Below are positions 1 through 64,000 of a stretch of DNA of 64,000 nucleotides, piece after piece. The notes under the pieces were generated by a model. It worked only from the letters and a program-made list of their open reading frames with translations, was not told the origin of the DNA and did not search any database. Source of the DNA: a phage; sequence record NC_135731.1, one strand, 5' to 3'. Numbering within the stretch: position 1 is the first letter of the stretch; each line of letters begins with the position of its first letter. A program made the translations under genes and the position numbers.

Positions 1-92
1 TTCAAGGGGGACTTTAAGATATAGCAGCTTATCCCCATCTTTCATATCTCCTGATTCTCCTTGTGTGGCAATTTTCTTTAAAATAGCAGGGA

Positions 93-647
93 TTACTCCC
101 TGCTGTCAATATCAAAACTCATTGCAATACGGTATGCCTCTTCTAATGGTAAGAGTCTCCCCCACACATCCCAACCGACATCAAGCTGCCTGCCAAACAA
201 CTGTTGTGTGGTTCCGTGAGCATGACCGAACAGTTGGACTGATCCGTGAGGCTTTCTGTTCCACTTTGCAAACTGGTAATGGCTCATACAGATCAAATTC
301 TTGTTGTGGCGAAGCTCGTAATAATCTACAACCTCATGACCGAACTCTTTCATAATTCTGACAGTCGTTCTTGTGTCATGGTTGCCACGAACAAGAATAA
401 TATGTCCGTTCAACATATTTAGAATATCTGGAAGTAAGTTGTTGATATTCTTATCATTAGTGCACGCAATATCTCCCAGGTGGAACACAGTGTCTGCAGG
501 TGACACAACAGAGTTCCACTCGGCGATGATTCCAGCATTCATACTATCAAGATTGTGATCATACTGAGATCTGTGTTTTTGACATGACTCAAACTCCATG
601 ACCCGCTGGTGGAGAAAGTGTGTGTCGCTTGTTACAAAGTATTTCAT
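93..647 (-). CDS. Calcineurin-like metallophosphoesterase (putative polynucleotide 3'-phosphatase)
   Basis: ORF 93-749 trimmed to internal ATG at 647 (MKYFVTSDTHF); motifs SDTHF, GDIA, GNHD, GHAHG typical of metallophosphoesterases; starts 5 nt after the upstream kinase stop. Confidence 0.7.
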   Translation of the reverse strand: MKYFVTSDTHFLHQRVMEFESCQKHRSQYDHNLDSMNAGIIAEWNSVVSPADTVFHLGDIACTNDKNINNLLPDILNMLNGHIILVRGNHDTRTTVRIMKEFGHEVVDYYELRHNKNLICMSHYQFAKWNRKPHGSVQLFGHAHGTTQQLFGRQLDVGWDVWGRLLPLEEAYRIAMSFDIDSRE

Positions 648-654
648 ACATTCC

Positions 655-1062
655 TCATTTAAGTTTAATGCAGTTTTTAAGTTGGCGTTCCATACGATCC
701 ACAACCTCGTCTGAAGCATGAATGCTTTTATTACCGTGGCGGTTTTCAACCACGATCACGGTATAACTATACCCATAACTGATTGCCATGTCAACATATT
801 CCTGCACATGTTTTTCTTTTGTAAAAGTATTACTTACCACGATACGGTCGTATCCCATACGCATCATATCTTCTACGTTATCTTTGCACCATTTTGCTGC
901 GAGTGTTAATTTACTTGCATCCCAGTTGTAATTGCCGTCATCGTCATACCAGAACATGTCGTTCTCAAAATGTGGATACAGGCCTTCTAAAGATAGCGCA
1001 TTTGCCAGTGTTGATTTGCCAGACCCCGGCAGACCACGCACGATATATAGCATTTTAGACAT
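655..1062 (-). CDS. P-loop polynucleotide 5'-kinase-like protein
   Basis: Walker A GLPGSGKST near N-terminus, resembling T4 Pnk kinase domain; GGAGG RBS 6 nt upstream of ATG at 1062. Confidence 0.65.
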   Translation of the reverse strand: MSKMLYIVRGLPGSGKSTLANALSLEGLYPHFENDMFWYDDDGNYNWDASKLTLAAKWCKDNVEDMMRMGYDRIVVSNTFTKEKHVQEYVDMAISYGYSYTVIVVENRHGNKSIHASDEVVDRMERQLKNCIKLK

Positions 1063-1162
1063 AGCAATCCTCCGTTTTAATTTTAATGATAGTATACCTA
1101 ACTGTTTTGTTAATTTCAAGTGTTGACACTAGGTTATTTGTGTGGCAGGATAGACTGACAAA

Positions 1163-2098
1163 ATGACAAATGAGGAACGTATGATGAAGTATTTTAATGC
1201 AGATGACCTAGTAGACAAAGGTCTTGTAACCAGTCGGTATTATCCAGATCTTGGATTAAAGATCTATAAATATGCCAGAAAAGTATTCTACAACAATCTG
1301 TGGCATTTGTCTCCGCGTTTACTGGAGTGCCGAGGTATTGTTGTTGGCAATGAGGGGAATGTTGTGGCATGGCCTTTCACAAAAGTATTCAACTTAGGAG
1401 AAAACTCCACCAACCTACCGGACAGTAAACTTGTTACTGCGGTAGAGAAAAAGAACGGATTCCTCGGTGTGGTATCATCTCATAAAGGTGAACTGTTGTT
1501 CTCAACAACCGGGTCTCTTGATTCCCCATATTGTAACCTCGCAAAAGAAACCATCATGGAGCAATGTGGTAATTTAGATCTTATCAAGAAGGTTATGGGC
1601 AATGAAAACATGACATTCATGTTTGAAATTTGCCACCCTTCAGATCCGCATATTGTTCAGGAAGATCATGGCGCATATTTGATAGGTTGCAGATATAATG
1701 ATTCTGGAATAATGCTACCAGAAGCAGCTTTAGACGGGATTGCCAAATACCTTGGTGCAAAACGTCCTCACACTGTGCGTGAAATTCCGTTCAGCTATGC
1801 AAAAGAATTAGCTGCAGAAACAAGAGGTGAAGGGTATATGATTCGTAAGCCTTACTACCCTTATGATCTGCAGCTGAAGATCAAGTCTCCATACTATCTG
1901 GCACGGAAGGCTGTAATGAGGGGTAAAGCTTGGAAGATTTGGGATGATGATATCTTTAAACGTGTTGACGAAGAGTTTTACGGTATGGTAAAATTTATTC
2001 GTAGCAACTATACAGAAGATGTGTGGAATTGCTTATTAGAGCAGGAGCGTCGTGAGATACTGGACTACTATTTCCACAACGAGGACTATATGCAATGA
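1163..2098 (+). CDS. RNA ligase, T4 Rnl1 family
   Basis: Strong motif similarity to T4 RnlA: LLECRGIVV, KVFNLGEN, motif I KKNG (KxNG as in Trl1), LFSTTGSLDS. Confidence 0.85.
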   Translation: MTNEERMMKYFNADDLVDKGLVTSRYYPDLGLKIYKYARKVFYNNLWHLSPRLLECRGIVVGNEGNVVAWPFTKVFNLGENSTNLPDSKLVTAVEKKNGFLGVVSSHKGELLFSTTGSLDSPYCNLAKETIMEQCGNLDLIKKVMGNENMTFMFEICHPSDPHIVQEDHGAYLIGCRYNDSGIMLPEAALDGIAKYLGAKRPHTVREIPFSYAKELAAETRGEGYMIRKPYYPYDLQLKIKSPYYLARKAVMRGKAWKIWDDDIFKRVDEEFYGMVKFIRSNYTEDVWNCLLEQERREILDYYFHNEDYMQ

Positions 2099-2445
2099 AG
2101 AAGTGGATTGTGTGGCTTGATGATTTTAGAGATCCGTCAGATTATGGACTCCCAGACGCTCTGTGGCTAAAGAATTCTTCTGAGTTTATGGATTTTCTTA
2201 ATGATAAGAGAAAGCTCTACAGACGCGTATCTGAGTGGTATTTTGACAATGATCTAGGTGAAGTTCTTGAAGGGTACGACTGCTTCTCTGCGCTAGAGGA
2301 GAAACTTGTATTCGGAAAGCCACCACTTATTGACAACGTGATTATTTTCGTGCATACTTCTAATCCATCGGCAGCTCGTAAATTTATGCTTGCTGCTGAC
2401 TCATTCAAGAAGTTTGGAATAGAGATTAAACAAAACATCTACTGA
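2095..2445 (+). CDS. hypothetical protein (116 aa)
   Basis: ORF with ATGA overlap to ligase stop; no recognisable motif. Confidence 0.5.
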   Translation: MKKWIVWLDDFRDPSDYGLPDALWLKNSSEFMDFLNDKRKLYRRVSEWYFDNDLGEVLEGYDCFSALEEKLVFGKPPLIDNVIIFVHTSNPSAARKFMLAADSFKKFGIEIKQNIY

Positions 2446-2453
2446 GGACACTT

Positions 2454-3215
2454 ATGCGACGACTGATTATTATCTCCGGTGCTGGTTTGAGCGCTGAATC
2501 TGGTATCCCCACCTTCCGATCTGGTAGTACAGCAATGTGGGAGAATTTTAGCATCGATGAGGTATGCAACATCCACACCTTTGCCAAGAACTACGACAAG
2601 GTGCACGCATTCTATAATGCACGCCGTGCAGCTTTAGGGGGTGTTGAACCAAATATTGCCCATCTCCGCATCGCAGAATGGTATTCTCGTTGGTCTGGGC
2701 GTGTGATTAATCTTACAACCAACGTAGATGATCTCTTGGAGCGTGCTGGTGTTAAACATGAAGATATCTTACATGTCCATGGGTATTTGCCTGAAATCAC
2801 CTACGAAGATGCTGAAGGTAACGATGTAATTAAAAATATCGGATACACTGAGGTAGATACAGGCAAGTATATCTGGGTTAAGCCTAATGTGGTGTTCTTC
2901 GGAGAAGTAGCTCCGAAGTATACAGACATGTATGACCTGTTGACTTCTCTCACGAGCAATGATATGGTAATCCTGGTAGGTTGTTCTAACACAGTTATTA
3001 ATTTTAACTGGGAATTGTTTCCTGCTACTTGTAAAGGCACAAAACTGCTGATTGTAAACAAGTATGATTCGCAGAGTGCAGATGGAAGTGGCATTTCACG
3101 TAGCGACCTTTATCAATATGAGGATCGCGGGATCCCTGTATGGTTTAACGGTGCTGTTGACGCTTTCTCTGATAAAGCATTTATTGAAACTGTAGAAAAC
3201 TTTATGGAACTGTAA
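2454..3215 (+). CDS. Sir2-family NAD-dependent deacylase / ADP-ribosyltransferase (sirtuin)
   Basis: GAGLSAESGIPTFR NAD-binding motif, catalytic His in HVHG, CobB-like spacing; no zinc-binding Cys pairs. Confidence 0.8.
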   Translation: MRRLIIISGAGLSAESGIPTFRSGSTAMWENFSIDEVCNIHTFAKNYDKVHAFYNARRAALGGVEPNIAHLRIAEWYSRWSGRVINLTTNVDDLLERAGVKHEDILHVHGYLPEITYEDAEGNDVIKNIGYTEVDTGKYIWVKPNVVFFGEVAPKYTDMYDLLTSLTSNDMVILVGCSNTVINFNWELFPATCKGTKLLIVNKYDSQSADGSGISRSDLYQYEDRGIPVWFNGAVDAFSDKAFIETVENFMEL

Positions 3216-3229
3216 GAGGTGACCTTTTA

Positions 3230-3943
3230 ATGCTAAATACTAAACTGATCGACAACCTGGAAAAACTGTCTCAGCCTGAAAACTACCTTTGGTCTGCCAA
3301 CTGGGTGGAAAACTGGAACCGTGTGGCAGCTAAAGTGAAAAAATCATACACACCATTCGAATTACAGCTTAGCTTCATTGAGGAAGAGTTCAATGAGGTT
3401 TTGGAAGAGCTGGAGAAAGGTGATGGTGGAGATCACCTGCTAAAAGAGGCCTGCGATCTTCACGTTGTCACAAGTTATGCAGCCTATCTCGTTAATGACA
3501 ATCACGAAAAGTGGTCAAACCTGTTTGATAATCCACGAGGTCTTAAGTTCAAGATCGGTGAGTTCTATGATACACTGATCGCTGCGAAAAACACATCCAA
3601 GCAAAGATCGTCAGCTTACCGCTTAGCGGAGTTGTCAACAGCTTTGCTGTTCCAGCTTCGCGGCGATGTGTGCGGGATGATGCGTAAGGTTCTCAAATCG
3701 AATGACAGCAAGTTTGCACGGGTAAACCATCTACGGCATTCACACGGTGCCAGTGCAGATATGCCTGCTGAACAACTCATCGAGTTGGAGATTAAAGATC
3801 TTGAGCGTCGTTTTGGTGGTCGCTACGAAGGTTTCGTTGCTAAAGAGGAGTTCTACAACGGCAATAAAGTTATTATATTCCTTGACAGTAAAGGTAAGAT
3901 TATGAAGCCTTCGAGCTTCAAGGATGTAACAGAGTATATTTAA
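3230..3943 (+). CDS. MazG-like nucleotide pyrophosphohydrolase (putative)
   Basis: EEEFNEVLEELEKGD acidic helix resembling MazG EExxE motif; terminator hairpin follows. Confidence 0.45.
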   Translation: MLNTKLIDNLEKLSQPENYLWSANWVENWNRVAAKVKKSYTPFELQLSFIEEEFNEVLEELEKGDGGDHLLKEACDLHVVTSYAAYLVNDNHEKWSNLFDNPRGLKFKIGEFYDTLIAAKNTSKQRSSAYRLAELSTALLFQLRGDVCGMMRKVLKSNDSKFARVNHLRHSHGASADMPAEQLIELEIKDLERRFGGRYEGFVAKEEFYNGNKVIIFLDSKGKIMKPSSFKDVTEYI

Positions 3944-3949
3944 CAACAT

Positions 3950-3975
3950 AGCCGGGATTACCCGGCTTTACTTAT
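3950..3975 (+). terminator. Rho-independent terminator
   Basis: Hairpin AGCCGGG-ATTA-CCCGGCT followed by TTTACTTATT. Confidence 0.55.
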
Positions 3976-4005
3976 TATGGAAAGTATGCAGTGGGGTAGT
4001 TAGTT

Positions 4006-4314
4006 ATGTACAAGCATTCCAGAGATCTTGAAAAAGATGCTGTGTTTGGCGACCAGATGAAGGAGCTGATCAAACTTATTGGTAGAATGGAAGATAAGTT
4101 TGACACTAAAATCTACATCGATAGCAAGATCTTCAACCACAAAATATGGACAAATGTGTGTGTTGGGCTACATGGTGATAAAGATATTGTAAATTTGGTT
4201 GTAATAAAGTTCATAGTGTGGCAGAATAAGACTATACGTTATTCCGATCCACACTTACTTGTTTATCCTATAAAAGACCTACTACAGAAGGAGGACTGCA
4301 ATGCCGTTATTTAA
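4006..4314 (+). CDS. hypothetical protein (102 aa)
   Basis: ORF in gene array; no motif recognised. Confidence 0.45.
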   Translation: MYKHSRDLEKDAVFGDQMKELIKLIGRMEDKFDTKIYIDSKIFNHKIWTNVCVGLHGDKDIVNLVVIKFIVWQNKTIRYSDPHLLVYPIKDLLQKEDCNAVI

Positions 4315-4570
4315 TCTTGCTAAACCTGTAGAAGCCCACCAGTTTGACGGAAGCTCTTCATCAGTATCTGATCTGCAACGGTGGATTGATACAGGTGTGT
4401 TTACATCGTCACCTGTTCGGACCAGAGATCTTCGTCGCATGTGTGAGCTTGTCGAGCCTTTTGGTAACCTTGTCTTGTACCAGGGAGATTGGCTAGTTGA
4501 CTTTATGGGAGACTGGTTGGTAATGAGTAAAGAAGAGATGTTTAAAATTTTTAAGGAAGAGGACGAGTAA
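4301..4570 (+). CDS. hypothetical protein (89 aa)
   Basis: ORF; stop overlaps next start (ATGA). Confidence 0.45.
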   Translation: MPLFNLAKPVEAHQFDGSSSSVSDLQRWIDTGVFTSSPVRTRDLRRMCELVEPFGNLVLYQGDWLVDFMGDWLVMSKEEMFKIFKEEDE

Positions 4571-5853
4571 TGCATCAGATCAAAACAACACTGTACGCAC
4601 TGAATAAAGATGGCAGCTACCAACAGTGGAAAGTATTCACGGATGGTGATAAGGTTATCGTAGAGTTTGGCAAGCTTGATGGTAAACTGCAATACAAAGA
4701 GACGATCTGCACACCTAAGAACGTGGGTCGTGCCAATGAAACTACAGCTGAGCAACAGGCCGAGCTGGAAGCGATCAGTAAGTGGGAAAAACAAGTCCGT
4801 CTGGGGTATGTTGAAAACATGGAAGATTGCGAGCAGGGTGTTGATCTTTTACCCATGCTGGTGCATGACTACCTGAAGCGTGGCAAGGCACTTAAATTAC
4901 CTTGCTGGATCTTGCGTAAGTTAGATGGCCTTCGTCTGCTTGTTGTTTTCCAAAATGGTGAGCCTAAATTTATTTCCCGTGGTAATAAGTCCTACCCTAT
5001 TCAAGGAAAGCTTTTAGAGCAACTTCGTTCTTTCCATTCTACCACTGGGATTAAACAACTTGATGGGGAACTATACATTCATGGTCTTCCTTTGCAGAAA
5101 ATAGTGTCTCTTGCTAAACGGTGGCGCACACAGGAAGAGATTCAGGCCGAGATCGATAAAGACTATGAGGCAGATAAAAAACGCCGTCATGCCGCAATTA
5201 AGGCAGGCTTATCAACATACAAAAACTTCAACAAGGTAGATATTCCTGTCGATGTTGAGCCTGTTCGTGATGATTTGCGTTACGGTGGGTACTGTAGCTA
5301 CGATCTGGAGTATCACATTTTTGATATTCCTAGCGACAAGGTGTGGTGGGATCCAGAAACAGAGTCTGGACGCTGCAAGGATCTTATGGATGCAGGGGAT
5401 ACCGTTACCACTCTGATGCTTGACCATATCAAGGTTGTTGACGCAGAGCTTGCGTACACAGTTGATCATTGTGAAGAATCTGTTGGTATATTCATGTCCG
5501 AAGGATATGAAGGTACTATCATGCGTAATTTCTGCGGTAAATACGAGTACGGTCAGCGAACATCTGAAGCATTGAAATGGAAAAAGTTCAACGACGCAGA
5601 GGTGAAAGTTATTGACGTTGAGAAAGATAAGAATGACGAAGGTGTTCTTATCTGTGTTGACAAGGAAGGTGTTATTGTTAAAATGAAGATGAAAGGCACG
5701 CACGAGGAGCGTAGCTATGACAGGATGCAGGAAATGATCGGCAAGTTTGTCACCTTCAAATATCAATCAAGGACAGAAGACAACAACTACCAATTCCCTG
5801 TCGGTATCTGCGTCCGAAATGTTAACCCAGATACTTGGGAGGTGCTTGAATGA
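4570..5853 (+). CDS. ATP-dependent DNA ligase (nucleotidyltransferase superfamily)
   Basis: Motif I KLDGLR (KxDG), motif III DGELYIHG, motif IV EGYEGTIMR, motif V KWKKF. Confidence 0.65.
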   Translation: MHQIKTTLYALNKDGSYQQWKVFTDGDKVIVEFGKLDGKLQYKETICTPKNVGRANETTAEQQAELEAISKWEKQVRLGYVENMEDCEQGVDLLPMLVHDYLKRGKALKLPCWILRKLDGLRLLVVFQNGEPKFISRGNKSYPIQGKLLEQLRSFHSTTGIKQLDGELYIHGLPLQKIVSLAKRWRTQEEIQAEIDKDYEADKKRRHAAIKAGLSTYKNFNKVDIPVDVEPVRDDLRYGGYCSYDLEYHIFDIPSDKVWWDPETESGRCKDLMDAGDTVTTLMLDHIKVVDAELAYTVDHCEESVGIFMSEGYEGTIMRNFCGKYEYGQRTSEALKWKKFNDAEVKVIDVEKDKNDEGVLICVDKEGVIVKMKMKGTHEERSYDRMQEMIGKFVTFKYQSRTEDNNYQFPVGICVRNVNPDTWEVLE

Positions 5854-5977
5854 TGTAGGAAGGTTCAGTAGGTAACGGTAGCCAATCGAATGATGGTTTT
5901 TCAATTGGCACCTACATAACCACACTGTGTAGTGTTGTTGATCTGGTTAGTTATGAGTAAACTGGAGAGTATGAAAA

Positions 5978-6475
5978 ATGAAACTTGATAAAAATGTTCA
6001 ACGAAAAGCTTTCTTGGATCTTATTGGCTGGGCAGAGGGAACAACAACCCACCCTGCCACCAAATGTGGAGGATACGATGTTGTAGCATACGGGATGGAC
6101 GGAAAACCTGAAATCTTTACAGATTTTTCTACGCACCCTTTTGCAAACGGTCGCCCTGGTAAAGTGTTTAACTCAAAAGGGCAAAGAACTACAGCCTGCG
6201 GTAAATATCAATTTCTTGTCAAATACTGGGAACACTACAAAAAACAGCTTAAGTTGCCGGATTTTGGACCAGACAGTCAGGATAAGTGGGCGATCCAGTT
6301 GATCAGGGAACGTAAAGCACTTGAAGATATAGATAACGGTCATATTAAATCTGCTATACGTAAGACCTCAAATATTTGGGCTTCGTTCCCCTACAACCAG
6401 TACGACCAAAATCCAAAAACCATTGACAAGTTGCTTAAGAAATTTGTAGAGTTTGGAGGTGTTGTTCTGGATTAA
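5978..6475 (+). CDS. Endolysin, lambda R-type lytic transglycosylase
   Basis: Near-colinear similarity to lambda R: QRKAFLDLIGWAEGT, GYDV, CGKYQFLVKYWEHYKKQLKLPDFGPDSQD, SNIWASFP. Confidence 0.85.
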   Translation: MKLDKNVQRKAFLDLIGWAEGTTTHPATKCGGYDVVAYGMDGKPEIFTDFSTHPFANGRPGKVFNSKGQRTTACGKYQFLVKYWEHYKKQLKLPDFGPDSQDKWAIQLIRERKALEDIDNGHIKSAIRKTSNIWASFPYNQYDQNPKTIDKLLKKFVEFGGVVLD

Positions 6476-6483
6476 TGATTAAA

Positions 6484-6504
6484 AGGTAGGCCACTCGCCT
6501 ACCT
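6484..6504 (+). terminator. possible terminator hairpin
   Basis: AGGTAGGC-CACTC-GCCTACCT hairpin after lysozyme; weak T tract. Confidence 0.35.
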
Positions 6505-6529
6505 TGCTACACCAGAGGTGTGTTGAGAT

Positions 6530-7291
6530 ATGACGATACATTTCTTTTTTAATGATCACTACCCTTATTGGTACAAGGATGGTGATCTAATCTTTTGGAA
6601 ACCTGGCTGCAGTAGGAATGGAAATAGGGCTGGACACTACAACAAAAAGACTGGATATTTCCAAGTGTACAATAAGCTGACAAATGTTAAACGTGGCAGA
6701 CATAGGGAAATTTTTGACATGTTTTACGGATGTGTCACAGATACTTGGCATATTGATCATATTATCTCTAAGAAAAATTCTACTAACGGAGTGCCTGTAG
6801 ACAAGATAGAAAACCTTCAAATGTTGAAGCCTTGGGATAACTACTGTAAGAGAGCCTTGGAAAATGTGCAAAGCAATAACACCTCTACAGTGACTGGTGT
6901 GGTATGGCTGAAAAGAGAGGGTAAGTGGAGGGCAAGTAGAAGGATAAATAGGGTAAATGTTAGGTTGGGAGATTTTGACACTTTCGAAGAGGCTAAGTCT
7001 AGGGTTGAATGGTCAATAGCCAACCCGGAAGAGGCTTTAAAGATAGTTCCAAACCCGCACAAGAATAATATCCTGCCAGGTATTGATTGGTCTAAGAAAG
7101 ATACCTGTTGGAGGGCACGAGATAACAAAGGAAGAAACTTAAGGTGCTTCAACGACAGGAAGTGGCTAAACCCCTGGTGGGAGGCAGTTTGTGCAAGAAA
7201 GTCTTGGGAAGTAAACTGTCTCTACGGAGGAATGTCACTAACTGAGTGGAAGTTATCCAGAGGCTATCCAAGACCTTGTGTTGAGGATTGA
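6530..7291 (+). CDS. HNH homing endonuclease with AP2 DNA-binding domain
   Basis: HNH motif region HIDHIISKKNSTNG and AP2-like GVVWLKREGKWRASRRINRVNVRLGDFDTFEEA. Confidence 0.75.
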   Translation: MTIHFFFNDHYPYWYKDGDLIFWKPGCSRNGNRAGHYNKKTGYFQVYNKLTNVKRGRHREIFDMFYGCVTDTWHIDHIISKKNSTNGVPVDKIENLQMLKPWDNYCKRALENVQSNNTSTVTGVVWLKREGKWRASRRINRVNVRLGDFDTFEEAKSRVEWSIANPEEALKIVPNPHKNNILPGIDWSKKDTCWRARDNKGRNLRCFNDRKWLNPWWEAVCARKSWEVNCLYGGMSLTEWKLSRGYPRPCVED

Positions 7292-7354
7292 TCATTGACA
7301 TAACCACACGGACGTGGTATTGTTGCCTCATAGAATGTTCGAGAGGGTTTAACC

Positions 7355-7561
7355 ATGAAAGATTTTCTGTTGGCAATTTTGTTCATGGCAGCATGTCTGG
7401 CCTGTGGTGTCGTGTTTGCAGGTGAAACAGCGTATCTTGTCGATGTATATCGGGACAATGGTAAACGTATTTGCCTTTATGAGACAAGCCAAGGTGAGCT
7501 CTACGAGCTTGTGAAACAAGGCGAGGCTGGATCTTGTCCTCGCACCCATTTCTTTGAATGA
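7355..7561 (+). CDS. small secreted/membrane protein (68 aa)
   Basis: N-terminal hydrophobic signal-like segment LLAILFMAACLACGVVFA. Confidence 0.4.
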   Translation: MKDFLLAILFMAACLACGVVFAGETAYLVDVYRDNGKRICLYETSQGELYELVKQGEAGSCPRTHFFE

Positions 7562-7570
7562 GGAGAATAC

Positions 7571-8035
7571 GTGGAAGACGGACGTTTAATGAAGTCTGAA
7601 CGCAGGCTTATTGTGCAACTGATCCCAGAAACAGCTTGGTATAATAACCTCCGAAACGCTGTGAAGAAGAGTGAGTGGGATAAGATCCGTAAGAAGTGCT
7701 ACAGAGAAGCCAACTACACTTGTGAGGTGTGCGGAGGTAAAGGCAGCAAACATCCAGTGGAGTGTCATGAACTTTACACTTTCGAAGAGGGAGTGATCCG
7801 GCTTGTCGGACTGATAGCGTTGTGCCCAGATTGTCACACATCTGTGCATCCTGGGTTAGCAAATATCCGTGGAAAGTATGCTCAGGCAGTTAATCAGTTG
7901 GCTAAGGTGAATAAGATCACCAAGGGTATGGCAGAGGCCTATTACCGAGACTGCTTTGCAGAGTGGCGTGAGCTTAGTAAAGTTCCAGAATGGAAGACTG
8001 ACTTTTCGTGGATAGAGGGTTACCTTGATGGCTAA
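7571..8035 (+). CDS. zinc-binding HNH-like nuclease family protein (putative)
   Basis: CEVCG ... HPVECHELY ... CPDCH pattern; GTG start after GAGGAG RBS, or ATG at 7589. Confidence 0.45.
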   Translation: MEDGRLMKSERRLIVQLIPETAWYNNLRNAVKKSEWDKIRKKCYREANYTCEVCGGKGSKHPVECHELYTFEEGVIRLVGLIALCPDCHTSVHPGLANIRGKYAQAVNQLAKVNKITKGMAEAYYRDCFAEWRELSKVPEWKTDFSWIEGYLDG

Positions 8036-8324
8036 GAAACCTGCAAAAGAGAAATTTGATAAGACAGCTTTTGTATTCGATACACCTCTGGACGATATCA
8101 TCAGAGGTATGCAAGCCTTGTATAGGAAGTCTGAATCTGAGCAGTTGTCGGAATCAGAGCTTTACTGGTTGGGTTGGTGGGAGCTTAATCTACCTAAAGC
8201 TGAAAGCTCTAATCTAAAAACCGTTAAAACTTGTGCCCAAGAAAATGCTGCACTTGGAATTTACCACAAAAGAAAAAGATCAACAAAAAGCTCTCCAAGA
8301 AAGACTAAAAGTCTTGACAAATGA
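8025..8324 (+). CDS. hypothetical protein (99 aa)
   Basis: ORF overlapping previous stop; lysine-rich C-terminus. Confidence 0.4.
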   Translation: MMAKKPAKEKFDKTAFVFDTPLDDIIRGMQALYRKSESEQLSESELYWLGWWELNLPKAESSNLKTVKTCAQENAALGIYHKRKRSTKSSPRKTKSLDK

Positions 8325-8376
8325 GTCTATGATCTGATATTATCAGTTAACTATTTATTAACTAGGAGAACTAGGT

Positions 8377-8685
8377 ATGCTTAAAATTTTTATTGTTGAA
8401 GATAAAGATATCGTCCAGTTGTATGCAAATGAGAATCACAAAGGTATGATTCTGAAGAAGGCAAGCAACCTTCATGAAAACACAATTCAACCTGGCGATG
8501 TAATTAAGATCTGTGGCTATCTGATACCAGACTCCTTGATGAAAATAACCCACCACTGGGGGTCTAATCTGTTCCTTTTTGAAAAGTATTGGGATGTTGA
8601 GTCACTTATTGCAGAAAGTGATGATGCATTTCATTACAGCATCCAACCATCTTGCAGAATAACTAACAGGAGGGGCTTTGAGTAA
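8377..8685 (+). CDS. hypothetical protein (102 aa)
   Basis: ORF with AGGAG RBS. Confidence 0.45.
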   Translation: MLKIFIVEDKDIVQLYANENHKGMILKKASNLHENTIQPGDVIKICGYLIPDSLMKITHHWGSNLFLFEKYWDVESLIAESDDAFHYSIQPSCRITNRRGFE

Positions 8686-9817
8686 AGAATATCCACTTAT
8701 TGAATCTGTAGATTGTCTTGCTGATCTTCTCGAACCTGACGCTATAGTTTATTATGACTTCGACCAGGTTGCATATCAAGCTGCGGCAAGTTGTGAAAAA
8801 AGGACAATTGAGGTAACACACAAAGCCTCCGGACGCAAGAAGATGTTTAAAACACGAACAGAGTTCTGGGGGCGGCAGAAAAACACCGTTGGTGGTTGGT
8901 TAAAAGCTGAGAATACCAACCGTGAAGCCGCATGTAAAAAGGCTGGAAAGGAGTTTATTCCGTGGACACGCGAAGATTTCGATGTCTTGGATATCCAAAC
9001 CCCTGATCCTGTAGAGAACTGCTTACACACAATTAAGTGTAAAGCTAATGCAGTTCTTAACTATCTTGGTATTCCGGAAGAGCGATGTGTCGGGGTGTTG
9101 GGAGGCACAGGTAACTTCAGACTAGATCTTCCAATGCCGGAAAGATACAAAGCCAACCGTAACAATACTCTTCGACCACTGCTGCTTGGAGATGCAAGAC
9201 AGTATCTCCAAAAGCAGTATAATGCTCAAGTGATCAACGGTATCGAGGCTGACGACTGGTTAGCTATCCAGCAATTTGAAGGTTGGAACCACTACCAAAA
9301 AACAGGTAAGTTCAACAAGTTTATTATCTCTATTGATAAGGACCAAAGAACACTACCTGGACTTGTGTTCGATCCCATGCGAAACGATAAGGGAGATTTT
9401 GTAAGGGAAACCCCTATGCTGATCGATAACGGCATGGGAAACATCTTCATGAAGCCTAATGGAGAGGTTGGTGGTTACGGAATGCTGTTCTTCGGATACC
9501 AAATGCTGTGTGGTGACTCTGCTGACAACATCAAGCCGTATCAAGGACTTATCGGTAAGGGTAAGTTCGGGGATGCCTCAGCATTCTACCTGCTGTCTCA
9601 GTGCAGCACTCCAAAGGAGATGTGGGTGGCTATTATTGATCAGTACAAGAAGTGGTTCCCGAAAGGTGTTGTTAAGTATACTGACTTCAATGGCATTGAT
9701 CGTAGAATTTCCGTAGGTCAATGGATGAGTATAATTTTTGACTGTTTGTATATGAAGCGAACATTCAATGATCAAACAAAACTTGTTAACGTTCTTAGAA
9801 ATGTTGGAGCAATTTGA
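8678..9817 (+). CDS. 5'-3' exonuclease / flap endonuclease (T5 D15 / T4 RNase H-like)
   Basis: Matches to T5 D15 motifs: ERYKANR, INGIEADDWLA, ISIDKDQ, GDSADNIKPYQGLIGKGKFG. Confidence 0.65.
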   Translation: MSKEYPLIESVDCLADLLEPDAIVYYDFDQVAYQAAASCEKRTIEVTHKASGRKKMFKTRTEFWGRQKNTVGGWLKAENTNREAACKKAGKEFIPWTREDFDVLDIQTPDPVENCLHTIKCKANAVLNYLGIPEERCVGVLGGTGNFRLDLPMPERYKANRNNTLRPLLLGDARQYLQKQYNAQVINGIEADDWLAIQQFEGWNHYQKTGKFNKFIISIDKDQRTLPGLVFDPMRNDKGDFVRETPMLIDNGMGNIFMKPNGEVGGYGMLFFGYQMLCGDSADNIKPYQGLIGKGKFGDASAFYLLSQCSTPKEMWVAIIDQYKKWFPKGVVKYTDFNGIDRRISVGQWMSIIFDCLYMKRTFNDQTKLVNVLRNVGAI

Positions 9818-10149
9818 TGACTAAAAATGCTGTAGATAATGCAATTATGGAAGCTGTTTTTGAGGATGATCATACAACAGGGACACTTAAAACAAAAAAC
9901 ACATTTATTGTTGCCACAGGTATGTGGCGGTTGTACGAAGATGACACTATTGCATACATCTTGTATACTGATGATTACGCAGATGACCGTGTATGGTCTG
10001 CTGTTTTAAAAGAGGATTGTGAGCTGATTGAGGGCGAGCGGTTATGCATGTTCACCAGTGTGGAAACAGATGTTAAGCTTTGCTCTCTCGTCTTGTTCAA
10101 AGATAAGGCTTATGCTCCTGATGAAGGAGAGGAGGATGAGAGAGCATGA
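9814..10149 (+). CDS. hypothetical acidic protein (111 aa)
   Basis: ORF overlapping neighbours by 4 nt. Confidence 0.45.
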   Translation: MMTKNAVDNAIMEAVFEDDHTTGTLKTKNTFIVATGMWRLYEDDTIAYILYTDDYADDRVWSAVLKEDCELIEGERLCMFTSVETDVKLCSLVLFKDKAYAPDEGEEDERA

Positions 10150-10775
10150 GAGAGCGTCTATTATCCATAGACCAGTCGTTGACACACACAGCTTGCGTTG
10201 TATGGGACGATGGAAAGCCTGTTCATAAGGTTGTGTTACGAACTCAAAGCTCATCTGCAAAAGAGAAGAAACCAGGGACGGTTTCTTTTGCAACAGCTGC
10301 TGAGCGCATTGACTGGATCTGCAAACAGGTCAGATATTATATCCACACGCACGGAGTTGACACCGTGGTTATGGAAGGGCTTTCCTTTGGATCACGCGGT
10401 GATGCCACACGTGAGCTGGCTGGGCTGTTTTACGGTCTTGAAATTATGCTTTGGGATGCCTTAGCTGATTGTGAAAATGACGGCCTGTTTAAGGTCCACA
10501 CAGTGACACCAACAACTGCCAAAAAGTTTGCTCGTAGTCATCTTCCTGAAGAACTTGCTTTTGAGGAGAAGAAAAAGCTTGACAAAAAGACAGGTAAAGA
10601 GCATACTGTGAAGAAACCTGTTACAATGGATAAAAAGTTGATGGTTAAGGCCTGCGAAGTATCTGAACCTGGGTTCCTAGATGGGATCAATTTGGTACAA
10701 GGTAAGGCCGATCTCGCAGATGCTTATTGGATAGGCAGGGCTCATCTGGAGGGATTATCGCAAAGCGTAAAATAA
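10146..10775 (+). CDS. RuvC-like Holliday junction resolvase (putative)
   Basis: SIDQSLTHTACVVWDD and VVMEGLSFGSRGD resemble RuvC catalytic motifs. Confidence 0.5.
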   Translation: MRERLLSIDQSLTHTACVVWDDGKPVHKVVLRTQSSSAKEKKPGTVSFATAAERIDWICKQVRYYIHTHGVDTVVMEGLSFGSRGDATRELAGLFYGLEIMLWDALADCENDGLFKVHTVTPTTAKKFARSHLPEELAFEEKKKLDKKTGKEHTVKKPVTMDKKLMVKACEVSEPGFLDGINLVQGKADLADAYWIGRAHLEGLSQSVK

Positions 10776-11332
10776 GAAAGAAAGCTGTCAAAGCCCCAGT
10801 TCATAACGGGTGGTTAAAAGATTCTAAGGACATAGCCAACTTTCGAAAAGAATTGTCAGAGGAGCAGGATGGTCTTGATCCGATCTTGTGCGAGCCACTT
10901 CGTAAGCCTTGTTTAGATCATGATCATCTGACTGGTCGTTGCAGGGGTGTTTTGTCTCAATGCACTAATACCTTTGAGGGATATGTGCTTAAATACTGGA
11001 TGAAATACTGTAACGAGTATACAGATTGCAGTTTATCAGAGGCGTTGCGCCGGATGGCTGACTATTTGGAGAAAGATTACAGCGACTTCCCGCTCCACAA
11101 AAACTACAGAGATGATATGACAAAGTTCTTGAGGAGATGCTCTAAAGCTACGATTATTGCACGAGCAGAATCAGATCTAAATCTTGTCATTAATCCGGAG
11201 TGCACCAAGCATGAGGCTATTGAGTTCTACATGCAGGAGTTTATAAAGAAAACTGAGGAGAGAGATTTCTATGGGGATGAAAAAGGTATTCAATCCTTGC
11301 GACTCAGTCCTGATCAGGATGAAATACCGTAA
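10727..11332 (+). CDS. Recombination endonuclease VII-like (T4 gp49 family)
   Basis: CEPLRKPCLDHDHLTGRCRGVLSQCTN zinc/HN motif typical of EndoVII; start uncertain (49 nt overlap with upstream ORF). Confidence 0.65.
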   Translation: MDRQGSSGGIIAKRKIRKKAVKAPVHNGWLKDSKDIANFRKELSEEQDGLDPILCEPLRKPCLDHDHLTGRCRGVLSQCTNTFEGYVLKYWMKYCNEYTDCSLSEALRRMADYLEKDYSDFPLHKNYRDDMTKFLRRCSKATIIARAESDLNLVINPECTKHEAIEFYMQEFIKKTEERDFYGDEKGIQSLRLSPDQDEIP

Positions 11333-11492
11333 CTGGAAAGGTGTTGTTGCAGATCGCTGCGTTACTGAGCCTAATTTATGGTTTGGCTCTACAGAGTATC
11401 ATAAAGAAGAGCAGTGGTTGATGCGTGCCTTCGATGTAGACAAGGGCGAATATCGTGACTTCGCTTTAAAAGACATTCTTCAGTTTTACTAA
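11319..11492 (+). CDS. hypothetical protein (57 aa)
   Basis: Internal ATG of ORF 11271-11492, overlapping EndoVII tail. Confidence 0.35.
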   Translation: MKYRNWKGVVADRCVTEPNLWFGSTEYHKEEQWLMRAFDVDKGEYRDFALKDILQFY

Positions 11493-11504
11493 GGAATCTT
11501 AACG

Positions 11505-12488
11505 ATGATGACAAAGTTAACTCTTGAGCAAATTTTAACACTAAAGCAACAGGGATACACTAATAGACAAATTGCTCGTGAATTTTTAGGCCGTGAGTCA
11601 CGTGAGAGCTGGATCCGACTACAGCTTAAACGTGCACAAGAGAATATGTCAGAGATTGTAGGAGAAGCAACGGAGCGCTTCCTTGAAGAACACAAAGGTG
11701 CTAAAGTTTGGGTGTATGATACAGAGACATCCCCAACAAACGGCTGGTTCTTTGGGCACTATAAGACCAACATTCAAACCTGTGGTATTGAAGTTATGCC
11801 CTATATGCTAACTTTCGCAGGTAAGTGGTTAGACAGCCCTAGTGTAGTTGACTGCGCTCTTCCCGATTACAAAATGTGGGATGAGGATATTCACAATGAT
11901 CTCGAATTGATTCAGGATTTGTGGTATTATCTGGATAAATGCGATGTCGCAGTAGCCCACAATTCAGGTTTTGACTGCGGGTGGGCCAACCAACGATTTG
12001 CATTTCACGGGTTGCCTCCAACAAGCCCCTACAAAGAGGTTGATACCCTTAAAATGATCAAGAAGGCATTCCGTTTGAATGCAAACACTTTGGAGTATGC
12101 ATGCAAATACTTCCAACTGGCCCGACAGAAACTGATTGATCACACATTTGAAATGTGGATCAAGTGTGTCCATGGCGATCTTGAGGCATTTAAACAGATG
12201 CGGGAGTATAATGTTGGTGATATCCTGTCTCTGGAAGGACTGTATTTGCTGGCTCGCCCGTTTGCTAAGCAGCACCCAAACATGTCATTGTACTACCAGG
12301 ACGAGGAGCCAAAGGTTCGTTGCCCACGCTGTGGTGGAGAACACTTTCACGAGGAAGAAGCTTTGGCATATACTCAGCTGAGTGCATTTAAAACATACCG
12401 CTGCGAAGGTTGTGGATCTGTTGTTCGTGACCGTAACAACATCCGTACCAGAGAAGAAATGAAAAACACCCTGATTCAGATAATCTAA
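11505..12488 (+). CDS. DEDD-family 3'-5' exonuclease with N-terminal HTH and C-terminal zinc ribbon
   Basis: Exo motifs VWVYDTETS, AVAHNSGFD; CPRCGG...CEGCGS at C-terminus. Confidence 0.55.
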   Translation: MMTKLTLEQILTLKQQGYTNRQIAREFLGRESRESWIRLQLKRAQENMSEIVGEATERFLEEHKGAKVWVYDTETSPTNGWFFGHYKTNIQTCGIEVMPYMLTFAGKWLDSPSVVDCALPDYKMWDEDIHNDLELIQDLWYYLDKCDVAVAHNSGFDCGWANQRFAFHGLPPTSPYKEVDTLKMIKKAFRLNANTLEYACKYFQLARQKLIDHTFEMWIKCVHGDLEAFKQMREYNVGDILSLEGLYLLARPFAKQHPNMSLYYQDEEPKVRCPRCGGEHFHEEEALAYTQLSAFKTYRCEGCGSVVRDRNNIRTREEMKNTLIQII

Positions 12489-12492
12489 CAAT

Positions 12493-12525
12493 TATAGGGA
12501 GGCTTGCGCCTCCCTTTTCCTTTTG
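12493..12525 (+). terminator. Rho-independent terminator
   Basis: GGGAGGC-TTGC-GCCTCCC followed by TTTTCCTTTT. Confidence 0.6.
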
Positions 12526-12533
12526 GAGGCACT

Positions 12534-13352
12534 TTGAGCAAGAAAGAGTCCAACGACAAATATTACACAAACCCTGAGTATGCAGAATATCTTGTTGGTA
12601 AAGTAAAAGACAAGTATGGGAATTGTGCATACGTTGAGCCTTCTGCTGGAAGGGGTTCTTTTTCAAAACTATTTTCAGAAATACTGTCGTACGATTTAGT
12701 ACCAGATCCTGAATTTGAAGGGCCAACACCGTGCATTCAGGCAAACTTCTTGGAGGTGCACCCCAAGGCAGATGTCTTCATAGGTAACCCACCATTTGGA
12801 AAGAATTCATCTTTGGCTTGCAAATTCTTCAACCATTGTGCATCATTGCTAGAGCTTGGAGGGGCCATAGCCTTCATCTTGCCACGGACATTTGAAAAAA
12901 TATTTTTTGCAAACAAATTGGACATGTCGATGCACCTTGTCTACAGCGAAAGGTGCCCTAAGAATTCGTTTTTACTTAATGGCAAACCTTATGACGTGCC
13001 GTGTGTTTTCCAAATTTGGGAGAAAAAGGCGTGTAATAGGGATCCTGTAGAGATTGGAGAGAATAAGTTATTTTCTTTTAGCACTCCAGATGACTACGAC
13101 TTCTGTGTAAGACGTGTTGGGTATAATGCTGGAAAAGTATTGGTGGATGATGACCCAAAATCTGAAGAATCTACATATTTCATAAAATCTTTAGTTGACG
13201 GTGTTGACAGAGTGTTTGCTGAATGCTATTCTTCTTTTCAAGAAGAAGCAGGTAAGACTGCTGGAATGAAGAGTATAGGCAAGAAAGAACTACAATACAT
13301 TTTGGAGACCCGGTATGATCAAAAGCATAGACTTGACCAAAGAACTTACTGA
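12534..13352 (+). CDS. DNA N6-adenine methyltransferase (NPPF motif)
   Basis: VEPSAGRGSF (AdoMet motif I) and FIGNPPFG (motif IV); ORF track start 12504 lies inside terminator hairpin, TTG at 12534 after GGAGG preferred. Confidence 0.6.
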   Translation: MSKKESNDKYYTNPEYAEYLVGKVKDKYGNCAYVEPSAGRGSFSKLFSEILSYDLVPDPEFEGPTPCIQANFLEVHPKADVFIGNPPFGKNSSLACKFFNHCASLLELGGAIAFILPRTFEKIFFANKLDMSMHLVYSERCPKNSFLLNGKPYDVPCVFQIWEKKACNRDPVEIGENKLFSFSTPDDYDFCVRRVGYNAGKVLVDDDPKSEESTYFIKSLVDGVDRVFAECYSSFQEEAGKTAGMKSIGKKELQYILETRYDQKHRLDQRTY

Positions 13353-13773
13353 TGCAAAAGCTTTTGGTGAGACAGCGGTACAAAGAGGCCAGGCGATGGG
13401 ACTGGCACTACCTTTCGTCTTAAAAGAGCACTTTACAGATTTTCAACTTATCAAAGGTGATAAGGGAATGCTTATCCTGGAGCATAGGTTGAGTAAGAAA
13501 CGCTACAAAGTTGTTTTTAATTCTAAAGCCCCAACAAAACTTGGATTCAGAACTTACAATCTCAACCCATCCTATACTAAGGGTGTTGGAAGGGTAGAAC
13601 AACAGCATTTCAGTGCTAGAGCTTCTTTAGCCCCTTTGATGCTAAATTTCTCAGGTGTGGCTTTAGGATACCTTGATAAGAAAAGAGTTCTTCATGTCCG
13701 TTTCACAGACTTTGTAACGCTTTTAGCTAACAACGAAGTTGATGAAAAGGGACGTGTAAAAACAAACTTCTAA
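13315..13773 (+). CDS. hypothetical protein (152 aa)
   Basis: ORF in array. Confidence 0.45.
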   Translation: MIKSIDLTKELTDAKAFGETAVQRGQAMGLALPFVLKEHFTDFQLIKGDKGMLILEHRLSKKRYKVVFNSKAPTKLGFRTYNLNPSYTKGVGRVEQQHFSARASLAPLMLNFSGVALGYLDKKRVLHVRFTDFVTLLANNEVDEKGRVKTNF

Positions 13774-13788
13774 TAACGCATAGTATGA

Positions 13789-13992
13789 TTGGAGACCGCA
13801 ATGGCACTAAAGTTAACAATTCCAGACAGCTTTTCAGAAAACTTTATCCCAGAAATGATGGGTAAGATGCGATCATTGCTTGATCAGATTGAGGAAGCTG
13901 TTTGGGAAGACGATGCTGTAGTGGCTAACGAACTGGTAGATAAGTGTAAAAGTATTATTGATGCAGTTGAAGAATACCACGGAGGTTTTTGA
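13789..13992 (+). CDS. hypothetical acidic protein (67 aa)
   Basis: ORF with GGAG RBS; ATGA overlap with next gene. Confidence 0.45.
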   Translation: METAMALKLTIPDSFSENFIPEMMGKMRSLLDQIEEAVWEDDAVVANELVDKCKSIIDAVEEYHGGF

Positions 13993-14606
13993 TGGATATT
14001 ATTGTTCTTAACGCCCCACCCAGCAGTGGTAAGGATCACATTGCAGATCTCTTGTTGGAAGCTATTCCTAACTCACACCACCGTGAGGTTAAGGAGATGC
14101 TCTTCAGCGTGGCAATTAAGGCAGCTGGTGTAACTCCTCAACTCTGGAATGCACTTTATGACCGCCACTACAAAGAAGAGCCTTGCCCTTTCTTAATGAT
14201 AGACGGCAAGCATGTTTCTCCGCGAGAATGGATGATCCATTGTAGTGAAAATCTGATTAAACCTATCTTTGGTGAAGATGCTTTCGGTAAAGCCGCAGTC
14301 GCATCTTTGAAGAAAGATTTCCCTAAAGGTAAAGGGGTTGTTGTTTACTCTGATGGTGGATTCAAAGAGGAGCTGGCATGCCTTAGCGAGTACGCATACA
14401 GCACAGGTGGAGATCTGTTGTTGTTCCGTATTCACCGTGTCGGATATGACTGGGGAAATGATTCCAGAACCTATCTAAGTCTGGAAAAGAACGGAATAAA
14501 AGGGATTGAGTTCGATGTTGTAAATCCTGAAGGTGCACCTTGGGAATGTGCATCGGAGATTGTGTGCAAGTATATTGATGCTAAAGAGGCCCAAGAAGAA
14601 TGTTAA
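13989..14606 (+). CDS. Deoxynucleoside monophosphate kinase (T4 gp1-like)
   Basis: Variant P-loop SSGKD as in T4 Dnk (SGxxRSGKD); nucleotide-metabolism gene neighbourhood. Confidence 0.6.
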   Translation: MMDIIVLNAPPSSGKDHIADLLLEAIPNSHHREVKEMLFSVAIKAAGVTPQLWNALYDRHYKEEPCPFLMIDGKHVSPREWMIHCSENLIKPIFGEDAFGKAAVASLKKDFPKGKGVVVYSDGGFKEELACLSEYAYSTGGDLLLFRIHRVGYDWGNDSRTYLSLEKNGIKGIEFDVVNPEGAPWECASEIVCKYIDAKEAQEEC

Positions 14607-15193
14607 TTGGAATTGATGTAGATTTGACACTGGTAGATTCAGGAACAGCATGGTGGGAGTGGCTGGAGCGTTTGTATGGTCCAGCCAGTAAGACAGTCGT
14701 TAAACCTTCTAATGGGCTGATGTATTACGATCTGTCAAAGTATTGGCCTGATCGCCCCAAAGAAAACATCATAGGACCTTTTGATTTCTGGAGTGATCCG
14801 TTCCTCTACGACTTTCTTAAGCCTGAAGAGGGGGCTATTGAGGTTATGAAAGATTTGGTGGCTCGCGGTCACAAGCTCGCATTTATCTCGGTATGCAAGA
14901 AAGGTCACCTTGCATCTAAATCAAGGTTCTTAAAGCGTTGGACCAGTGATTTTATGGATCTGGATGATCACACCCAGGGCCACGGCTTCTACGCCACACA
15001 TTTCAAAGGAAATGTGGCTGTAGATGTTATAATTGACGACAGGCATGAATACCTAAACCAATTCGCTTCACGACCTGAAGTTATTAAAATCCTAAAAGAT
15101 ACGCCTTATGAGCAATTCGAGGAGTTAAAGGTCAGTGTTGACTATACCGCTAATAGCTGGTATAAAATAGGAAAGTTTTTAGAAGGTATTTGA
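14600..15193 (+). CDS. HAD-superfamily phosphatase / 5'-deoxynucleotidase-like
   Basis: N-terminal DVDLT (DxDxT) HAD motif I. Confidence 0.5.
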   Translation: MLIGIDVDLTLVDSGTAWWEWLERLYGPASKTVVKPSNGLMYYDLSKYWPDRPKENIIGPFDFWSDPFLYDFLKPEEGAIEVMKDLVARGHKLAFISVCKKGHLASKSRFLKRWTSDFMDLDDHTQGHGFYATHFKGNVAVDVIIDDRHEYLNQFASRPEVIKILKDTPYEQFEELKVSVDYTANSWYKIGKFLEGI

Positions 15194-15194
15194 A

Positions 15195-15395
15195 ATGGGT
15201 AGATGTTCTAAAGGTGGCGATCCTGTAGTCAGATACGGTGACTGGCTAGAGGTATATGATCTGGGAGGTAAGCTAGTGTATGCCTCCAGGATCACCCAAG
15301 ACATGTGCTCTGATATGCTTAACAGATACCTTGCATTTAAGGCTAACATAAACCCAGACGAAATTTCCAAAATTAAAACAAGGAGAGCTAAATAA
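15195..15395 (+). CDS. hypothetical protein (66 aa)
   Basis: ORF tightly packed between neighbours. Confidence 0.4.
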   Translation: MGRCSKGGDPVVRYGDWLEVYDLGGKLVYASRITQDMCSDMLNRYLAFKANINPDEISKIKTRRAK

Positions 15396-16378
15396 TGCTA
15401 AAACTGTGCACTGCAAAGATCATTGCTGACAGTATTTCCGAGAAAGGTAAGCGTATCACCACTTTTGAGCTAGAGTATCCTCGAATTATTCACTCAGAGC
15501 TTATGACACATCGAGTGTTCAGCCGAAACGCCATGTCTTCCCGTGCAGTGCCTGTCGGCAAGATGCTACAACAGATTGTGGAGAATCCGGCAATGCCAGT
15601 TCGCTTCGGTGTAAATAAGCGTGGGATGGAAGATGGTGGGGAACACGATCAAAAGATCCGTGTAGAGTACACTGACATGGAGTTAACTCCTGAAGAGTTT
15701 TGGAAAGAAGCTGCAAAAAACGCCGCTTGGCATGCAGAGAAGTTCGCCCTTGCTGGTTACCATAAGCAAGTATGTAACCGCTTGGTGGAGCCGTTTCAGC
15801 GCATGAAAACAGTTGTAACAAGCACAGAGTGGAATAATTTCTTCCATCTCCGTTGCTGGCACGATGCTGACCCTACTATTCAGATGTTGGCTAATTGCAT
15901 GTGGGAGGCTCTTATGAATAGCACTCCTGAAATCCTTAAACCTGGTCAATGGCACACACCATATGTAGAGCACGTTTATTTGGACGGCGAGTTTAACTAT
16001 GCTGTACGTGACACAGAAGGAAAGCTTTGCATTCTCGATACTGGAGAAGCTCTGTCTATTAGTGCTAGTTGCTGTGCACAAGTATCTTATCGAAATATTG
16101 ACAGCACGTTTGAAAAGGCAGACAGTGTGGCTAAAAAATTGATTGGTGGGGATCGTATTCATGCAAGCCCTTACGAGCACCAGGCAACACCTATGGATCA
16201 CGATAACGCAATGGAACGTTTAAACTACTATCTATCTTCATGTGAAATCACACAAGACAGCTGTGTTTGGCAGGAAGGTGTAACCCATCAAGACCGTGAT
16301 GGTAAATTCTGGTCTGCCAACTTTTGTGGGTGGGTTCAGCACAGACAACTGCTTAATAACCACTTCGTGAAAGGTTAA
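15395..16378 (+). CDS. thyX: Flavin-dependent thymidylate synthase
   Basis: ThyX signature region SELMTHRVFSRNAMSSRA; AGGAG RBS. Confidence 0.8.
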   Translation: MLKLCTAKIIADSISEKGKRITTFELEYPRIIHSELMTHRVFSRNAMSSRAVPVGKMLQQIVENPAMPVRFGVNKRGMEDGGEHDQKIRVEYTDMELTPEEFWKEAAKNAAWHAEKFALAGYHKQVCNRLVEPFQRMKTVVTSTEWNNFFHLRCWHDADPTIQMLANCMWEALMNSTPEILKPGQWHTPYVEHVYLDGEFNYAVRDTEGKLCILDTGEALSISASCCAQVSYRNIDSTFEKADSVAKKLIGGDRIHASPYEHQATPMDHDNAMERLNYYLSSCEITQDSCVWQEGVTHQDRDGKFWSANFCGWVQHRQLLNNHFVKG

Positions 16379-16407
16379 TCCTATCACAGCGATAGGTAAC
16401 TTCTGTG

Positions 16408-16436
16408 TTGACTAATAGTATTAGATAGTCTATAAT
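16408..16436 (+). promoter_or_regulatory. sigma70-type promoter
   Basis: TTGACT-17 nt-TATAAT, upstream of ORF 16469. Confidence 0.6.
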
Positions 16437-16468
16437 AATGGCTCACTTTCTTTGTTGGTGAGCCAGAA

Positions 16469-16942
16469 ATGGAGACAGATATGAGTAATGTTATGATTCC
16501 TAAAAAGACATTTATTTCAGTTACTTTAGATTTCCTAGCTACCGTCCCTGGGTTTAACGTTCGCACACGAAACGGTCTCCGAGCTGCACTTTTCGCCGTA
16601 GGGTTTGATTTAAAAAATATTGACGTTCTTCGTGGAAAAAACGTTAGATGCAAAAATAAGCCAACCCATTATCGAAAGGCAGATGTATTTGCTGGTGTCA
16701 TGCGTGCAGACTTTAGATACCCACAAATGTATAACGGTGTGGATATTTTAGATGTAGATAAAGCACCCGGTGAGGCAATGCTTGTTCAAGATCTTCCGTA
16801 TGATATCCCTGTAGAGGATCGTGTTAATGTAAGAAAGTATACAAAACAATCTGAAAAGGCTGAAGATATTCATATTGTTGATGAACCTTTCAATTTTGAA
16901 GATCTGCATCGCCTGGAAAAATTATTCGGTATTGAAAGCTAA
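16469..16942 (+). CDS. hypothetical protein (157 aa)
   Basis: ORF downstream of consensus promoter. Confidence 0.5.
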   Translation: METDMSNVMIPKKTFISVTLDFLATVPGFNVRTRNGLRAALFAVGFDLKNIDVLRGKNVRCKNKPTHYRKADVFAGVMRADFRYPQMYNGVDILDVDKAPGEAMLVQDLPYDIPVEDRVNVRKYTKQSEKAEDIHIVDEPFNFEDLHRLEKLFGIES

Positions 16943-16952
16943 GGTGGTGAAG

Positions 16953-17183
16953 ATGAGTCATAACTCCAAGTGGAAGGATCTTGGTTTTGCAAGTCGGGCA
17001 GAGTATGTTGGTTGGCTTTGGTTCAACGGCCTGACAAACGATATTAAAATGTATGATGATGTTTATTATGACGAGTATACAGGTAAAATTATAAATATCT
17101 CTGTAGAAGAGGATACCTTTATCCAGCAAGATACTGATACCTGCCTTGATAAATACGTTAATGAAGTGGAGGAAGCAAATTGA
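16953..17183 (+). CDS. hypothetical protein (76 aa)
   Basis: Internal ATG of ORF 16875-17183 (MSHNSKW). Confidence 0.4.
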   Translation: MSHNSKWKDLGFASRAEYVGWLWFNGLTNDIKMYDDVYYDEYTGKIINISVEEDTFIQQDTDTCLDKYVNEVEEAN

Positions 17184-19495
17184 TCACTAAGGTAATTAAA
17201 AGCAACGGATGTGAAGTGGCATTCGATCCAGAACGTTTAAATAAGGCAGCTATTTTCGGTGACGACGGTAACGGCAATTGGTCACACATTGCACTGGATG
17301 CATACAAACGACTGTATGATGGATGTACGACCAAAGAAGTTAACCAAGCTATCATAGACTCCTGTGTTAGCCGTAAAGACGAAGCACATTCCCGTATGGC
17401 TGGTCGTGTTCTTATTGGTCAGATTTATAAAGAGGCTTTTGGAGGGTTTACAAAGATCCCTTCCTTACCATCATTTTACAATACCATGGTTGAGAAAGGG
17501 TATTGGGAGGATATGGGTTATAGCTTTACCGAGCTAAATACTTTAGGCGCTGTTATTGACCACAGTAAAGATCTCGGTTACGGCTATGCAGTCCTTAAAC
17601 AGTTTCGCGACAAATACGGGATCAAGGATACTCTTAAAGACACCCTGTTTGAATCTCCCCAGATGATGTTTATGGGGATAGCAATGGCTGTCATGAAGAA
17701 TATGCCGAAAGAACGTCGTATCGACGATGTTGTAAAACTATACAATTATCTGTCCGACTTAAAGATCAATGCTCCGACACCGTACTTAAACGGGCTGCGC
17801 ACAGGTAAGACAGGGTATGCATCTTGTTGTGTAATAAAAGCTGACGATACAGCAAAATCTATTGGTGTGGCACGTGAAGTTGCGTACACGATGACGGTTA
17901 ACCAAGCAGGCATCGGCTACTACTTATCCTCAAGATCTGCAGGCGATGGTGTTCGTGGTAACACTATTAAACATATGGGTAAGATTCCGTATTATCGAGG
18001 TATTGATGCTGGTGTTAAGGAGAACAGACAACAATCACGTGGCGGTTCTGCAACAGTATCATTCCTTGCACTGGACCCGCAGATTGATGAGCTAATCCGT
18101 TTGAGAAACCCTATGACTGTTGCTTCAAAAAGAATCAACACCATGGACTATTCCATCGGTATTAATAGGTCGTTTATCAACCGTGTGGCTAAGAATTTAG
18201 ATTGGATGCTTGTTTCTTATAAGCACGCTCCTCAACTGCATGAGGGTATCTTCACCATGTCTATGGAGGAGTTTGATGCAGAGGTTGATCGTATTGCTAA
18301 AGATGACAGTATTCCTAAAACATGGATCCGAGCCAGAGATCTTGCTGTTGAACTGATCACGCAGCGTACTGAGGTGGGTAGGCTGTATGTATACTGGACA
18401 GATGAGATGAATAGACATACACCTTTTAAAGATGTGATCTATTCAAGTAACCTGTGTGCAGAAATAGCCCTCCCGACAAAAGGCTATTCAGATATGCGTA
18501 ATATCTTCAAGTACGATGCTGATGATGGAGAGGTTGCATTGTGCTTCCTGTCATCCCTTGTAGCTGGAAGGGTTACTCCAGAGGAGTATGAGGATGTTGC
18601 ATACTACACGGTGCTTATGATTGACAATGTTATGGAAATCATGACATATCCGTATGAAAATATGGAAAGCACAGTTAAAAAACGCAGATCCATCGGGGTT
18701 GGCCTTACCAATGTTGCACATTTTATTGCCAGCCACAAGATTACTTACGGATCTCCTGAAAGTAAACAGCTCGTTCACGATCTTGCAGAACTTCACAGCT
18801 ACAGCTTGCATAAGGCAAGTTTACGGTTGGCAAAAGAGCGTGGTGTCTGCGAGTGGATGCATAAAACAAAATATCCAGAAGGTTGGTTACCAATAGACAC
18901 CTATAACAAAGAGGTCGATAGCGTGGTGAAAGATCCTTCTCTTAAACAGGATTGGGAAGGGTTACGTAAAGAAATCATTGAAAATGGTGGGATACGTAAT
19001 AGCGTTCTTGAAGCATATATGCCTAATGAAAGCTCTTCGCTGGCAACAAACACCACTAACGGGGTTTATCCTGTCCGTGAGCACATTATCTTTAAAAAGT
19101 CGCCACAAGGGCAGGTGCTGTTTATCGTTCCTGACTATGATGAGTTGAAAGAGTATTACACTTCGGCTTGGGACGTTGATACTAACGACATGATCGATAT
19201 GTATGCTGTGATTCAAAAATTCACAGGTCAGGCAATCAGCGCGGATTTATACATCGACTACACCAAGTTGAAAGATGGTAAAATTTCAATGAAGGAGCAG
19301 CTAGGGTACCTTATCCGTGCCACTAAATTCGGGATGAAGACATGGTATTATTTAAACTCCAGGGTTGGTGCTGGTGACTCCTTGGCAGAGGAACTTCATG
19401 CCAAGAAACAAGCTGAAGATGAAACCAGAAAGAAATATCCTTTGATTGCAGATAGTTCAGTTGAAGATCCATATTGCGAAAGTTGTGCACTATAA
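17180..19495 (+). CDS. nrdA: Ribonucleotide reductase class Ia large subunit
   Basis: 771 aa, ATP-cone N-terminus (VIKSNGCEVAFDPERLNKA), catalytic Cys/Glu region NLCAEIALP, C-terminal CESCAL; TTG start after GGAGGA. Confidence 0.9.
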   Translation: MITKVIKSNGCEVAFDPERLNKAAIFGDDGNGNWSHIALDAYKRLYDGCTTKEVNQAIIDSCVSRKDEAHSRMAGRVLIGQIYKEAFGGFTKIPSLPSFYNTMVEKGYWEDMGYSFTELNTLGAVIDHSKDLGYGYAVLKQFRDKYGIKDTLKDTLFESPQMMFMGIAMAVMKNMPKERRIDDVVKLYNYLSDLKINAPTPYLNGLRTGKTGYASCCVIKADDTAKSIGVAREVAYTMTVNQAGIGYYLSSRSAGDGVRGNTIKHMGKIPYYRGIDAGVKENRQQSRGGSATVSFLALDPQIDELIRLRNPMTVASKRINTMDYSIGINRSFINRVAKNLDWMLVSYKHAPQLHEGIFTMSMEEFDAEVDRIAKDDSIPKTWIRARDLAVELITQRTEVGRLYVYWTDEMNRHTPFKDVIYSSNLCAEIALPTKGYSDMRNIFKYDADDGEVALCFLSSLVAGRVTPEEYEDVAYYTVLMIDNVMEIMTYPYENMESTVKKRRSIGVGLTNVAHFIASHKITYGSPESKQLVHDLAELHSYSLHKASLRLAKERGVCEWMHKTKYPEGWLPIDTYNKEVDSVVKDPSLKQDWEGLRKEIIENGGIRNSVLEAYMPNESSSLATNTTNGVYPVREHIIFKKSPQGQVLFIVPDYDELKEYYTSAWDVDTNDMIDMYAVIQKFTGQAISADLYIDYTKLKDGKISMKEQLGYLIRATKFGMKTWYYLNSRVGAGDSLAEELHAKKQAEDETRKKYPLIADSSVEDPYCESCAL

Positions 19496-19501
19496 TTTTA
19501 A

Positions 19502-19524
19502 AGGGGCTTCGGCCCCTGTCTTAG
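19502..19524 (+). terminator. hairpin, possible terminator
   Basis: AGGGGC-TTCG-GCCCCT after nrdA; poor T tract. Confidence 0.35.
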
Positions 19525-19534
19525 AGGTAGAATA

Positions 19535-20623
19535 ATGGCTGTATTTAATGCTGAGAACACCGCTCATAAAACTGGTGACTATCCGCTGTTTCTAGGACAG
19601 CAAATGGGTATGTACGACTCTATTAACAAAAAATATCCACAACTGTTCGAACTGTACAAAAAACAAAAAGAACAAGACTGGGCAGAGGATGAAGTGGATT
19701 TGTCGCAATCTATTTCAGATTTTGTAACATGCTCCAAGTCAACTTATGACGTGATGGTGCAAACCTTGATGTGGCAATGGGAGGCTGATAGCGTTGCGGC
19801 AAGATCGATCATCTGCCTCTTTTCACCATTCATCACTAATAGTGAGCTTTTCACTCTATTGATGAAACAGTCGGAGATTGAAGTTCTTCACGCACTAACT
19901 TACTCAGAGATTGTTAGACAATGCCTCCCCAATGCCCGTGAGATTATAGAAGAGATTCAGGAAAACCAAAACGTTCTGAGCAGATCCGGCGTTATTGTCA
20001 AATACATGCAAGAGCTTGAGGTTATTGGTGCAAAATATCGATTGGATCCTTCTAGTGTTGAAGAAGATACTGTGCGGAAATGCATTCTTAGAGCGCTTTT
20101 TGCACTTTTAGCTCTAGAAAGTATTGAGTTTATTGCAAGTTTTGCATGCACTTTCGCAGTAGCTGAGCAAGGTATTTTTGTTCAAGTGGCACAACTTGTT
20201 CAAAAAATTATGCTTGATGAAATGCTGCATTCGAAAGGTGATTTTGCTATCATCGATATCCTGCTTGATGATCCTGCATGGGAGCAAAGCTTCCTTGAGA
20301 TTAAGGGTGAGTTAAAAGAAATTCTTGACGAAGTGCGGACCAAGGAGTACGGTTGGAGTGACTATATTTTCAGCGAAGGAAGAGCGATTATAGGTCTTAA
20401 TTCACCGTTGCTTAAAGAATGGGTTGACTATAACTGCTCACCGATTTATGATTATTACGACATCGACAAAGACTTTGTGCCGCCAACAAAAGACCCGCTA
20501 CCGTTTATGCAGGTGTGGATGAAACCCTCACTGCAACAGACGGCTAACCAGGAAATGTCTAACACAGACTACCGCGTCAACACAACCGTTAACGACGCTG
20601 AAGAAGAAATTTGGGAGTTTTAA
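19535..20623 (+). CDS. nrdB: Ribonucleotide reductase class Ia small subunit
   Basis: 362 aa, di-iron ligand regions (EVLHALTYSEI, ESIEFIASFA) characteristic of NrdB. Confidence 0.85.
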   Translation: MAVFNAENTAHKTGDYPLFLGQQMGMYDSINKKYPQLFELYKKQKEQDWAEDEVDLSQSISDFVTCSKSTYDVMVQTLMWQWEADSVAARSIICLFSPFITNSELFTLLMKQSEIEVLHALTYSEIVRQCLPNAREIIEEIQENQNVLSRSGVIVKYMQELEVIGAKYRLDPSSVEEDTVRKCILRALFALLALESIEFIASFACTFAVAEQGIFVQVAQLVQKIMLDEMLHSKGDFAIIDILLDDPAWEQSFLEIKGELKEILDEVRTKEYGWSDYIFSEGRAIIGLNSPLLKEWVDYNCSPIYDYYDIDKDFVPPTKDPLPFMQVWMKPSLQQTANQEMSNTDYRVNTTVNDAEEEIWEF

Positions 20624-20626
20624 TAT

Positions 20627-20905
20627 ATGAGCTGCGAAAAATCTTTTTTCATCATCATTTACGGTAAGGATAACTGCCCACATTGTGTAAGAGCAAAAGA
20701 ATTTGCAGTCAGCAAAGGCATACCTTTCGTATACAAGACGCTAGGTGAAGGATATACAAAAGAAGAGCTTATCGAGAAGTGTAGCCCATTTGTTCCCAGA
20801 ACGTTGCCTCAGATTTTCTTAGAAAGCGACCTTGACAGTGTCCATATCGGAGGTGCTGACGATTTCATCTCTTTTGTTAAGAATGGTTTTGGAGAGAAAA
20901 AGTGA
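20627..20905 (+). CDS. Glutaredoxin-like protein
   Basis: CPHC active-site motif, thioredoxin-fold size; adjacent to nrd genes. Confidence 0.7.
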   Translation: MSCEKSFFIIIYGKDNCPHCVRAKEFAVSKGIPFVYKTLGEGYTKEELIEKCSPFVPRTLPQIFLESDLDSVHIGGADDFISFVKNGFGEKK

Positions 20906-21762
20906 AAGTTGTAAAACGGGACGGTAGAGAAGAGTTTTATAACGGAATTAAGGTGATCAAGGCGGCAGAGTCCGCCTTACTTGAGTCTGGACATACTGAA
21001 GAAGAAGCTTACCGGATTGCCTGCGCGGTTAATGAAGTTGTTGCCAATAATCTGCCAACCGACCAGTGCACGATTTCTGTAAAAAATATCCATATCCTTG
21101 TTGAAGATGCTCTTATGGATATGGGTTTAAAATGTGCAGCCCGAGAATACATCCAGTATAGACAGACAAGAGATAATAACAGAGAGGCAGGTGGAAAGCT
21201 GCTTGCAGATATTAGTGGCTTCTTGGATCGTACTTGTGATGAATTTACAAAAGAAAACGCAAATAAGCCTACTAATCATGTACACACTCATCGTGACCTG
21301 CTTGCAGGCATCCTTAGCAAACACCTTGCGTCAACACAGATCCTGCCAGATCGTGTCTCAGAAGAGCACAACAAGGGCTTCATCCATGTGCATGATCTTG
21401 ACTACTTGATCAGTCCGTTAACAAACTGTTGTTTGGTAAATTATCCGGATATGCTGGAAAACGGATTCAACATTGGCAACGCCCATGTCAGTAAGCCGAA
21501 GTCAATAGGGGTTGCAACAACAATCCTTAGCCAAATCTCTAGTGCAGTAGCTAGTGCTCAATATGGCGGTCAGACCATGAGCCATATTGATCATTATCTG
21601 GCACAGTATGCTGAAGCAACCTATGAGAAGAACCTTAAATTTTGTCAGGAACATTGGTTGCCAGATGCTGAGACTGTTGCAATGCAAATGACAGATAAAG
21701 ACGTGTTTGATAGTATGCAAACTTTGCTCTACCAAATCAATACGTTAACTTCTGTCAACGGT
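20902..21762 (+). CDS. nrdD: Anaerobic ribonucleotide reductase NrdD, exon 1
   Basis: N-terminus MKVVKRDGREEF matches NrdD; frame runs into a stop 3 nt after a group I 5' splice site (exon ends AACGGT). Confidence 0.8.
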
Positions 21763-21916
21763 TAACAAACTGGCCGTTGTAAAACTCTCCTAACCTCATA
21801 AGAGGGGTCGGTAAATCCGGCTAACGGGGAACGCTAAGGCGAAAGCTATGCCAATCCCGTGACTAGTTCTTACAGGAGTTGGAACGGTTGTAACGACTAA
21901 CGAAAGGCAGAGATGC

Positions 21917-21945
21917 TTGACAAACATTTCTGAACCAAGTAGTGT
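21917..21945 (+). promoter_or_regulatory. candidate promoter for intron-encoded HNH gene
   Basis: TTGACA-17 nt-TAGTGT inside intron. Confidence 0.35.
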
Positions 21946-21986
21946 AGGGGTTAGTTGAAATACTAACTTCGAAATGGAGAGGCTCT

Positions 21987-22520
21987 ATGAAAAAGATCAT
22001 TCTTAATGGTGAAGAATCAAACTATGTGATTGATGAGGTTGGAAACGTATACGGAAAACGTGGAATGCTACACCCAATATTGTGGGGAGGTTATGGAAAA
22101 GGTAACAAGCATGTTAAACGCCGTTATATGTACTCTTTCAACCACAAAGGTAAAAAGATTCGAATCCAAACCTCAAGGATTGTTGCCTTGTATTGTTTGC
22201 CAGATGTCCCAGAAGACCCTGAAAACTGGGAAGTGAATCATAAAGACGGCAATACATTGAATGATCATCCGTCTAACCTAGAGTGGGTTTTGCCGGAAGA
22301 TAATAAGAGACATGCTTTCCGAACAGGGCTTTGCCCAGGTAAGTGCTATAGGAAAGTGCAGGCATACAAAGGGAAAACCTTGGTTGGTGAATATCCTTCA
22401 CTCTATGCCTGTGCAAAAGCCTTAAATTTGAACGTAGGTAACGTTCATAGGGCTATCGAAGGAAATGCCGAAGGTAAGCATCTCACAATAAAGGGTTATT
22501 ATCTTATTGAAGTAGAGTAA
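21987..22520 (+). CDS. HNH homing endonuclease (intron-encoded)
   Basis: VNHKDGNTLNDHPSNLEWV HNH_3-type motif; GGAGAGG RBS. Confidence 0.8.
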   Translation: MKKIILNGEESNYVIDEVGNVYGKRGMLHPILWGGYGKGNKHVKRRYMYSFNHKGKKIRIQTSRIVALYCLPDVPEDPENWEVNHKDGNTLNDHPSNLEWVLPEDNKRHAFRTGLCPGKCYRKVQAYKGKTLVGEYPSLYACAKALNLNVGNVHRAIEGNAEGKHLTIKGYYLIEVE

Positions 22521-22559
22521 GAGATAGTCTGGCCCTGTGGAAACACAGGGAGGAGACAG

Positions 22560-23822
22560 CAGACTCCATTCATCACATTAAGTTTAGGTCTGGACACCTC
22601 AGTATTTGGTAGAATGATTACCAAAAACTACTTGAAAGTCCACAAAATGGGTCTTGGTGAAGAACGTATCACACCTGTGTTCCCTAAAGTGCTGTTCTTC
22701 CTAGAAGAGGGTGTCAACATGAACCCTGGAGATCCTAACTATGATTTGAAACGATTAGCTCTGGAATGCTCTGCAGAGCGGATTTATCCTGACTTTGTTT
22801 CTGTTCCACTAAATCGTAAAGTGACAGGCTCGACAGATGGCAAAGTAACGAGCATGGGTTGCCGGAGTTTTCTTAGCAAATACAATGACTTGGAAACAGG
22901 TGAGGAGAAATACCTCGGCAGATTCAACTTGGGTGTTGTTAGTCTTAACCTACCAATGATTGCGGCAAAAGCTAAGACGGAAGGTGTTGATTTCTTTGCC
23001 GTTCTTGACGAATACCTGGATCTTGCATACGAGGCTCACCTTGTAAGGGTTAACCGTCTAAAAGGAACAAAGGCAGGGCAGAACCCTATCATGTGGTGTG
23101 AAGGCGCTCTTGCTCGCCTGGATCCTGAAGAGAGTATTGATAAACTCTTCTATGACGGGTACGCTTCCATCAGTATTGGGTATATTGGTGTGTATGAAAC
23201 CTGTCAGATTTTGGGCAGGGAGGGTGACAAGGCTTTAGCTCTTGGAATACTCCAGCACATGAGAGATGCTTGTGAGCGATACAAGAAGGAAAGTGGACTA
23301 GCATTTAGCTTGTACGGAACCCCTTCTGAGAGTCTATGCTATAAAGCTGCAACCTGTCTGGATCGTGAATATCCTGAAGTGTTGAAGCACGAGCATGAAT
23401 ATCTCACCAACAGTTTCCATCAGCCAGTATGGATCAATAGCTCTCCTTTTGATAAGTGGAAGTATGAGGAAGGTTTTGCTATGATCTCCTCTGGTGGCAA
23501 CATCGGATATGTAGAGACACCAAATCTGAAAAACAACTTAGATGCTTTAGAGGCTCTTGTTGACTTCGGGTATAAACACATTATGTATTTTGGTATTAAC
23601 CAACCTGTGGATAAATGTCTCAAGTGTGGTTTCTCTGGTGAGTTTAGTGCAACAGCTAAAGGCTTTGTATGCCCAGAGTGTGGAAACCATGAAGAGGGAA
23701 CGATCAGTGTAATTCGACGTGTGTCTGGATACCTTTCCAGTCCTAACTCCCGTCCTTATAATAAAGGTAAGCAAGCGGAAGTTATCGAGAGAGTTAAGCA
23801 CTATGGAAGTTGTAGTTGCTGA
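22560..23822 (+). CDS. nrdD: Anaerobic ribonucleotide reductase NrdD, exon 2
   Basis: Frame encodes QTPFITLSLGLDTS continuing NrdD homology; C-terminal glycyl-radical motif RVSGYL and Cys cluster. Confidence 0.8.
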   Translation, partial: QTPFITLSLGLDTSVFGRMITKNYLKVHKMGLGEERITPVFPKVLFFLEEGVNMNPGDPNYDLKRLALECSAERIYPDFVSVPLNRKVTGSTDGKVTSMGCRSFLSKYNDLETGEEKYLGRFNLGVVSLNLPMIAAKAKTEGVDFFAVLDEYLDLAYEAHLVRVNRLKGTKAGQNPIMWCEGALARLDPEESIDKLFYDGYASISIGYIGVYETCQILGREGDKALALGILQHMRDACERYKKESGLAFSLYGTPSESLCYKAATCLDREYPEVLKHEHEYLTNSFHQPVWINSSPFDKWKYEEGFAMISSGGNIGYVETPNLKNNLDALEALVDFGYKHIMYFGINQPVDKCLKCGFSGEFSATAKGFVCPECGNHEEGTISVIRRVSGYLSSPNSRPYNKGKQAEVIERVKHYGSCSC

Positions 23823-23826
23823 TACT

Positions 23827-23858
23827 TGACAAAAGCCACAAGGATGTGGCATATTATT
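23827..23858 (+). promoter_or_regulatory. sigma70-type promoter with embedded palindrome
   Basis: TTGACA ... CATATT/TATTAT; inverted repeat GCCACA-AGGA-TGTGGC in spacer. Confidence 0.45.
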
Positions 23859-23885
23859 GACACACAGCGAGCTAGGAGGTACAGT

Positions 23886-24002
23886 ATGTCTAAAGGTATT
23901 TATAAAATTTGCAAGTGTGGTTGTCGTTGCAATCTTCGTTGGTGCAAGGCACTGGACGATTTTATTTGGCATTGTCCTGAATGCGACGCGGAGTACTTAT
24001 AA
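23886..24002 (+). CDS. small Cys-rich zinc-ribbon protein (38 aa)
   Basis: AGGAGG RBS 6 nt before ATG; CKCGCRC...CPEC pattern; below ORF-track length cutoff. Confidence 0.45.
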   Translation: MSKGIYKICKCGCRCNLRWCKALDDFIWHCPECDAEYL

Positions 24003-24153
24003 GCATAAGGGGTCGAAATGCGGAAATCTATCAAGAAAATCAAGATAAAATTGTTAGCACTGAAGCGTAAGTATAAAAAGTTATACGGCTTCATCAAATG
24101 GACTTTTATAGGTCTATCTTGAATAGAAGCGCACCACAGAAGAGAGGTTCCTT

Positions 24154-24399
24154 ATGATAGGTGTCTGTGTAAAAGCTAACAGATGGTTTACACTCGGTAA
24201 GGATTACGAAATTATCTTTCATTCGGACAGAGCCACAACAGTAGAAAGCGATGATGGGTGCTACTGGTTCGTTAGTTACCATGGTGATGGGTATTATAGA
24301 TCTACCGATTCCAGAGGGGAAGAAGCTGTTTTCTTAGATCGAGCTTATTGTGGCCTGAATATCCCTACCTCAAAGAGGATAAGGAATGAATGTTGTTAA
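24154..24399 (+). CDS. hypothetical protein (81 aa)
   Basis: ORF with RBS-like GAGGTTCC upstream. Confidence 0.45.
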   Translation: MIGVCVKANRWFTLGKDYEIIFHSDRATTVESDDGCYWFVSYHGDGYYRSTDSRGEEAVFLDRAYCGLNIPTSKRIRNECC

Positions 24400-24859
24400 T
24401 ATTATAGAGTGTAGTATGGTTGACGGCCCAGGCATTAGGACAACGGTGTTCTGTTCTGGTTGCCCACATCACTGCGTCGGTTGCCAAAACAAAAGTGTTT
24501 GGTCACCAGCTAAAGGGGAACCGTTAACAAATGACACTATTGAGAGTATACTTCACTCTGTAGAGCCGAAACATATTACTGGCGTTACATTATGCGGTGG
24601 CGAACCTTTAGCGCCTTATAATATTGATGGTATGTACTCGATTATTCGCGCTATCCGTGAACGCTTCGGCAACACAAAAACTATCTGGGTGTACACAGGG
24701 TATTTGTTTGAAGAGGTTCCCGATCACATTAAAGATAGTGTCGATTACATTATGGATGGTAAGTACGAGAAAGATAACCCAACCAAAAAACCCTTCAGAG
24801 GTAGTGATAACCAAAGAATGTTTAAAAAGACAGCAGGCGGTTGGGTTCAGGTTGACTAA
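24386..24859 (+). CDS. nrdG: Anaerobic ribonucleotide reductase activating protein (radical SAM)
   Basis: Radical SAM-type Cys cluster CSGCPHHCVGC; downstream of nrdD. Confidence 0.8.
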   Translation: MNVVNIIECSMVDGPGIRTTVFCSGCPHHCVGCQNKSVWSPAKGEPLTNDTIESILHSVEPKHITGVTLCGGEPLAPYNIDGMYSIIRAIRERFGNTKTIWVYTGYLFEEVPDHIKDSVDYIMDGKYEKDNPTKKPFRGSDNQRMFKKTAGGWVQVD

Positions 24860-24862
24860 TTG

Positions 24863-24892
24863 TTGACAAAGCTTTGTTAAGTTGGTTATAAT
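24863..24892 (+). promoter_or_regulatory. sigma70-type promoter
   Basis: TTGACA-18 nt-TATAAT. Confidence 0.55.
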
Positions 24893-25031
24893 TAGCGTAA
24901 TGAAAGCAGAGGAGGTGCCAAATGGCTAAAAAAGCCTTGAAGAAGGCGTACAAAAAAGAGATTGCGCTTGAGCTTAAGAAAAAACACAAGCGTGAAAAGA
25001 AACATTATGAGGATGAAGAGGGGGTGCAACA

Positions 25032-25382
25032 GTGACACAAGAACGTATCGATTTAGCTAATAAGTTTGTAGATCTCATTTTGCCACGGTTAGTTACTCAA
25101 CATGCAGACGCTATTTCCACTAATCTTGATGGTTTACGCCTAATGCTGAATCGCACAGATGACCCTCGTATTCGGGCTGATTTAGAAGCCTCTGCCAACA
25201 AACTGGAAAAGTTCTTGCAAGTAGACACGCAAGAAGCCTTGCACAAGATTATGGTGGAGGGTTTCTCTAAAGAATTTACCATTAAAGAGCTTAAGGAGCT
25301 GATCCACCAAGAAGAGATGAATATCCGAGTTCAGGCTGTTGCAAGCAGCATGGAAGCGGCTATTGAAAAACTGTTGCAGTAA
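25032..25382 (+). CDS. hypothetical protein (116 aa)
   Basis: ORF; helical, charged. Confidence 0.45.
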   Translation: MTQERIDLANKFVDLILPRLVTQHADAISTNLDGLRLMLNRTDDPRIRADLEASANKLEKFLQVDTQEALHKIMVEGFSKEFTIKELKELIHQEEMNIRVQAVASSMEAAIEKLLQ

Positions 25383-25420
25383 AAGTTCCAGACACATCTC
25401 AATCTGAAAGGAGTCCCAAC

Positions 25421-26209
25421 ATGGGTCGAGCTAAAGAAACAAAACGCATGCGTGATGAAGCTAAAGAGGCTCGCAAATCTGATCGCCTGCGTAAAGCTGC
25501 TGAGAAATTTGCTGACGAACGAGAGCACACCGCTCCAGCTCTCCGACCGATGAATAAAAAGCAGCAAAAGTATCTTGATTATCTAGGGTCACGTAAGATT
25601 ATTATTGTAAACGGTGTGTTTGGATCCGGTAAGACATTCATGGCATCTGCATATGCAGGTGATCTTCTGCGTAAGAATGAGATTGATAAGATCATTGTTG
25701 CACGTCCTTATGTACAGACCGGAAAATCAAGCGGATACAAACCGGGAACGTCAATGCAGAAGCTTTGGCCTTACCTTCGTAGCATGATGGACACGATTTG
25801 TCGTCGTGTTGGCAAAGGTGCTTTTGCCGCAATGCTGGGAGACGGTCAGAACAGCCGTATCGAGATTTGTGAAGTTGAAAGCATTCGTGGTCGTAGTTTC
25901 GATGAGCGGTGCTTTGTCCTGATTGACGAGGCACAGCAAACTAACCCTGAAGAAATGTTGTCAATTATCACAAGGATCTCTGATCAGGCCACCCTTGTAA
26001 TTATGGGCGATAATAGCCAACGTGACATCCCTGGTAAATCTGGCCTTGCATGGGTGACGGATTTCTTTACTCGTCATCCAGATCCTGAGGTTGGAATGAT
26101 CAGCTTTGATAGTCCAGACGATGTCGTTCGTTCCGGGTTGGGCCGTCAGATCGCACTCAATCTTATTGAGGATCGTGCAAATCATATTTGGACCCCTGTT
26201 TCCGAGTAA
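25421..26209 (+). CDS. phoH: PhoH-like ATPase
   Basis: Walker A GVFGSGKTF and PhoH-type Walker B region FVLIDEAQ. Confidence 0.8.
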   Translation: MGRAKETKRMRDEAKEARKSDRLRKAAEKFADEREHTAPALRPMNKKQQKYLDYLGSRKIIIVNGVFGSGKTFMASAYAGDLLRKNEIDKIIVARPYVQTGKSSGYKPGTSMQKLWPYLRSMMDTICRRVGKGAFAAMLGDGQNSRIEICEVESIRGRSFDERCFVLIDEAQQTNPEEMLSIITRISDQATLVIMGDNSQRDIPGKSGLAWVTDFFTRHPDPEVGMISFDSPDDVVRSGLGRQIALNLIEDRANHIWTPVSE

Positions 26210-26253
26210 TGCAGAAGGGTGGTTATTCCACCCTTAAATATCGAAAACAGTTG

Positions 26254-26283
26254 TTGACAAACAGGTAAAGCTTTAGATATTAT
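26254..26283 (+). promoter_or_regulatory. sigma70-type promoter
   Basis: TTGACA-18 nt-TATTAT. Confidence 0.5.
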
Positions 26284-26307
26284 TATCGGACAAGAGAAGG
26301 AGATAGT

Positions 26308-26619
26308 ATGGCTACAATACAAGAGAGACTGAATAAAATATACTGCCTGTTTGTCTATAACGGCGAGACAATTTTGGCATATAAAGGATCCAAGAATGTA
26401 TGGATCAAGGACAGTGGTGGTAATATAATCAACTTAGCGTTGCTACGTGAGCGCCGACACAGATTCTTTATCGAGTCTCGGATTATTGAAAGCAGCACCT
26501 GCTACAGAACAGGCGATAAAGTAATTGTTGACAATGATACGTGGTATGTGGTAGACTGGCAATCATTGAGCTGTGATGCTTCTGACAATCGTAAGTACTC
26601 TATAGTGATTGCTAAATAA
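26308..26619 (+). CDS. hypothetical protein (103 aa)
   Basis: ORF with GGAGA RBS. Confidence 0.5.
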   Translation: MATIQERLNKIYCLFVYNGETILAYKGSKNVWIKDSGGNIINLALLRERRHRFFIESRIIESSTCYRTGDKVIVDNDTWYVVDWQSLSCDASDNRKYSIVIAK

Positions 26620-26679
26620 AGGTAAATGTGAATCAGGTTTAAATAAATAGCTTTCAACTTCCAATATTAAGGATTTCTC

Positions 26680-27729
26680 ATGAATTTAACACCTCGCAGC
26701 ACCATGGTACACGGCATGAAAGAAAAACAGAATGGTTTCGAACCTATGAGTAATAAAATGTTTGGTATGCCGGGTGGTATTATGGAAACATACAGCTACC
26801 CAACACCTGTTGTTGACCACGTTCTTTATATCGACGATTTGGAGGACCTGCAGGATCATATGTCTCGTCTGCAGACGATCCGTATGGCTCAGCCGGAAGA
26901 AAGCATTCGGGTGATCATCAATAGCCCTGGGGGTTGCGTGCACATTGCAATGGCTTATCTGCAGGCATTCCGAGAGTCTCAGGCAAGCGTTGTTGCACAT
27001 GCTGAAGGGATGTGCTGCTCTGCTGGAACAATCTTATGGCTTGGTTGTAAAGAACGTACTGTGGCTCCGGACACGGAGTTTATGTTCCACTACTATCAAG
27101 GTGGCACTTATGGTAACGGTGTGAACATGAATACTCAGGTCAGCTACTGGAAAAAACGTTTTGAACGCCTGATCGAAAAATACTACGGTGGGGTGCTGAC
27201 AGAAGATGAGATCGCATCCATCACAGCTGGTGGCGAAGTGTGGTTGGACGGAGAAGAGCTGGCAGCACGCACTGGAGCTATTATTCTGGATGAAGGCAAC
27301 ATACAACGCATCCAGAACGGACAAAAACCGAAAAAGCTTCTGGCAAAAGGTGATGAAGAAGGCGTGTTAGGTGAAGCAGGTCTTCCGGAGATTCATCAGT
27401 GCACATCTTTAGATGAGTTAGTTCATGCTGTTGAATCTGCAAAAGCGGGTGGTTCGAAAGGTGATGTTCACACTGTGTTCCTGAATCTGCAGATGGAAAG
27501 TGGCGAGACCGTCCGAATTGCCCTTGGTGAGATTACTTCAGAAGATCTGCAGAGATTCTCTGTCGTCGAACTTCAGGATATTCTGTCTCAATTGAAGACT
27601 ACTCTGAACGGCGGTGAAGAGGTTAAGGTGAAAGACAAGACCCGCAAGCGTCTGATGGACAATATCATTAAAACAGCAAAAGAGCTCAATGAAAAAATCC
27701 TGGGTGCAGGAATTGTCGAAGAAGCTTAA
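26680..27729 (+). CDS. ClpP-like serine protease with C-terminal extension
   Basis: ClpP motifs INSPGG, catalytic Ser in MCCSAGT, His in FMFHYYQGG; about 150 aa extra C-terminal region. Confidence 0.7.
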   Translation: MNLTPRSTMVHGMKEKQNGFEPMSNKMFGMPGGIMETYSYPTPVVDHVLYIDDLEDLQDHMSRLQTIRMAQPEESIRVIINSPGGCVHIAMAYLQAFRESQASVVAHAEGMCCSAGTILWLGCKERTVAPDTEFMFHYYQGGTYGNGVNMNTQVSYWKKRFERLIEKYYGGVLTEDEIASITAGGEVWLDGEELAARTGAIILDEGNIQRIQNGQKPKKLLAKGDEEGVLGEAGLPEIHQCTSLDELVHAVESAKAGGSKGDVHTVFLNLQMESGETVRIALGEITSEDLQRFSVVELQDILSQLKTTLNGGEEVKVKDKTRKRLMDNIIKTAKELNEKILGAGIVEEA

Positions 27730-27741
27730 ACATTAATTCTA

Positions 27742-27768
27742 AAGCCCTCTTCGGAGGGCTTTTATGAT
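27742..27768 (+). terminator. Rho-independent terminator
   Basis: AAGCCCTC-TTCG-GAGGGCTT followed by TTATGAT. Confidence 0.6.
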
Positions 27769-27780
27769 CTGGAGATTTGC

Positions 27781-28314
27781 ATGACTTGTGCTAGAAAACC
27801 TGATGAACAACGTAACGCCTACGATGAGTATGTGACACCGGAGTGGTGTGCAGAAGGGCTGTATGACCTTATTCCGTTCCCAGAAGACTGGACCTACTTA
27901 GAGCCTTGCAGGAATAGTGCCTCAGGTGTGTTCTACTCCCGTATGCCGTTAGGATCTGCATGGGGAGAAATACAAGAAGGTGTTGACTATCTGAATACAG
28001 AATACAACCATGTTGACTGTATTATCACCAACCCACCATACAGCCTGGCTCGTGAGTTTGTAGACAAGGCGTTGAAAGATGCTGACGTAGTTATTATGCT
28101 TTTGCGTCTTAATTTTCTGGAAAGCAAAGCCAGATTTGAATGGTGGCTTGATAATGCACCTACTACTGTGATCACAATATCTAAGCGTCCATCATTTCAA
28201 TCAAACGGCAGAACTGACGGGCAAGCATATGCATATTTTGTGTGGGATAAGAAAAACCGTTTAGACTTGCCGCCGTTTATGTGGTTGGCACCCCCAGAGG
28301 TAGACCTGAAATGA
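27781..28314 (+). CDS. DNA methyltransferase (NPPY motif, N6A/N4C class)
   Basis: DCIITNPPY catalytic motif. Confidence 0.6.
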   Translation: MTCARKPDEQRNAYDEYVTPEWCAEGLYDLIPFPEDWTYLEPCRNSASGVFYSRMPLGSAWGEIQEGVDYLNTEYNHVDCIITNPPYSLAREFVDKALKDADVVIMLLRLNFLESKARFEWWLDNAPTTVITISKRPSFQSNGRTDGQAYAYFVWDKKNRLDLPPFMWLAPPEVDLK

Positions 28315-28595
28315 AAATGAGTGCTAAGGACAAATTACACCAGCTAGCGCTAAAACGCCCTGTAACGCTCCCTGACGAGCTTAACTCCATTTATGATGCG
28401 ATTGTAGGGGAGATACAAAATAAAGCGTTAGCAGGCTTTCTGGGGTGCGGATTTTCGATAAATCTACCCTCGCATCTCTCAGATTACTTCCCGCACATTG
28501 TTGGAGATTTAAGGGCAGGAGGTCTGCAGGTAGATGTTGTTGGCATCTCCCCAGAGAAAAATAATACGGTTGCCTACTTGACAGTAACCTGGTAG
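28311..28595 (+). CDS. hypothetical protein (94 aa)
   Basis: ATG overlapping MTase stop (ATGA); internal start of ORF 28281. Confidence 0.45.
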   Translation: MKMSAKDKLHQLALKRPVTLPDELNSIYDAIVGEIQNKALAGFLGCGFSINLPSHLSDYFPHIVGDLRAGGLQVDVVGISPEKNNTVAYLTVTW

Positions 28596-28633
28596 TTGTG
28601 TATTGTTGTTTTCAACAAGAGGGGGGGTCATTT

Positions 28634-28873
28634 ATGTACAAGTCATTTTCAATCTACTCAAGACAGGCGAAACACTACACAGAGATCCTGATCACTCAGA
28701 AAAAATCTGTGGAAGGTGAGTGGGAATATCACCATAAAATGTTGCGTCCAGACTGGGTTTTTGATAGACTTATTGCTATGATCCCTCTCGGAGAAGTATA
28801 CCCTCTGACAGCCCATCGCGATGCTTGGGATTTAATTGATTACATAGATTCATTTAAGGAGCCTAGATTATGA
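28634..28873 (+). CDS. hypothetical protein (79 aa)
   Basis: Internal ATG preceded by GAGGGGGGG RBS. Confidence 0.45.
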   Translation: MYKSFSIYSRQAKHYTEILITQKKSVEGEWEYHHKMLRPDWVFDRLIAMIPLGEVYPLTAHRDAWDLIDYIDSFKEPRL

Positions 28874-29268
28874 AGATTGAGATTACTAAAGAAGGTAAGA
28901 AAGTGTCCGGCAACTATGCAACAGTAATTCGGGATTTAATGTTTGAAGCCACCAAGATCGGTACATCTAAAGTTGGTCAAACTGTTAGTGTGAAAAGTAA
29001 TATCTCCACAGGAGAGAAGGTATTCATTGTGGTCAAAGGGCAGGATCCCGTGGAAGGAACAGTGGGCCGAGGTGGCTACCTGTGCATTTCTGAAGAGCCG
29101 CGTATGTTAGTGGCTGACGCTACTATGGGTGGGAAACGTGTGTGCGAGGCGGATGAGGTAATGATTATCCAACCTGTTGATCCAGATGACCCAGCAACTT
29201 GGGTGGTAGGAAATGAAATCTTCTCTTTAGAAGAGTTATCCTTCCCAGCACCGCGCTCTGTTCAGTAA
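28870..29268 (+). CDS. small acidic protein, MKIEI/MKVK paralog family
   Basis: Starts MKIEIT like other array members; ATGA overlap. Confidence 0.5.
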   Translation: MKIEITKEGKKVSGNYATVIRDLMFEATKIGTSKVGQTVSVKSNISTGEKVFIVVKGQDPVEGTVGRGGYLCISEEPRMLVADATMGGKRVCEADEVMIIQPVDPDDPATWVVGNEIFSLEELSFPAPRSVQ

Positions 29269-29305
29269 TAATTTATCTTACCAGGGACGGTAGGTAGGAG
29301 GTAGC

Positions 29306-29539
29306 ATGAAAGTTAAATTTCTTACAGATTTAGGGTACCCTTCCTTAGTTGACTGCGTTGGTAAAATTGTGGAAGCAAAACGACTATCTGCAAACGATAA
29401 TGTTGTCATGGTTAAGGGAAAAGATTTACTATCTGCAGGTGCAGAGTCTGGCAGGATCTCTCCTGATTATATGTATTACCTATCTTTAAGTAATCTGCCA
29501 GAGCGAGGCGGTAAAGGCCTTGAAGTTGTGGAGGAGTGA
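29306..29539 (+). CDS. small acidic protein, MKVK paralog family
   Basis: MKVKFL...VKGKDLLSAGA...EVVEE shared with paralogs at 32966, 33183, 35057, 35325. Confidence 0.55.
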   Translation: MKVKFLTDLGYPSLVDCVGKIVEAKRLSANDNVVMVKGKDLLSAGAESGRISPDYMYYLSLSNLPERGGKGLEVVEE

Positions 29540-29544
29540 CAGGT

Positions 29545-30069
29545 ATGCTTCTGATTAACTGGGAAGACCTCTATGGGGACAAAGACCCTGTTGTGTTTGT
29601 TGATCGTAGGTGGAGATACACTGAAGAACAACTGGCGGCAAAAAATTTAACTGCAAAACGCAGAAAGATCATCCAGTGCAAATACAAATACGCACAGTTT
29701 GCTGCAAAAGTGTCTCCACAAATCGAGAGCTTTGTGCTTAAATTGTATGACGAATACCTCGAATTCAAATTGGATTTTGTACAGGTATACCGTGCACAGA
29801 TACGCCCAGATACCAACATATGTAGATGGAAGGTTGTTTGTGACGGTAAAGATTTGCCGCTCAGCTTGACAATTGAGCGGCGTTATGGATATCATGAGTG
29901 TGGTCTGTATGATATTTGGGATGTCATTGTAGATCCTGCTAAGTACCTGAACACAGAGGAGCTGGAATATATCAATAAGGTTATTCTAGATATGTTTTTC
30001 AACTACACCCGTGAAAACTCCGAGAAAGAACGAGATAATTTTCTTGACACCATCAGCAACCGTCTGTAG
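29545..30069 (+). CDS. hypothetical protein (174 aa)
   Basis: ATG after GGAGGA RBS. Confidence 0.5.
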   Translation: MLLINWEDLYGDKDPVVFVDRRWRYTEEQLAAKNLTAKRRKIIQCKYKYAQFAAKVSPQIESFVLKLYDEYLEFKLDFVQVYRAQIRPDTNICRWKVVCDGKDLPLSLTIERRYGYHECGLYDIWDVIVDPAKYLNTEELEYINKVILDMFFNYTRENSEKERDNFLDTISNRL

Positions 30070-30099
30070 TATATAATCTAACCTACAAAGGGAGGACTA

Positions 30100-30336
30100 A
30101 TGAGTATAAATGTTGTGCTAATAGGTTACCTGGTAATAGCCGTTATAACGGCGGTATTCTTGACAGGTGTATGCATCGTGTTCACACGAAGGGTGAAGTT
30201 TGATGATTTTATCATTATCATCACTGCTGCACCTTTTTGGCCTGTTGTTATCCCCATCGTGATAATGTGCCTGGTGGATTACTACAAGAATATCCGTAAG
30301 GAGAAAAAGGAGAGTAGGGATGGAGACCGCACCTAA
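30100..30336 (+). CDS. small membrane protein (78 aa)
   Basis: Two hydrophobic segments; GGAGG RBS. Confidence 0.5.
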   Translation: MSINVVLIGYLVIAVITAVFLTGVCIVFTRRVKFDDFIIIITAAPFWPVVIPIVIMCLVDYYKNIRKEKKESRDGDRT

Positions 30337-30555
30337 AACTGTTTATACTGTTCTTAAAGAGATTGCGTTCTACGCAGATCTTAGCCAGGCACCTTTATGG
30401 GAAAAGAGCATGTATTTAAAATGGTGCGTTAATTTAGGGAGACCTTCCAGTGTTTCAAGCCATGTTTATTGAGATGCTATCTGGGGTATTGTTACTGGTA
30501 GCCATCTTAGGTGGTGCAGTTCTGATGTATAACTATCTTGAAAAAGGAGACAGCA

Positions 30556-30741
30556 ATGGCAAAAAATAAATCTTTAGAGCAGGCTGAAAACCTTCTCCAC
30601 GAGCTGGTAAAGGAGTGGAAAGTTGAATACTCAGATTTTAATGCACGGGAGGGTGAAGATTATTGGCCTACGGAGCGATCAGAGGGCGAATGGTATCAAG
30701 ATTTTATAGAGTGGCTATATCAGACGTGTGATGAGGGGTGA
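30556..30741 (+). CDS. hypothetical acidic protein (61 aa)
   Basis: ATG after AGGAGA RBS. Confidence 0.4.
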   Translation: MAKNKSLEQAENLLHELVKEWKVEYSDFNAREGEDYWPTERSEGEWYQDFIEWLYQTCDEG

Positions 30742-31199
30742 CGATGTTTGTTAAATATGTAAAAACGTGCCTCAACAATCTTGGTAGAGAGCATTGGTAC
30801 ACCTTGCTTGAAAAAGGAGAAATTCTAACAAAATCCGGAAAGATAACTTTGATACCTTTGGACGATAAAGACCCGTCACTCCTTGTCATAGATGATTACG
30901 TTACAGGTGTGTCGTACGAGGTCTCTGTGGAGAGGTTAATACGCAGATCTGGAGGTCCTTATGACCGAAGAGAGTATGTTTTCGATTCTGTTACAGAGAA
31001 GGAAGATCCGTCTCTAATGTTCAGGATGGTAATCAGAGATATGAGGTCATCTATAGACAGGATCGTAAAGGACATTAAGGAGCCTTTTAGGGTAAAAGTT
31101 AAGAAGTTTTTTGATTCTAAGATTAACATACTTGCCGTTGTGCTAGGCGTAATTCAACTTCTGTTAATTTTGCACTATCTTGAACTGTTGTTTAAGTAG
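30738..31199 (+). CDS. hypothetical protein with C-terminal transmembrane anchor
   Basis: C-terminal hydrophobic LAVVLGVIQLLLILHYL. Confidence 0.45.
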   Translation: MTMFVKYVKTCLNNLGREHWYTLLEKGEILTKSGKITLIPLDDKDPSLLVIDDYVTGVSYEVSVERLIRRSGGPYDRREYVFDSVTEKEDPSLMFRMVIRDMRSSIDRIVKDIKEPFRVKVKKFFDSKINILAVVLGVIQLLLILHYLELLFK

Positions 31200-31259
31200 T
31201 GTGCAATAAGGCACAAAGGATGTGCCATAACTAAATAAACTAAGAAAGAGGTAGAGAGA

Positions 31260-31607
31260 ATGCCAAAGATTAAATCGATATTAATGTGGGTAGCTGTTGT
31301 AGCTTTTGTAGGATACTGGACTTGGGAAACTGAATTAAAAGATATTGGATATACCAGTCTTGAGAACAAGGCGTGCATTGGCATAACCGATGCATTCAGG
31401 CAAAATGCTATGGATCACGAATGTGTCGATGCAGACATAGATGAGAAACTGTCTAAGGACAAAGACTTCTACCACGGGTATGCTTTGCTTGATAGTGGGG
31501 ACACTGTAGAGTTCTGGTCGTGGTTCCGTAAAGATGGAACAATAAAAACAGCAGTAAAGATCTCTAACAAAGAGTTAATGCTGTTGCAGCAGAAGGAGGC
31601 TCAATGA
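31260..31607 (+). CDS. hypothetical protein with N-terminal transmembrane segment
   Basis: N-terminal ILMWVAVVAFVGYW; GAGG RBS. Confidence 0.45.
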   Translation: MPKIKSILMWVAVVAFVGYWTWETELKDIGYTSLENKACIGITDAFRQNAMDHECVDADIDEKLSKDKDFYHGYALLDSGDTVEFWSWFRKDGTIKTAVKISNKELMLLQQKEAQ

Positions 31608-31891
31608 TCTGGATATCCTATGCTGATGGCACCATGCTGTATACTGCAGGTACCAGATATGAAGTTCAGGAGAACGATAAAAAATTTATCGTAAGAACAT
31701 TTGACAAGGACGACAACCTTTTGCTAGAATTAACTTACAAGGTTGGGGATGTATCTAGCATCCAATTGGATTGTGGTCATAAAGATAACCCCCTCAAAAA
31801 ACCTGGAATAGGCAAGGCTTCAGAAGAACGTTTGTCTCGTATTGCAGAAAGCGTTTCTAACCAAAAACCCAAAAAGAGGACCAGAAAATGA
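31604..31891 (+). CDS. hypothetical protein (95 aa)
   Basis: ATGA-coupled ORF. Confidence 0.45.
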   Translation: MIWISYADGTMLYTAGTRYEVQENDKKFIVRTFDKDDNLLLELTYKVGDVSSIQLDCGHKDNPLKKPGIGKASEERLSRIAESVSNQKPKKRTRK

Positions 31892-32088
31892 GTGACAAAA
31901 TTCTTAAATTTAATACCTACTACGAGAATGATTTGAACGATCTGTATTATATAGTGCGTAGCGAAAACCCGAATGTAGTGCTGTTTTGCAGAGAACCTTT
32001 CAAAAGAGAGGAGATTGAATCTACCATGGATGTGGATCAGATTTCACACCTGCTGCTCCTTGGATCATTAAAAGAGGCAGTATTCTAA
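31888..32088 (+). CDS. hypothetical protein (66 aa)
   Basis: ATGA-coupled ORF. Confidence 0.4.
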   Translation: MSDKILKFNTYYENDLNDLYYIVRSENPNVVLFCREPFKREEIESTMDVDQISHLLLLGSLKEAVF

Positions 32089-32107
32089 ACCAGGGTGGAG
32101 GGTTTTT

Positions 32108-32293
32108 ATGAAGCACTATTGTCTATCTGGTAGAATGGGTGCAGATTGTGATTGGGTTTTCTTAAAACTTGTCAGCATTCGAGAGTTCATCCCGGAGGAA
32201 GAGCAAGAAAGCGAGCTGATGTCATGGATCAACCATTACGGTAACACTTTTCGGCATGTTAAGGTGGAAGAGTTGCCAAGCGAGGCTGATTGA
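32108..32293 (+). CDS. hypothetical protein (61 aa)
   Basis: ORF with GGAGGG RBS. Confidence 0.4.
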   Translation: MKHYCLSGRMGADCDWVFLKLVSIREFIPEEEQESELMSWINHYGNTFRHVKVEELPSEAD

Positions 32294-32388
32294 CTATGAT
32301 TGCATCAATATTAACGTTTATGGGCGGCGTGGCATTCGGATTCATTGTTTGCCTGTTTATAGTGATTATGTCTATGCGAGGCTGAATT

Positions 32389-32685
32389 ATGAAACTTTTT
32401 GAGTGGTTTAAAAAGTTTAAATATAAAGCTGTAGCCATCGTGCCATGGTCCATTCAATGGGTGGACGATGAGGGATTACCAATTCCAGGTGATAAAGACA
32501 CGGGATACTGGATCATGCTTGAAAACGGGTTTGGAAAGCGAAAATATACGTGCACAAACTCTACTCGATCTGCACTTAATAGAGTGCCTGGTTACAAACT
32601 TATGGTTGTGTGGAAAATGTCAGGCGTGCCTCCAGCTAACGCTCAATTTCTTACTGACAATCCAACCACGGTGGAGGGAGATTGA
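32389..32685 (+). CDS. hypothetical protein (98 aa)
   Basis: ORF with RBS. Confidence 0.45.
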   Translation: MKLFEWFKKFKYKAVAIVPWSIQWVDDEGLPIPGDKDTGYWIMLENGFGKRKYTCTNSTRSALNRVPGYKLMVVWKMSGVPPANAQFLTDNPTTVEGD

Positions 32686-32969
32686 CAATGAAAAAGATTA
32701 ACAGTGGTGAAGTTGAGTTTAAACTTGTCGGGAAAGGCACTTACTGGGAAGTTCGTCAAAAGGTATATTTGTTCGGTCTTATTCCCTATTGGTCTAAATT
32801 CTACTGGGGAGCTAACGAGTGGGGAAGATACGCCACCAAATCAATGGCACTTATTGGTATAGCAGAGTACATTGCAGCCAGAGATAGGGTTGGAGACACT
32901 TATTACTATACTGCGGACGATATTCGTAACAGTGTTTACGTCCCACAACCACCTGATGGAGACCGTTGA
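32682..32969 (+). CDS. hypothetical protein (95 aa)
   Basis: ATGA-coupled ORF. Confidence 0.45.
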   Translation: MTMKKINSGEVEFKLVGKGTYWEVRQKVYLFGLIPYWSKFYWGANEWGRYATKSMALIGIAEYIAARDRVGDTYYYTADDIRNSVYVPQPPDGDR

Positions 32970-33193
32970 TGAAAGTTAAAGTTTTAGATTCAAGCTTCTA
33001 TATTGGTCAGGAGCCTTTAGTAGGAAAAGTGTTTACTGCTATCCCTAACGAAGATTACCCTGACCTTTTAAAAATAAAAGGAGCAGATCTTATTGCCGCT
33101 GGTGCATCTCAGGACTGCTTTGACAGTCAGTGGACCTACAACTTTGCCCTAGGCGAGGATGTAGAGGTAGTGGAGGACGATCATGAAGGTTAA
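32966..33193 (+). CDS. small acidic protein, MKVK paralog family
   Basis: MKVKVLDS...KIKGADLIAAGA...EVVEDD. Confidence 0.55.
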   Translation: MMKVKVLDSSFYIGQEPLVGKVFTAIPNEDYPDLLKIKGADLIAAGASQDCFDSQWTYNFALGEDVEVVEDDHEG

Positions 33194-33437
33194 AATTCTT
33201 GATTCTAACGTCTACTTGGGACAATCCTTCCTGAAGGGAAAGGTCGTTCCTGCGGTATACTTTGAAGGGTTGCCGTGGGATGATCCTGTGCGGCAACATC
33301 ACAGTTATGTAGGCCACAACGTGGTGTTTATCTTGGGATCAGACCTGATCACCGTTGGTGCACCTGAATATTATTTCGGGGAAGAGTCCTATTATGCCTT
33401 TGGGGTAGGGTCAGATGCGGATATTGTAGAGCTGTGA
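33183..33437 (+). CDS. small acidic protein, MKVK paralog family
   Basis: MKVKILDS...LGSDLITVGA...IVEL. Confidence 0.55.
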   Translation: MKVKILDSNVYLGQSFLKGKVVPAVYFEGLPWDDPVRQHHSYVGHNVVFILGSDLITVGAPEYYFGEESYYAFGVGSDADIVEL

Positions 33438-33449
33438 TGGGTAACTGTT

Positions 33450-33848
33450 GTGAAAAATAAACTGTTTAAAGTTACAATGAAAATTCGCGGAGCTTGGAGC
33501 GTAAAGCAAGGGCGTATTCCGGAATTTGAGAAAGACTTCTACGTAGTCTCCACCTCGGAGGAGGCTGCATGCTGGCAGGCTGGCTATGCCTATGCAAGAA
33601 CCTGGTACGAAGGATACCAGACTGGGGGCTATGACGGAGAAATTATCAGCAAGGGTGTAGAAGAAATTAATGTGTTGACAAGTGAAAAAGTTTTTGTTAT
33701 AGTGCATCCAGATTCCAGAGTGAAGCATTACTGGAATGCCAGAACAAAAACTTGGACACCGTTTGCAGATTCTGCTACACCACTTTTAAACCAAAAAGCT
33801 CTTGACTCTGCCCCAAGCTATGGGGTTGTTGAAGAAAAGCTAAACTGA
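33450..33848 (+). CDS. hypothetical protein, paralog of 35657-36052
   Basis: Shares HYWNARTKTWTP / YYWDVLNNEWTP region with paralog; GTG start supported by paralog alignment. Confidence 0.5.
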   Translation: MKNKLFKVTMKIRGAWSVKQGRIPEFEKDFYVVSTSEEAACWQAGYAYARTWYEGYQTGGYDGEIISKGVEEINVLTSEKVFVIVHPDSRVKHYWNARTKTWTPFADSATPLLNQKALDSAPSYGVVEEKLN

Positions 33849-33865
33849 AACAGTGAGGTGTCACT

Positions 33866-34156
33866 ATGATGGATTTAGTTCTGAATATTGATAACGCAGG
33901 AGAGGTTAAAGACGATGGTGTAACAAGCATGGACCAACCATGCCCTGCCAAGATTGACTCAAAATGGACATATAAGTTTGACGGAGAGATCTTTGCAAAT
34001 GATGAAAAGGTTGTAGATGCTGCAGCCATTTTGAACGCTCTAGGGTACGACCCTGTGAATTCTTTGATCAAGGATCCTGTTGAGTTTGCAGAGTATGTTC
34101 GAAAAATGGCAGATCTTGCTGTAGATATTTTAAGAACTATCGACAACAAGCTGTAA
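33866..34156 (+). CDS. hypothetical acidic protein (96 aa)
   Basis: ORF with GAGGTG RBS. Confidence 0.45.
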   Translation: MMDLVLNIDNAGEVKDDGVTSMDQPCPAKIDSKWTYKFDGEIFANDEKVVDAAAILNALGYDPVNSLIKDPVEFAEYVRKMADLAVDILRTIDNKL

Positions 34157-34161
34157 AACTG

Positions 34162-34190
34162 TTGACACAACGCTTCAGATTTAGTATCAT
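34162..34190 (+). promoter_or_regulatory. sigma70-type promoter
   Basis: TTGACA-17 nt-TATCAT, followed by hairpin AAGAGGG...CCCTCTT. Confidence 0.5.
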
Positions 34191-34237
34191 TGTTTTCAAA
34201 GAGGGTTTGGTTCCCTCTTCTTTAAAAGGAACACGTT

Positions 34238-34555
34238 ATGCAAATTGAAATCACTGGCAACGTAGAAATCACTGAAGGTATGGTGTCTTTCATTTCCCAC
34301 AAAATGTCTAAGCTGGAGCGTTTGCACCCATCTGCCAACTATGCACGTGTGAGTGTAAAAGTTGAAAATGATCACCAGGAAGTTATGGCGTTCATTTTTG
34401 ACAATTCTGGAAAAGAAGTTATTGCCAAGGCTAAAGGCAGTGATGCTTACGAGGCAACTGACCGTATGGTAGATGTTGCAGCACGTCAGCTGGCTAAATG
34501 CGGTGGAAAGAAAGGTAAGGGGAAAGGCAAAGTAAAGATTGACTTTGGAGAATGA
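34238..34555 (+). CDS. Ribosome hibernation promoting factor homolog (HPF/RaiA/YfiA family)
   Basis: MQIEITGNVEITEGM...KLERL...VKVEN...AKGSDAYEATDRMVDVAARQLAK aligns with E. coli HPF MQLNITGNNVEITEAL...KLEQY...LKVEK...AEGQDMYAAIDGLIDKLARQLTK; lysine-rich tail. Confidence 0.7.
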   Translation: MQIEITGNVEITEGMVSFISHKMSKLERLHPSANYARVSVKVENDHQEVMAFIFDNSGKEVIAKAKGSDAYEATDRMVDVAARQLAKCGGKKGKGKGKVKIDFGE

Positions 34556-34692
34556 GGTGCTACAATGGGTGTGATTAAGAAATTAGTCCCAAATGTAGAG
34601 ATTGCATGCTTTGAAATTATGTTTGCAATCGCAGTTGTAGTTAATGTGTTAGGTTACGGCTATTAATATCAAATAATTGAGGAGACCTCTAA

Positions 34693-34962
34693 ATGAAAAT
34701 TAAATTATTCAAAACCGAGCTGGCAGACAAAAACTGTGGACTGGTTGAAGGCATGATCGTTGAAGCACAACCAGTAGACTACATGAAGGTAGTTCGTGAT
34801 GCCTTGGGTGAAGGTTTTGATCTGATGGAACCAGCTCTGCGAGAAGATGTTATCGAGATGGCTAAAAAGCACACACCTGAAGGCATGGTGGTGTTTGTTG
34901 CACCGGGTAACGGAGAAGAGTTGATTGTAACCCCTGATGTGTATAAGATTGTAGAAGAGTAA
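34693..34962 (+). CDS. small acidic protein, MKIK paralog family
   Basis: MKIKLFK start, ends KIVEE; GAGGAG RBS. Confidence 0.5.
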   Translation: MKIKLFKTELADKNCGLVEGMIVEAQPVDYMKVVRDALGEGFDLMEPALREDVIEMAKKHTPEGMVVFVAPGNGEELIVTPDVYKIVEE

Positions 34963-35056
34963 TCCTGCTTGGATTAGCATGCTTCCTCAATAAAAAGAGA
35001 AGTTTGTAATTATTTGTGGGAAAGGAATCCCAATCTCTTACCAGAGGTGATACTAT

Positions 35057-35320
35057 ATGATTGTTTATTTTAAAACTTCAGGTGGATACCCTGATTCTCA
35101 AAGCTTGATTGGAAAAACGTGCACAGCATACTCGCCTCTAGATGATGAGGTAAGTGATACCCTACGAAATATGTACCGGATTGATCCACAAGAAGCTTTT
35201 GATCAAAACCTTGTATTTGTTAAAGGCTCAGACATGAAGGCTTTGGGGGCATTTCCTGAAGCAGATGATGATGCTGTTTATTCGTTTATGACTCCTTTTG
35301 AAGCTATGGTTGTTGGGTGA
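35057..35320 (+). CDS. small acidic protein, MKVK paralog family
   Basis: GYPDSQSLIGK...VKGSDMKALGA motif shared with paralogs. Confidence 0.5.
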   Translation: MIVYFKTSGGYPDSQSLIGKTCTAYSPLDDEVSDTLRNMYRIDPQEAFDQNLVFVKGSDMKALGAFPEADDDAVYSFMTPFEAMVVG

Positions 35321-35324
35321 TAAT

Positions 35325-35657
35325 ATGAAAGTACGCTTTATTGGTGAAACAATTCCTGTGCATCTTCGGTCGCCTGAGGATTCTGCAGATCTTGCATCTC
35401 AAAAGGCCAGAGGGTATGATAAGAAAGTAACCTCAACCGATGTAGTGCTTGAGGCTACTAGTCTGCCCGACCCTGCTGCATTCTTTAATCATTATGGATA
35501 CTATTTCAGCAATCTGATGAATATCGGTGAGCTTGTGTTTATTAGCGGTGGAGAAATTGTTAGCAAGCTTGGCGGCGATCCGGATGTCTTTCATGAAACC
35601 TGTCCTTTTGCATTTGTGGTTGGTTCAGATGTGGAAGTTATTGAGGAGGTGCGGTAA
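35325..35657 (+). CDS. small acidic protein, MKVK paralog family
   Basis: Internal ATG (MKVRFIGE) of ORF 35298; ends EVIEEVR. Confidence 0.5.
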   Translation: MKVRFIGETIPVHLRSPEDSADLASQKARGYDKKVTSTDVVLEATSLPDPAAFFNHYGYYFSNLMNIGELVFISGGEIVSKLGGDPDVFHETCPFAFVVGSDVEVIEEVR

Positions 35658-36052
35658 TGGTAAGCCTATACCGTGTTGAGTATAGCTCAGATACTGTGTA
35701 CAACGTAAGAAGCAAAGATCGCAGCGACAGAGTGCAAGAAATGTATGTTCTTGCCGACAGTCCGTTATCTGCAGCGTTCAAGGCAGGGGCTCTTGCATCT
35801 CGTTGGAAATTTGAAGGCGGATCTTTCTATGAAGAAACCCTTGAAGATTCTGTTGTTATTTCTTCTGTAGAGGTTTCAGATGACTACGAAGGGAAAAAGT
35901 TCGTAATGCGGCACCCGCACAGCAACATTGCGTACTACTGGGATGTTCTTAACAACGAGTGGACCCCAGATCTTCAGAAGGCTACTGTGCTAACACCGTT
36001 TTTGGCAGATAAGTTCCCACCAGAAGGTAATTTATCCGCACTGTTTCAGTAA
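35657..36052 (+). CDS. hypothetical protein, paralog of 33450-33848
   Basis: ATGA-coupled; paralog similarity. Confidence 0.5.
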   Translation: MVSLYRVEYSSDTVYNVRSKDRSDRVQEMYVLADSPLSAAFKAGALASRWKFEGGSFYEETLEDSVVISSVEVSDDYEGKKFVMRHPHSNIAYYWDVLNNEWTPDLQKATVLTPFLADKFPPEGNLSALFQ

Positions 36053-36070
36053 TTTTCTTGCACACAGGTG

Positions 36071-36099
36071 TTGACAACGCCAACCCTGTGTGAAATAAT
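36071..36099 (+). promoter_or_regulatory. candidate promoter flanked by inverted repeat
   Basis: TTGACA-17 nt-AATAAT; CACACAGG ... CCTGTGTG inverted repeat brackets the -35. Confidence 0.4.
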
Positions 36100-36128
36100 A
36101 CCTTCATCTTAACAAGACAGGAGACCGA

Positions 36129-36389
36129 TTGATGAAGATTAAATTGAAAAACCTTGAAACGGCAGAGATTCAGGACGGTGTTGATTTCCGTTCTAAAGAT
36201 GGTGACATCTTAGAGGTAAATATTCCAACCTACGAGCTGATCAAAGGTTTTGGCAACGTCCCAGAGGAAGGTATCGCAGACGTTCTTCTAATGTTAATCG
36301 TTAGTGGGACAGTGTTCTTGGGTGAAGGTGAGAACGCTATTGCAATCCCAAGCCATTTTTATGAAGTAGTTGACGAAGAGGTGCTGTAA
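36129..36389 (+). CDS. small acidic protein, MKIK paralog family
   Basis: MMKIKLKN start, ends EVVDEEVL; AGGAGA RBS. Confidence 0.5.
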   Translation: MMKIKLKNLETAEIQDGVDFRSKDGDILEVNIPTYELIKGFGNVPEEGIADVLLMLIVSGTVFLGEGENAIAIPSHFYEVVDEEVL

Positions 36390-36740
36390 ATGAAAGTAGA
36401 AATTACTGGTTTTGATGTTAGTGTGGTTCCGGAAGATATTTTAGCTAACTTGCCGGAAGGTTTTGGTAATGGTGTTGTGGTGGATGCTGTTCCTCCTACC
36501 AAAGACATTCTGCTGCAGTATGGTGTAGCAGAGGAGGATGTCGATAAAGTTCTTACAATGATGGCAATCGATCGTGTTGTCGTTGTTAAAGGTCTCGATA
36601 ATTTTGAGAGTGATCCTCTGATTATTCGCGGGGATGACTACCGAATCATTGATAATGAAGGCCAGGAGTTCTATGAGCCTTGTGCAGAAGATATTCTTAA
36701 CTTGTTACTGGAAGCAGGCACCGCAGAGGAGAACGAATAA
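36390..36740 (+). CDS. small acidic protein, MKVEI paralog family
   Basis: MKVEITG start; tightly coupled. Confidence 0.5.
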   Translation: MKVEITGFDVSVVPEDILANLPEGFGNGVVVDAVPPTKDILLQYGVAEEDVDKVLTMMAIDRVVVVKGLDNFESDPLIIRGDDYRIIDNEGQEFYEPCAEDILNLLLEAGTAEENE

Positions 36741-37069
36741 TGAAGATTGACCAGTTACTGAAGGCTCGTGCAGAAAAAGCGTACACCATTAAGCTGACCA
36801 ACCTGGTTCCTACTTGTCATCCAGATGTAGGTTGGCCCGAAGGTTTGGTGGAGGGAACTGTAACAGCTGCATATCTTCCTAACATCAAATACCTTATGGA
36901 AATCTTGGAGCTGGATGAGGAAACGGCAGAAGAGTTCCAGTTGGACATGAAACAAAGTGGGACTCTGGTTATTCATGGGTGGTACAATACTAAAGATGCA
37001 GAAGATCCTCTGGTAACTTCTAATCTGGCATATGAAATCTTAGGGCCTTTGAACCTGGAGGAAGACTAA
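36740..37069 (+). CDS. small acidic protein (109 aa)
   Basis: ATGA-coupled ORF. Confidence 0.5.
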   Translation: MKIDQLLKARAEKAYTIKLTNLVPTCHPDVGWPEGLVEGTVTAAYLPNIKYLMEILELDEETAEEFQLDMKQSGTLVIHGWYNTKDAEDPLVTSNLAYEILGPLNLEED

Positions 37070-37356
37070 TGAAAGATCTGGTTAAGATTAAGATTAAAGA
37101 TACCAATGGAGAACTCAGCCATTTTGGAATTAATGATGGTGACGAGCTGATCGCACACCTGCCTACCAAGGAGGTTGTAAGCAAAGCAGTTGCCGGAGAA
37201 GAAGCTGCAATGCAGGCTGCAGGTGTGGATGAAAACTATGTAGCTATGTGCATGTGCCGAGATCAGGTTGTTCTGTACAAAGCGTATCGACCAAACGGAG
37301 CCACGGAGTGGCTTGTATTCCGACCCGAAGGATATGAAATCTTAGAGGCACTATGA
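37069..37356 (+). CDS. small acidic protein (95 aa)
   Basis: ATGA-coupled ORF. Confidence 0.5.
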   Translation: MKDLVKIKIKDTNGELSHFGINDGDELIAHLPTKEVVSKAVAGEEAAMQAAGVDENYVAMCMCRDQVVLYKAYRPNGATEWLVFRPEGYEILEAL

Positions 37357-37445
37357 TAAATCTTGCCAAGGTTGCAACGGCACTGTTAATTATTTGCTGG
37401 TCAGTAACCTTAACACTGTGTCTTGTATTTCAGTAAGGTGCTTGT

Positions 37446-37709
37446 ATGAACATCCTGATGTGGGTTATAGCAGTGGCGTTTGTTGCATGTTTTTGCTGCT
37501 GGGTTGCGGTGAGGATTTCTGTAGCTACCCTTCGGAAGTTGGGGTTCTCAGAATGGGATATTAATATCCTTTCTTTTCGCAATGAAACAATCTCAGCCGC
37601 CCTGCTTTGTAAGAAATTCAAGTGGGAACCTTGTGAGGTCATGAACTATCTAAGAACAGGTGATATTCCTGAAAGATTTAAAAAAGTTCTTGACGGCAAG
37701 GATAAATGA
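37446..37709 (+). CDS. hypothetical protein with N-terminal transmembrane segment
   Basis: N-terminal ILMWVIAVAFVACFCCWV. Confidence 0.45.
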   Translation: MNILMWVIAVAFVACFCCWVAVRISVATLRKLGFSEWDINILSFRNETISAALLCKKFKWEPCEVMNYLRTGDIPERFKKVLDGKDK

Positions 37710-37864
37710 CAGTATAGTGACTAACAAGAGGTGAGGAGTGACTGATTTTACTGAAGCTTTAATGATGGCCTTGTCTGTTTTAGCGCTATCGGTGTGTTTT
37801 GGGGCGTTATTCACATCTCTGGTTAAAGTTTTACATACAGTATTATTACCCAAGGAGCGCAGTA

Positions 37865-38116
37865 ATGACGAAGATTGACTTGAATGCTGGCGACCATGTT
37901 GTTGTCAAATGCATCGGAGATTATCTTGGATTCACAATCGGCAATACTTACGAGGCGGTAGTGGCGAAGGTTTATCATGATAAAGTCCTCAGTCTTGTAT
38001 TTGACTGCGATGATGATGGGGATGACCGATACGTCTGTGAGGTGCTGGCACGAGACGATAGTGAAGACCAGAAATTCCTGGTTATTGAACTGAACGGTAT
38101 TTTTGTAGAACGTTAA
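37865..38116 (+). CDS. hypothetical protein (83 aa)
   Basis: Internal ATG (MTKIDL) after AAGGAG RBS. Confidence 0.45.
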   Translation: MTKIDLNAGDHVVVKCIGDYLGFTIGNTYEAVVAKVYHDKVLSLVFDCDDDGDDRYVCEVLARDDSEDQKFLVIELNGIFVER

Positions 38117-38144
38117 TTTAAAACAACATAAGGAGACTCTTACT

Positions 38145-38450
38145 ATGGCTAAATCTAAAGTTGAACTGTTCACCTCTCTTCCTTCTGACACTGCAGAACG
38201 TGATCGCCTTCGCAAAACAATCGAAGAACTGGTGGAACTCCAGCTTCAGATTAAAGATCTGAAAGATGCCATCAAGGATATCATTCTTGTTGAGAAGCAG
38301 GATCATCTGTATTCTCCTAAATTCATCAAATCTTTGGTGGCTACAGAGTTTGATATCCGCTACGAAGCTGAAAAACGTCGCGCTAAGATTGAAGAAGAGG
38401 TTGAGCACATGTCTGAGGCAGACATTCTGTTCAAACGCTCTGTAGAATAA
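38145..38450 (+). CDS. hypothetical coiled-coil protein (101 aa)
   Basis: AAGGAGA RBS; followed by terminator hairpin. Confidence 0.5.
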   Translation: MAKSKVELFTSLPSDTAERDRLRKTIEELVELQLQIKDLKDAIKDIILVEKQDHLYSPKFIKSLVATEFDIRYEAEKRRAKIEEEVEHMSEADILFKRSVE

Positions 38451-38456
38451 TATGGC

Positions 38457-38480
38457 AGAGGGGCTACGGCCCCTCTTTCA
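38457..38480 (+). terminator. Rho-independent terminator
   Basis: AGAGGGGC-TACG-GCCCCTCT then TTTCACTATTT; lies inside the 5' end of ORF-track ORF 38452, arguing for a later start. Confidence 0.55.
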
Positions 38481-38505
38481 CTATTTGCAAAAGGAACCAG
38501 CTATG

Positions 38506-38829
38506 AGAATGCCAATCACTGTGAAAGAGCTAAATGAACGTGATGCAGGTGGTCTATGGCCTGCACGAAAAATCCGCTGCGTCTATATGAAAGAGAATCT
38601 TGAACATCTTGATCAACAGATCAAGGTCGGTGATATTTTCGAGGTCTTCTATTCCAATCGTCGCAACTGGGAAACCATTCAGCCTTCTGGTTTTGTTCTT
38701 GCCAAACTTGACACTGGAGAAGTGATTATCCCTGGGTTGGATATTGTCTTCGAAATTATCCAGGAGTGGGATCCGGATAAGATTAGATACGAAGAATTAT
38801 TCGGTAAAGGTATTATCAAACCTGTGTGA
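38506..38829 (+). CDS. hypothetical protein (107 aa)
   Basis: ATG (MRMPITV) after AAGGAA RBS, downstream of terminator. Confidence 0.45.
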   Translation, partial: RMPITVKELNERDAGGLWPARKIRCVYMKENLEHLDQQIKVGDIFEVFYSNRRNWETIQPSGFVLAKLDTGEVIIPGLDIVFEIIQEWDPDKIRYEELFGKGIIKPV

Positions 38830-39137
38830 GGTGGATTATGTCTACAAAGGCGGCTAAATACTCATATATGCCATCAACCTCTGCAGAGGTAGACTTTAGT
38901 TTCGATGTATTTCCACTGTTTGAGGTGGTTCTGGCATACCCTGCAATACTATCTACTCCTGAATCACTTGTGCCTGTTAAGTTGCAGAACGCTATGCATT
39001 CCATGCACTACAACAATAAATGTAGGCACAGATGGTGTCAGGACGAGGGAAAAGATTTGGATAGTTTGAGGGATTTTGACAGTCACCTTTTGACACCTTT
39101 CAGCTACTCCAACCTTGATAAGCCCTCATGGGTATAG
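38826..39137 (+). CDS. hypothetical protein (103 aa)
   Basis: Coupled ORF. Confidence 0.4.
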   Translation: MRWIMSTKAAKYSYMPSTSAEVDFSFDVFPLFEVVLAYPAILSTPESLVPVKLQNAMHSMHYNNKCRHRWCQDEGKDLDSLRDFDSHLLTPFSYSNLDKPSWV

Positions 39138-39160
39138 AAAATATCAAATTTAAGACACCT

Positions 39161-39190
39161 AGGACGCTCTGTGGCGTCCTTTTCTTTATC
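39161..39190 (+). terminator. Rho-independent terminator
   Basis: AGGACGC-TCTGTG-GCGTCCT followed by TTTCTTTATC. Confidence 0.65.
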
Positions 39191-39496
39191 TGGTGCACGA
39201 TTGCATACCTTGGACAGATAATCTCATTACAGAGCGTTTAAGAGCTTCCTACAAACAACTCCATATTTCGAGCGTAGCGAGAACGCACGTCCGTTTTGAC
39301 CCAAATCACCATACGCTCGGATTTTAACCAAACCCTCGCGGCGTTTCTGTTGACACATTGCCACTCTCGTGATAGTATCCACACATAGTTTGGAGAATAT
39401 GAGGTACACAATGAGAACATTGTCCGAAGTTTTGGTGGTGATCCTGATGATCATTATGTCCATAGCGGCTGTTGCCGGAATACTCACGGGTGGAAC

Positions 39497-39709
39497 ATGA
39501 TAAACACACATGCATCTGAAGATACATCCAAAGGAGTGACTATATGTCCCTTGGCTGAGCCAGTGAAAGAGGAAAACTTCGATTCTGAAGATTCTCCATC
39601 TTCGCTCCAGGTAGATCCTGAGGCTGACGACCTAACGTGGGAAGACATCGTAGATATCTGGTTCTCTATTATGCCTGAGCACGAAGAGTTCAGGGGTGGT
39701 AGACTATGA
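39497..39709 (+). CDS. hypothetical acidic protein (70 aa)
   Basis: ATGA overlap with preceding 29-aa membrane peptide ORF (39411-39500). Confidence 0.35.
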   Translation: MINTHASEDTSKGVTICPLAEPVKEENFDSEDSPSSLQVDPEADDLTWEDIVDIWFSIMPEHEEFRGGRL

Positions 39710-39830
39710 AGCACCGAGCCCACACAGGTTCCTCATGCTAAAGCATGGCCTGAAGAGGCAAACGTGTATAATTCTAGCGTATTGGAACGTATAAAACCCT
39801 GTTCACACTCTCATTCCCAGAGGAGATTTC

Positions 39831-40046
39831 ATGAAGATAGAAATATTTGGTGGAGCTGACAACACTCGTGGCCTGATTTACCTTGAATTCGATGAATCAT
39901 ACCTGCCAGAGGTGTTAAATATAGACTCTGTTGCTGAGGCTTTGGGAGTAAACCCTAAAGAACTTCACTCTTGTGCTGAGATTGATGGTTGGGAGGAGAC
40001 CATGAACATCGATTTTAGTGAAGTAGGGGATGAACCACTGGACTGA
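39831..40046 (+). CDS. small acidic protein, MKIEI paralog family
   Basis: MKIEIFGG start; last + strand gene before non-coding hub. Confidence 0.5.
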   Translation: MKIEIFGGADNTRGLIYLEFDESYLPEVLNIDSVAEALGVNPKELHSCAEIDGWEETMNIDFSEVGDEPLD

Positions 40047-40395
40047 CACACAATTAGCTGCCTGGCTAAAGTGCTGGAGCACCTATAGCACATCTTTCAA
40101 CTAAATTTCCTACCACCACAATCACTTACCTCCCACACATGACTGTTTGCTTGTTTAGTGAGCAGTCATGCCTTGACATTCTTGTCTATCCTGATAAAAT
40201 TAAGTTCTTCTCTTTTCTTTTACCGAGTAATTCGGGTTTTCTGTTCTCTTCGGTTTGAAGGGGTATGGAGATACACCTGAGTGAACAGGGTGAACAACCG
40301 AACCATTGGCTATGGCATTAGCATGGCGAAGCGGACGGGTGACGAAAGAGGGGCCGGAGGACACTAGTCACTGCCATATGATATATGGGTGATAA

Positions 40396-40958
40396 CCTGA
40401 AGAGTCTGAATAAGTGTTTAAGTACCAGTCAGAGGAAAAGGTGAATGGTAGCCGAAGGGGGAGGGGGGTTTCTTGTATCTTTAATTTGTATATTATGCAT
40501 ACACTTGTAAACCAATCTCATCTGAATCTGTTTACCACACAAAGTGGATTGAGACAAATATTACCTATTAAACCTGAATTATTTATAGAAAATACCACAA
40601 CACCACTTAAGTCTTTGATTTTACACATAAATCCTACAGATATTCACCCTCCATATTTAACATACTTGTAACATATCCCATACTCTACCTGTCTGATCAA
40701 TTTCCCCAACCACATCCCCATATTTTCCCTTCCTGTACTACCCCTGCCCCGCCGGGAGTCCCGTCATATCTGGCTTTCCAGCAAATATCACACCCACAAA
40801 TATCATTGCCTGAAGAGGGTTTCATCCCATAATACATGCCTTACCTGAAGAGCGCTTCATATACCCCGTAAATTTTTTAATTGACCCCCCTCCCCGCCGC
40901 CGGAGAGGTTGGCTTTTCCCACACAGACCTGAAGAGTCAGCCAGAAATATCTGAAGAG
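40396..40958. repeat. five dispersed YCTGAAGAG direct repeats
   Basis: Copies at 40396, 40809, 40844, 40928, 40950 in non-coding DNA. Confidence 0.6.
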
Positions 40959-41240
40959 GGTCCAGTTCTACCCTGTCAGGAGCCGGTAGCGACTGGAGTG
41001 CTGCCAGGCGGACGAAATGGGAATACTTCTCATTCTTATAACAATTCTCAAATATCGAGGCAGTGAGGCAAATTAATAGGTTAGGCCGTTCACACAGTGG
41101 CACAACATTTGCAACCTATCTTGTGGGAGTGAATGAGAATACCTATCATTGTGAGAATAGTTATCATTACGGGCAATTTAACATAATACCCATTATGCGC
41201 ACCACTGGCGATACATACAGGGATTGATAACATGAGTTAC

Positions 41241-42102
41241 TGTTTACACACATAACAATTATATTTCTTACTATTTGTGTGGGATATAGTTAGCAGCCGA
41301 TAGATTAGATATTGACCTGCGGACTTCTGACCATCTAGACGTCTAAACGCCCACACAACAAGGCTTATACATACATCGCTGAATGTAAACAGGGCCGCAA
41401 AAATGCTACCATACAAGCTTGTAAATTTTTCATGCAGCACTTGACAAAGAGGAGAAAAACTTGTCTGACACAATATGACTTAATTGCCACAACATGACAC
41501 TTTTGCACACCTGATTGTTTGCATATCTAATAGTTTACATGGATAACTGTTCACATACTTATCATTTACATGATTGACTGTTTACACAGAGATGATAAGC
41601 CATGCCATTCGTTTGCATGATAACAATTAACCAGTTTACAATTAACAAGTTAATAATCTTTCGCTGGCTATGCCAGGTGACTAGGTCACCCCTTCAGGTG
41701 TTTCTATGACATAATATAAAAGCAGGGCAACTATTAGCAGATCTATAGTTGCCTTGCTTGTCATGTCATGATTAACTAAATACAAGGCAACTATGATCTG
41801 ATTAATAGTTTGCAGACAAACTATCACGGGGGTGATGGTTACTGCTTTTATATTATGTCGCGACTCCGTCGCGCCATGCCATTCGTTTGCATAGTTGCCT
41901 TATTGTTACGAATAAAACAATTGCATTGTTAATGATTTCTTATCTTTCTCTTAGTCATCTAATGATTCCAGTCAGTATAGTAATGTACAGTAAACATTAG
42001 ACGACTAAAGATTTCTCTGTTTATTATAACTTACCGTTACAATTTCGGACTGTTTACCAAGAATGTTGACACATAAGCTGATTTATGTTATGCAGTTTAC
42101 AC
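41241..42102. repeat. iteron cluster, at least 8 copies of GTTTACA-type motif
   Basis: Copies at 41241, 41534, 41548, 41565, 41580, 41633, 42051, 42095; plus duplicated CCATGCCATTCGTTTGCAT at 41590 and 41864. Confidence 0.6.
41656..41839. repeat. nested palindrome / cruciform-capable region
   Basis: 18-bp perfect inverted repeat GACATAATATAAAAGCAG (41688-41705 and 41822-41839) enclosing palindrome GGCAACTAT...ATAGTTGCC (41706-41733); GGTGAC-TAG-GTCACC at 41656. Confidence 0.65.
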
Positions 42103-42517
42103 GAATAATTATTTTATGCAGGTATTGACTATTCCGTTATTCCATGGTTGGAATAAATACTTAGCAGACTATAGAATGGTGAGCGTACGTAAATTCTGAG
42201 ATCTGGCGGCTATAGTTATACTCGATTTTTCACGTAGAACACGCTTTTGTGAGTGTGTAAGTGTATGACTTATAAAGATTTTTAGTTGTTGACAAGATAT
42301 TGAAGATGTGCATCAGGTTAAATTTTGTGCAATAGCGGCATTACGTGCAATCTTGAGAGAGAAAACGGGTAAAAATGGCCCTGCTACCACACAATGAAAA
42401 ATTATGCAATAGTTATTTTACATGTATGTTTGTACAGTGTGTGGGATTGATGGCTAGTCAATTATTCCACTTGCCAGGCTGGGCCGTTTGTGGTAGGAGA
42501 AATACAGACAAAAAGAA

Positions 42518-42537
42518 AGGGGCCTTTTAAAGCCCCT
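42518..42537 (-). terminator. Rho-independent terminator for minus-strand block
   Basis: AGGGGC...GCCCCT hairpin followed on minus strand by TTCTTTTTGTC. Confidence 0.55.
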
Positions 42538-42555
42538 GATAGTTTAGTTAAGAAA

Positions 42556-42975
42556 TTATAATGATTCGTATATTTCATAGATTCGATTTGCCAGGTCGTT
42601 ACGGTAGCGGAATTTTTCCTCACGTTTGATCATCAGATCTTTAAAGCCATATTCTTTAAGCACTTCATTAACTTTATGGCGGCATACCTTCATATTATCC
42701 TGTGCGTCACCAATAAACCTGTTGCTATGGTGCATGGCTTTAATTTCTTCTTCCAGGACCAGGGCAACTATGCGGACCGGATCAAGCTGATAGGCGGTAA
42801 CATCAATGCGGCATTGTAAACGGCTTTTTACGTCTGCCACCGGATATACTGCAACCTCTTCCCCGTCAACATTGACAATAATTAGTTTACCATCGATTTC
42901 GAATCCTTTCGCCGCCGGACCGTGACAAAAAGCGTTATCAAAGCTATATGCCGGATTATTAGATTTAATGTTCAT
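42556..42975 (-). CDS. hypothetical protein (139 aa)
   Basis: ORF with GAGG RBS; sigma70-type promoter upstream. Confidence 0.55.
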   Translation of the reverse strand: MNIKSNNPAYSFDNAFCHGPAAKGFEIDGKLIIVNVDGEEVAVYPVADVKSRLQCRIDVTAYQLDPVRIVALVLEEEIKAMHHSNRFIGDAQDNMKVCRHKVNEVLKEYGFKDLMIKREEKFRYRNDLANRIYEIYESL

Positions 42976-43024
42976 GGTGTTTTTACCTCTTAGTTAATTT
43001 TCTTACAACTTCCCTTCAAAAAAG

Positions 43025-43053
43025 AATATAGCAAAACTGCCGATCCTTGTCAA
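43025..43053 (-). promoter_or_regulatory. sigma70-type promoter (minus strand)
   Basis: TTGACA-17 nt-TATATT on minus strand. Confidence 0.5.
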
Positions 43054-43120
43054 CCAAGGATAGCATAATTTTTATGTGATCAAGGGGCTTTATTGCCCCC
43101 TGATCGTGCAACTTGTTGTA

Positions 43121-43384
43121 TTATTTGTTGCTCATCCAGTTTTCCCAGGCTGCCTGATAATCTGCCTCACTGCGGCGGATCTCTTCTTGCTCTTCAAGTC
43201 GGATCTCTTCTTCCAGGTACCCCAAGATATCGGCTTTTTTGGTCTGGCGTAACATCCAATCATCTTTTTTACGGGTAAAGATCTTGTACGCTTTCTCGCA
43301 AACCTCTTTTTTGCTACCTTTTTGGACTTCAAGAACTTTGTAGGCCATGTACTGAACTAGTTTAAGCTGATCAAGACGTTTCAT
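43121..43384 (-). CDS. hypothetical charged protein (87 aa)
   Basis: ORF with AAGAGG RBS. Confidence 0.5.
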   Translation of the reverse strand: MKRLDQLKLVQYMAYKVLEVQKGSKKEVCEKAYKIFTRKKDDWMLRQTKKADILGYLEEEIRLEEQEEIRRSEADYQAAWENWMSNK

Positions 43385-43444
43385 GATGTTTACCTCTTTG
43401 TGTGGTTCTGATTAGTGGGCCTCCCGGCCCGTGTCATTATCTTA

Positions 43445-43717
43445 TTACTTACGGCGGCAGAATTCAAGCGTTTTTAATTGATAATCTTCCTCAGCCTGGA
43501 GTACAACCGCCTCGATCATTTCGTTGGCATTGTTGAAGCCATACCCTTTAGCGAACTCGTCCGCACCACCTTCGTGATCATGTTCTGCGTTCATCGCTTC
43601 CACAAAATGGAATTCCAAATTGTTGAGGTAGGGGCTTGATGTGCCGTCTTCTTTTTCGATGAGATCCCAAATAGCATTAAAACGTGATTCGACTTCTTGA
43701 TTAATCCAGCTTGACAT
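43445..43717 (-). CDS. hypothetical acidic protein (90 aa)
   Basis: ORF with GAGAGG RBS; promoter/hairpin element in 5' UTR. Confidence 0.5.
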   Translation of the reverse strand: MSSWINQEVESRFNAIWDLIEKEDGTSSPYLNNLEFHFVEAMNAEHDHEGGADEFAKGYGFNNANEMIEAVVLQAEEDYQLKTLEFCRRK

Positions 43718-43825
43718 AGTGTTTTCCTCTCTTCTGGTTGTTGTGTGGGCACCTTTGCCCCTTCAAGATAAATGTTACCCCACCCCCCTGGCAGATGTCA
43801 ACGGTTTTTATAGTTCTTATATGAC

Positions 43826-43906
43826 AGGCAGGCCCGGTGATTGTCTCCCCCTGTTCCCAAGTGCCGCCCGTTTAATAAGAATAGCAAAAGGGGCCGAACA
43901 AGTCAA
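43826..43906 (-). promoter_or_regulatory. promoter plus conserved GC-rich hairpin leader (copy A)
   Basis: TTGACT-17 nt-TATTCT (43878-43906) followed by GGGAGACAATCACCGGGCCTGCC core (43826-43852); homologous to copies at 52847 and 52983. Confidence 0.5.
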
Positions 43907-43935
43907 CCCCAAAATCAGTACCAAAACACTTTTAT

Positions 43936-44247
43936 TTATACGGTCCGATCATTGGCCTTTGTCCAGGACCTGGCGATCCGTTTCCCGGTCACCTGGAACG
44001 GAGGCTGCATTGTGTGTAATGAGTCCAGAGTAAGGGAGGACCGTTTACGGCGTATCTTCAGGATCGCCAATGTATTGTCCATCTCACGGCCAGGTCCTGG
44101 GCGGTATGGTGTGCCTCCAGCGTTAAGGTTGATGATCTCATGTATTGAGATCCGGCGTTGTTTTGCTTCCGCATCTTTGAAGATAGCCAGCGGAGGCGCT
44201 ATGCGTTGCCGATACCAATCTAAAACGGTTGGCGTAATAGCGATCAT
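43936..44247 (-). CDS. hypothetical protein (103 aa), doubtful
   Basis: ATGA-coupled to upstream gene but 3' half overlaps GC-rich repeat-like DNA. Confidence 0.3.
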   Translation of the reverse strand: MIAITPTVLDWYRQRIAPPLAIFKDAEAKQRRISIHEIINLNAGGTPYRPGPGREMDNTLAILKIRRKRSSLTLDSLHTMQPPFQVTGKRIARSWTKANDRTV

Positions 44248-44435
44248 ATTTTACCCCCTATGTAGTCCGGTCGGTTTTTCTCTGTCATACGCTTAAGCAA
44301 TTCTTGCATGTTGCTTATGGCTTGTAGTGTATCCTCTTCAAGGGATGAATCAAGATAATCAGGATCATTCTTCACCTTGCAATGATTATGATAACGCAGT
44401 ACCGCCAGTACTTTTTTAACTTCTTCCGCTGTCAT
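44244..44435 (-). CDS. hypothetical protein (63 aa)
   Basis: ORF. Confidence 0.4.
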   Translation of the reverse strand: MTAEEVKKVLAVLRYHNHCKVKNDPDYLDSSLEEDTLQAISNMQELLKRMTEKNRPDYIGGKI

Positions 44436-44580
44436 TATCGCGCCTAAAACAATGAGTTAATATATAACACCAGATCGCTGACTACCAGGACAACATTAAT
44501 CAGCACATACCTAACCATAAAGGGAAAGATCGCCAGCATTGCCGCCACGATCCCCATGGTAATAATTATCTTTCTTATGG

Positions 44581-44865
44581 TTAACGGTTCACGTAAGTTT
44601 TCCCGTTCACGGTTATGGGCAGATCCTCCAGGTCTGGATCTTCCTTAAGGTCGCGAGCAAGCTCACCGCACCGGATACCCTCGAATCCGTAGTACTCTGT
44701 TGTGCCGTCCTTAAAAGTTTTAGCGGCAAGGCATAAGCGATAAGTAACCCCGATTTGATTGACGGCATGAATATCCGTTAGATTAACCTCTTTTGCCAGC
44801 TCTTTAGCCATTACAGGCGCATTAAGTCCAACAACCAGGGTAACCACTGCGATCATCTTTTTCAT
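44581..44865 (-). CDS. small secreted protein with signal peptide (94 aa)
   Basis: N-terminal MKKMIAVVTLVVGLNAPVMA signal-like sequence; AAGAGG RBS. Confidence 0.55.
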   Translation of the reverse strand: MKKMIAVVTLVVGLNAPVMAKELAKEVNLTDIHAVNQIGVTYRLCLAAKTFKDGTTEYYGFEGIRCGELARDLKEDPDLEDLPITVNGKTYVNR

Positions 44866-44956
44866 TGTGTCTATCCTCTTTCTGCTACGTTTAAGGCGGC
44901 GGTAACCGCCTGTTTATGCTTTGTTGGTTAATTTTCAGGTATCTGTATAAATTAAA

Positions 44957-45277
44957 CTATGCTGTACGCTCAACTATAACAACGGTTTGGGGGATCTCCC
45001 CTTCCACCACTAGTAAGGCCTTTTTCTGCGTGATAGATATCTTTACCCGTTGCAGCGTGGCGGTGAAGTCTTTCATTTCGTCACGCGGTGTTTTAGTGCA
45101 GTACCAGATCTCAGGCTTGCCGATCTGTAAGTTGCGTAAAAATTCCGTTTTGCCTGTTTTGTTTTTGTAACCGTTATAACCTTTATTGCTTTTCATGGTG
45201 TTTACCTCTTCTTTGTTCCAGGTGGCGGACCATTCCACCGCCTTATGTATTATGCTTTGTAAGATGGCTGTTGTCAA
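44957..45277 (-). CDS. hypothetical lysine-rich protein
   Basis: ORF; start uncertain (internal MKSNKGY possible). Confidence 0.4.
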   Translation of the reverse strand: MTTAILQSIIHKAVEWSATWNKEEVNTMKSNKGYNGYKNKTGKTEFLRNLQIGKPEIWYCTKTPRDEMKDFTATLQRVKISITQKKALLVVEGEIPQTVVIVERTA

Positions 45278-45538
45278 ACTATTTTAACGATAATCATCGT
45301 ACGCTTTATTAACCTGGCGGATATAACATTCAAAAGCCAGATCAATAGATTTATATTCACGGCTATACTCACCATAGGAAACCACATACATTTCTATAGC
45401 TTCCTCATATGCGAGGAGAATAGAATCTAAGCCTACGATCTCGGTCTTTGCAATAATAGCCATGATTTTTATCCTCTTTGTGGTTGGTGGGGCTTGTTGC
45501 TCCCTTTGATTTATATATTACAGTTTTATATGGTCATG

Positions 45539-45772
45539 TCAACTATTTTCAAAAAATTTTTCTGCTGTGATATTCTTCCCGGTAGGGTTCGCTACTTTCA
45601 AAATTCTATCATGCACCGGACGCCCGAAAGAATAAGATCCGTATACAGTAAACCAATAATCACCGTCAGGCTGTACTATTACCGCCGCATATGGTACGCC
45701 TTTCTCGTTATTGCTAACAAAATAGATCACATTGCCATTAATAGCCTCGGTGCGTTTAATTTGTTCCATCAT
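45539..45772 (-). CDS. hypothetical protein (77 aa)
   Basis: ORF with AGAGAGG RBS. Confidence 0.45.
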   Translation of the reverse strand: MMEQIKRTEAINGNVIYFVSNNEKGVPYAAVIVQPDGDYWFTVYGSYSFGRPVHDRILKVANPTGKNITAEKFFENS

Positions 45773-45836
45773 GATGATTTACCTCTCTTTATTTTCATAA
45801 TTTTATGCTGTAGGGGCCTTTTCGGCCCCGCCAGGT

Positions 45837-46121
45837 TTATTTATTGATAGCGTGCAGCGGGAAAGCTACGCCAGGTTGATAAATAACCTTTACAACCTCA
45901 TCAGGACAAAAGAAGTTGCAGAACTCACCGCAGTAGGCCTCATCCTCTTTCAACTCTTCATTAACATACTCAAAAAAGTAGTCGATGCTTGGATAATCCT
46001 GGCCGGGATTATAGTCAACCATCGTTAATAATAACTCTTGATCATTCCGTAGGATATGCATACCCGCTTTTAAGTATTTTGCTTCCATTTCTACTACATC
46101 GCCAGCGGTAACAATAGCCAT
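45837..46121 (-). CDS. hypothetical acidic protein (94 aa)
   Basis: ORF with GGAG RBS. Confidence 0.45.
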   Translation of the reverse strand: MAIVTAGDVVEMEAKYLKAGMHILRNDQELLLTMVDYNPGQDYPSIDYFFEYVNEELKEDEAYCGEFCNFFCPDEVVKVIYQPGVAFPLHAINK

Positions 46122-46322
46122 GATTTTAACTCCTATCTATCTGGTCAATGATTGGGGGCCTCCCCCTCGACAACTCTTATTATCCATATTGTCGGGAATG
46201 ATGCAAGTACTTCTTTAAAAATTTTTTAAGCTCCTTAGGGCCGTTGTAACGTCAAAACAATAAAGGCTATGCGATTGCATAGCCTGCTAGTGTTTAGGTC
46301 GCTGTAGGCCCTGCCTGGGGCC

Positions 46323-46673
46323 TTATTTTGCATTCTTGCCTGTATTGCCGCCACGGTACCAGCGTTTGCGGTGAAAATGGTAATAATCACCCTCGGCATT
46401 AAACATCAGATGATTTTCAATAACCAGCTTACGAAGGTGGGCCGGATCTTGTTCCATTCTTGCCAGATTCCGGCGGCTGTTACGTAAACGGATAAATTCC
46501 ATATTCAGGCCGTTGATTGCAGCATGGATGTTAAAGTAACCACCTTTGAGACGTTCACGCATGGTGTTAAGCTCAACACAATATACAGATTTCTCACAAA
46601 TCAAGGTATTAGCTAGGGCGCGGACCTGGGCAAGGTGGTTAAGCTCATTAAGGTAATATAATTTAACTTTCAT
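46323..46673 (-). CDS. hypothetical basic protein (116 aa)
   Basis: ORF with RBS. Confidence 0.45.
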   Translation of the reverse strand: MKVKLYYLNELNHLAQVRALANTLICEKSVYCVELNTMRERLKGGYFNIHAAINGLNMEFIRLRNSRRNLARMEQDPAHLRKLVIENHLMFNAEGDYYHFHRKRWYRGGNTGKNAK

Positions 46674-46690
46674 AAAATCACCTGTTGAAA

Positions 46691-46999
46691 TTAGTTTGAG
46701 AAAACATCGTTCACAATAGCGATCACAATGCCGCCCACCTTGTCACGGTCAACAATGCACAAATCACCATAGATCATGTGGTAGTCTGGATGATCTTTCA
46801 CAGAATAGTCAATAAGTGTTTTCTTGTCATCCAGCTTCGTAACTTCCATTCTCATAACGATATGAGAATCATCAAAGGCATTATTCCGAAAAGTCATAGC
46901 CTGACCGCCAGGGCACCCAGTGATCTCCACTTCCACACCATCTACGATCTGACCATCAAAGAAATAAAGATTATTAGCCTGGATAAACATGTCTATCAC
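46691..46999 (-). CDS. hypothetical protein (102 aa)
   Basis: GGAGTGA RBS; preceded by repeated hairpin-promoter element. Confidence 0.5.
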   Translation of the reverse strand: MIDMFIQANNLYFFDGQIVDGVEVEITGCPGGQAMTFRNNAFDDSHIVMRMEVTKLDDKKTLIDYSVKDHPDYHMIYGDLCIVDRDKVGGIVIAIVNDVFSN

Positions 47000-47047
47000 T
47001 CCTTGTTAACTGCGTGGTATTTTAACAGGGTTTAAATTTACTTTATT

Positions 47048-47098
47048 GATGGCCCTGGAGTCAAGGCCATCTAAAAATAAATTTTACAGGCCTACAAT
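47048..47098 (-). promoter_or_regulatory. repeated hairpin-promoter element, copy 1
   Basis: Conserved about 50-bp element with palindrome GATGGCC...GGCCATC; on minus strand reads TTGACT-17 nt-GTAAAT. Confidence 0.45.
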
Positions 47099-47274
47099 CT
47101 CTTTGATTCGTTTAACCGCTGCTGGGGGTAAAAATTATGGTAACCAATCACGCGAGTGATACTAATCGCCGTTTGATGATCTTCATAGTCGCCCTTGAAG
47201 ATTTCTTGACCGTCAAGCAGCACGGCAATTTTTTCTTCTTTTTTGAAGTTAATAACGCGGATATTGTTGCTCAT
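47092..47274 (-). CDS. hypothetical protein (60 aa)
   Basis: ORF with GGAG RBS. Confidence 0.4.
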   Translation of the reverse strand: MSNNIRVINFKKEEKIAVLLDGQEIFKGDYEDHQTAISITRVIGYHNFYPQQRLNESKRL

Positions 47275-47520
47275 TTTGTTTCTCCTTTCTGGTTTTTGTG
47301 GTGGTGGGGATTAGCTCCACCGTTGATTGTTATTATCCACATTCCGGACCGGATTGCAACACCCCGGAAGAAAAAATTTTTTTTTAAAAGATAGGCCCCC
47401 ATGATCGGGGGCCGTTATCAGTTACTTACAGCGATAAAATACATCCCTACGCCTAACAATATTTCAAGGGCGATGATCTCAAGCCATACCATAGCACGGC
47501 GCGCCTTATCGGTGCGGGGC

Positions 47521-47706
47521 TTATCCTTGGTTGTCATCGTCTCCCTCTTCCCTCCTGTTAGCAGTTACGTGGTTTGCAATGGCCCCCAGGAGTATTATCA
47601 CCACGCACATTGCAAGAAAAATTATCTCTGTCGTTGTTCGATCCATTGTTATAAAATTCCTCAAGATCAGGCCTGAAAATAAAGCGTTCGTTATTGAATC
47701 CGTCAC
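47521..47706 (-). CDS. small membrane protein (61 aa), tentative
   Basis: Hydrophobic core LAMCVVIILLGAIA; overlaps alternative-frame ORF. Confidence 0.3.
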   Translation of the reverse strand: MTDSITNALFSGLILRNFITMDRTTTEIIFLAMCVVIILLGAIANHVTANRREEGDDDNQG

Positions 47707-47756
47707 GCCAGGCGGCTGGCTTCAAATCTTCACTAAAGGGATTAATTAACGTGGCA

Positions 47757-48161
47757 TTATTTAAACGGTTGGCCCACATATTTTCTATTCCTCTCAAATA
47801 GGCGATCCGCCTCAGTTAAACATATCTCATGGGCTTGATCTCTGGTTTTAGCCTCATCAAAAACCTGTTGTGCCAGGCTGCAGCGTAGGGAGACTGGAAG
47901 ATCACTATAATAGGCGTTGACAAACGTTTGAGCGTCGTACAGGTCTGAAAATACTTTACCCTTTCTATTATTCCCCTTGTCAACAATTGCAAGGATAACC
48001 AATACAGTAGTTGCGACTACCCCCAGGAAAATAGATATAATAAACCATAAAAAGGCGGATCTTCCCATCTTGCCAGCGATCCAGGCGTTAAACAAGGCAA
48101 CCAATACAGCCAAAATAATAAATTCCATTCTATGTACCTCTTTTACAGTTCTGATTAACAA
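47757..48161 (-). CDS. membrane protein (134 aa)
   Basis: Two hydrophobic helices near N-terminus. Confidence 0.5.
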   Translation of the reverse strand: MLIRTVKEVHRMEFIILAVLVALFNAWIAGKMGRSAFLWFIISIFLGVVATTVLVILAIVDKGNNRKGKVFSDLYDAQTFVNAYYSDLPVSLRCSLAQQVFDEAKTRDQAHEICLTEADRLFERNRKYVGQPFK

Positions 48162-48192
48162 TAAGGCGGCAAATATGCCGCCTGTTACCTGA

Positions 48193-48573
48193 TTAAAAAT
48201 TATCGCCGTAAATCTTTCCGCTTTCTACCCATACCACCACGCGAGGCATACTATCCCACACGTCTTGTTTTAGATTGAGCGCGTGCAATTCTTCGGTGGT
48301 GCTCATACCGGGCACGGGCTGATTGTATACTGCAAAACGACCGCCTGCATAATCATAGGCCAGGGTTAAATCACACTGGATCATCTTTTTGATCATGGCA
48401 TTAAGCATGGCGTTAGCCGCATATTGATCACGTTTTAAAGGCAACTCTTTGATTAGTTTGCGATAGTTTTCGATATGGTCGCACACTGTTTCACGTGGAA
48501 GATCTTTCATATCCTCGCGAAAGGTAACCAGGTTAAACATAACGGTGTCAATAGCTTTAGTAGTGTTTTTCAT
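48193..48573 (-). CDS. hypothetical protein (126 aa)
   Basis: ORF with AGAGG RBS. Confidence 0.5.
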   Translation of the reverse strand: MKNTTKAIDTVMFNLVTFREDMKDLPRETVCDHIENYRKLIKELPLKRDQYAANAMLNAMIKKMIQCDLTLAYDYAGGRFAVYNQPVPGMSTTEELHALNLKQDVWDSMPRVVVWVESGKIYGDNF

Positions 48574-48662
48574 AATGTTTACCTCTTTGTTTTGTGTGGG
48601 GGCAAACGTCTTGCCCCTTGAGTTTTAATATAGCAGGTTTTTAGATTATTGCAACACTTTAT

Positions 48663-49286
48663 TTATGAAAAACTCATCTCTCCATATTCATCCACATCAA
48701 ACCGCCAATCATTGGCCTCAATAAGGCCGATCAGGTTTTCGGTAGAGAACTGTTCTAGATAGGCCTCCTCCAGGTCTACGTAAACCTTGCGGGATAGCTC
48801 CCGTACCGTCTCGGTGATCAGCTCTTCCAGATCTTCCACTTTATTTTCTTGTTTGGCGGTCAGGTATAGCCATGTAGTATCGATGTACCCGCTTACAGTG
48901 TTTTCGTGACTATAGCGGCTATATGGATCACGCTCAACGCTTGCGGATAGTTCGCCATCGTGCATTGTGCCGAACAAGTGACGAATTGATCGGAACTTGG
49001 TCAGGGCCTTTACTTTACGCAAGAATTTTTCTAAATCCACGTTTTCCGCACTGATTGACGCGCCGTCACCCTGGCACCAAAAGCCTGACCAATGTACTTC
49101 GGTATCTTCAAGGCCATACTCTGGAAAAACATATTCTTTATAGTATTCAATTACACTTTCTGCAAAAAAGTTATCCCCGCTGTGTTCTTCTCTTTCGCGT
49201 ACCATTTCAATGGCTTTTTCTTTTTGTTCGTCGGTCAGCACGTCGAAAGATAAATTGTAACCTGTGGTAATGTTAACGGTGGTCAT
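48663..49286 (-). CDS. hypothetical acidic protein (207 aa)
   Basis: ORF with AGGAGAA RBS; consensus promoter upstream. Confidence 0.55.
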   Translation of the reverse strand: MTTVNITTGYNLSFDVLTDEQKEKAIEMVREREEHSGDNFFAESVIEYYKEYVFPEYGLEDTEVHWSGFWCQGDGASISAENVDLEKFLRKVKALTKFRSIRHLFGTMHDGELSASVERDPYSRYSHENTVSGYIDTTWLYLTAKQENKVEDLEELITETVRELSRKVYVDLEEAYLEQFSTENLIGLIEANDWRFDVDEYGEMSFS

Positions 49287-49343
49287 GATATTTTCTCCTG
49301 TTTTCTTTGTTAGTGGCGGGAAGTTTTCCCGCCTATGTTTTTA

Positions 49344-49371
49344 ATTATACTTATTGAGATTTACTTGTCAA
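49344..49371 (-). promoter_or_regulatory. sigma70-type promoter (minus strand)
   Basis: TTGACA-16 nt-TATAAT on minus strand. Confidence 0.55.
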
Positions 49372-49373
49372 CA

Positions 49374-49622
49374 CTATTTTTTTAAATTATTGTGGCGCAA
49401 AATGTTTAAAATCTCCTCAACGTCATCAACACGGCGGCAATTTTTAAACGCTACCAATTGCCCCATGATTTTAATCACTGGGCGGCCTTGCCAGTGCCCC
49501 TGAAGAAAGCGCGCCTTGACTTTATCGGTGGAACTATCGCGCCACCAAATAGCCTTGTTGTTGCAGCAGTAAAAATTATTCAGGATAACATCAACTTTAT
49601 CAAAATTTTTTAATTTACGCAT
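49374..49622 (-). CDS. hypothetical protein (82 aa)
   Basis: ORF with GGAG RBS. Confidence 0.45.
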   Translation of the reverse strand: MRKLKNFDKVDVILNNFYCCNNKAIWWRDSSTDKVKARFLQGHWQGRPVIKIMGQLVAFKNCRRVDDVEEILNILRHNNLKK

Positions 49623-49841
49623 GGCGTTTACTCCTTTCTCTCTTTGATGTGGTTAGTATAGCTAACCTGTTGACGATGTCAATGATATTTTTAACGCCAT
49701 AAAACGGCCCTGGGCGATGTTTTCAGGTTAAAGGGGGGCGATTGCATAGGTGGGGGCCTTTTTGGCACTTATAGGGCCAACCAGGGGCGCTATTCGTAGG
49801 ATAGAAATAAAAAGCCCCGCCATTGTGCGGGGCGTTGGTTG

Positions 49842-50039
49842 TTATTTGTCTTTATGGCGGTATCGTTCCGCCTGTCGTTCACGTTCCAAAAGCAGGCCCG
49901 GTAATTTGCGATCATAGTGATTCCTCCAGATCTTCCCGAACCTTTTCGGCTTATTCAGTTTATTGTTACGCTGGCGGCGTTCCGGCAGCTCTTCGGAATC
50001 GTGGGGGCGCTTTACAATTTTTTCGAAATTAATTTTCAT
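49842..50039 (-). CDS. hypothetical highly basic protein (65 aa)
   Basis: Arg/Lys-rich; ATGA-coupled to upstream gene. Confidence 0.4.
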   Translation of the reverse strand: MKINFEKIVKRPHDSEELPERRQRNNKLNKPKRFGKIWRNHYDRKLPGLLLERERQAERYRHKDK

Positions 50040-50383
50040 AAATTTCCCCCTTTACTGATTTCAATATTTGCCTGAATCGCCCGGATACGCCGTTTTATAA
50101 CCTCCTGATCCTTGCAATCATATCCCCAAAAGTCTACGATCTTTGCGCCTCCGGCCTTTAGGCGGTATAGTGTTTCTTGCATCTTGTAAGCTGGGATCGG
50201 TCGCGGTGTTACCTGGTCGCCTCTCTCATCTTTGTACTTGATTATGCAGTCTTCGTTGTCGTTGAATACCCAAAATGGGTATTCTGTGAGCGCGTTGCTA
50301 TCTTTTTCGTTTTTAGATTGGATCTTGTTTACAATTAAAGCCGTAGCAATAGCGCCAATAATAAAACTAGCCCCGCTGATCAT
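50036..50383 (-). CDS. hypothetical protein with N-terminal membrane anchor
   Basis: N-terminal ISGASFIIGAIATALIV. Confidence 0.5.
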   Translation of the reverse strand: MISGASFIIGAIATALIVNKIQSKNEKDSNALTEYPFWVFNDNEDCIIKYKDERGDQVTPRPIPAYKMQETLYRLKAGGAKIVDFWGYDCKDQEVIKRRIRAIQANIEISKGGNL

Positions 50384-50456
50384 GTACTTTCTCCTTTCAT
50401 GGTGTTAATAAATTATCTTTATAGACGGCCCTGCAGCCAGGACCACCGAAAAATAA

Positions 50457-50702
50457 CTATTTCACAATGCCTACAAAACAGATCCCGCCTTCACCTATAT
50501 AAGCAATGTCGGTAATTTTATAATTTGTTAAGATCCGCGTATTCAGCTCGTTAATAAAATCGGTCATCGCGTTGGTGTAGTTGTCTTCCATGTCCAGGGA
50601 ATAATCCCAGGTGTAAACCTTTTTACGTCCGAAGCCTTTTACCATGATCCGGGCGCTTTTGGTGTTGGTGGGCGCATAATATTTTGTGATTAGTGCTGCC
50701 AT
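50457..50702 (-). CDS. hypothetical protein (81 aa)
   Basis: GAGGAG RBS; preceded by repeated element copy 2. Confidence 0.5.
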   Translation of the reverse strand: MAALITKYYAPTNTKSARIMVKGFGRKKVYTWDYSLDMEDNYTNAMTDFINELNTRILTNYKITDIAYIGEGGICFVGIVK

Positions 50703-50743
50703 GGTTTTAACTCCTCATTAGTTCAGTGTTAACAGTGTAAAGT

Positions 50744-50794
50744 TTACTTTATTGATGGCCATGGAGTCAAGGCCATCTGAAAATAAATTTTACT
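50744..50794 (-). promoter_or_regulatory. repeated hairpin-promoter element, copy 2
   Basis: Same conserved element as 47048 and 51365. Confidence 0.45.
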
Positions 50795-51131
50795 CGTTTT
50801 CTTCCAGCTCTGAAAGCTCTTCTTTCACTTCTTCCAGCTCTGTCTGCAATTCCTGGTATTCTTCATCGTCCTCAATATCCAGGCTGTCGATGTAGTCGCT
50901 AAATCCGCAGCGGTAAGCGATAGGATCTAACTCCTTGAGGATACGCGACGGAAGAAAAGAAATGTTTCCGATCATAATTTCGCCGTAGATCTCGTCTAAC
51001 CATTCATCATAGTTTTCGTCGTACTTGTCCTCGTCGATTTCAAAGTTATCGATCTTGTTCTCAAGGTCTGCGATCTGTTTTTTCAGCGCGGCGATCTGCA
51101 TAGCTTTTTCTGCGGCGGTCATAGTAGTCAT
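50790..51131 (-). CDS. hypothetical highly acidic coiled-coil protein (113 aa)
   Basis: Asp/Glu-rich; GGAGAA RBS; promoter at 51183-51210. Confidence 0.5.
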   Translation of the reverse strand: MTTMTAAEKAMQIAALKKQIADLENKIDNFEIDEDKYDENYDEWLDEIYGEIMIGNISFLPSRILKELDPIAYRCGFSDYIDSLDIEDDEEYQELQTELEEVKEELSELEENE

Positions 51132-51182
51132 GGTGTTTTCTCCTTTTGTGTGTTCTGGGAAGTTTTCCCGTTTACGTGTTTA

Positions 51183-51210
51183 AGTATACCGATTTGGGTT
51201 AGCTTGTCAA
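51183..51210 (-). promoter_or_regulatory. sigma70-type promoter (minus strand)
   Basis: TTGACA-16 nt-TATACT on minus strand. Confidence 0.5.
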
Positions 51211-51364
51211 TTAAAAATTTAAGAAAAATTTTGCAAAACTGTTGGCGCTACTCATTAACATTTGCGCCAGGATGTAACCGACAATGCAAACGATAATAGT
51301 TACCTTTGTGTATTGGCGTGCAGTGCTCATCTTAAAGCCCCCTTTTTCGCTTAGTTGAGACTAG

Positions 51365-51410
51365 TTTACTTTATTGATGGCCCTGGAGTCAAGGCCATCT
51401 GAAAATAAAC
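51365..51410 (-). promoter_or_regulatory. repeated hairpin-promoter element, copy 3
   Basis: Same conserved element; precedes a 39-aa membrane peptide ORF. Confidence 0.45.
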
Positions 51411-51815
51411 TTAATAAGTTTTCAGTACTTTCCCGTCCAACCTGTCAAGCTGGATCTCGATAGCTGTAGAAAACCTATTGTACACCACGTCGCCCATAGA
51501 ATCCAACCAGTCTATGACATTATACACTTGCTCTTTGTTCTTGCAGGTCCGGATCCGTTTCATGATGTAAGCCGGATCAATATTGGTACTCTCGTTGGTG
51601 TTCCCCTGTACCTGGTTTGCCGTATTAGTTACATCTTTAATGGCCTTTACCACCACCTGGAATGGCTTTAAGGTGCCTTTTGCGTTCATCTCACGCGCTT
51701 TTGCGGCGCGGTTGTTATATGTTACACAACGGCGGCAAATGTTGATCAAATGCATGTCAATAATTTTTTCATCGTTTGCCAGTTCGTTCATGATGCGGCG
51801 TACGTTCTTATTCAT
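51411..51815 (-). CDS. hypothetical protein (134 aa)
   Basis: ORF with AAGGAAA RBS; promoter at 51864-51891. Confidence 0.5.
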   Translation of the reverse strand: MNKNVRRIMNELANDEKIIDMHLINICRRCVTYNNRAAKAREMNAKGTLKPFQVVVKAIKDVTNTANQVQGNTNESTNIDPAYIMKRIRTCKNKEQVYNVIDWLDSMGDVVYNRFSTAIEIQLDRLDGKVLKTY

Positions 51816-51863
51816 GATCTTTTTCCTTCGTGTTGGCGGGAAACATTCCCGCCTTTTGTGTAT

Positions 51864-51891
51864 AGTTTACTTAAATTTTGCAGCGTGTCAA
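51864..51891 (-). promoter_or_regulatory. sigma70-type promoter (minus strand)
   Basis: TTGACA-16 nt-TAAACT on minus strand. Confidence 0.45.
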
Positions 51892-51897
51892 CAATTT

Positions 51898-52296
51898 TTA
51901 TTCGTGGGCGCATGTTACAATGTGCTTTTTATAGCCCAGGCGGTCAGCAAGTGCCGACAAAAACTCTTCTTCATAGATCCAGCCGTTGGCAGTGATCCCC
52001 ATAGCATTTAATGCGCTCTCAAGTGCTGCGTTAGCTTTATCATAACCGTGACCGCTCGCCTTCCCGCCAGTATAGCCGTACTTATTGTTCTTGTTGTCGT
52101 GTATCCAAAAAACGCAGTAGTGAGTGTTCCCGCTGGCGGCGGCATAATACCGGATCTCAGCTACTTCGTGCAAATTATTGTCATCGTCCAGGCCCACCAG
52201 ATTATAAGCCTTATAAAATCCACGATCACGGCGGCAGTTCTTGACATCAGAAAAAGAAAAGTCCGCATTATCAAAATTAAAGGTGGTGGTTTTCAT
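51898..52296 (-). CDS. hypothetical protein (132 aa)
   Basis: ORF with AGAGGA RBS. Confidence 0.5.
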   Translation of the reverse strand: MKTTTFNFDNADFSFSDVKNCRRDRGFYKAYNLVGLDDDNNLHEVAEIRYYAAASGNTHYCVFWIHDNKNNKYGYTGGKASGHGYDKANAALESALNAMGITANGWIYEEEFLSALADRLGYKKHIVTCAHE

Positions 52297-52360
52297 GATT
52301 TTATCCTCTTGGTGTCTTTTGTGCTTTTAGTGTATTTGGTGTCGTACTATATGTCAATAC

Positions 52361-52558
52361 TTATTTTTTATTAAACCAGTGGTTGATCTGGCCTTTTGTC
52401 AGGGCGCAACGATTAAGCTGTTGCCGGGTATAGCTCTGACCACGACGGAATTTATAAAGGCCTTGCCCGTTGTTGATGGTTACATCCACCCGGCAAATCA
52501 CTTGATCCGTGACCACCTGGCGAGTGTTGCGACGTACTTTGATTCCGTAGGCGTTCAT
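52361..52558 (-). CDS. hypothetical basic protein (65 aa)
   Basis: ORF with AGAGGA RBS; minus-strand TTGACA-17 nt-TATTCT promoter upstream. Confidence 0.45.
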   Translation of the reverse strand: MNAYGIKVRRNTRQVVTDQVICRVDVTINNGQGLYKFRRGQSYTRQQLNRCALTKGQINHWFNKK

Positions 52559-52802
52559 GATTTTTTATCCTCTTTGTTAATTAGTGCGGTGTTGTTCACC
52601 TTGCGATAATAAGAATAACAAGAACTGCCCGAGCTGTCAACCATTATGTAAAATTATTTTTTGGGTAGAATTCTCCAGCCGCCACCCCCTGCCAGGTTTG
52701 CAAGCTTTCACTCTCCCACCTGGTCAGTTAGGTCCTGCTAGGGCTGGCCCCGCCAGGTTGCAGCGGTTGACGCACTATGTTAGAAAAATTTTTTGAAAAG
52801 TG

Positions 52803-52925
52803 TTGACAACGGCCCCACCAGGTGGCACAATATACATATCGAAAGGACGGCAGGCACCGGTGACGGGGGAGACAACCACCGGGGATGGGCGCTGCATAAA
52901 ATGAGAACGGTTATCATTATCATTT
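52803..52925 (+). promoter_or_regulatory. promoter plus conserved GC-rich hairpin element (copy C), possible small RNA
   Basis: TTGACA with CCACCAGGTGG palindrome, then GGCAGGCACCGGTGACGGGGGAGACAACCACCGGGG core; no + strand ORF follows. Confidence 0.4.
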
Positions 52926-52946
52926 AAAAATTTATGCAAAAAGTCC

Positions 52947-53040
52947 TTGCTTTCTTTGTCCTGTGTGATACTATAATAACAAGCCGGGGCAGTAGGGGCC
53001 GGGAGACAATCACCGGGCCTGCCCGTTATTCTGCAAACGA
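52947..53040 (+). promoter_or_regulatory. TATAAT box plus conserved GC-rich hairpin element (copy B), possible small RNA
   Basis: TATAAT at 52973; core GGGGCAGTAGGGGCCGGGAGACAATCACCGGGCCTGCCC then GTTATTCTGC. Confidence 0.4.
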
Positions 53041-53180
53041 GAATGATTATCATTCAAAATTCTAAATGAGAACTCCTCGCATTTAATAAATTTAATTAGC
53101 ATGCTAATTACCCTCCGTAACAATTTCCTATAAAACAGTATCCCATAAAATATTCCCATATAGAAATTTTAAAAATCCAT

Positions 53181-53557
53181 TTCTGAAAACGAAAAATCGA
53201 TTTCGTCCCCAAAAATTTTAGGTCGAGAGCCGGAACGATTTCCAGAAAATCCGATTCAGAAAACGAAAAACAAATCGAGTACTGAGAAATTTATCGAGAA
53301 AAATTTTCAGAAAATTCAATCTTTGAAACGAAAAACAGATCGAGTACCTGGAAAGCTGCACCGCAACTTCAAGATAGTGGTTAGATTGTTACCATAGAAG
53401 GTCAAGGGTAAGTGGAGGGAGTTATAGTAGAAGGATGTGAGTATGTGCAGGAAATCTGTAATGGTAGTCTGGAATATGGTGCAAACGATAGGATGAGTTG
53501 TTCAGCTCATCGTGTCTACCCTGAAAAATCCATTTTAGTTTTCGATCCGTTTTCTGA
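53181..53557. repeat. iteron array (3 direct and 1 inverted copy) in 1.1 kb non-coding region
   Basis: TTCnGAAAACGAAAAAnnnATCGA at 53181, 53255, 53322 and inverted at 53539. Confidence 0.6.
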
Positions 53558-53660
53558 TTTTCTAAGAATTTTAAAATATCTGTCCTGGTGAAATATCAAA
53601 AAGGAGGAAATCCATTTTAGAAATCCTCCTTATACTTGGTATGTCAGAAATTTTCAAGTA

Positions 53661-53990
53661 TCAGCTATCTTTATTTTTAGGTTTATACATGCGGAGAGGT
53701 ATAGTCTTTGTAACATTCCACTTCCTCAACCCTTCCCAGCTCCAATTGTGGGCGTGGTATCCGGTTATGCATGCACTGCTAGAGTGATCGTAAGCATAAG
53801 AGAAAGCTAAGCGCACCAGGTGAGGCCAGTCCTTCCACGGCTGTGGCCCGTAAGCCTTTCTCCAACACCGACACAAACTAAATGTCTCAAGAATAGGCAG
53901 AATAACAAATCCATACACTATCACCAGAATGGTCAGTGCAATGATCGTCAGGAATACATACCCTGCAGTTGAAATGATGATCTCCGTCAT
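53661..53990 (-). CDS. membrane protein (109 aa)
   Basis: N-terminal hydrophobic segments. Confidence 0.5.
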   Translation of the reverse strand: MTEIIISTAGYVFLTIIALTILVIVYGFVILPILETFSLCRCWRKAYGPQPWKDWPHLVRLAFSYAYDHSSSACITGYHAHNWSWEGLRKWNVTKTIPLRMYKPKNKDS

Positions 53991-54184
53991 TTGTCATCCC
54001 CTTTCTTATGAATATAGATGTGTGAGCCTGCCTGTATATAAATTTCTCGACCATCTTCTGCAAAGATGTGGAATACACGGTCACCTTCATACTCGATACG
54101 AGATATCTTCATAATAGTTTTTCCACCTGGAATACGGATCTCGTCACCTACAGCAATGTTCCATGCGGATTTAAGCTTAAACAT
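53987..54184 (-). CDS. hypothetical protein (65 aa)
   Basis: Internal ATG (MFKLKS) after AAGGAGGG RBS. Confidence 0.45.
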   Translation of the reverse strand: MFKLKSAWNIAVGDEIRIPGGKTIMKISRIEYEGDRVFHIFAEDGREIYIQAGSHIYIHKKGDDK

Positions 54185-54422
54185 CAGCACCCTCCTTTGG
54201 GAACTTAAACTCTGGCATAGCCATATACGCCACAACAGGGTTGTGATCAAAGTAGAACTGACCGTTAATTATCCCGGTTTTACTCACATAGTTACCAGAT
54301 CCTGCAAGAACAACCTCGCAAGCTCCGAAATCTACATTGCCATCCTCATCAGCCATGGCTACGATATACTTTCCAAGAGGCATGTTTTTAACGCCGTCTA
54401 CAAATGTCCACTCTGTGTTCAT
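54177..54422 (-). CDS. hypothetical protein (81 aa)
   Basis: ORF in coupled array. Confidence 0.45.
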   Translation of the reverse strand: MNTEWTFVDGVKNMPLGKYIVAMADEDGNVDFGACEVVLAGSGNYVSKTGIINGQFYFDHNPVVAYMAMPEFKFPKEGADV

Positions 54423-54431
54423 ACTTTACCC

Positions 54432-54764
54432 TTAAGGTAGCCAGTAAACAATCTCGCCTTTCAGCTTCATGTCGTTTCCAACATAAATTTGCCAGCCATC
54501 CATTTTAGCAACTGTAGGCCCAAAGTCATCCGCACCCCTTACCTCTTTCCAGGCTCCGTAGTCAGGTTGCCAGATATAGAATCCACCTTCTTTGTCCCAT
54601 GCTCCGTACACTACGTTCAACAGGTTTCCCATTGCAACAATGGTGGGCCGTGGGAATAATACATCTACAGATGCGCCACAATTTCGAGTATCTTTTAAGT
54701 TGCAATCCCAAAAGATGTCTGCCAGTGTGGCGGCGATAGCTTTACGTCTTTCTAGTGTTACCAT
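54432..54764 (-). CDS. hypothetical protein (110 aa)
   Basis: ORF in coupled array. Confidence 0.45.
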   Translation of the reverse strand: MVTLERRKAIAATLADIFWDCNLKDTRNCGASVDVLFPRPTIVAMGNLLNVVYGAWDKEGGFYIWQPDYGAWKEVRGADDFGPTVAKMDGWQIYVGNDMKLKGEIVYWLP

Positions 54765-54773
54765 ATATCATAC

Positions 54774-54965
54774 TCACTTGTTGTTAATAAGTTCTAAAAC
54801 TTTCTGTCTTACTTTGTCAAGGTCTGTTGATTCAAAAACTGTGCGATATCCCCAACTTTGCCCATAGGAGTGACTGCAATCACCGTAGCACCATTGCTCA
54901 ATTTGATAGTATTCAAGGAACGGGTGCTGTCTAACTATGATACCATCCCGGTTAAAAATTACCAT
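54774..54965 (-). CDS. hypothetical protein (63 aa)
   Basis: ORF. Confidence 0.4.
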   Translation of the reverse strand: MVIFNRDGIIVRQHPFLEYYQIEQWCYGDCSHSYGQSWGYRTVFESTDLDKVRQKVLELINNK

Positions 54966-55028
54966 AATACATCGCTCTCTTTTAGTTTATGCGTATACTA
55001 TACACTGCAGTTTTCAGATGTCAACCTC

Positions 55029-55223
55029 TTATAGATTGCTCCAGTACAATCGGCATTTACATTTTGGGCAATGAGGTTCTTTTATATAATAACCATCAGT
55101 CTTTGGAACACTTTTTGGTGCAGTTTTAAGATTGTACCGAGTAAAACACCGGAAGCAGGTTACCTCTCCGACTTGTTGATCGTTGATCCACTCGCCAGAG
55201 TAAAGCTCTTTCTTGTTTCTCAT
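55029..55223 (-). CDS. small zinc-ribbon protein (64 aa)
   Basis: CFRC...CPKCKC; ATG after GGGGAGAG RBS; ATGA overlap with upstream gene. Confidence 0.45.
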   Translation of the reverse strand: MRNKKELYSGEWINDQQVGEVTCFRCFTRYNLKTAPKSVPKTDGYYIKEPHCPKCKCRLYWSNL

Positions 55224-55420
55224 AATTCTCTCCCCAATCCTCTGCAATCTTCTACCAGAATCTCCAGCCAGAAAGCACAAGGGAACACTTTAAGGATTGA
55301 ATCTTTACTCGGTTCGGAAGTTCTTTTTCCGTATGGCAGGTAGAAATACCCTCCTGCAGATTCGAACACGGCCCCTTCGGTCGTATCTATCACAGCCAGA
55401 ATTAAGATTTTAGTCTCCAT
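55220..55420 (-). CDS. hypothetical protein (66 aa)
   Basis: ATGA-coupled ORF. Confidence 0.4.
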   Translation of the reverse strand: METKILILAVIDTTEGAVFESAGGYFYLPYGKRTSEPSKDSILKVFPCAFWLEILVEDCRGLGREL

Positions 55421-55473
55421 AGTGCTCCCTCTCTCAATCGTTGTGGTGACTATACCATCTCAAAAGTCAGCTG

Positions 55474-55932
55474 TCAACACTCTTTGTATTCCACCACGAT
55501 AATATCTATATCAAAAGTGGCAAGGTTAATAACGTCCTCTACGTGCTCCCACTTCAAACCGCCTATGCCGCACCCGATTTTGGGGACGTAGAATGGTAAA
55601 GTCGATCCACCGAATACCTTATTGACCAGCTCAAAGCCTTTCAGGATTGAGAAATATTCAGCATTAGGCCCTGGGTAGAACTGAGTATACAGATTGATTC
55701 CGTAGACAATACCTCCCGGAGATAAGTGCTCCCATCGGGAGAACGCACCTAGTTTACTTAGGCAACCGTGCCTCGTCTCTTTGTCGGCTGCCAATGCTTG
55801 AGGGAACTCACTGGCAATCTGTTTTGCTATACCCTTACCCATTGTGTGGAAGCAGTTACAACCGTGGATCAGGTGACCAGCACCGCTCTTAAAAAGGGAG
55901 ATTAAATCTCCCTCTACAGTATCAATAATCAC
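55474..55932 (-). CDS. Macro-domain-like protein (putative ADP-ribose binding/processing)
   Basis: HGCNCFHTMGKGIAKQIA and GCGIGG glycine-rich motifs resembling phage macro-domain family. Confidence 0.45.
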   Translation of the reverse strand: MIIDTVEGDLISLFKSGAGHLIHGCNCFHTMGKGIAKQIASEFPQALAADKETRHGCLSKLGAFSRWEHLSPGGIVYGINLYTQFYPGPNAEYFSILKGFELVNKVFGGSTLPFYVPKIGCGIGGLKWEHVEDVINLATFDIDIIVVEYKEC

Positions 55933-56347
55933 GGTGTGCTAGCTCCTCTTCCGCAATTTCAAAAAACTCATCCCAACCTTGTGGCATATTTGAGTTGCCG
56001 AAGTGGCTTTCATAGTAAAGGTTCTCACCACTTGGAAGATAGAAATCTGTTACCTCGTAGAATCCACAATCGTCGCACTCGCCTTCTTCAAACTTGGCCT
56101 CAACCTTAATACCGAGGAAGGTGAAAAGTTTATGTATATCTTCAGTTTCGAACTCCCAGTGAATGTTGTTTTCCGCATCGGTGTAGAACTGGATCAGCAG
56201 ACCATTGTCCAGTTTACCAAAATACTCTGTGAAGTAACTCCCTTCCCAGAAATCTTTATGACAAATAATATCCATGCGCTTACCCATAATAATGGTGTGA
56301 GCGTTTTGGGCATCGTCATGAATCAGTTTTGGCATTTCATAGATCAT
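55922..56347 (-). CDS. hypothetical acidic protein (141 aa)
   Basis: ORF with GGAGAA RBS. Confidence 0.5.
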   Translation of the reverse strand: MIYEMPKLIHDDAQNAHTIIMGKRMDIICHKDFWEGSYFTEYFGKLDNGLLIQFYTDAENNIHWEFETEDIHKLFTFLGIKVEAKFEEGECDDCGFYEVTDFYLPSGENLYYESHFGNSNMPQGWDEFFEIAEEELAHRDY

Positions 56348-56415
56348 CTTAGTTCTCCGGGTTCAACAGGTGGTGGTGCTACAGGAAGATCATAAAACAT
56401 AGCTATCACAGTCTC

Positions 56416-56613
56416 TTACACAGGAATTGCTTCAAACAGGCCGTTATCTATACCGTCCTTCAGATAGAGATTATATTCTATGTCGGTATCTGTATAAAGG
56501 GCAGCATCCAGCATTCTATCTGTGAGTCCATCCATTGGGTGGAGAAACCACCACCCACGCCAGTCAAAGTAACAACCTGGTGCATCTTCTCTTACACGGA
56601 TTCGATAAATCAT
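56416..56613 (-). CDS. hypothetical protein (65 aa)
   Basis: ORF with AGGAGG RBS. Confidence 0.45.
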   Translation of the reverse strand: MIYRIRVREDAPGCYFDWRGWWFLHPMDGLTDRMLDAALYTDTDIEYNLYLKDGIDNGLFEAIPV

Positions 56614-56708
56614 GGGTAGTGGCCTCCTGTTAGTTATACATCCCAGTTTTCTTCGTTCATCGCGTCCTCCAGCCTATGAAGTTATAATTGCACACCTTTC
56701 AACCTGTG

Positions 56709-57125
56709 TCAACAGAAAACTTCAACAAACTCTTCCACAGTTTTAATGTCGTGGGAAAAAGGTTTACGGCTATAACGGGCAATAGCACTATCAACCACCG
56801 CCCGGTACTCCAAATCTTCAGAATATTTCATGAAGCATTGCAGTGTTTCTGGACAGATAGCTAGATAGCTCCACCACCCTTCATCAGATTGATAGTCAAA
56901 GCCCATGCTCTCCAACCATGAAGCATATACTCCAGCACCCTCAAGCCAGTGGGTATTTTCATCCAGAAACTTGTTAACAGACATGTGAGCTTCTAAGCAC
57001 TTGTCCAGCTCTTTTCCGTTAACCAGCCACGCACTGACTGTGGCACATCCAAGGTCTACAGATTGAGTTGACAGGTTGTATTGGTCATAGTTCTCAGGTT
57101 TAACAATGATATCTTCTAATGTCAT
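56709..57125 (-). CDS. hypothetical protein (138 aa)
   Basis: ORF with AAGGAGA RBS. Confidence 0.5.
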   Translation of the reverse strand: MTLEDIIVKPENYDQYNLSTQSVDLGCATVSAWLVNGKELDKCLEAHMSVNKFLDENTHWLEGAGVYASWLESMGFDYQSDEGWWSYLAICPETLQCFMKYSEDLEYRAVVDSAIARYSRKPFSHDIKTVEEFVEVFC

Positions 57126-57187
57126 TTTTCAGATCTCCTTATACAAAAATGCCCCACCCTTTCGGGCAGGGCTATGTTAACTAGATG

Positions 57188-58414
57188 TTAGAAGGGGATG
57201 TCATCATCAAAGGCGTACTGTGCTGGATTCTGATCCATCGGGTCGTCTTCCCCATCATTTACAGGAGGAGCGTCTACAGTGTTTTGCTGTGGAGCTGCTT
57301 CCTGTTTGGCAGCCTGAGGTTCTTGATGGTCAGTTGACCCAGCACCGTTCTTGATCCAATCGTACAACGGCTCAGCCAGATTAGTCAACACATCTTTTGC
57401 TTCTGCAGTAATTGCCGCTGCAAAATCATCAACTTTCGTTTTCTTGTCAATACGGCGACAAGCGTTCAACACCGCATTACCGACACTGGCACCTACTTCA
57501 TCTTCAGTTCGGTTGGTGGCTTGAGCATACTCTTTCTTAAGCTCAATGGTGACTACGTGCAGTGCTTTAGCCACACCTAGTGGGTCGTCTACCTTAAAAC
57601 CGCGATCCAGGATGATTTGCAACGCATTGATGCTATGCCCCGTCTCCACACCAATAGGGTCGTAAGAGGATTTACGCTTGCCACCAGAGCCTTGAGTGCC
57701 GTTCTCTGCCTTAGGTGGGTAGGCTTTGAAACCACTGATAATGTTTCCGGTGTCTTTGTCAACAATGGCTGCAACACGACCACCTACCACCAGGTCTTTA
57801 AGCTGCTCATCAGTGACAACCATAGCACCTTCGCCAATCTTGTGGTCATTAACAGTAACCACGTTGCCAACAATCTGAGTCACATCGCCATAGATGCGTA
57901 AAACGTCCTGATTGGCATTCTGCTGAGGTTTCTGCTTCTGGCCTTGTGATTGTGCACCTTGTTGCTGTTTTTGCTGCTGAGTCGCTGCTGGAGCCTCTCC
58001 TGCACCCAGCTTAACCATCTTAGCCAGTGAGCCTTTGTAATAGGTCTTACCGTTATGCTCGTTTGCCTTCAAAGGGATATTTACGATCCATCCTGGCGTT
58101 ACGGTTTCCCACTTGTCATCAATCTTAACAGAGACAGAGTCTTGATGACCAGGTTTAAGCAGCTTATCACCCATACTGATCCAGACTTCTTCACCGCCTT
58201 GGAGCAGGTTATCAGAGGAGTCCAGTTCAGAAATCAGCAAAGAGATGGTGTGGCTGGATTCAATTTTCTTACCTTGCCACACGGTGGTTTTAATACCTGT
58301 TGCAGGATCAGCTCCTTTAATAGGTTTGATGCTAACACGCTTGATCATACCGTGAGCCAGTAAGACAGTTTCACGCGGATTCATCGGGTTAGCAAATTGT
58401 TGAATAACGCTCAT
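57188..58414 (-). CDS. ssb: Single-stranded DNA-binding protein-like (C-terminal DDDIPF tip)
   Basis: C-terminus ends DDDIPF exactly like bacterial SSB; Gln-rich low-complexity linker; 408 aa. Confidence 0.55.
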   Translation of the reverse strand: MSVIQQFANPMNPRETVLLAHGMIKRVSIKPIKGADPATGIKTTVWQGKKIESSHTISLLISELDSSDNLLQGGEEVWISMGDKLLKPGHQDSVSVKIDDKWETVTPGWIVNIPLKANEHNGKTYYKGSLAKMVKLGAGEAPAATQQQKQQQGAQSQGQKQKPQQNANQDVLRIYGDVTQIVGNVVTVNDHKIGEGAMVVTDEQLKDLVVGGRVAAIVDKDTGNIISGFKAYPPKAENGTQGSGGKRKSSYDPIGVETGHSINALQIILDRGFKVDDPLGVAKALHVVTIELKKEYAQATNRTEDEVGASVGNAVLNACRRIDKKTKVDDFAAAITAEAKDVLTNLAEPLYDWIKNGAGSTDHQEPQAAKQEAAPQQNTVDAPPVNDGEDDPMDQNPAQYAFDDDIPF

Positions 58415-58779
58415 TATTTATCTCCTTGTTCTTCGTTAGTGTTTGCCGTGTGTGCAAACCCTGCTTGAATTAATTTGTCCTGAACTTGAGCCAATAGGCC
58501 CATTGCAAAACTTGTGGTCCCAGAGAGGGCCATTAGCATATCTCGTTGTTGAGCTACCCAACCTAAGGCATAGTCCAAACGACGATATTTTTCTTCTTCG
58601 CGCAGAGCCTGAAATAATTGTTCAGCCTCCGGTTGTTGTGTGAGCTCCTGAAGTCTTCCCATGAAAGAAGAAAGCACTAGCAAAAGAGACACTTGATCTT
58701 TACTTAACCCTAAGAAAAATTCTTGAGGTTGTTCTTGCTCGTTCATCGCAACCGACTCTTGATCGTTCATTTGTTCCAT
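58414..58779 (-). CDS. hypothetical acidic protein (121 aa)
   Basis: ORF; overlaps ssb start. Confidence 0.45.
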   Translation of the reverse strand: MEQMNDQESVAMNEQEQPQEFFLGLSKDQVSLLLVLSSFMGRLQELTQQPEAEQLFQALREEEKYRRLDYALGWVAQQRDMLMALSGTTSFAMGLLAQVQDKLIQAGFAHTANTNEEQGDK

Positions 58780-58862
58780 TATGGAATCTCCGATTTTATT
58801 TGAACAACATAGAAGGAGACACTATTTTAGCATCCCCTTCTGTAAATTACAATAGGTATTTG

Positions 58863-59108
58863 TTAGCCAATCACTTCGAAAGTTCCCCAATTCCCGTCCA
58901 GCAGGCAGGTGATCGGGTCCCCATCGTCGTCAAAGATTTCAAAGTTCTCAGCATCCAGGATGTGGCCCTCAAACACAATACTTTCGTCGCCACCACCAGA
59001 AATAACAGCGTATTCCTTACCTTGAGTCAAGTTTTGACACCCTTTGCCACCAAAACCTACTTCAACACAACGTACTTTCTGTCCTGCGCGAGCAACTGCT
59101 TCAATCAT
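58863..59108 (-). CDS. hypothetical protein (81 aa)
   Basis: ORF with GGAGA RBS. Confidence 0.45.
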   Translation of the reverse strand: MIEAVARAGQKVRCVEVGFGGKGCQNLTQGKEYAVISGGGDESIVFEGHILDAENFEIFDDDGDPITCLLDGNWGTFEVIG

Positions 59109-59125
59109 CTTAAGGTCTCCTGATA

Positions 59126-59446
59126 TTAATCTTCAAGTTCAAAATAGATTTTAACAGCTTCATCGAAGATTGGAACCCCGATGTTGTTGATAAGCTGCCA
59201 AACTACCATATCTTTACCTGGATCTGGGAGAATGTCAACCTTTCTCCATGCGCTGTATACCCAGTTCGGACCGCCTTCTGCACTAACTGGCAGATTTTCA
59301 CCAGCTTCTTGTAGATACTTATACAGCAAAAGATATTCTGGATACTCTAGAACACTGTCCTCTGTAGTATATAGTAGTTCACGGTATACTTTTAAGAATC
59401 CTGCTGGGGTGATGTTTTCAGTCTTCATTTGCTGCTTCTCCTGCAT
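59126..59446 (-). CDS. hypothetical protein (106 aa)
   Basis: ORF with GGAGAAG RBS. Confidence 0.45.
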   Translation of the reverse strand: MQEKQQMKTENITPAGFLKVYRELLYTTEDSVLEYPEYLLLYKYLQEAGENLPVSAEGGPNWVYSAWRKVDILPDPGKDMVVWQLINNIGVPIFDEAVKIYFELED

Positions 59447-59810
59447 TCATCAGATCTGCCATAGCGTCGCCCGCGAAGAGAACAACCACATCGTTGACCG
59501 CGTCAGCATCATCTTTGTTGACGTTGCTGAATTTAGGACACACAGCAATAATCATATAGACACCGTTACCCACCTGAACTGTCCGTGTGGTGCACATCAT
59601 GGCTGTATTTGTACCTTCTTTGAAAGCGAATCCTTGAAGACGCTCCTCCAAAGTGTTACCAGTAGATTTCAGAAGTGCCAGCTCGTCCAATGCATAGATG
59701 ATATCTCCGGAAGTTAGTGTTGCCTTGCCATCAGACACCATAATCACTCCATCAGCACCATCAAGCTTAGAGGCTTTAAAGATATCAATATCCCAAATAT
59801 TTTTCATCAC
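59418..59810 (-). CDS. hypothetical protein (130 aa)
   Basis: ORF with GAGGAAG RBS. Confidence 0.45.
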   Translation of the reverse strand: MMKNIWDIDIFKASKLDGADGVIMVSDGKATLTSGDIIYALDELALLKSTGNTLEERLQGFAFKEGTNTAMMCTTRTVQVGNGVYMIIAVCPKFSNVNKDDADAVNDVVVLFAGDAMADLMNAGEAANED

Positions 59811-60139
59811 GCTTCCTCATCATCTAAGTAATCATCAAGAGAGGTGAAGATTTCACCGAAGTATTCTAAGATTTCTAGCTCACGTGTGGTGCAGCAAACA
59901 TAATCGCCTTGGTCGTCCTTAATAGTTGCCTCTTTACCCAGAATATCTACTTCAAGTTCATCGTTCAACAGGACGGCCCCTGTGTAAACTTTGTCAGCTG
60001 TGCAGTCCCGAAAAGCAGAGTCTTTCTCCAGATAGTCTGGCTTAACCTTGGCTTTAATTCGTTGATATTGTTTGGTCATTGCTGTGGTCCCCTTTCGTTT
60101 TGATAGGGCCATTATATTAGGCCCCATCACTGTTGTCAA
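59807..60139 (-). CDS. hypothetical acidic protein, paralog of 60143-60397
   Basis: Shares AFRDCT...DDQGDYVCCT pattern with neighbour (AFKDCT...DDEGDSVWCT). Confidence 0.5.
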   Translation of the reverse strand: MTTVMGPNIMALSKRKGTTAMTKQYQRIKAKVKPDYLEKDSAFRDCTADKVYTGAVLLNDELEVDILGKEATIKDDQGDYVCCTTRELEILEYFGEIFTSLDDYLDDEEA

Positions 60140-60142
60140 GTA

Positions 60143-60397
60143 TTAATGTTCAGGTTTTACAAAAACTACTTCATTAACAGTGCACCAGACAGAGTCTCCT
60201 TCATCATCTTTAAAGGTAAGGCACTGTGCTGAGTTTTCCAGCTCATCAATCTCTTCTTGTGATAAAGGGGCCCCTTCTTCCAAAAGGGCTTTTACCAAAG
60301 GGTTCTCACAAAACTCTGCTTCATAAATAGTGCCAAGTGTGCAATCTTTAAAAGCTCGGTCGTTTGCAACGCATTCTGGTTTCAACATGATTTTCAT
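60143..60397 (-). CDS. hypothetical acidic protein, paralog of 59807-60139
   Basis: Paralog similarity; GGAGACC RBS. Confidence 0.5.
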   Translation of the reverse strand: MKIMLKPECVANDRAFKDCTLGTIYEAEFCENPLVKALLEEGAPLSQEEIDELENSAQCLTFKDDEGDSVWCTVNEVVFVKPEH

Positions 60398-60473
60398 CTT
60401 GGAGGTCTCCTTAATTATTTAACAATCAATACTCTGTTTGTGGGGAGTATCTTACATCTAACCTTACTTCTTG

Positions 60474-60872
60474 TCAACGACTATTTTCAATCATCCACCA
60501 AGGATCAAGGTAGGTTTGTTGACTTTTTGCCCACTGGCAAACATCTTCGTACATCTGAATCTCTTTGTCCGTCAGTTCACGAATAGGCTCATCTATACCC
60601 TCATTTTTGTGGTAATCCCAGTCGGCATCGATCTCCCACAACCACGACTTGTTGTCACCACGCTTACGCACACAGAAGTCACCGGGACGGCCTGCCAATG
60701 CATTTAAGAACTCGTTCTCCGCTCGCTCCTGAAGAATACTAAGGAGCAAAACGTTGGAGCATGACCGTAAAATATGCTTCAGCTCACAATCATCAATCTC
60801 AACTTCAATACGTTGTTTGACTGTGTGGGTACCTTTTACTAACATCCTACCTCCTCTAAACGAACTCTGCAA
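60474..60872 (-). CDS. hypothetical protein (132 aa)
   Basis: ORF with GAGGAGG RBS. Confidence 0.45.
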   Translation of the reverse strand: MQSSFRGGRMLVKGTHTVKQRIEVEIDDCELKHILRSCSNVLLLSILQERAENEFLNALAGRPGDFCVRKRGDNKSWLWEIDADWDYHKNEGIDEPIRELTDKEIQMYEDVCQWAKSQQTYLDPWWMIENSR

Positions 60873-61050
60873 GAGTTGTGTTGTTCACTGCACCGCAGTA
60901 AATGGAGTATCCCAGCCCATTAGAGTGCAGAAACCACGGCGTGCCGAAATTATCTTTCACGTAGACATCGCCGTTGTTTGTAAAGGGCCAATATTCTTCA
61001 CCAAGGGTAAAATACCTATTCATACCTTCAGCAAGATACTTTACTTTCAT
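60856..61050 (-). CDS. hypothetical protein (64 aa)
   Basis: ORF with GAAGAGG RBS. Confidence 0.4.
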   Translation of the reverse strand: MKVKYLAEGMNRYFTLGEEYWPFTNNGDVYVKDNFGTPWFLHSNGLGYSIYCGAVNNTTLAEFV

Positions 61051-61274
61051 AGGTCCTCTTCAACAACTACAAACTTGGCAAGCAAAGTGGTTCCGTAGAT
61101 ATGATACTCACCGTTTGCCAGGTGAGAGATATACCAGTCAACCCCTTCCTCGTCTTTAATCATTTTGTTTGCACGAGCTTTATCGTAATAAACCTCGTAG
61201 GTCTTTCCTTCTTTAAAGAATGACAGGTCTGTCATCTTTTCTTCTACAAAAGTAGCTTTAACCAAAGTTGTCAT
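61047..61274 (-). CDS. hypothetical protein (75 aa)
   Basis: ORF with AGGAGA RBS. Confidence 0.45.
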   Translation of the reverse strand: MTTLVKATFVEEKMTDLSFFKEGKTYEVYYDKARANKMIKDEEGVDWYISHLANGEYHIYGTTLLAKFVVVEEDL

Positions 61275-61645
61275 TGATCGGTCTCCTTCTTGTTAAGTCT
61301 GAATACTGCAATAATAGCATTCCCAAGGTGCAGTGTCAAATCATTTCCAAGATACCACAACATTCCACGGTCATCTTTAATGAAAGGGTAACAATCCGGT
61401 GCCTTCCAGACATTGTACACTTTCCCAACCTGAAAGAAATCAGGCCCTGTTGGGATTTTGGTGCCAGGCCACACTTGAGATACCTGAACACACTCCACCT
61501 GCATAATAACAGGAATAGTCATGGATGTAAATGTTTTTGTTGGTTCTACTACCATAAAAGTCTCCTCTTTGCTTAACAGCACCTCCCTGTGCTGATAGTT
61601 TACATTAGTGACAATCACCCCAGTTACTACCACACAAGTATTCAC
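61271..61645 (-). CDS. hypothetical protein (124 aa)
   Basis: ORF with GGAGG RBS. Confidence 0.45.
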   Translation of the reverse strand: MNTCVVVTGVIVTNVNYQHREVLLSKEETFMVVEPTKTFTSMTIPVIMQVECVQVSQVWPGTKIPTGPDFFQVGKVYNVWKAPDCYPFIKDDRGMLWYLGNDLTLHLGNAIIAVFRLNKKETDQ

Positions 61646-61958
61646 CTGTGATCTGGAACGGGACTCCCATCATTTTAGAAGCTTGCCAGAAGCAATGTAC
61701 CACCATCTCGCCCACAGGGCTCCAGATAAGTTCAAGCTTTCCGTCATCGTTCAGGATAGGATCGTACACCGTGTTTCCGTCTCTGTCAACCACTTCGTTT
61801 CCGTTTTCATCCTTGCGTGCCTTTTTGTACTTATGACCGTCGAACACATGAAGTTTGGCCTCCTGCTCTGCCTTAAATGCTTCCAATTCTTCAATTGTGT
61901 CGAAGGTGTACACAGTCTTATACTTAGGCGTGTCAGGGACTTGAAGTTGGTACTCATC
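61605..61958 (-). CDS. DNA polymerase (family A, T7-like), 3' exon
   Basis: Begins DEYQLQV completing motif C (YYH|DEYQLQV vs T7 WVHDEIQV) and ends GSNWGDCH (T7 ends GPNWAICH); preceded by intron terminal G at 61959; no ATG needed. Confidence 0.7.
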   Translation of the reverse strand, partial: DEYQLQVPDTPKYKTVYTFDTIEELEAFKAEQEAKLHVFDGHKYKKARKDENGNEVVDRDGNTVYDPILNDDGKLELIWSPVGEMVVHCFWQASKMMGVPFQITGEYLCGSNWGDCH

Positions 61959-62800
61959 CAATAGTTCAGGTAGGTCGTTAAGCTACCCCGCACCATTACG
62001 TGCACAGCCATACAGTTTCCTGTATGGATCGGACTATCTCACTACCTTGTTACCAAGGCACCTCCCATTTCGACCGCACTTGCTGGCCTACTCTACTCGC
62101 TTCTTCGCACCAATTTATGTTGGCGCTATGCTTTCGATAGTCTCTGAACGTTACTACCAGGTGTAGTTTTTAGAGATATGTTTCCACTGTCTTCTTTGCT
62201 TTATGGCTCTGACCGTCTCATAAGGATATCCAAGATCCCTAATCTCGCATTGTCGTAGACCACTCTGTAACAGTTCGCAAATCTCCGTTACCTCATCCTC
62301 GGTCAGTACAGCGTTGGCATTATACTCACCGACTGGCCTTACTCTGAGGTCATTATCATAAGCGTGTTTGATATTTCCACCAGGGGTGGTCCATTCAAGG
62401 TTCCAGTATGCATTGTTGTATTTGTTTCCGTCCTTATGGTTCACCCATGTGAGCCTTTCAGGATCAGGGTTTGATACAAAGCATTCAGCAACCAAGTGGT
62501 GGACACCTTTTGTGCACTGCTTCCCCTCGATGAACATGGTTACGCAAAGGTAACCTCGACCATTATCAAAACAAAACATTGTTGTATGATCACGTTTCGA
62601 TAAAGGTATTGTTCCATCATCAAACACGGTATATCCGTGATAATCAACTGATCTAGCCATTTTAACTACACCCCTTTAGTCTTCGCTGCGGATTAGCATA
62701 TTGAGCTTTTACCATATTTAGGTGTAAAAGTCAACTTAGCCTTCCCGTCAATTAAAGAGGTTTTCGACGTGCATCACTGCACGAAGCCACAATGTTATTT
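61959..62800 (-). mobile_element. Group I intron in DNA polymerase gene carrying an HNH homing endonuclease gene
   Basis: 5' splice site after U of CAT (His); IGS GTGG 10 nt downstream; P10 GAT/ATT; terminal G; shares GAGATAGTC plus GAAA-tetraloop hairpin and GACTAAAGG elements with the nrdD intron. Confidence 0.7.
62154..62660 (-). CDS. HNH homing endonuclease (intron-encoded)
   Basis: VNHKDGNKYNNAYWNLEW HNH_3-type motif, paralogous to the nrdD intron endonuclease. Confidence 0.8.
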   Translation of the reverse strand: MARSVDYHGYTVFDDGTIPLSKRDHTTMFCFDNGRGYLCVTMFIEGKQCTKGVHHLVAECFVSNPDPERLTWVNHKDGNKYNNAYWNLEWTTPGGNIKHAYDNDLRVRPVGEYNANAVLTEDEVTEICELLQSGLRQCEIRDLGYPYETVRAIKQRRQWKHISKNYTW

Positions 62801-64000
62801 ATGGTAATAAATAATACGGCGAACACCTTCATCGTACCACCCACGCTTCACCATTTGATGGTGCATGAGTATCCCAACTAAGTCACACAACGATGCGCCG
62901 CCATTTTGTTGGTATGCATTAAGTAAAGAGTGTTTAGATCGGGTCCAGATAGCATGACCATCAAAAGAGTAGATAAACTTCTTACCCGTTGCTTCCCAGA
63001 ATTTCTCCAGATCTTCTTTACGCCCCTTAAGACCGGGGTTGGCATCCCAAAGTGCATCTATTACCCTTTGCCCCAACTCTGGAGAGATGTCCAGCATATC
63101 TGCAACTTTATCTTTTTGTGCCCCGTACATAACACCATACGTGATAGGTTTACCGTCGTTACGGGACACCTCTCTGCCTGCTACTTTTGTATATGCCTCA
63201 GCATTGTTTTGGTGTGCGTCTCCGTTACTTACAACATCATAATACAGGCCGTTGTCGAACTCAAAGGCACCCCAAGCCCCGATAAGCTGCTCTAAGTTGG
63301 ACCCGTCAATACCGATCTGAAAGTATCCAGGAGGAACACCCCATAGACTACGCATCTCTTTACCCATAACCACTTTAGGAGATGGTTTAGGCATGTTTGC
63401 ACAAATACTGTGTTTCTGTCTGGAAGTGTTTGTTAGCCCAGAACTTTTAGCAGGAAGCTTATGGTCAATCTTCAAACGTGGGTGATTAAGAAGACCAGTA
63501 TCAACCTTATCCTCCTTGATTGGGTCAAGGACCGATCTGCGGTTTCGCAATGATAACCACAAGACGATATCTTTAGCCATCTCTCCGTTCAATTTTTCAA
63601 GATTCGGACACAGGTGTCCAAACGTATCTTTCAGTTGCGGAGAAGTAATAAGTGCCCTGGCTTTTCTACGTATTTTCCCGAACACTTCCTTTTTAATCCT
63701 TTCGGAGTTAGGAAAGCTTCGGAACTTGTGCACGGTTGTCTGGAACTTAGCATCAGTTTTGTTCCAGAAGTTGATAATTAGGTCACAATACTCTGACTCT
63801 AAAAGCTCGTCCATATAAGCATATACTCGTGCATCAACATCTGCATCAGGTAGAGCTTTCTTCTTGCTGTCTTTAGTTACATCCTTAGTTCTCCACATTG
63901 TCGGGAGCCAGCCAGCGCTGATCAGATACCGCTTAATGTCGTCCTGATTGCTGATTTTCATAGGTATCTTGCAGTCCGGCATTCGCTTCTGCTGTAGATC
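62801..64000 (-). CDS. DNA polymerase (family A, T7-like), upstream exon, 5'-partial at window edge
   Basis: Motif A IGIDGSNLEQL, motif B RNDGKPITYGVMYGAQKDKVADML colinear with T7 gp5; frame hits stop 2 codons after the splice site, before motif C. Confidence 0.75.

What the first reader, a model, noticed from the sequence alone, without database searches (positions are those of the whole stretch)
57188..58414. Unusually long SSB-like protein with a canonical DDDIPF tail
The 408-aa product ends in DDDIPF, the exact tip bacterial SSB uses to recruit partner proteins, preceded by a Gln-rich low-complexity linker. The N-terminal 130 aa do not obviously resemble a standard OB-fold SSB by eye. The phage may be mimicking the host SSB interaction hub.
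Basis: partly seen in the sequence, partly recalled or inferred. Interest (0 to 1): 0.45.

Follow-up and report, generated by a model that had tools for sequence, protein, structure and literature searches.

The report
Phage SSB-like protein with host-type tail
This rV5-like coliphage gene encodes a three-domain protein, most likely the phage's own single-stranded-DNA-binding protein, that ends in the same FDDDIPF peptide as the host's SSB; a 2026 preprint already describes the 99 %-identical Bas52_0087 as an SSB-like trigger of the DRT10 defence system, so the finding is real but not new.

Summary
A 408-aa ORF (57188..58414, minus strand) ends in FDDDIPF followed by a stop codon. The window is a Vequintavirus (rV5-like) phage.

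No sequence profile recognises the protein as an SSB (Pfam, NCBIfam, PDB sequences, hhalign). AlphaFold2 predicts these parts:
- A Gln-rich linker.
- A second small beta-barrel.
- A strongly conserved four-helix domain.
- An acidic disordered tail.

The gene lies in the replication module. Distant relatives keep the order primase/helicase, family-A polymerase, this gene. A curated relative's genome has no other SSB, and the PF-ending tail is kept in 86 of 114 family representatives. I therefore read it as the phage's replicative SSB, at about 0.7 confidence. ssDNA binding has not been tested.

The protein is 403/408 identical to Bas52_0087. A preprint from April 2026 reports that protein as an "SSB-like" trigger of DRT10 with an FDDDIPF tip and proposes competition with ExoI. 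Its escape mutations, D252V and Y351C, fall in the helical domain.

This analysis adds several points:
- The helical domain is the hallmark of the family.
- The phage primase/helicase also ends in an acidic ...TPF tail, as in T7.
- A homing-endonuclease allele caps the tail with 15 residues in about one third of relatives.

The parts
57188..58414 (-). Whole ORF, 408 aa plus stop. Ortholog of Bas52_0087 (403/408 identical) and member of PHROG 4477.
57998..58414 (-). Residues 1-139: N-terminal OB-fold domain, pI 9.1, the presumed ssDNA-binding module. Conserved H55, G82, G108, K123, Y125, Y126.
57908..57997 (-). Residues 140-169: disordered Gln-rich linker (13 Q in 30).
   Evidence: pLDDT below 50; composition
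57719..57907 (-). Residues 170-232: second small beta-barrel with b1-b2-b3-helix-b4-b5 order, the OB/S1-like topology. Absent from the short (260-300 aa) family members.
   Evidence: Secondary structure and pLDDT about 80. Foldseek hits of about 65-70 columns to IF1, proteasome Rpt OB and RPA14 with probability about 1 but E >= 0.09; assigning them to this domain is my inference. Absence in P0052-P0056. The preprint also reports two OB folds.
57344..57667 (-). Residues 250-357: four-helix domain, the most conserved part of the family (D252, G255, G259, H260, N263, and a G308xxxG312-N-A-V-L-N-A-C motif). It holds both published DRT10-escape sites, D252 and Y351. Presumed oligomerisation or cooperativity module.
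57212..57343 (-). Residues 358-401: acidic, Pro/Gln-rich intrinsically disordered linker.
   Evidence: pLDDT 30-46. Net charge -11 for residues 358-408.
57191..57211 (-). Residues 402-408, FDDDIPF: C-terminal tip identical to the last 7 residues of E. coli SSB.
   Evidence: The profile aligns only this tail to E. coli SSB 1eqq and 7f2n and to TIGR00621.
57141..57172 (-). Terminator-like hairpin (9 bp, 7 G-C) plus T-run directly after the stop codon. Relatives carry a 640-nt homing-endonuclease insertion just upstream of it, at the gene's last codons.
58414..58779 (-). Upstream 121-aa ORF of unknown function. Its stop overlaps this gene's ATG by one base (TGATG), so it is probably co-translated.

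Best explanation
[quoted passage not shown] The basic N-terminal OB fold, probably helped by the second small OB-like barrel, is inferred to bind ssDNA. The conserved four-helix domain is inferred to mediate self-association or cooperative coating. The long acidic disordered linker presents a free C-terminal FDDDIPF peptide that recruits partner proteins. Because the tip is identical to that of E. coli SSB, it can in principle engage host SSB-Ct clients such as ExoI/SbcB, chi, PriA and RecQ. It may also, or instead, dock on the phage's own T7-like replisome. Shown here: the ORF, the tail and its conservation, the predicted folds, the synteny, and the absence of any other SSB. Shown in the literature (genetics only): the ortholog is needed to trigger the DRT10 defence, and SbcB dosage modulates that defence. 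Inferred: ssDNA binding, oligomerisation, and every tail-partner interaction.
For: 1. Tail. It ends exactly in FDDDIPF then stop. 86 of 114 diverse family representatives end in PF. Some relatives carry EPPMDFDDDIPF, matching 12 residues of E. coli SSB.
3. Charge layout is that of an SSB: OB domain pI 9.1, tail net charge -11.
4. Context. The gene is co-directional with PIF1-like helicase, DnaB-type primase/helicase and family-A DNA polymerase, and lies about 3 kb downstream of them. All four distant members examined (30-37 % identity) lie downstream of a family-A or polymerase-like gene; three are within five small ORFs of it, and in L014 the polymerase is about 10 kb upstream.
5. No other SSB. 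None of the 227 features of the curated MaxBurger genome is annotated as one. phmmer with E. coli-type SSB cores finds nothing (all E > 1).
6. Independent support. Bas52_0087 is 403/408 identical. Phold and AF2 predicted it as SSB-like with an FDDDIPF tip, and it is genetically required for DRT10 triggering, with SbcB/ExoI as modulator.
7. A few GenBank annotators call homologs ssDNA-binding proteins.
Confidence: 0.7

Rival explanations
1. The tail's main partner is the phage's own replisome, not host proteins, following T7 logic. In T7 the SSB (gp2.5) and the primase-helicase (gp4) both carry acidic, Phe-terminated tails that dock on basic patches of the family-A DNA polymerase. Here the SSB-like protein and the primase/helicase would both use a ...PF tail to bind the phage polymerase, and the resemblance to host SSB would be incidental or secondary.
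For: The primase/helicase of this phage ends ...GFEDDETPF and that of KpS8 has ...DDDTPF. In the whole genome these two are the only ORFs with acidic PF tails. The replisome is T7-like: a DnaB_C/AAA_25 primase-helicase and a DNA_pol_A polymerase. In T7, the gp2.5 tail binds the polymerase front basic patch, and a DTDF peptide stands in for the gp4 tail (PMC12339929). The tail of phage HK620 SSB is needed for its phage partner Sak4 (PMC5928155).
Against: The identity with the host tip is exact, and in relatives it extends to 11-12 residues, which is more than polymerase docking would need. Primase/helicases next to distant family members lack such tails (...PEGSY...PNKDF) while the SSB-like tails stay DDDIPF. 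The DRT10/SbcB genetics point to a host ExoI connection. The two readings are not mutually exclusive.
Confidence: 0.35
2. The protein is mainly a decoy of the host SSB hub. Its job would be to sequester or redirect host SSB-Ct clients (ExoI, RecQ, PriA, RecO, UDG and others), with ssDNA binding secondary or absent.
For: The tip is identical to the host's. The preprint proposes competition with SbcB, and SbcB over-expression weakens DRT10 defence. The unusual non-SSB helical domain is the best-conserved part.
Against: A basic OB fold is retained throughout the family. Synteny with polymerase and primase is fixed. The phage would otherwise lack an SSB while encoding a complete replisome. Expressing Bas52_0087 alone did not harm the host, which argues against strong titration of essential SSB clients.
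Confidence: 0.15
3. It is a recombination mediator or annealing protein (RecO-like: OB fold plus helical bundle) rather than an SSB.
Against: RecO scores no better than dozens of SSB/RPA OB domains. No zinc finger is present. RecO binds the SSB-Ct tip rather than carrying one. The interdomain orientation in the model is arbitrary, so the multi-domain match means little (pTM 0.37).
Confidence: 0.05

Closest known systems
Bas52_0087 (QXV84166.1) of Escherichia phage RudolfGeigy/Bas52, the DRT10 (UG17) trigger (bioRxiv 10.64898/2026.04.29.721553)
   Same: 403/408 identical, same length, same FDDDIPF end, D252 and Y351 present. It is the same protein for practical purposes. The preprint predicts an SSB-like architecture with two OB folds, a disordered C-terminus and a C-tip like that of E. 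coli SSB.
   Different: Five substitutions (A38T, A284T, A369T, G388E, A401S). The preprint gives no ssDNA-binding or tail-binding biochemistry. In the sections read here it does not describe the four-helix domain as such, the family census, the primase/helicase tail or the capped allele.
E. coli-type homotetrameric SSB (Pfam PF00436, TIGR00621)
   Same: N-terminal OB fold, long disordered linker, and an identical C-terminal FDDDIPF tip. Relatives share up to EPPMDFDDDIPF.
   Different: No detectable sequence homology in the OB core. It is 408 aa against about 178 aa. It has an extra small beta-barrel and a conserved four-helix domain between the OB fold and the tail. The oligomeric state is unknown.
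Bacteriophage T7 gp2.5 SSB (with the gp4 and gp5 tail-docking system)
   Same: A phage-encoded OB-fold SSB with an acidic tail ending in Phe. It is encoded with a gp4-like primase-helicase, which here also ends in an acidic ...PF, and a family-A polymerase.
   Different: No sequence similarity, and only a weak Foldseek hit to the gp2.5-like DUF2815 structure 4klk (E 0.06). gp2.5 has a single domain of 232 aa and lacks the IPF tip. Tail-to-polymerase docking is untested here.
Phage HK620 SSB (partner of Sak4)
   Same: A phage SSB whose last six residues (NDYPPF) resemble the host tip and are needed to engage a partner on SSB-coated ssDNA (PMC5928155).
   Different: That paper describes HK620 SSB as a distant homolog of SSB. 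Its partner, Sak4, is a recombinase, and no Sak4 gene was noted in this phage's annotation.

Membership tests
Bacterial-type SSB (Pfam PF00436 / NCBIfam TIGR00621) | Significant sequence match of the DNA-binding core to the SSB profile | tested here: not met
   Pfam: no hit even at E <= 10, and none in 114 relatives. TIGR00621 matches only the tail, E 0.24. hhalign of the N-domain against E. coli-type cores gives probability 0.2 %.
Bacterial-type SSB (Pfam PF00436 / NCBIfam TIGR00621) | OB-fold DNA-binding domain | tested here: met
Bacterial-type SSB (Pfam PF00436 / NCBIfam TIGR00621) | Disordered acidic C-terminal linker ending in a free D-D-D-I-P-F tip | tested here: met
   pLDDT below 50 for residues 359-403 and 406-408. 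Net charge -11. FDDDIPF then stop, followed by a terminator.
Bacterial-type SSB (Pfam PF00436 / NCBIfam TIGR00621) | Preferential high-affinity ssDNA binding and homotetramer formation through the OB domains | not testable with these tools
   Needs biochemistry. No multimer prediction was available.
T7 gp2.5-type phage SSB system | OB-fold SSB with an acidic tail ending in an aromatic residue, encoded with a gp4-like primase-helicase and a family-A polymerase | tested here: met
   synteny in distant members
T7 gp2.5-type phage SSB system | Primase-helicase carries a matching acidic Phe-terminated tail | tested here: inconclusive
   Met in this phage (...EDDETPF) and in KpS8 (...DDDTPF plus extension). 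Not met in two distant members' neighbours.
T7 gp2.5-type phage SSB system | Sequence or structure homology to gp2.5 / DUF2815 | tested here: inconclusive
   Only a weak Foldseek hit to 4klk (E 0.06). No Pfam DUF2815 hit.
PHROG 4477 / Bas52_0087 family (DRT10 trigger) | Full-length sequence match, with the residues hit by the escape mutations present | tested here: met
   PHROG 4477 E 1.3e-172 over residues 1-408. 403/408 identity to Bas52_0087. D252 and Y351 present.
PHROG 4477 / Bas52_0087 family (DRT10 trigger) | Triggers DRT10-mediated defence during infection | not testable with these tools
   Shown genetically for Bas52_0087 only.
RecO-like recombination mediator | OB fold plus helical domain plus zinc finger; binds rather than carries SSB-Ct | tested here: not met

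The most novel reading that the evidence does not exclude
The family (at least 241 clusters at 50 % identity, absent from Pfam) would be a distinct class of phage SSB. In it a conserved four-helix module, not the OB fold, provides self-association. The host-identical C-tip would be a dual-use code: it docks on the phage's T7-like polymerase, as the primase/helicase's ...TPF tail may also do, and it captures host SSB clients such as ExoI, which is what DRT10 senses. In about one third of rV5-like phages, a 15-residue cap (APVGLQYGKSRIHAL) linked to a homing endonuclease buries the terminal Phe. It would act as a natural on/off switch of that hub, with possible consequences for evading defences that sense the tip.
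Probability: 0.2. Interest if true: 0.7.

Novelty: already known. Interest (0 to 1): 0.4.

Why it matters
Vequintaviruses are common therapeutic and biocontrol coliphages whose replication proteins are mostly labelled "hypothetical". Identifying their missing SSB improves annotation of at least 240 protein clusters that neither Pfam nor PHROGs names.

The protein is also the only known phage determinant for the DRT10 reverse-transcriptase defence. Three questions therefore bear directly on how that immune system senses infection:
- Does its host-identical tip bind ExoI, the phage polymerase, or both?
- Is the helical domain that holds the escape mutations an oligomerisation module?
- Do the naturally capped alleles behave differently?

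The basic claim, an SSB-like protein with an FDDDIPF tip, has already been published as a preprint.

Tried and rejected
- **Sequence profiles.** Pfam, NCBIfam, PDB sequence profiles and hhalign found no SSB core; only the tail matched. A Pfam scan of 114 relatives found no domain in place of the N-domain, only 8 stray weak hits.
- **Whole-model Foldseek.** The search against the PDB gave nothing with E <= 0.001, because the model has three domains in arbitrary orientation. A separate N-domain model was needed.
- **Extension as endonuclease overlap or scar.** I first thought the 15-aa extension after IPF was only an overlap with, or a scar of, the homing endonuclease. I rejected this as a general explanation. 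KpS8 primase/helicase, BUCT618 SSB, mEp235 SSB and a Vibrio phage OB protein all carry it with no endonuclease remnant nearby (tblastn). Their DNA differs by many synonymous changes while the peptide is kept.
- **Universal primase/helicase PF tail.** I tested whether this tail accompanies the family everywhere. It does not in two distant members.
- **DRT10 sensitivity of naked versus capped tails.** I tried to read this for BASEL phages from the preprint. The data are only in a figure, which is not held.
- **Literature.** The rV5 plus SSB search gave nothing specific. PMC6162179 (a gp2.5 review) is not held.

Full report
**1. The observation**

The window holds an ORF at 57188..58414 on the minus strand. 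It starts with ATG, encodes 408 codons, and ends ...NPAQYAFDDDIPF followed by TAA.

Immediately downstream lie a G+C-rich hairpin with a T-run (57172..57141) and then the RBS and ATG of the next gene. The Phe is therefore a true C-terminus.

I scanned 2573 stop-to-stop ORFs from the window plus a complete related genome. Only this ORF ends in DDDIPF, and only one other, the primase/helicase, has an acidic ...PF end. The tail is not a chance feature.

That is only partly right. The strongest Gln-rich segment is residues 140-169, between two folded domains. The linker before the tail is Pro/Gln/acidic.

**2. Where it comes from**

The gene is 100 % identical in DNA to Escherichia phage phiWec196. 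It is 95-99 % identical to about 100 rV5-like phages of the genus Vequintavirus, where it is almost always annotated "hypothetical protein".

It matches PHROG 4477 (unknown function) over its full length. It has no Pfam or NCBIfam family.

**3. The family**

A word-indexed search found 56 homologs down to 30 % identity. An exhaustive profile search of 1.84 billion cluster representatives found 241 clusters with E <= 1e-3.

Most members are 260-300 aa. They consist of the N-terminal domain, the helical domain and the tail. The 63-residue middle domain is an addition found in the Vequintavirinae-like branch.

None of 114 members scanned has a meaningful Pfam domain.

The tail is kept widely. 86 of 114 members end in PF, 20 of them exactly in DDDIPF, and others end in LPW or LDF. 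Some relatives end in EPPMDFDDDIPF, matching E. coli SSB over 12 residues.

**4. Structure**

AlphaFold2 with the 43-sequence alignment gives three confident domains separated by disordered segments:
- Residues 1-139, all beta.
- Residues 170-232, a small beta-barrel with b1-b2-b3-helix-b4-b5 order.
- Residues 250-357, four helices with pLDDT 85-94.
- Residues 359-408, a disordered tail.

- PriB and RPA32.

This is fold-level evidence, not homology. A profile-profile comparison with E. coli-type SSB cores is negative (probability 0.2 %).

The helical domain matches only generic helical proteins. It is nevertheless the most conserved part of the family. Conserved positions include D252, G255, G259, H260 and N263, plus a GxxxG-containing stretch, VGASVGNAVLNAC. 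I infer that this stretch reflects tight helix packing.

The charge layout resembles an SSB: the OB domain has pI 9.1 and the tail has net charge -11.

**5. Genomic context**

In the curated BASEL genome of phage MaxBurger the gene order on one strand is as follows:
- rIIA and rIIB.
- PIF1-like helicase.
- Methyltransferases.
- DnaB-type primase/helicase.
- Family-A DNA polymerase.
- Nine small ORFs.
- This gene.

Pfam confirms the replisome types.

No SSB is annotated among the 227 features of that genome. phmmer with E. coli-type SSB cores finds none.

I examined four distant members at 30-37 % identity. All lie downstream of a family-A or polymerase-like gene. Three are within five small ORFs of a primase/helicase plus polymerase pair. 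In L014 the polymerase is about 10 kb upstream.

A phage with a complete T7-like replisome and no other SSB, carrying an OB-fold protein with an SSB tail at a fixed place in the replication module, is best explained by that protein being the SSB.

**6. What the tail binds**

Two readings remain open, and they are not mutually exclusive.

*(a) Mimicry of the host hub.* The tip is identical to the peptide by which E. coli SSB recruits ExoI, chi, PriA, RecQ and others. This rests on established knowledge of SSB-Ct; see also PMC3632105 and PMC5872125, listed.

*(b) T7-like docking within the phage replisome.* This phage's primase/helicase ends in ...GFEDDETPF. In T7 the acidic Phe-terminated tails of gp2.5 and gp4 dock on the polymerase (PMC12339929). 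However, the primase/helicase tail is absent next to distant family members, whose SSB-like tails remain DDDIPF. That favours a partner common to all of them, such as host proteins or the polymerase.

**7. Prior knowledge**

A bioRxiv preprint of 30 April 2026 (10.64898/2026.04.29.721553) reports Bas52_0087 of phage RudolfGeigy. It reports the following:
- The gene is hit by two independent mutations, D252V and Y351C, that let the phage escape the DRT10 (UG17) reverse-transcriptase defence.
- The FDDDIPF motif resembles the E. coli SSB C-tip.
- The protein may compete with the host exonuclease SbcB/ExoI.
- The protein alone was neither toxic nor sufficient to trigger defence.
- No DNA-binding or peptide-binding assay is reported.

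The window protein is 403/408 identical to Bas52_0087 and has D252 and Y351. In my model both escape sites lie in the four-helix domain. D252, at the N-cap of helix 1, is conserved in 92 of 114 relatives, while Y351 is variable.

**8. What this analysis adds**

- A family-wide view: at least 241 clusters, a short form as the common architecture, and the helical domain as the hallmark.
- Formal negative sequence tests against SSB families.
- Evidence that no other SSB is present in the genome.
- Conserved synteny in distant members.
- The primase/helicase tail.
- A natural polymorphism at the tail, described next.

*The tail polymorphism.* About one third of rV5-like phages carry a 640-nt insertion exactly at the last codons (roughly 39 of about 119 records). 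It encodes a 207-aa Cys-rich homing endonuclease whose ATG lies inside a 15-codon extension of the SSB-like ORF...FCDDIPF-APVGLQYGKSRIHAL. Nucleotide differences cluster in the tail codons just upstream, as expected for co-conversion or target-site immunity.

The same 15-residue peptide follows ...DDD[IT]PF in several other proteins that have no endonuclease remnant nearby:
- The E. coli-type phage SSBs of BUCT618 and mEp235.
- A Vibrio phage OB protein.
- The KpS8 primase/helicase.

In these the DNA has many synonymous differences. The peptide therefore appears to be under selection in its own right.

From established knowledge of SSB-Ct complexes, partners grip the terminal Phe and its free carboxylate. 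The cap should then mask the tip. Its function is unexplained.

**9. Verdict**

This is a real and well-conserved feature. It is most likely the Vequintavirus replicative SSB (confidence about 0.7), with a non-canonical OB + OB + four-helix architecture and a host-identical C-tip. The partners of the tip are unresolved.

On novelty, the specific claim is already in the literature as a prediction backed by genetics. The additional observations are incremental, but they give concrete and testable handles.

Noticed in passing
window 57188-57211 (-); compare L002 3051-3694 (MaxBurger): About one third of rV5-like phages carry a 640-nt insertion exactly at the last codons of this gene. It encodes a 207-aa Cys-rich free-standing homing endonuclease, annotated 'endonuclease VII' or 'homing endonuclease', with no Pfam or NCBIfam hit. 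SNPs cluster in the tail codons just upstream (FDDDIPF becomes FCDDIPF). The window carries the endonuclease-less allele. An HNH_3 endonuclease also abuts the 3' end of a distant family member (L014 11161-11670).
   Followed up: partly
L002 3051-3099; L004 2516-2563; L005 1552-1599; L006 1543-1590; L007 1525-1572: A conserved 15-residue peptide, AP[IV]GLQY[GA]K..[IM][HY][AV][LI], follows ...DDD[IT]PF in several unrelated proteins: the SSB-like protein of endonuclease-bearing rV5-like phages, the E. coli-type SSBs of phages BUCT618 and mEp235, a Vibrio phage OB protein, and the KpS8 primase/helicase. Where no endonuclease is present, no remnant of one is found, and the DNA differs synonymously. 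The peptide therefore seems to be selected. It would bury the terminal Phe carboxylate. Its function is unknown.
   Followed up: partly
L001 3054-5132 (phiWec196 primase/helicase; just beyond the window end): The DnaB-type primase/helicase of this phage ends in an acidic ...GFEDDETPF tail, resembling the SSB-like tail and the T7 gp4/gp2.5 arrangement. Primase/helicases next to distant family members lack it.
   Followed up: partly
window 58414-58779 (-): A 121-aa ORF with no family hit. Its stop codon overlaps the ATG of the SSB-like gene by one base (TGATG), which suggests translational coupling. It could be a functional partner.
   Followed up: no
window 55474-55932 (-): A 152-aa ORF with a Macro-domain match (PF01661, E 8.7e-6), about 1.3 kb downstream of the SSB-like gene (three genes on) in the same operon-like run. 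It may be an ADP-ribose-binding or -removing protein.
   Followed up: no
window 60111-60139 (-): A perfect sigma-70 consensus promoter (TTGACA, 17 nt spacer, TATAAT; 12/12) on the coding strand of this early/middle gene run. An 11/12 site with an extended -10 TG lies at 61311-61339 (-).
   Followed up: no
L013 9837-10001: In a distant relative, a T7 gp5.9-like ORF (PF25708; gp5.9 is a RecBCD inhibitor in T7) lies directly upstream of the family member and overlaps its start by one base.
   Followed up: no
window 19502-20623 (+): The class I ribonucleotide reductase beta subunit ends ...DAEEEIWEF. This is the expected acidic, aromatic-terminated tail that binds the alpha subunit. It came up in the tail census and is unrelated to the SSB tip.
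   Followed up: no

Follow-up and report, generated by a model that had tools for sequence, protein, structure and literature searches.

Mobile group I introns of the sort described here are textbook biology in phages. The introns of the T7-like phages ΦI and W31 reportedly self-splice both in vitro and in vivo and encode the HNH endonuclease I-TslI, a result ascribed to Bonocora and Shub in 2004. Both introns are described as self-splicing members of subgroup IA2 that carry their open reading frame (ORF) in P6a and are inserted at Pol I site 881 (PMC3428280). Subgroup IA2 is distinguished by the presence of P7.1 and P7.2 between P7 and the 3' strand of P3, linked by G-U-A (PMC3428280). In Pectobacterium phage vB_PatM_CB7, RT-PCR and sequencing showed that the intron carrying CB7_50 splices (PMC7344957). 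Still closer are the E. coli phages WalterGehring (MZ501111, bas51_0077/0078), AlexBoehm, FV3, and CM1. The WalterGehring record contains a two-piece joined polymerase CDS with an internal "putative homing endonuclease", and the BASEL paper annotated intron boundaries deliberately. The rV5 genome paper mentions introns in the terminase gene only.

The DNA analyzed here (the window) is a 64,000 nt stretch of record NC_135731.1 from a Vequintavirus (rV5-like) E. coli phage with 100% identity to phiWec196. Its DNA polymerase gene is interrupted between the His and Asp codons of motif C by an 842 nt group I intron containing an HNH ORF. This intron is already known and ordinary rather than a new kind of element, because near-identical copies (97-98% identity) in sister phages have been annotated as an intron or a joined CDS. 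We are highly confident that it is a mobile, self-splicing IA2-type intron in a family A polymerase gene, and we infer both splicing and mobility for the window copy. All features below lie on the minus strand, and positions are those of the window.

Polymerase exons and the insertion site

Exon 1 of the family A polymerase gene occupies 62801..64000, which covers the C-terminal 400 codons of that exon, and ends at the motif C His codon CAU. Its frame is open from 64000 to 62801 and meets a TAA stop at 62797-62795, so that the translation ends in IIYYHK. The first-pass annotation had placed an ORF at 62795-63982. Its stop was correct, but translation does not begin at the ATG at 63982: no stop codon interrupts the frame between there and the edge of the window, and homologues of full length comprise 925 aa (2778 nt); the gene therefore extends past the edge. 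Exon 2 (61605..61958) contains the last 117 codons and the stop. It begins with GAU GAG, the Asp-Glu of motif C, reads DEYQLQV from its first codon, ends in GSNWGDCH, and is labeled "DNA polymerase" in several relatives. The same termini had been noted for a small ORF at 61605-61961 and are present in the sequence. The TTG at 61961-61959 assigned to that ORF is, however, no genuine start codon but the 3' terminal trinucleotide of the intron, and no Shine-Dalgarno sequence was found upstream of it.

The boundaries of the insert were fixed by comparison with the intron-less allele of phage JohannBauhin. In the DNA alignment, window positions 64000..62801 were contiguous with 61958..61400, and exon 1 shared 96.6% DNA identity with the uninterrupted gene as far as 62801. 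Because the intron-less allele aligns contiguously across both flanks, the insert is exactly 62800..61959 (842 nt), and its boundary cannot slide since the bases flanking it differ. Precise removal, with 62801 joined to 61958, restores the uninterrupted host reading frame, and the predicted ligated junction is ...UAUUACCAU followed by GAUGAGUAC... This junction, already proposed at first pass, is exactly that of natural intron-less alleles: the spliced protein was identical to the uninterrupted JohannBauhin protein at 516 of 518 positions, with RRIIYYH-DEYQLQV at the junction in both.

The spliced protein has the features expected of a family A polymerase. Motifs A, B, and C are colinear, with the catalytic Asp present in A and C. 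Alignment to T7 gp5, which had been suggested as a check, paired gp5 residues 468-658 with the spliced protein across the junction and through HDE (E 6.6e-15; YYHDEYQL versus WVHDEIQV). The match to Pfam DNA_pol_A covered profile positions 136-261 with exon 1 alone and 136-349 after joining, scoring 34.2 bits (cut-off 34.3) with a query that is only the C-terminal fragment.

An intein was considered and rejected, as the polymerase frame meets UAA two codons into the insert. As a separate observation, relatives carry a 332-aa in-frame insertion, which was called an intein solely from its Cys start and Asn-Cys end and in which Pfam detected no domain.

Ribozyme structure and its statistical support

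The intron (61959..62800) begins with AAAUAAC, ends with CUAUUG, and is absent exactly from intron-less alleles. P1 (62787..62804) is formed by CCAU of the 5' exon (62804-62801) and intron AA (62800-62799) pairing with the guide UUGUGG (62792-62787). This gives 6 bp with a U(62801)·G wobble at the 5' splice site, 100% paired and invariant in 10 related introns. A possible 4 bp P10 joins CAUU (62794-62791) to GAUG of the 3' exon (61958-61955); it retains 4 bp in seven of the ten relatives and is weaker in the other three. The P2 hairpin CGUGCA GUGA UGCACG follows at 62768..62783, with compensatory changes among relatives in all six pairs.

The 5' strand of P3, P4, and the P5 arm region lie within 62687..62760. 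Three of the six pairs of P3 (5' strand, 62760-62755) were compensatory. P4 pairs 62750-62744 with 62692-62687 around a bulged A and shows an exchange between CGGG/UCCG and CUGG/UCAG; for the extended P5/P5a/P5b arm (62741-62695), the assignment is purely by inspection. The P6 stems (62686-62684 and 62150-62148) enclose the HNH ORF in the P6a loop. The 3' half of the catalytic core (62032..62147) opens with J6/7 and the 5' strand of P7, UCAGAGACUA (62147-62138), continues with P7.1 (62137-62097), whose fold in the window copy was assigned by eye, and a GUA linker, and then contains P7.2 (62088-62072), the 3' strand of P3 (62066-62061), P8 (62060-62043), and the 3' strand of P7 (62036-62032). 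P7, P7.2, and P8 covary. The intron thus has both P7.1 and P7.2, and the GUAG directly before P7.2 is invariant in 10 sequences, which places it in subgroup IA2. The region from P9 to the 3' end (61959..62027) includes the P9 hairpin with its GAAA tetraloop (62027-62008), P9.1 (62002-61991), and P9.2 (61989-61968), all three with compensatory changes, and the 3' tail GAACUAUUG. The terminal G at 61959 was set by the boundary of the intron-less allele and is kept in 11 of 11 related introns. The U·G-containing P1, P10, the terminal G, and the GAAA hairpin, all listed in the first-pass annotation, were thus located, the last of these being P9.

The Rfam Intron_gpI model (RF00028) matched the window copy along its full length (1-253) with 38.6 bits (E 4.6e-8 locally and 2.6e-6 window-wide). 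The outcome of this search, also suggested at first pass, was therefore divided: the full-model match was significant, but its score was under the curated cut-off of 50 bits, and when gathering thresholds were applied, a scan of the entire window returned nothing, the intron surfacing only with E-value thresholds. The low score can be attributed to the 528 nt ORF insert, which the model match places in P6 as an insert of 510 nt, and is a sensitivity problem, not evidence of absence. Naturally occurring alleles of this intron that lack the ORF clear the cut-off, with 75.6 bits for HMD-6, 64.7 bits for rV5, and 91.2 bits for TH18, and the HMD-6 allele is near-identical to the window core in alignment.

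Covariation was scored on a curated structure including the pseudoknot, which replaced the RNAalifold output obtained on a MAFFT alignment. Across an alignment of ten introns that occupy this site in diverse phages, 98.8% of the cells were paired, and compensatory changes were found in 30 of 57 pairs distributed over 11 helices. Slid controls gave 2-11 compensatory pairs, and none of 500 shuffles reached the observed value. The match and the covariation are far beyond chance. The P3-P9 core, including the P3/P7 pseudoknot, is thus supported by covariation, and P7 shows a U-A to C-G exchange. P4 was left out of the alignment scoring because half of the sequences have a 1 nt bulge, and was listed by regular expression instead. 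P1 and the 5' and 3' ends give no covariation support because they are invariant among relatives, being constrained by the Tyr-His and Asp-Glu codons. The RNAalifold assignment of P4/P5 was judged incorrect, and its GUCCGA/UUGGAU helix spanning the 3' splice site was rejected because it conflicts with P7.

According to the proposed mechanism, the polymerase gene would be transcribed through the intron, whose RNA would fold as a P1-P9 ribozyme with P7.1 and P7.2. Free guanosine would attack after U62801, the U of the U·G pair in P1, and the freed exon 1 would then attack after the terminal G at 61959. Ligation of CAU to GAU would yield a single 925-aa polymerase, the last 517 residues of which are encoded within the window, whereas translation of unspliced RNA would end at the in-frame UAA (62797-62795) two codons inside the intron.

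The HNH reading frame and the distribution of alleles

The ORF at 62154..62660 encodes a putative I-HmuI-like HNH homing endonuclease of 168 aa and is preceded by the Shine-Dalgarno-like sequence AAAGGGG (62677-62671). Its identification as an HNH endonuclease at first pass held: it matched PHROG 59 "HNH endonuclease" (E 9.3e-38) and I-HmuI (PDB 1U3E; E 4.5e-6), which is its closest solved structure, with VHHLVA...NHKDGNK.NN...NL.W aligned. It thus combines the HNH (ββα-metal) motif with homology to characterized intron-encoded HNH enzymes. In HMD-6, a 14 nt hairpin takes the place of the ORF at the same position.

Three allelic states were found among sister phages, on the basis of 122 related phage records sampled every third: approximately one-quarter had the intron with the ORF, one-quarter an ORF-less intron, and one-half no intron. 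The introns are also mosaic: the 48 nt at the 3' end are identical between the rV5-type and window-type introns, yet the P8 of the former is unrelated. Four of five intron-less alleles displayed clustered synonymous changes adjoining the insertion site, four of them consecutive within the next 12 nt; the sequence after the site is GATGAGTACCAA in JohannBauhin and GACGAATATCAG in typing phage 4 and slur16. Such changes would be expected under endonuclease pressure and may represent resistance mutations. During mixed infection, polymerase alleles lacking the intron would be nicked or cut by the HNH endonuclease close to the insertion site, and repair off the intron-bearing allele would copy the intron and flanking exon sequence into the cut allele.

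Alternatively, the intron may splice while its HNH ORF no longer serves as a homing enzyme, being inactive or, for example, excluding the markers of competitor phages, so that the intron spreads vertically or by ordinary recombination. The persistence of ORF-less versions in approximately one-quarter of relatives would fit this explanation, as would the Pfam HNH_3 score of 17.7 bits, under the cut-off of 24.8, and the report that I-HmuI-type enzymes also cut intron-containing DNA (PMC3428280). However, about 30 records contain the ORF in intact form at 96-100% conservation, and its HNH core (HH..., NHKDGN, N..W) aligns with that of I-HmuI. The patchy presence and absence of the intron, together with the mosaic introns, fit ongoing homing, and the synonymous changes beside the site also speak against a non-homing ORF. 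We therefore consider loss of the homing function unlikely and retain homing by the HNH endonuclease as the preferred explanation.

Same-site introns occur in Vequintavirinae, Pseudomonas Pakpunavirus, Aeromonas Plateaulakevirus, and Vibrio phages, and the endonuclease cargo at the site is interchangeable, consisting of several HNH lineages, a LAGLIDADG gene in PVP-SE1, or none. It is an even bet that the His/Asp-Glu site of motif C hosts a single, widely dispersed IA2 lineage and that the rV5-like population shows an active homing cycle in snapshot. If so, this site would offer a convenient natural system for investigating how homing endonuclease genes and introns come together and by what means targets escape.

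Annotation of the locus and comparison with known introns

A second explanation is that the gene is split without RNA splicing, an endonuclease cassette having broken it into halves that would each be translated on their own and come together again as a two-subunit enzyme. Many records list the polymerase as two distinct CDSs named "DNA polymerase", an ORF finder assigns exon 2 a TTG start, and the HNH-associated interruption CB7_245 of CB7 did not splice; the precedent cited in that study is Aeromonas phage Aeh1, in which NrdA is split by mobE into two subunits (PMC7344957). Against this, the TTG belongs to the intron end and lacks a preceding Shine-Dalgarno sequence, and the break lies inside the catalytic HDE triplet. 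Moreover, the ORF is surrounded by a complete, conserved ribozyme core with compensatory changes in 30 pairs, and the homologous CB7_50 intron splices. Introns without the ORF (rV5, HMD-6, TH18, and Vibrio phages) still have this core, which would be inexplicable if the insert were just an endonuclease cassette. A split gene is thus very improbable. Least credible of all is a decayed pseudogene whose role in replication has passed to another polymerase, as raised at first pass: exon 1 stops prematurely relative to T7 gp5 and the window's GenBank record gives "hypothetical protein" for all four ORFs, but both exons share 99.6% protein identity with the intact gene of a sister phage and have no frameshifts, tblastn found no second family A polymerase in the window, the DNA query matches one place per genome, and the intron-bearing WalterGehring, AlexBoehm, and FV3 are viable isolates.

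The reading of the short ORF at 61605-61961 as the final exon of a polymerase gene interrupted by a group I intron just before motif C is therefore supported by the intron-less alleles, the ribozyme covariation, and the full-model Rfam match. The intron was missed only by the record of phiWec196 itself (LC739542), in which all four ORFs of the locus are labeled "hypothetical protein", and by the original rV5 annotation. In phiWec196, three of these ORFs should be replaced with one essential 925-aa DNA polymerase gene and an intron-encoded putative homing endonuclease, the "TTG-start small ORF" at 61605 being no separate gene. The rV5 type genome, in which the polymerase is truncated to 775 aa, requires the same correction, since the published protein stops at the intron. 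The window copy otherwise adds one further member to a well-known class, the mobile IA2 introns that carry HNH endonucleases and interrupt DNA polymerase genes of phages. Its wider value is modest and lies in the more than 100 sequenced sister phages, which display all stages of the homing cycle at a single site.

Compared with known systems, the window copy shows no difference of substance from the introns of WalterGehring, AlexBoehm, FV3, and CM1, which share 97-98% DNA identity with it over a 2.6 kb region and contain the same 842 nt insert and HNH ORF; only the annotation differs. The CB7 intron (Certrevirus, Vequintavirinae) occupies the same site, IIYYH/DEYQ, and has a homologous ribozyme core. 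In contrast, it carries a different HNH ORF (384 nt), apparently in the P5 arm rather than P6a as judged from the displayed sequence, and the CB7 polymerase gene has a second intron further upstream, whereas the visible part of the window's gene has one intron only. Motif C of E. coli Pol I is H881-D882-E883, so that site 881 is the His of HDE. On this numbering and the published site-881 statement, we take the ΦI and W31 insertion site to be the same as that of the window. The ΦI and W31 introns, likened here by published description, probably belong to the same site lineage too, although their hosts are podoviruses unrelated to rV5. The SPO1 and SP82 polymerase introns, which encode I-HmuI and I-HmuII, are likewise IA2 introns with an HNH nicking endonuclease in a phage family A polymerase gene, but they occupy a different site, 674 in the fingers subdomain (PMC3428280), and their phages infect Gram-positive hosts.

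Boundaries of the insert in the polymerase gene

The 2.6-kb polymerase region of the window was 100% identical to that of Escherichia phage phiWec196 (LC739542), whose record labels all four ORFs of the region "hypothetical protein", and 95-98% identical to that of approximately 120 other rV5-like phages of the genus Vequintavirus. Sixteen records named "Campylobacter phage" (MG0656xx, host C. jejuni) showed 94-96% identity to this E. coli Vequintavirus region, and the names or hosts of these records look doubtful.

The polymerase frame on the - strand contained no stop codon between the window edge at 64000 and 62801; directly past 62801 it read AAA UAA. Because the frame is open to the edge, the ATG at 63982 is not the polymerase start; full-length homologous genes are 2778 nt long (925 aa). 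BLAST alignment with the uninterrupted allele of the sister phage JohannBauhin matched window 64000..62801 to locus positions 501..1700 and 61958..61400 to 1701..2259. The JohannBauhin side was gapless across the two segments, indicating that the extra block is exactly 62800..61959 (842 nt). Exon 1 ends with U and the insert with G, while the insert starts with A and exon 2 with G; since the flanking bases differ at both ends, the junction cannot slide.

The protein obtained by joining 62801 to 61958 was identical to the uninterrupted protein at 516 of 518 positions, and both read RRIIYYH-DEYQLQV at the junction. The proposed junction is thus that of the intron-less allele, and the small downstream ORF (61605-61961, - strand; "TTG", then DEYQLQV...GSNWGDCH and a stop codon) is confirmed as the last exon, being contiguous with exon 1 in JohannBauhin. 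T7 gp5 aligned with the spliced protein through the junction, HDE included (YYHDEYQL/WVHDEIQV, E 6.6e-15), so that the break separates the His of motif C from its Asp. Against Pfam DNA_pol_A, exon 1 by itself matched profile positions 136-261, and the joined exons matched 136-349. No other family A polymerase was found within the window.

Ribozyme core and endonuclease ORF

An Rfam scan at gathering thresholds reported no match, whereas at E-value thresholds Intron_gpI matched 62810..62009 over the whole model (1-253) with 38.6 bits (E 4.6e-8 local, 2.6e-6 for the whole window). The covariance search therefore gave a full-model match, but one below the Rfam cut-off of 50 bits. In this alignment, the P6 hairpin accommodated the ORF as a 510-nt insertion. 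Natural ORF-less introns at the same site exceeded the cut-off, namely those of HMD-6 (328 nt; 75.6 bits), which has a 14-nt hairpin (CAUCC-GAGA-GGAUG) where the ORF would stand, and rV5 (276 nt; 64.7 bits). The related TH18 intron scored 91.2 bits. P7.1 and P7.2 were present and linked by an invariant GUA, which makes the intron a member of subgroup IA2 under the criterion cited in PMC3428280.

With the ORF-less intron as query, relatives were found in the polymerase genes of many phages. Each of these same-site introns is preceded by ...UACCAU (Tyr-His) and followed by GAUGA or GACGA (Asp-Glu); they are carried by TH18, SSE-121, A73, CR9, CB7, and PVP-SE1, as well as by Vibrio phages 424E50-1 and qdvp001, Pseudomonas phage SPA01, and Aeromonas phage 2L372D. 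Ten intron cores were aligned with their ORFs excised, and a curated structure (P1, P2, P3, outer P4, P6, the P7 pseudoknot, P7.2, P8, P9, P9.1, and P9.2) was scored. Standard pairs occupied 98.8% of 570 cells, and both-sided changes occurred in 30 of 57 pairs, compared with 2-11 when partners were slid by 1-3 columns. None of 500 shuffles equalled the real alignment in pairing, in the number of compensatory pairs, or in covariation score. A compensatory exchange in P4 converts CGGG/UCCG to CUGG/UCAG. P1 (CCAU-AA with UUGUGG), with the U·G at the splice site that had been described earlier, did not vary, in keeping with the coding constraint on it. The suggested P10 pairing (GAUG/CAUU) held as 4 bp in seven of the ten sequences, but was weaker in the others. 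The full-model match, the covariation, and the ORF-less alleles above 50 bits together uphold the group I reading.

The 168-aa product of the ORF within the insert (62154-62660, - strand) matched PHROG 59 (HNH endonuclease; E 9.3e-38), and its nearest solved structure was I-HmuI (E 4.5e-6, catalytic motif aligned), the HNH nicking endonuclease encoded in the polymerase intron of SPO1, in agreement with its initial identification. The ORF occurred at 90% identity or more in approximately 30 phage records, and its next relatives (55% identity) were found in SSE-121-type introns that occupy the same site. These results support a mobile group I intron of subgroup IA2 that carries an I-HmuI-like HNH gene; the window copy would be expected to self-splice, and the HNH ORF product presumably has endonuclease activity. 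The homologous same-site intron of Salmonella phage PVP-SE1 (polymerase locus L022 678-1596) bears a LAGLIDADG homing endonuclease gene, not an HNH gene; within this single intron lineage, one endonuclease cargo has replaced another.

Allelic states and other interruptions

In a one-in-three sample of 122 matching records, about a quarter had the intron with the ORF (29 records covered at least 80% of the query), about a quarter had an ORF-less intron (mostly of the rV5 type), and about half had no intron. The last 48 nt of the rV5-type intron were identical to those of the window type and P8 shared only 7 of 27 positions; by sequence, the rV5-type intron is a mosaic. GATGAGTACCAA followed the insertion site (window 61958-61947) in all eight intron-bearing alleles examined and in the intron-less JohannBauhin. 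Four of five intron-less alleles had GACGAATATCAG, with four consecutive synonymous differences from GATGAGTACCAA in the first 12 nt past the site. This split fits either co-conversion and a P10 requirement in intron-bearing alleles or escape of the target from the endonuclease in intron-less ones.

A second, more upstream polymerase interruption was present in 424E50-1 (L012 844-1093), TH18 (L007 137-855), SSE-121 (L008 188-855), and CB7 (L021 524-1236), the last three coordinates being gaps between polymerase CDS pieces. It is a group I intron in 424E50-1 (93.3 bits) and an inserted ORF between two CDS pieces in the other three (in SSE-121 and CB7, one for an HNH protein). None was found in the visible part of the window's polymerase gene. 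VB-EcoM-WM (L004 1290-2285) and 241Ecol014PP (L005, same place) had a 996-nt in-frame insertion between ...NGDAH and NNA..., equivalent to window 63212/63184, which the window lacks. This insertion begins CYSGDTQILTEKGW, ends ...VAVCGN before C, and looks like an intein; no Pfam domain was found in it.

A 51-nt piece of the polymerase intron core (P4-P6-J6/7) recurred at 94% identity in sister phages (JohannBauhin MZ501083 1241-1292, and other Vequintavirus records), within or close to the gene for the large terminase; introns have been reported in the rV5 terminase gene (PMC3606486). This likeness suggests that two genes of one phage hold related introns. Within the window, the exact core motif UCAGAGACUA occurred only once. 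The window's anaerobic ribonucleotide reductase gene nrdD (20902-23822, + strand) is split into an N-terminal ORF (20902-21765), an HNH ORF (21987-22520), and a C-terminal ORF (22614-23822). Most sister phages, rV5 and JohannBauhin among them, lacked approximately 797 nt of this region, and only 27 of 120 records covered at least 80% of the query. Rfam gave a sub-threshold Intron_gpI match at 22263-22550 (27.7 bits, E 0.005), and the interruption probably represents another mobile group I intron in the window.

Besides an ORF-less rV5-type intron, 241Ecol014PP had a free-standing NUMOD4/HNH endonuclease gene (L005 3320-3967) that directly follows the stop codon of the polymerase, at a position corresponding to window ~61617. 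Free-standing and intronic endonuclease genes beside the same polymerase gene are known from T3 gene 5.3 and the ΦI intron, and this arrangement recalls both.

Comparison with known introns

Because His881 of Pol I is the H of HDE, site 881 in the T7-like phages ΦI and W31 is taken to be the insertion site of the window intron. Both phages carry self-splicing IA2 introns there, with an HNH ORF in P6a (PMC3428280). CB7, of the same subfamily, has an intron containing CB7_50 at the window's site, and RT-PCR and sequencing have shown it to splice (PMC7344957).

Near-identical genomes already have this intron annotated: in WalterGehring (98% identical), the polymerase CDS is joined from two pieces that enclose a "putative homing endonuclease", and the BASEL paper identified intron boundaries via comparative annotation (PMC8594841). 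In the rV5 type genome (L003, DQ832317), the annotated polymerase stops at the intron's in-frame stop codon, the last exon is listed as hypothetical ORFs 225/226, and the 276-nt ORF-less intron (L003 1701-1976) is unannotated. In the rV5 genome paper, the polymerase is given as 775 aa and the terminase gene is the only one for which introns are mentioned (PMC3606486), indicating that the type annotation misses the polymerase intron. The value of the present analysis lies in annotation correction and in a natural allelic series among sister phages; both the kind of element and its insertion site are already known.
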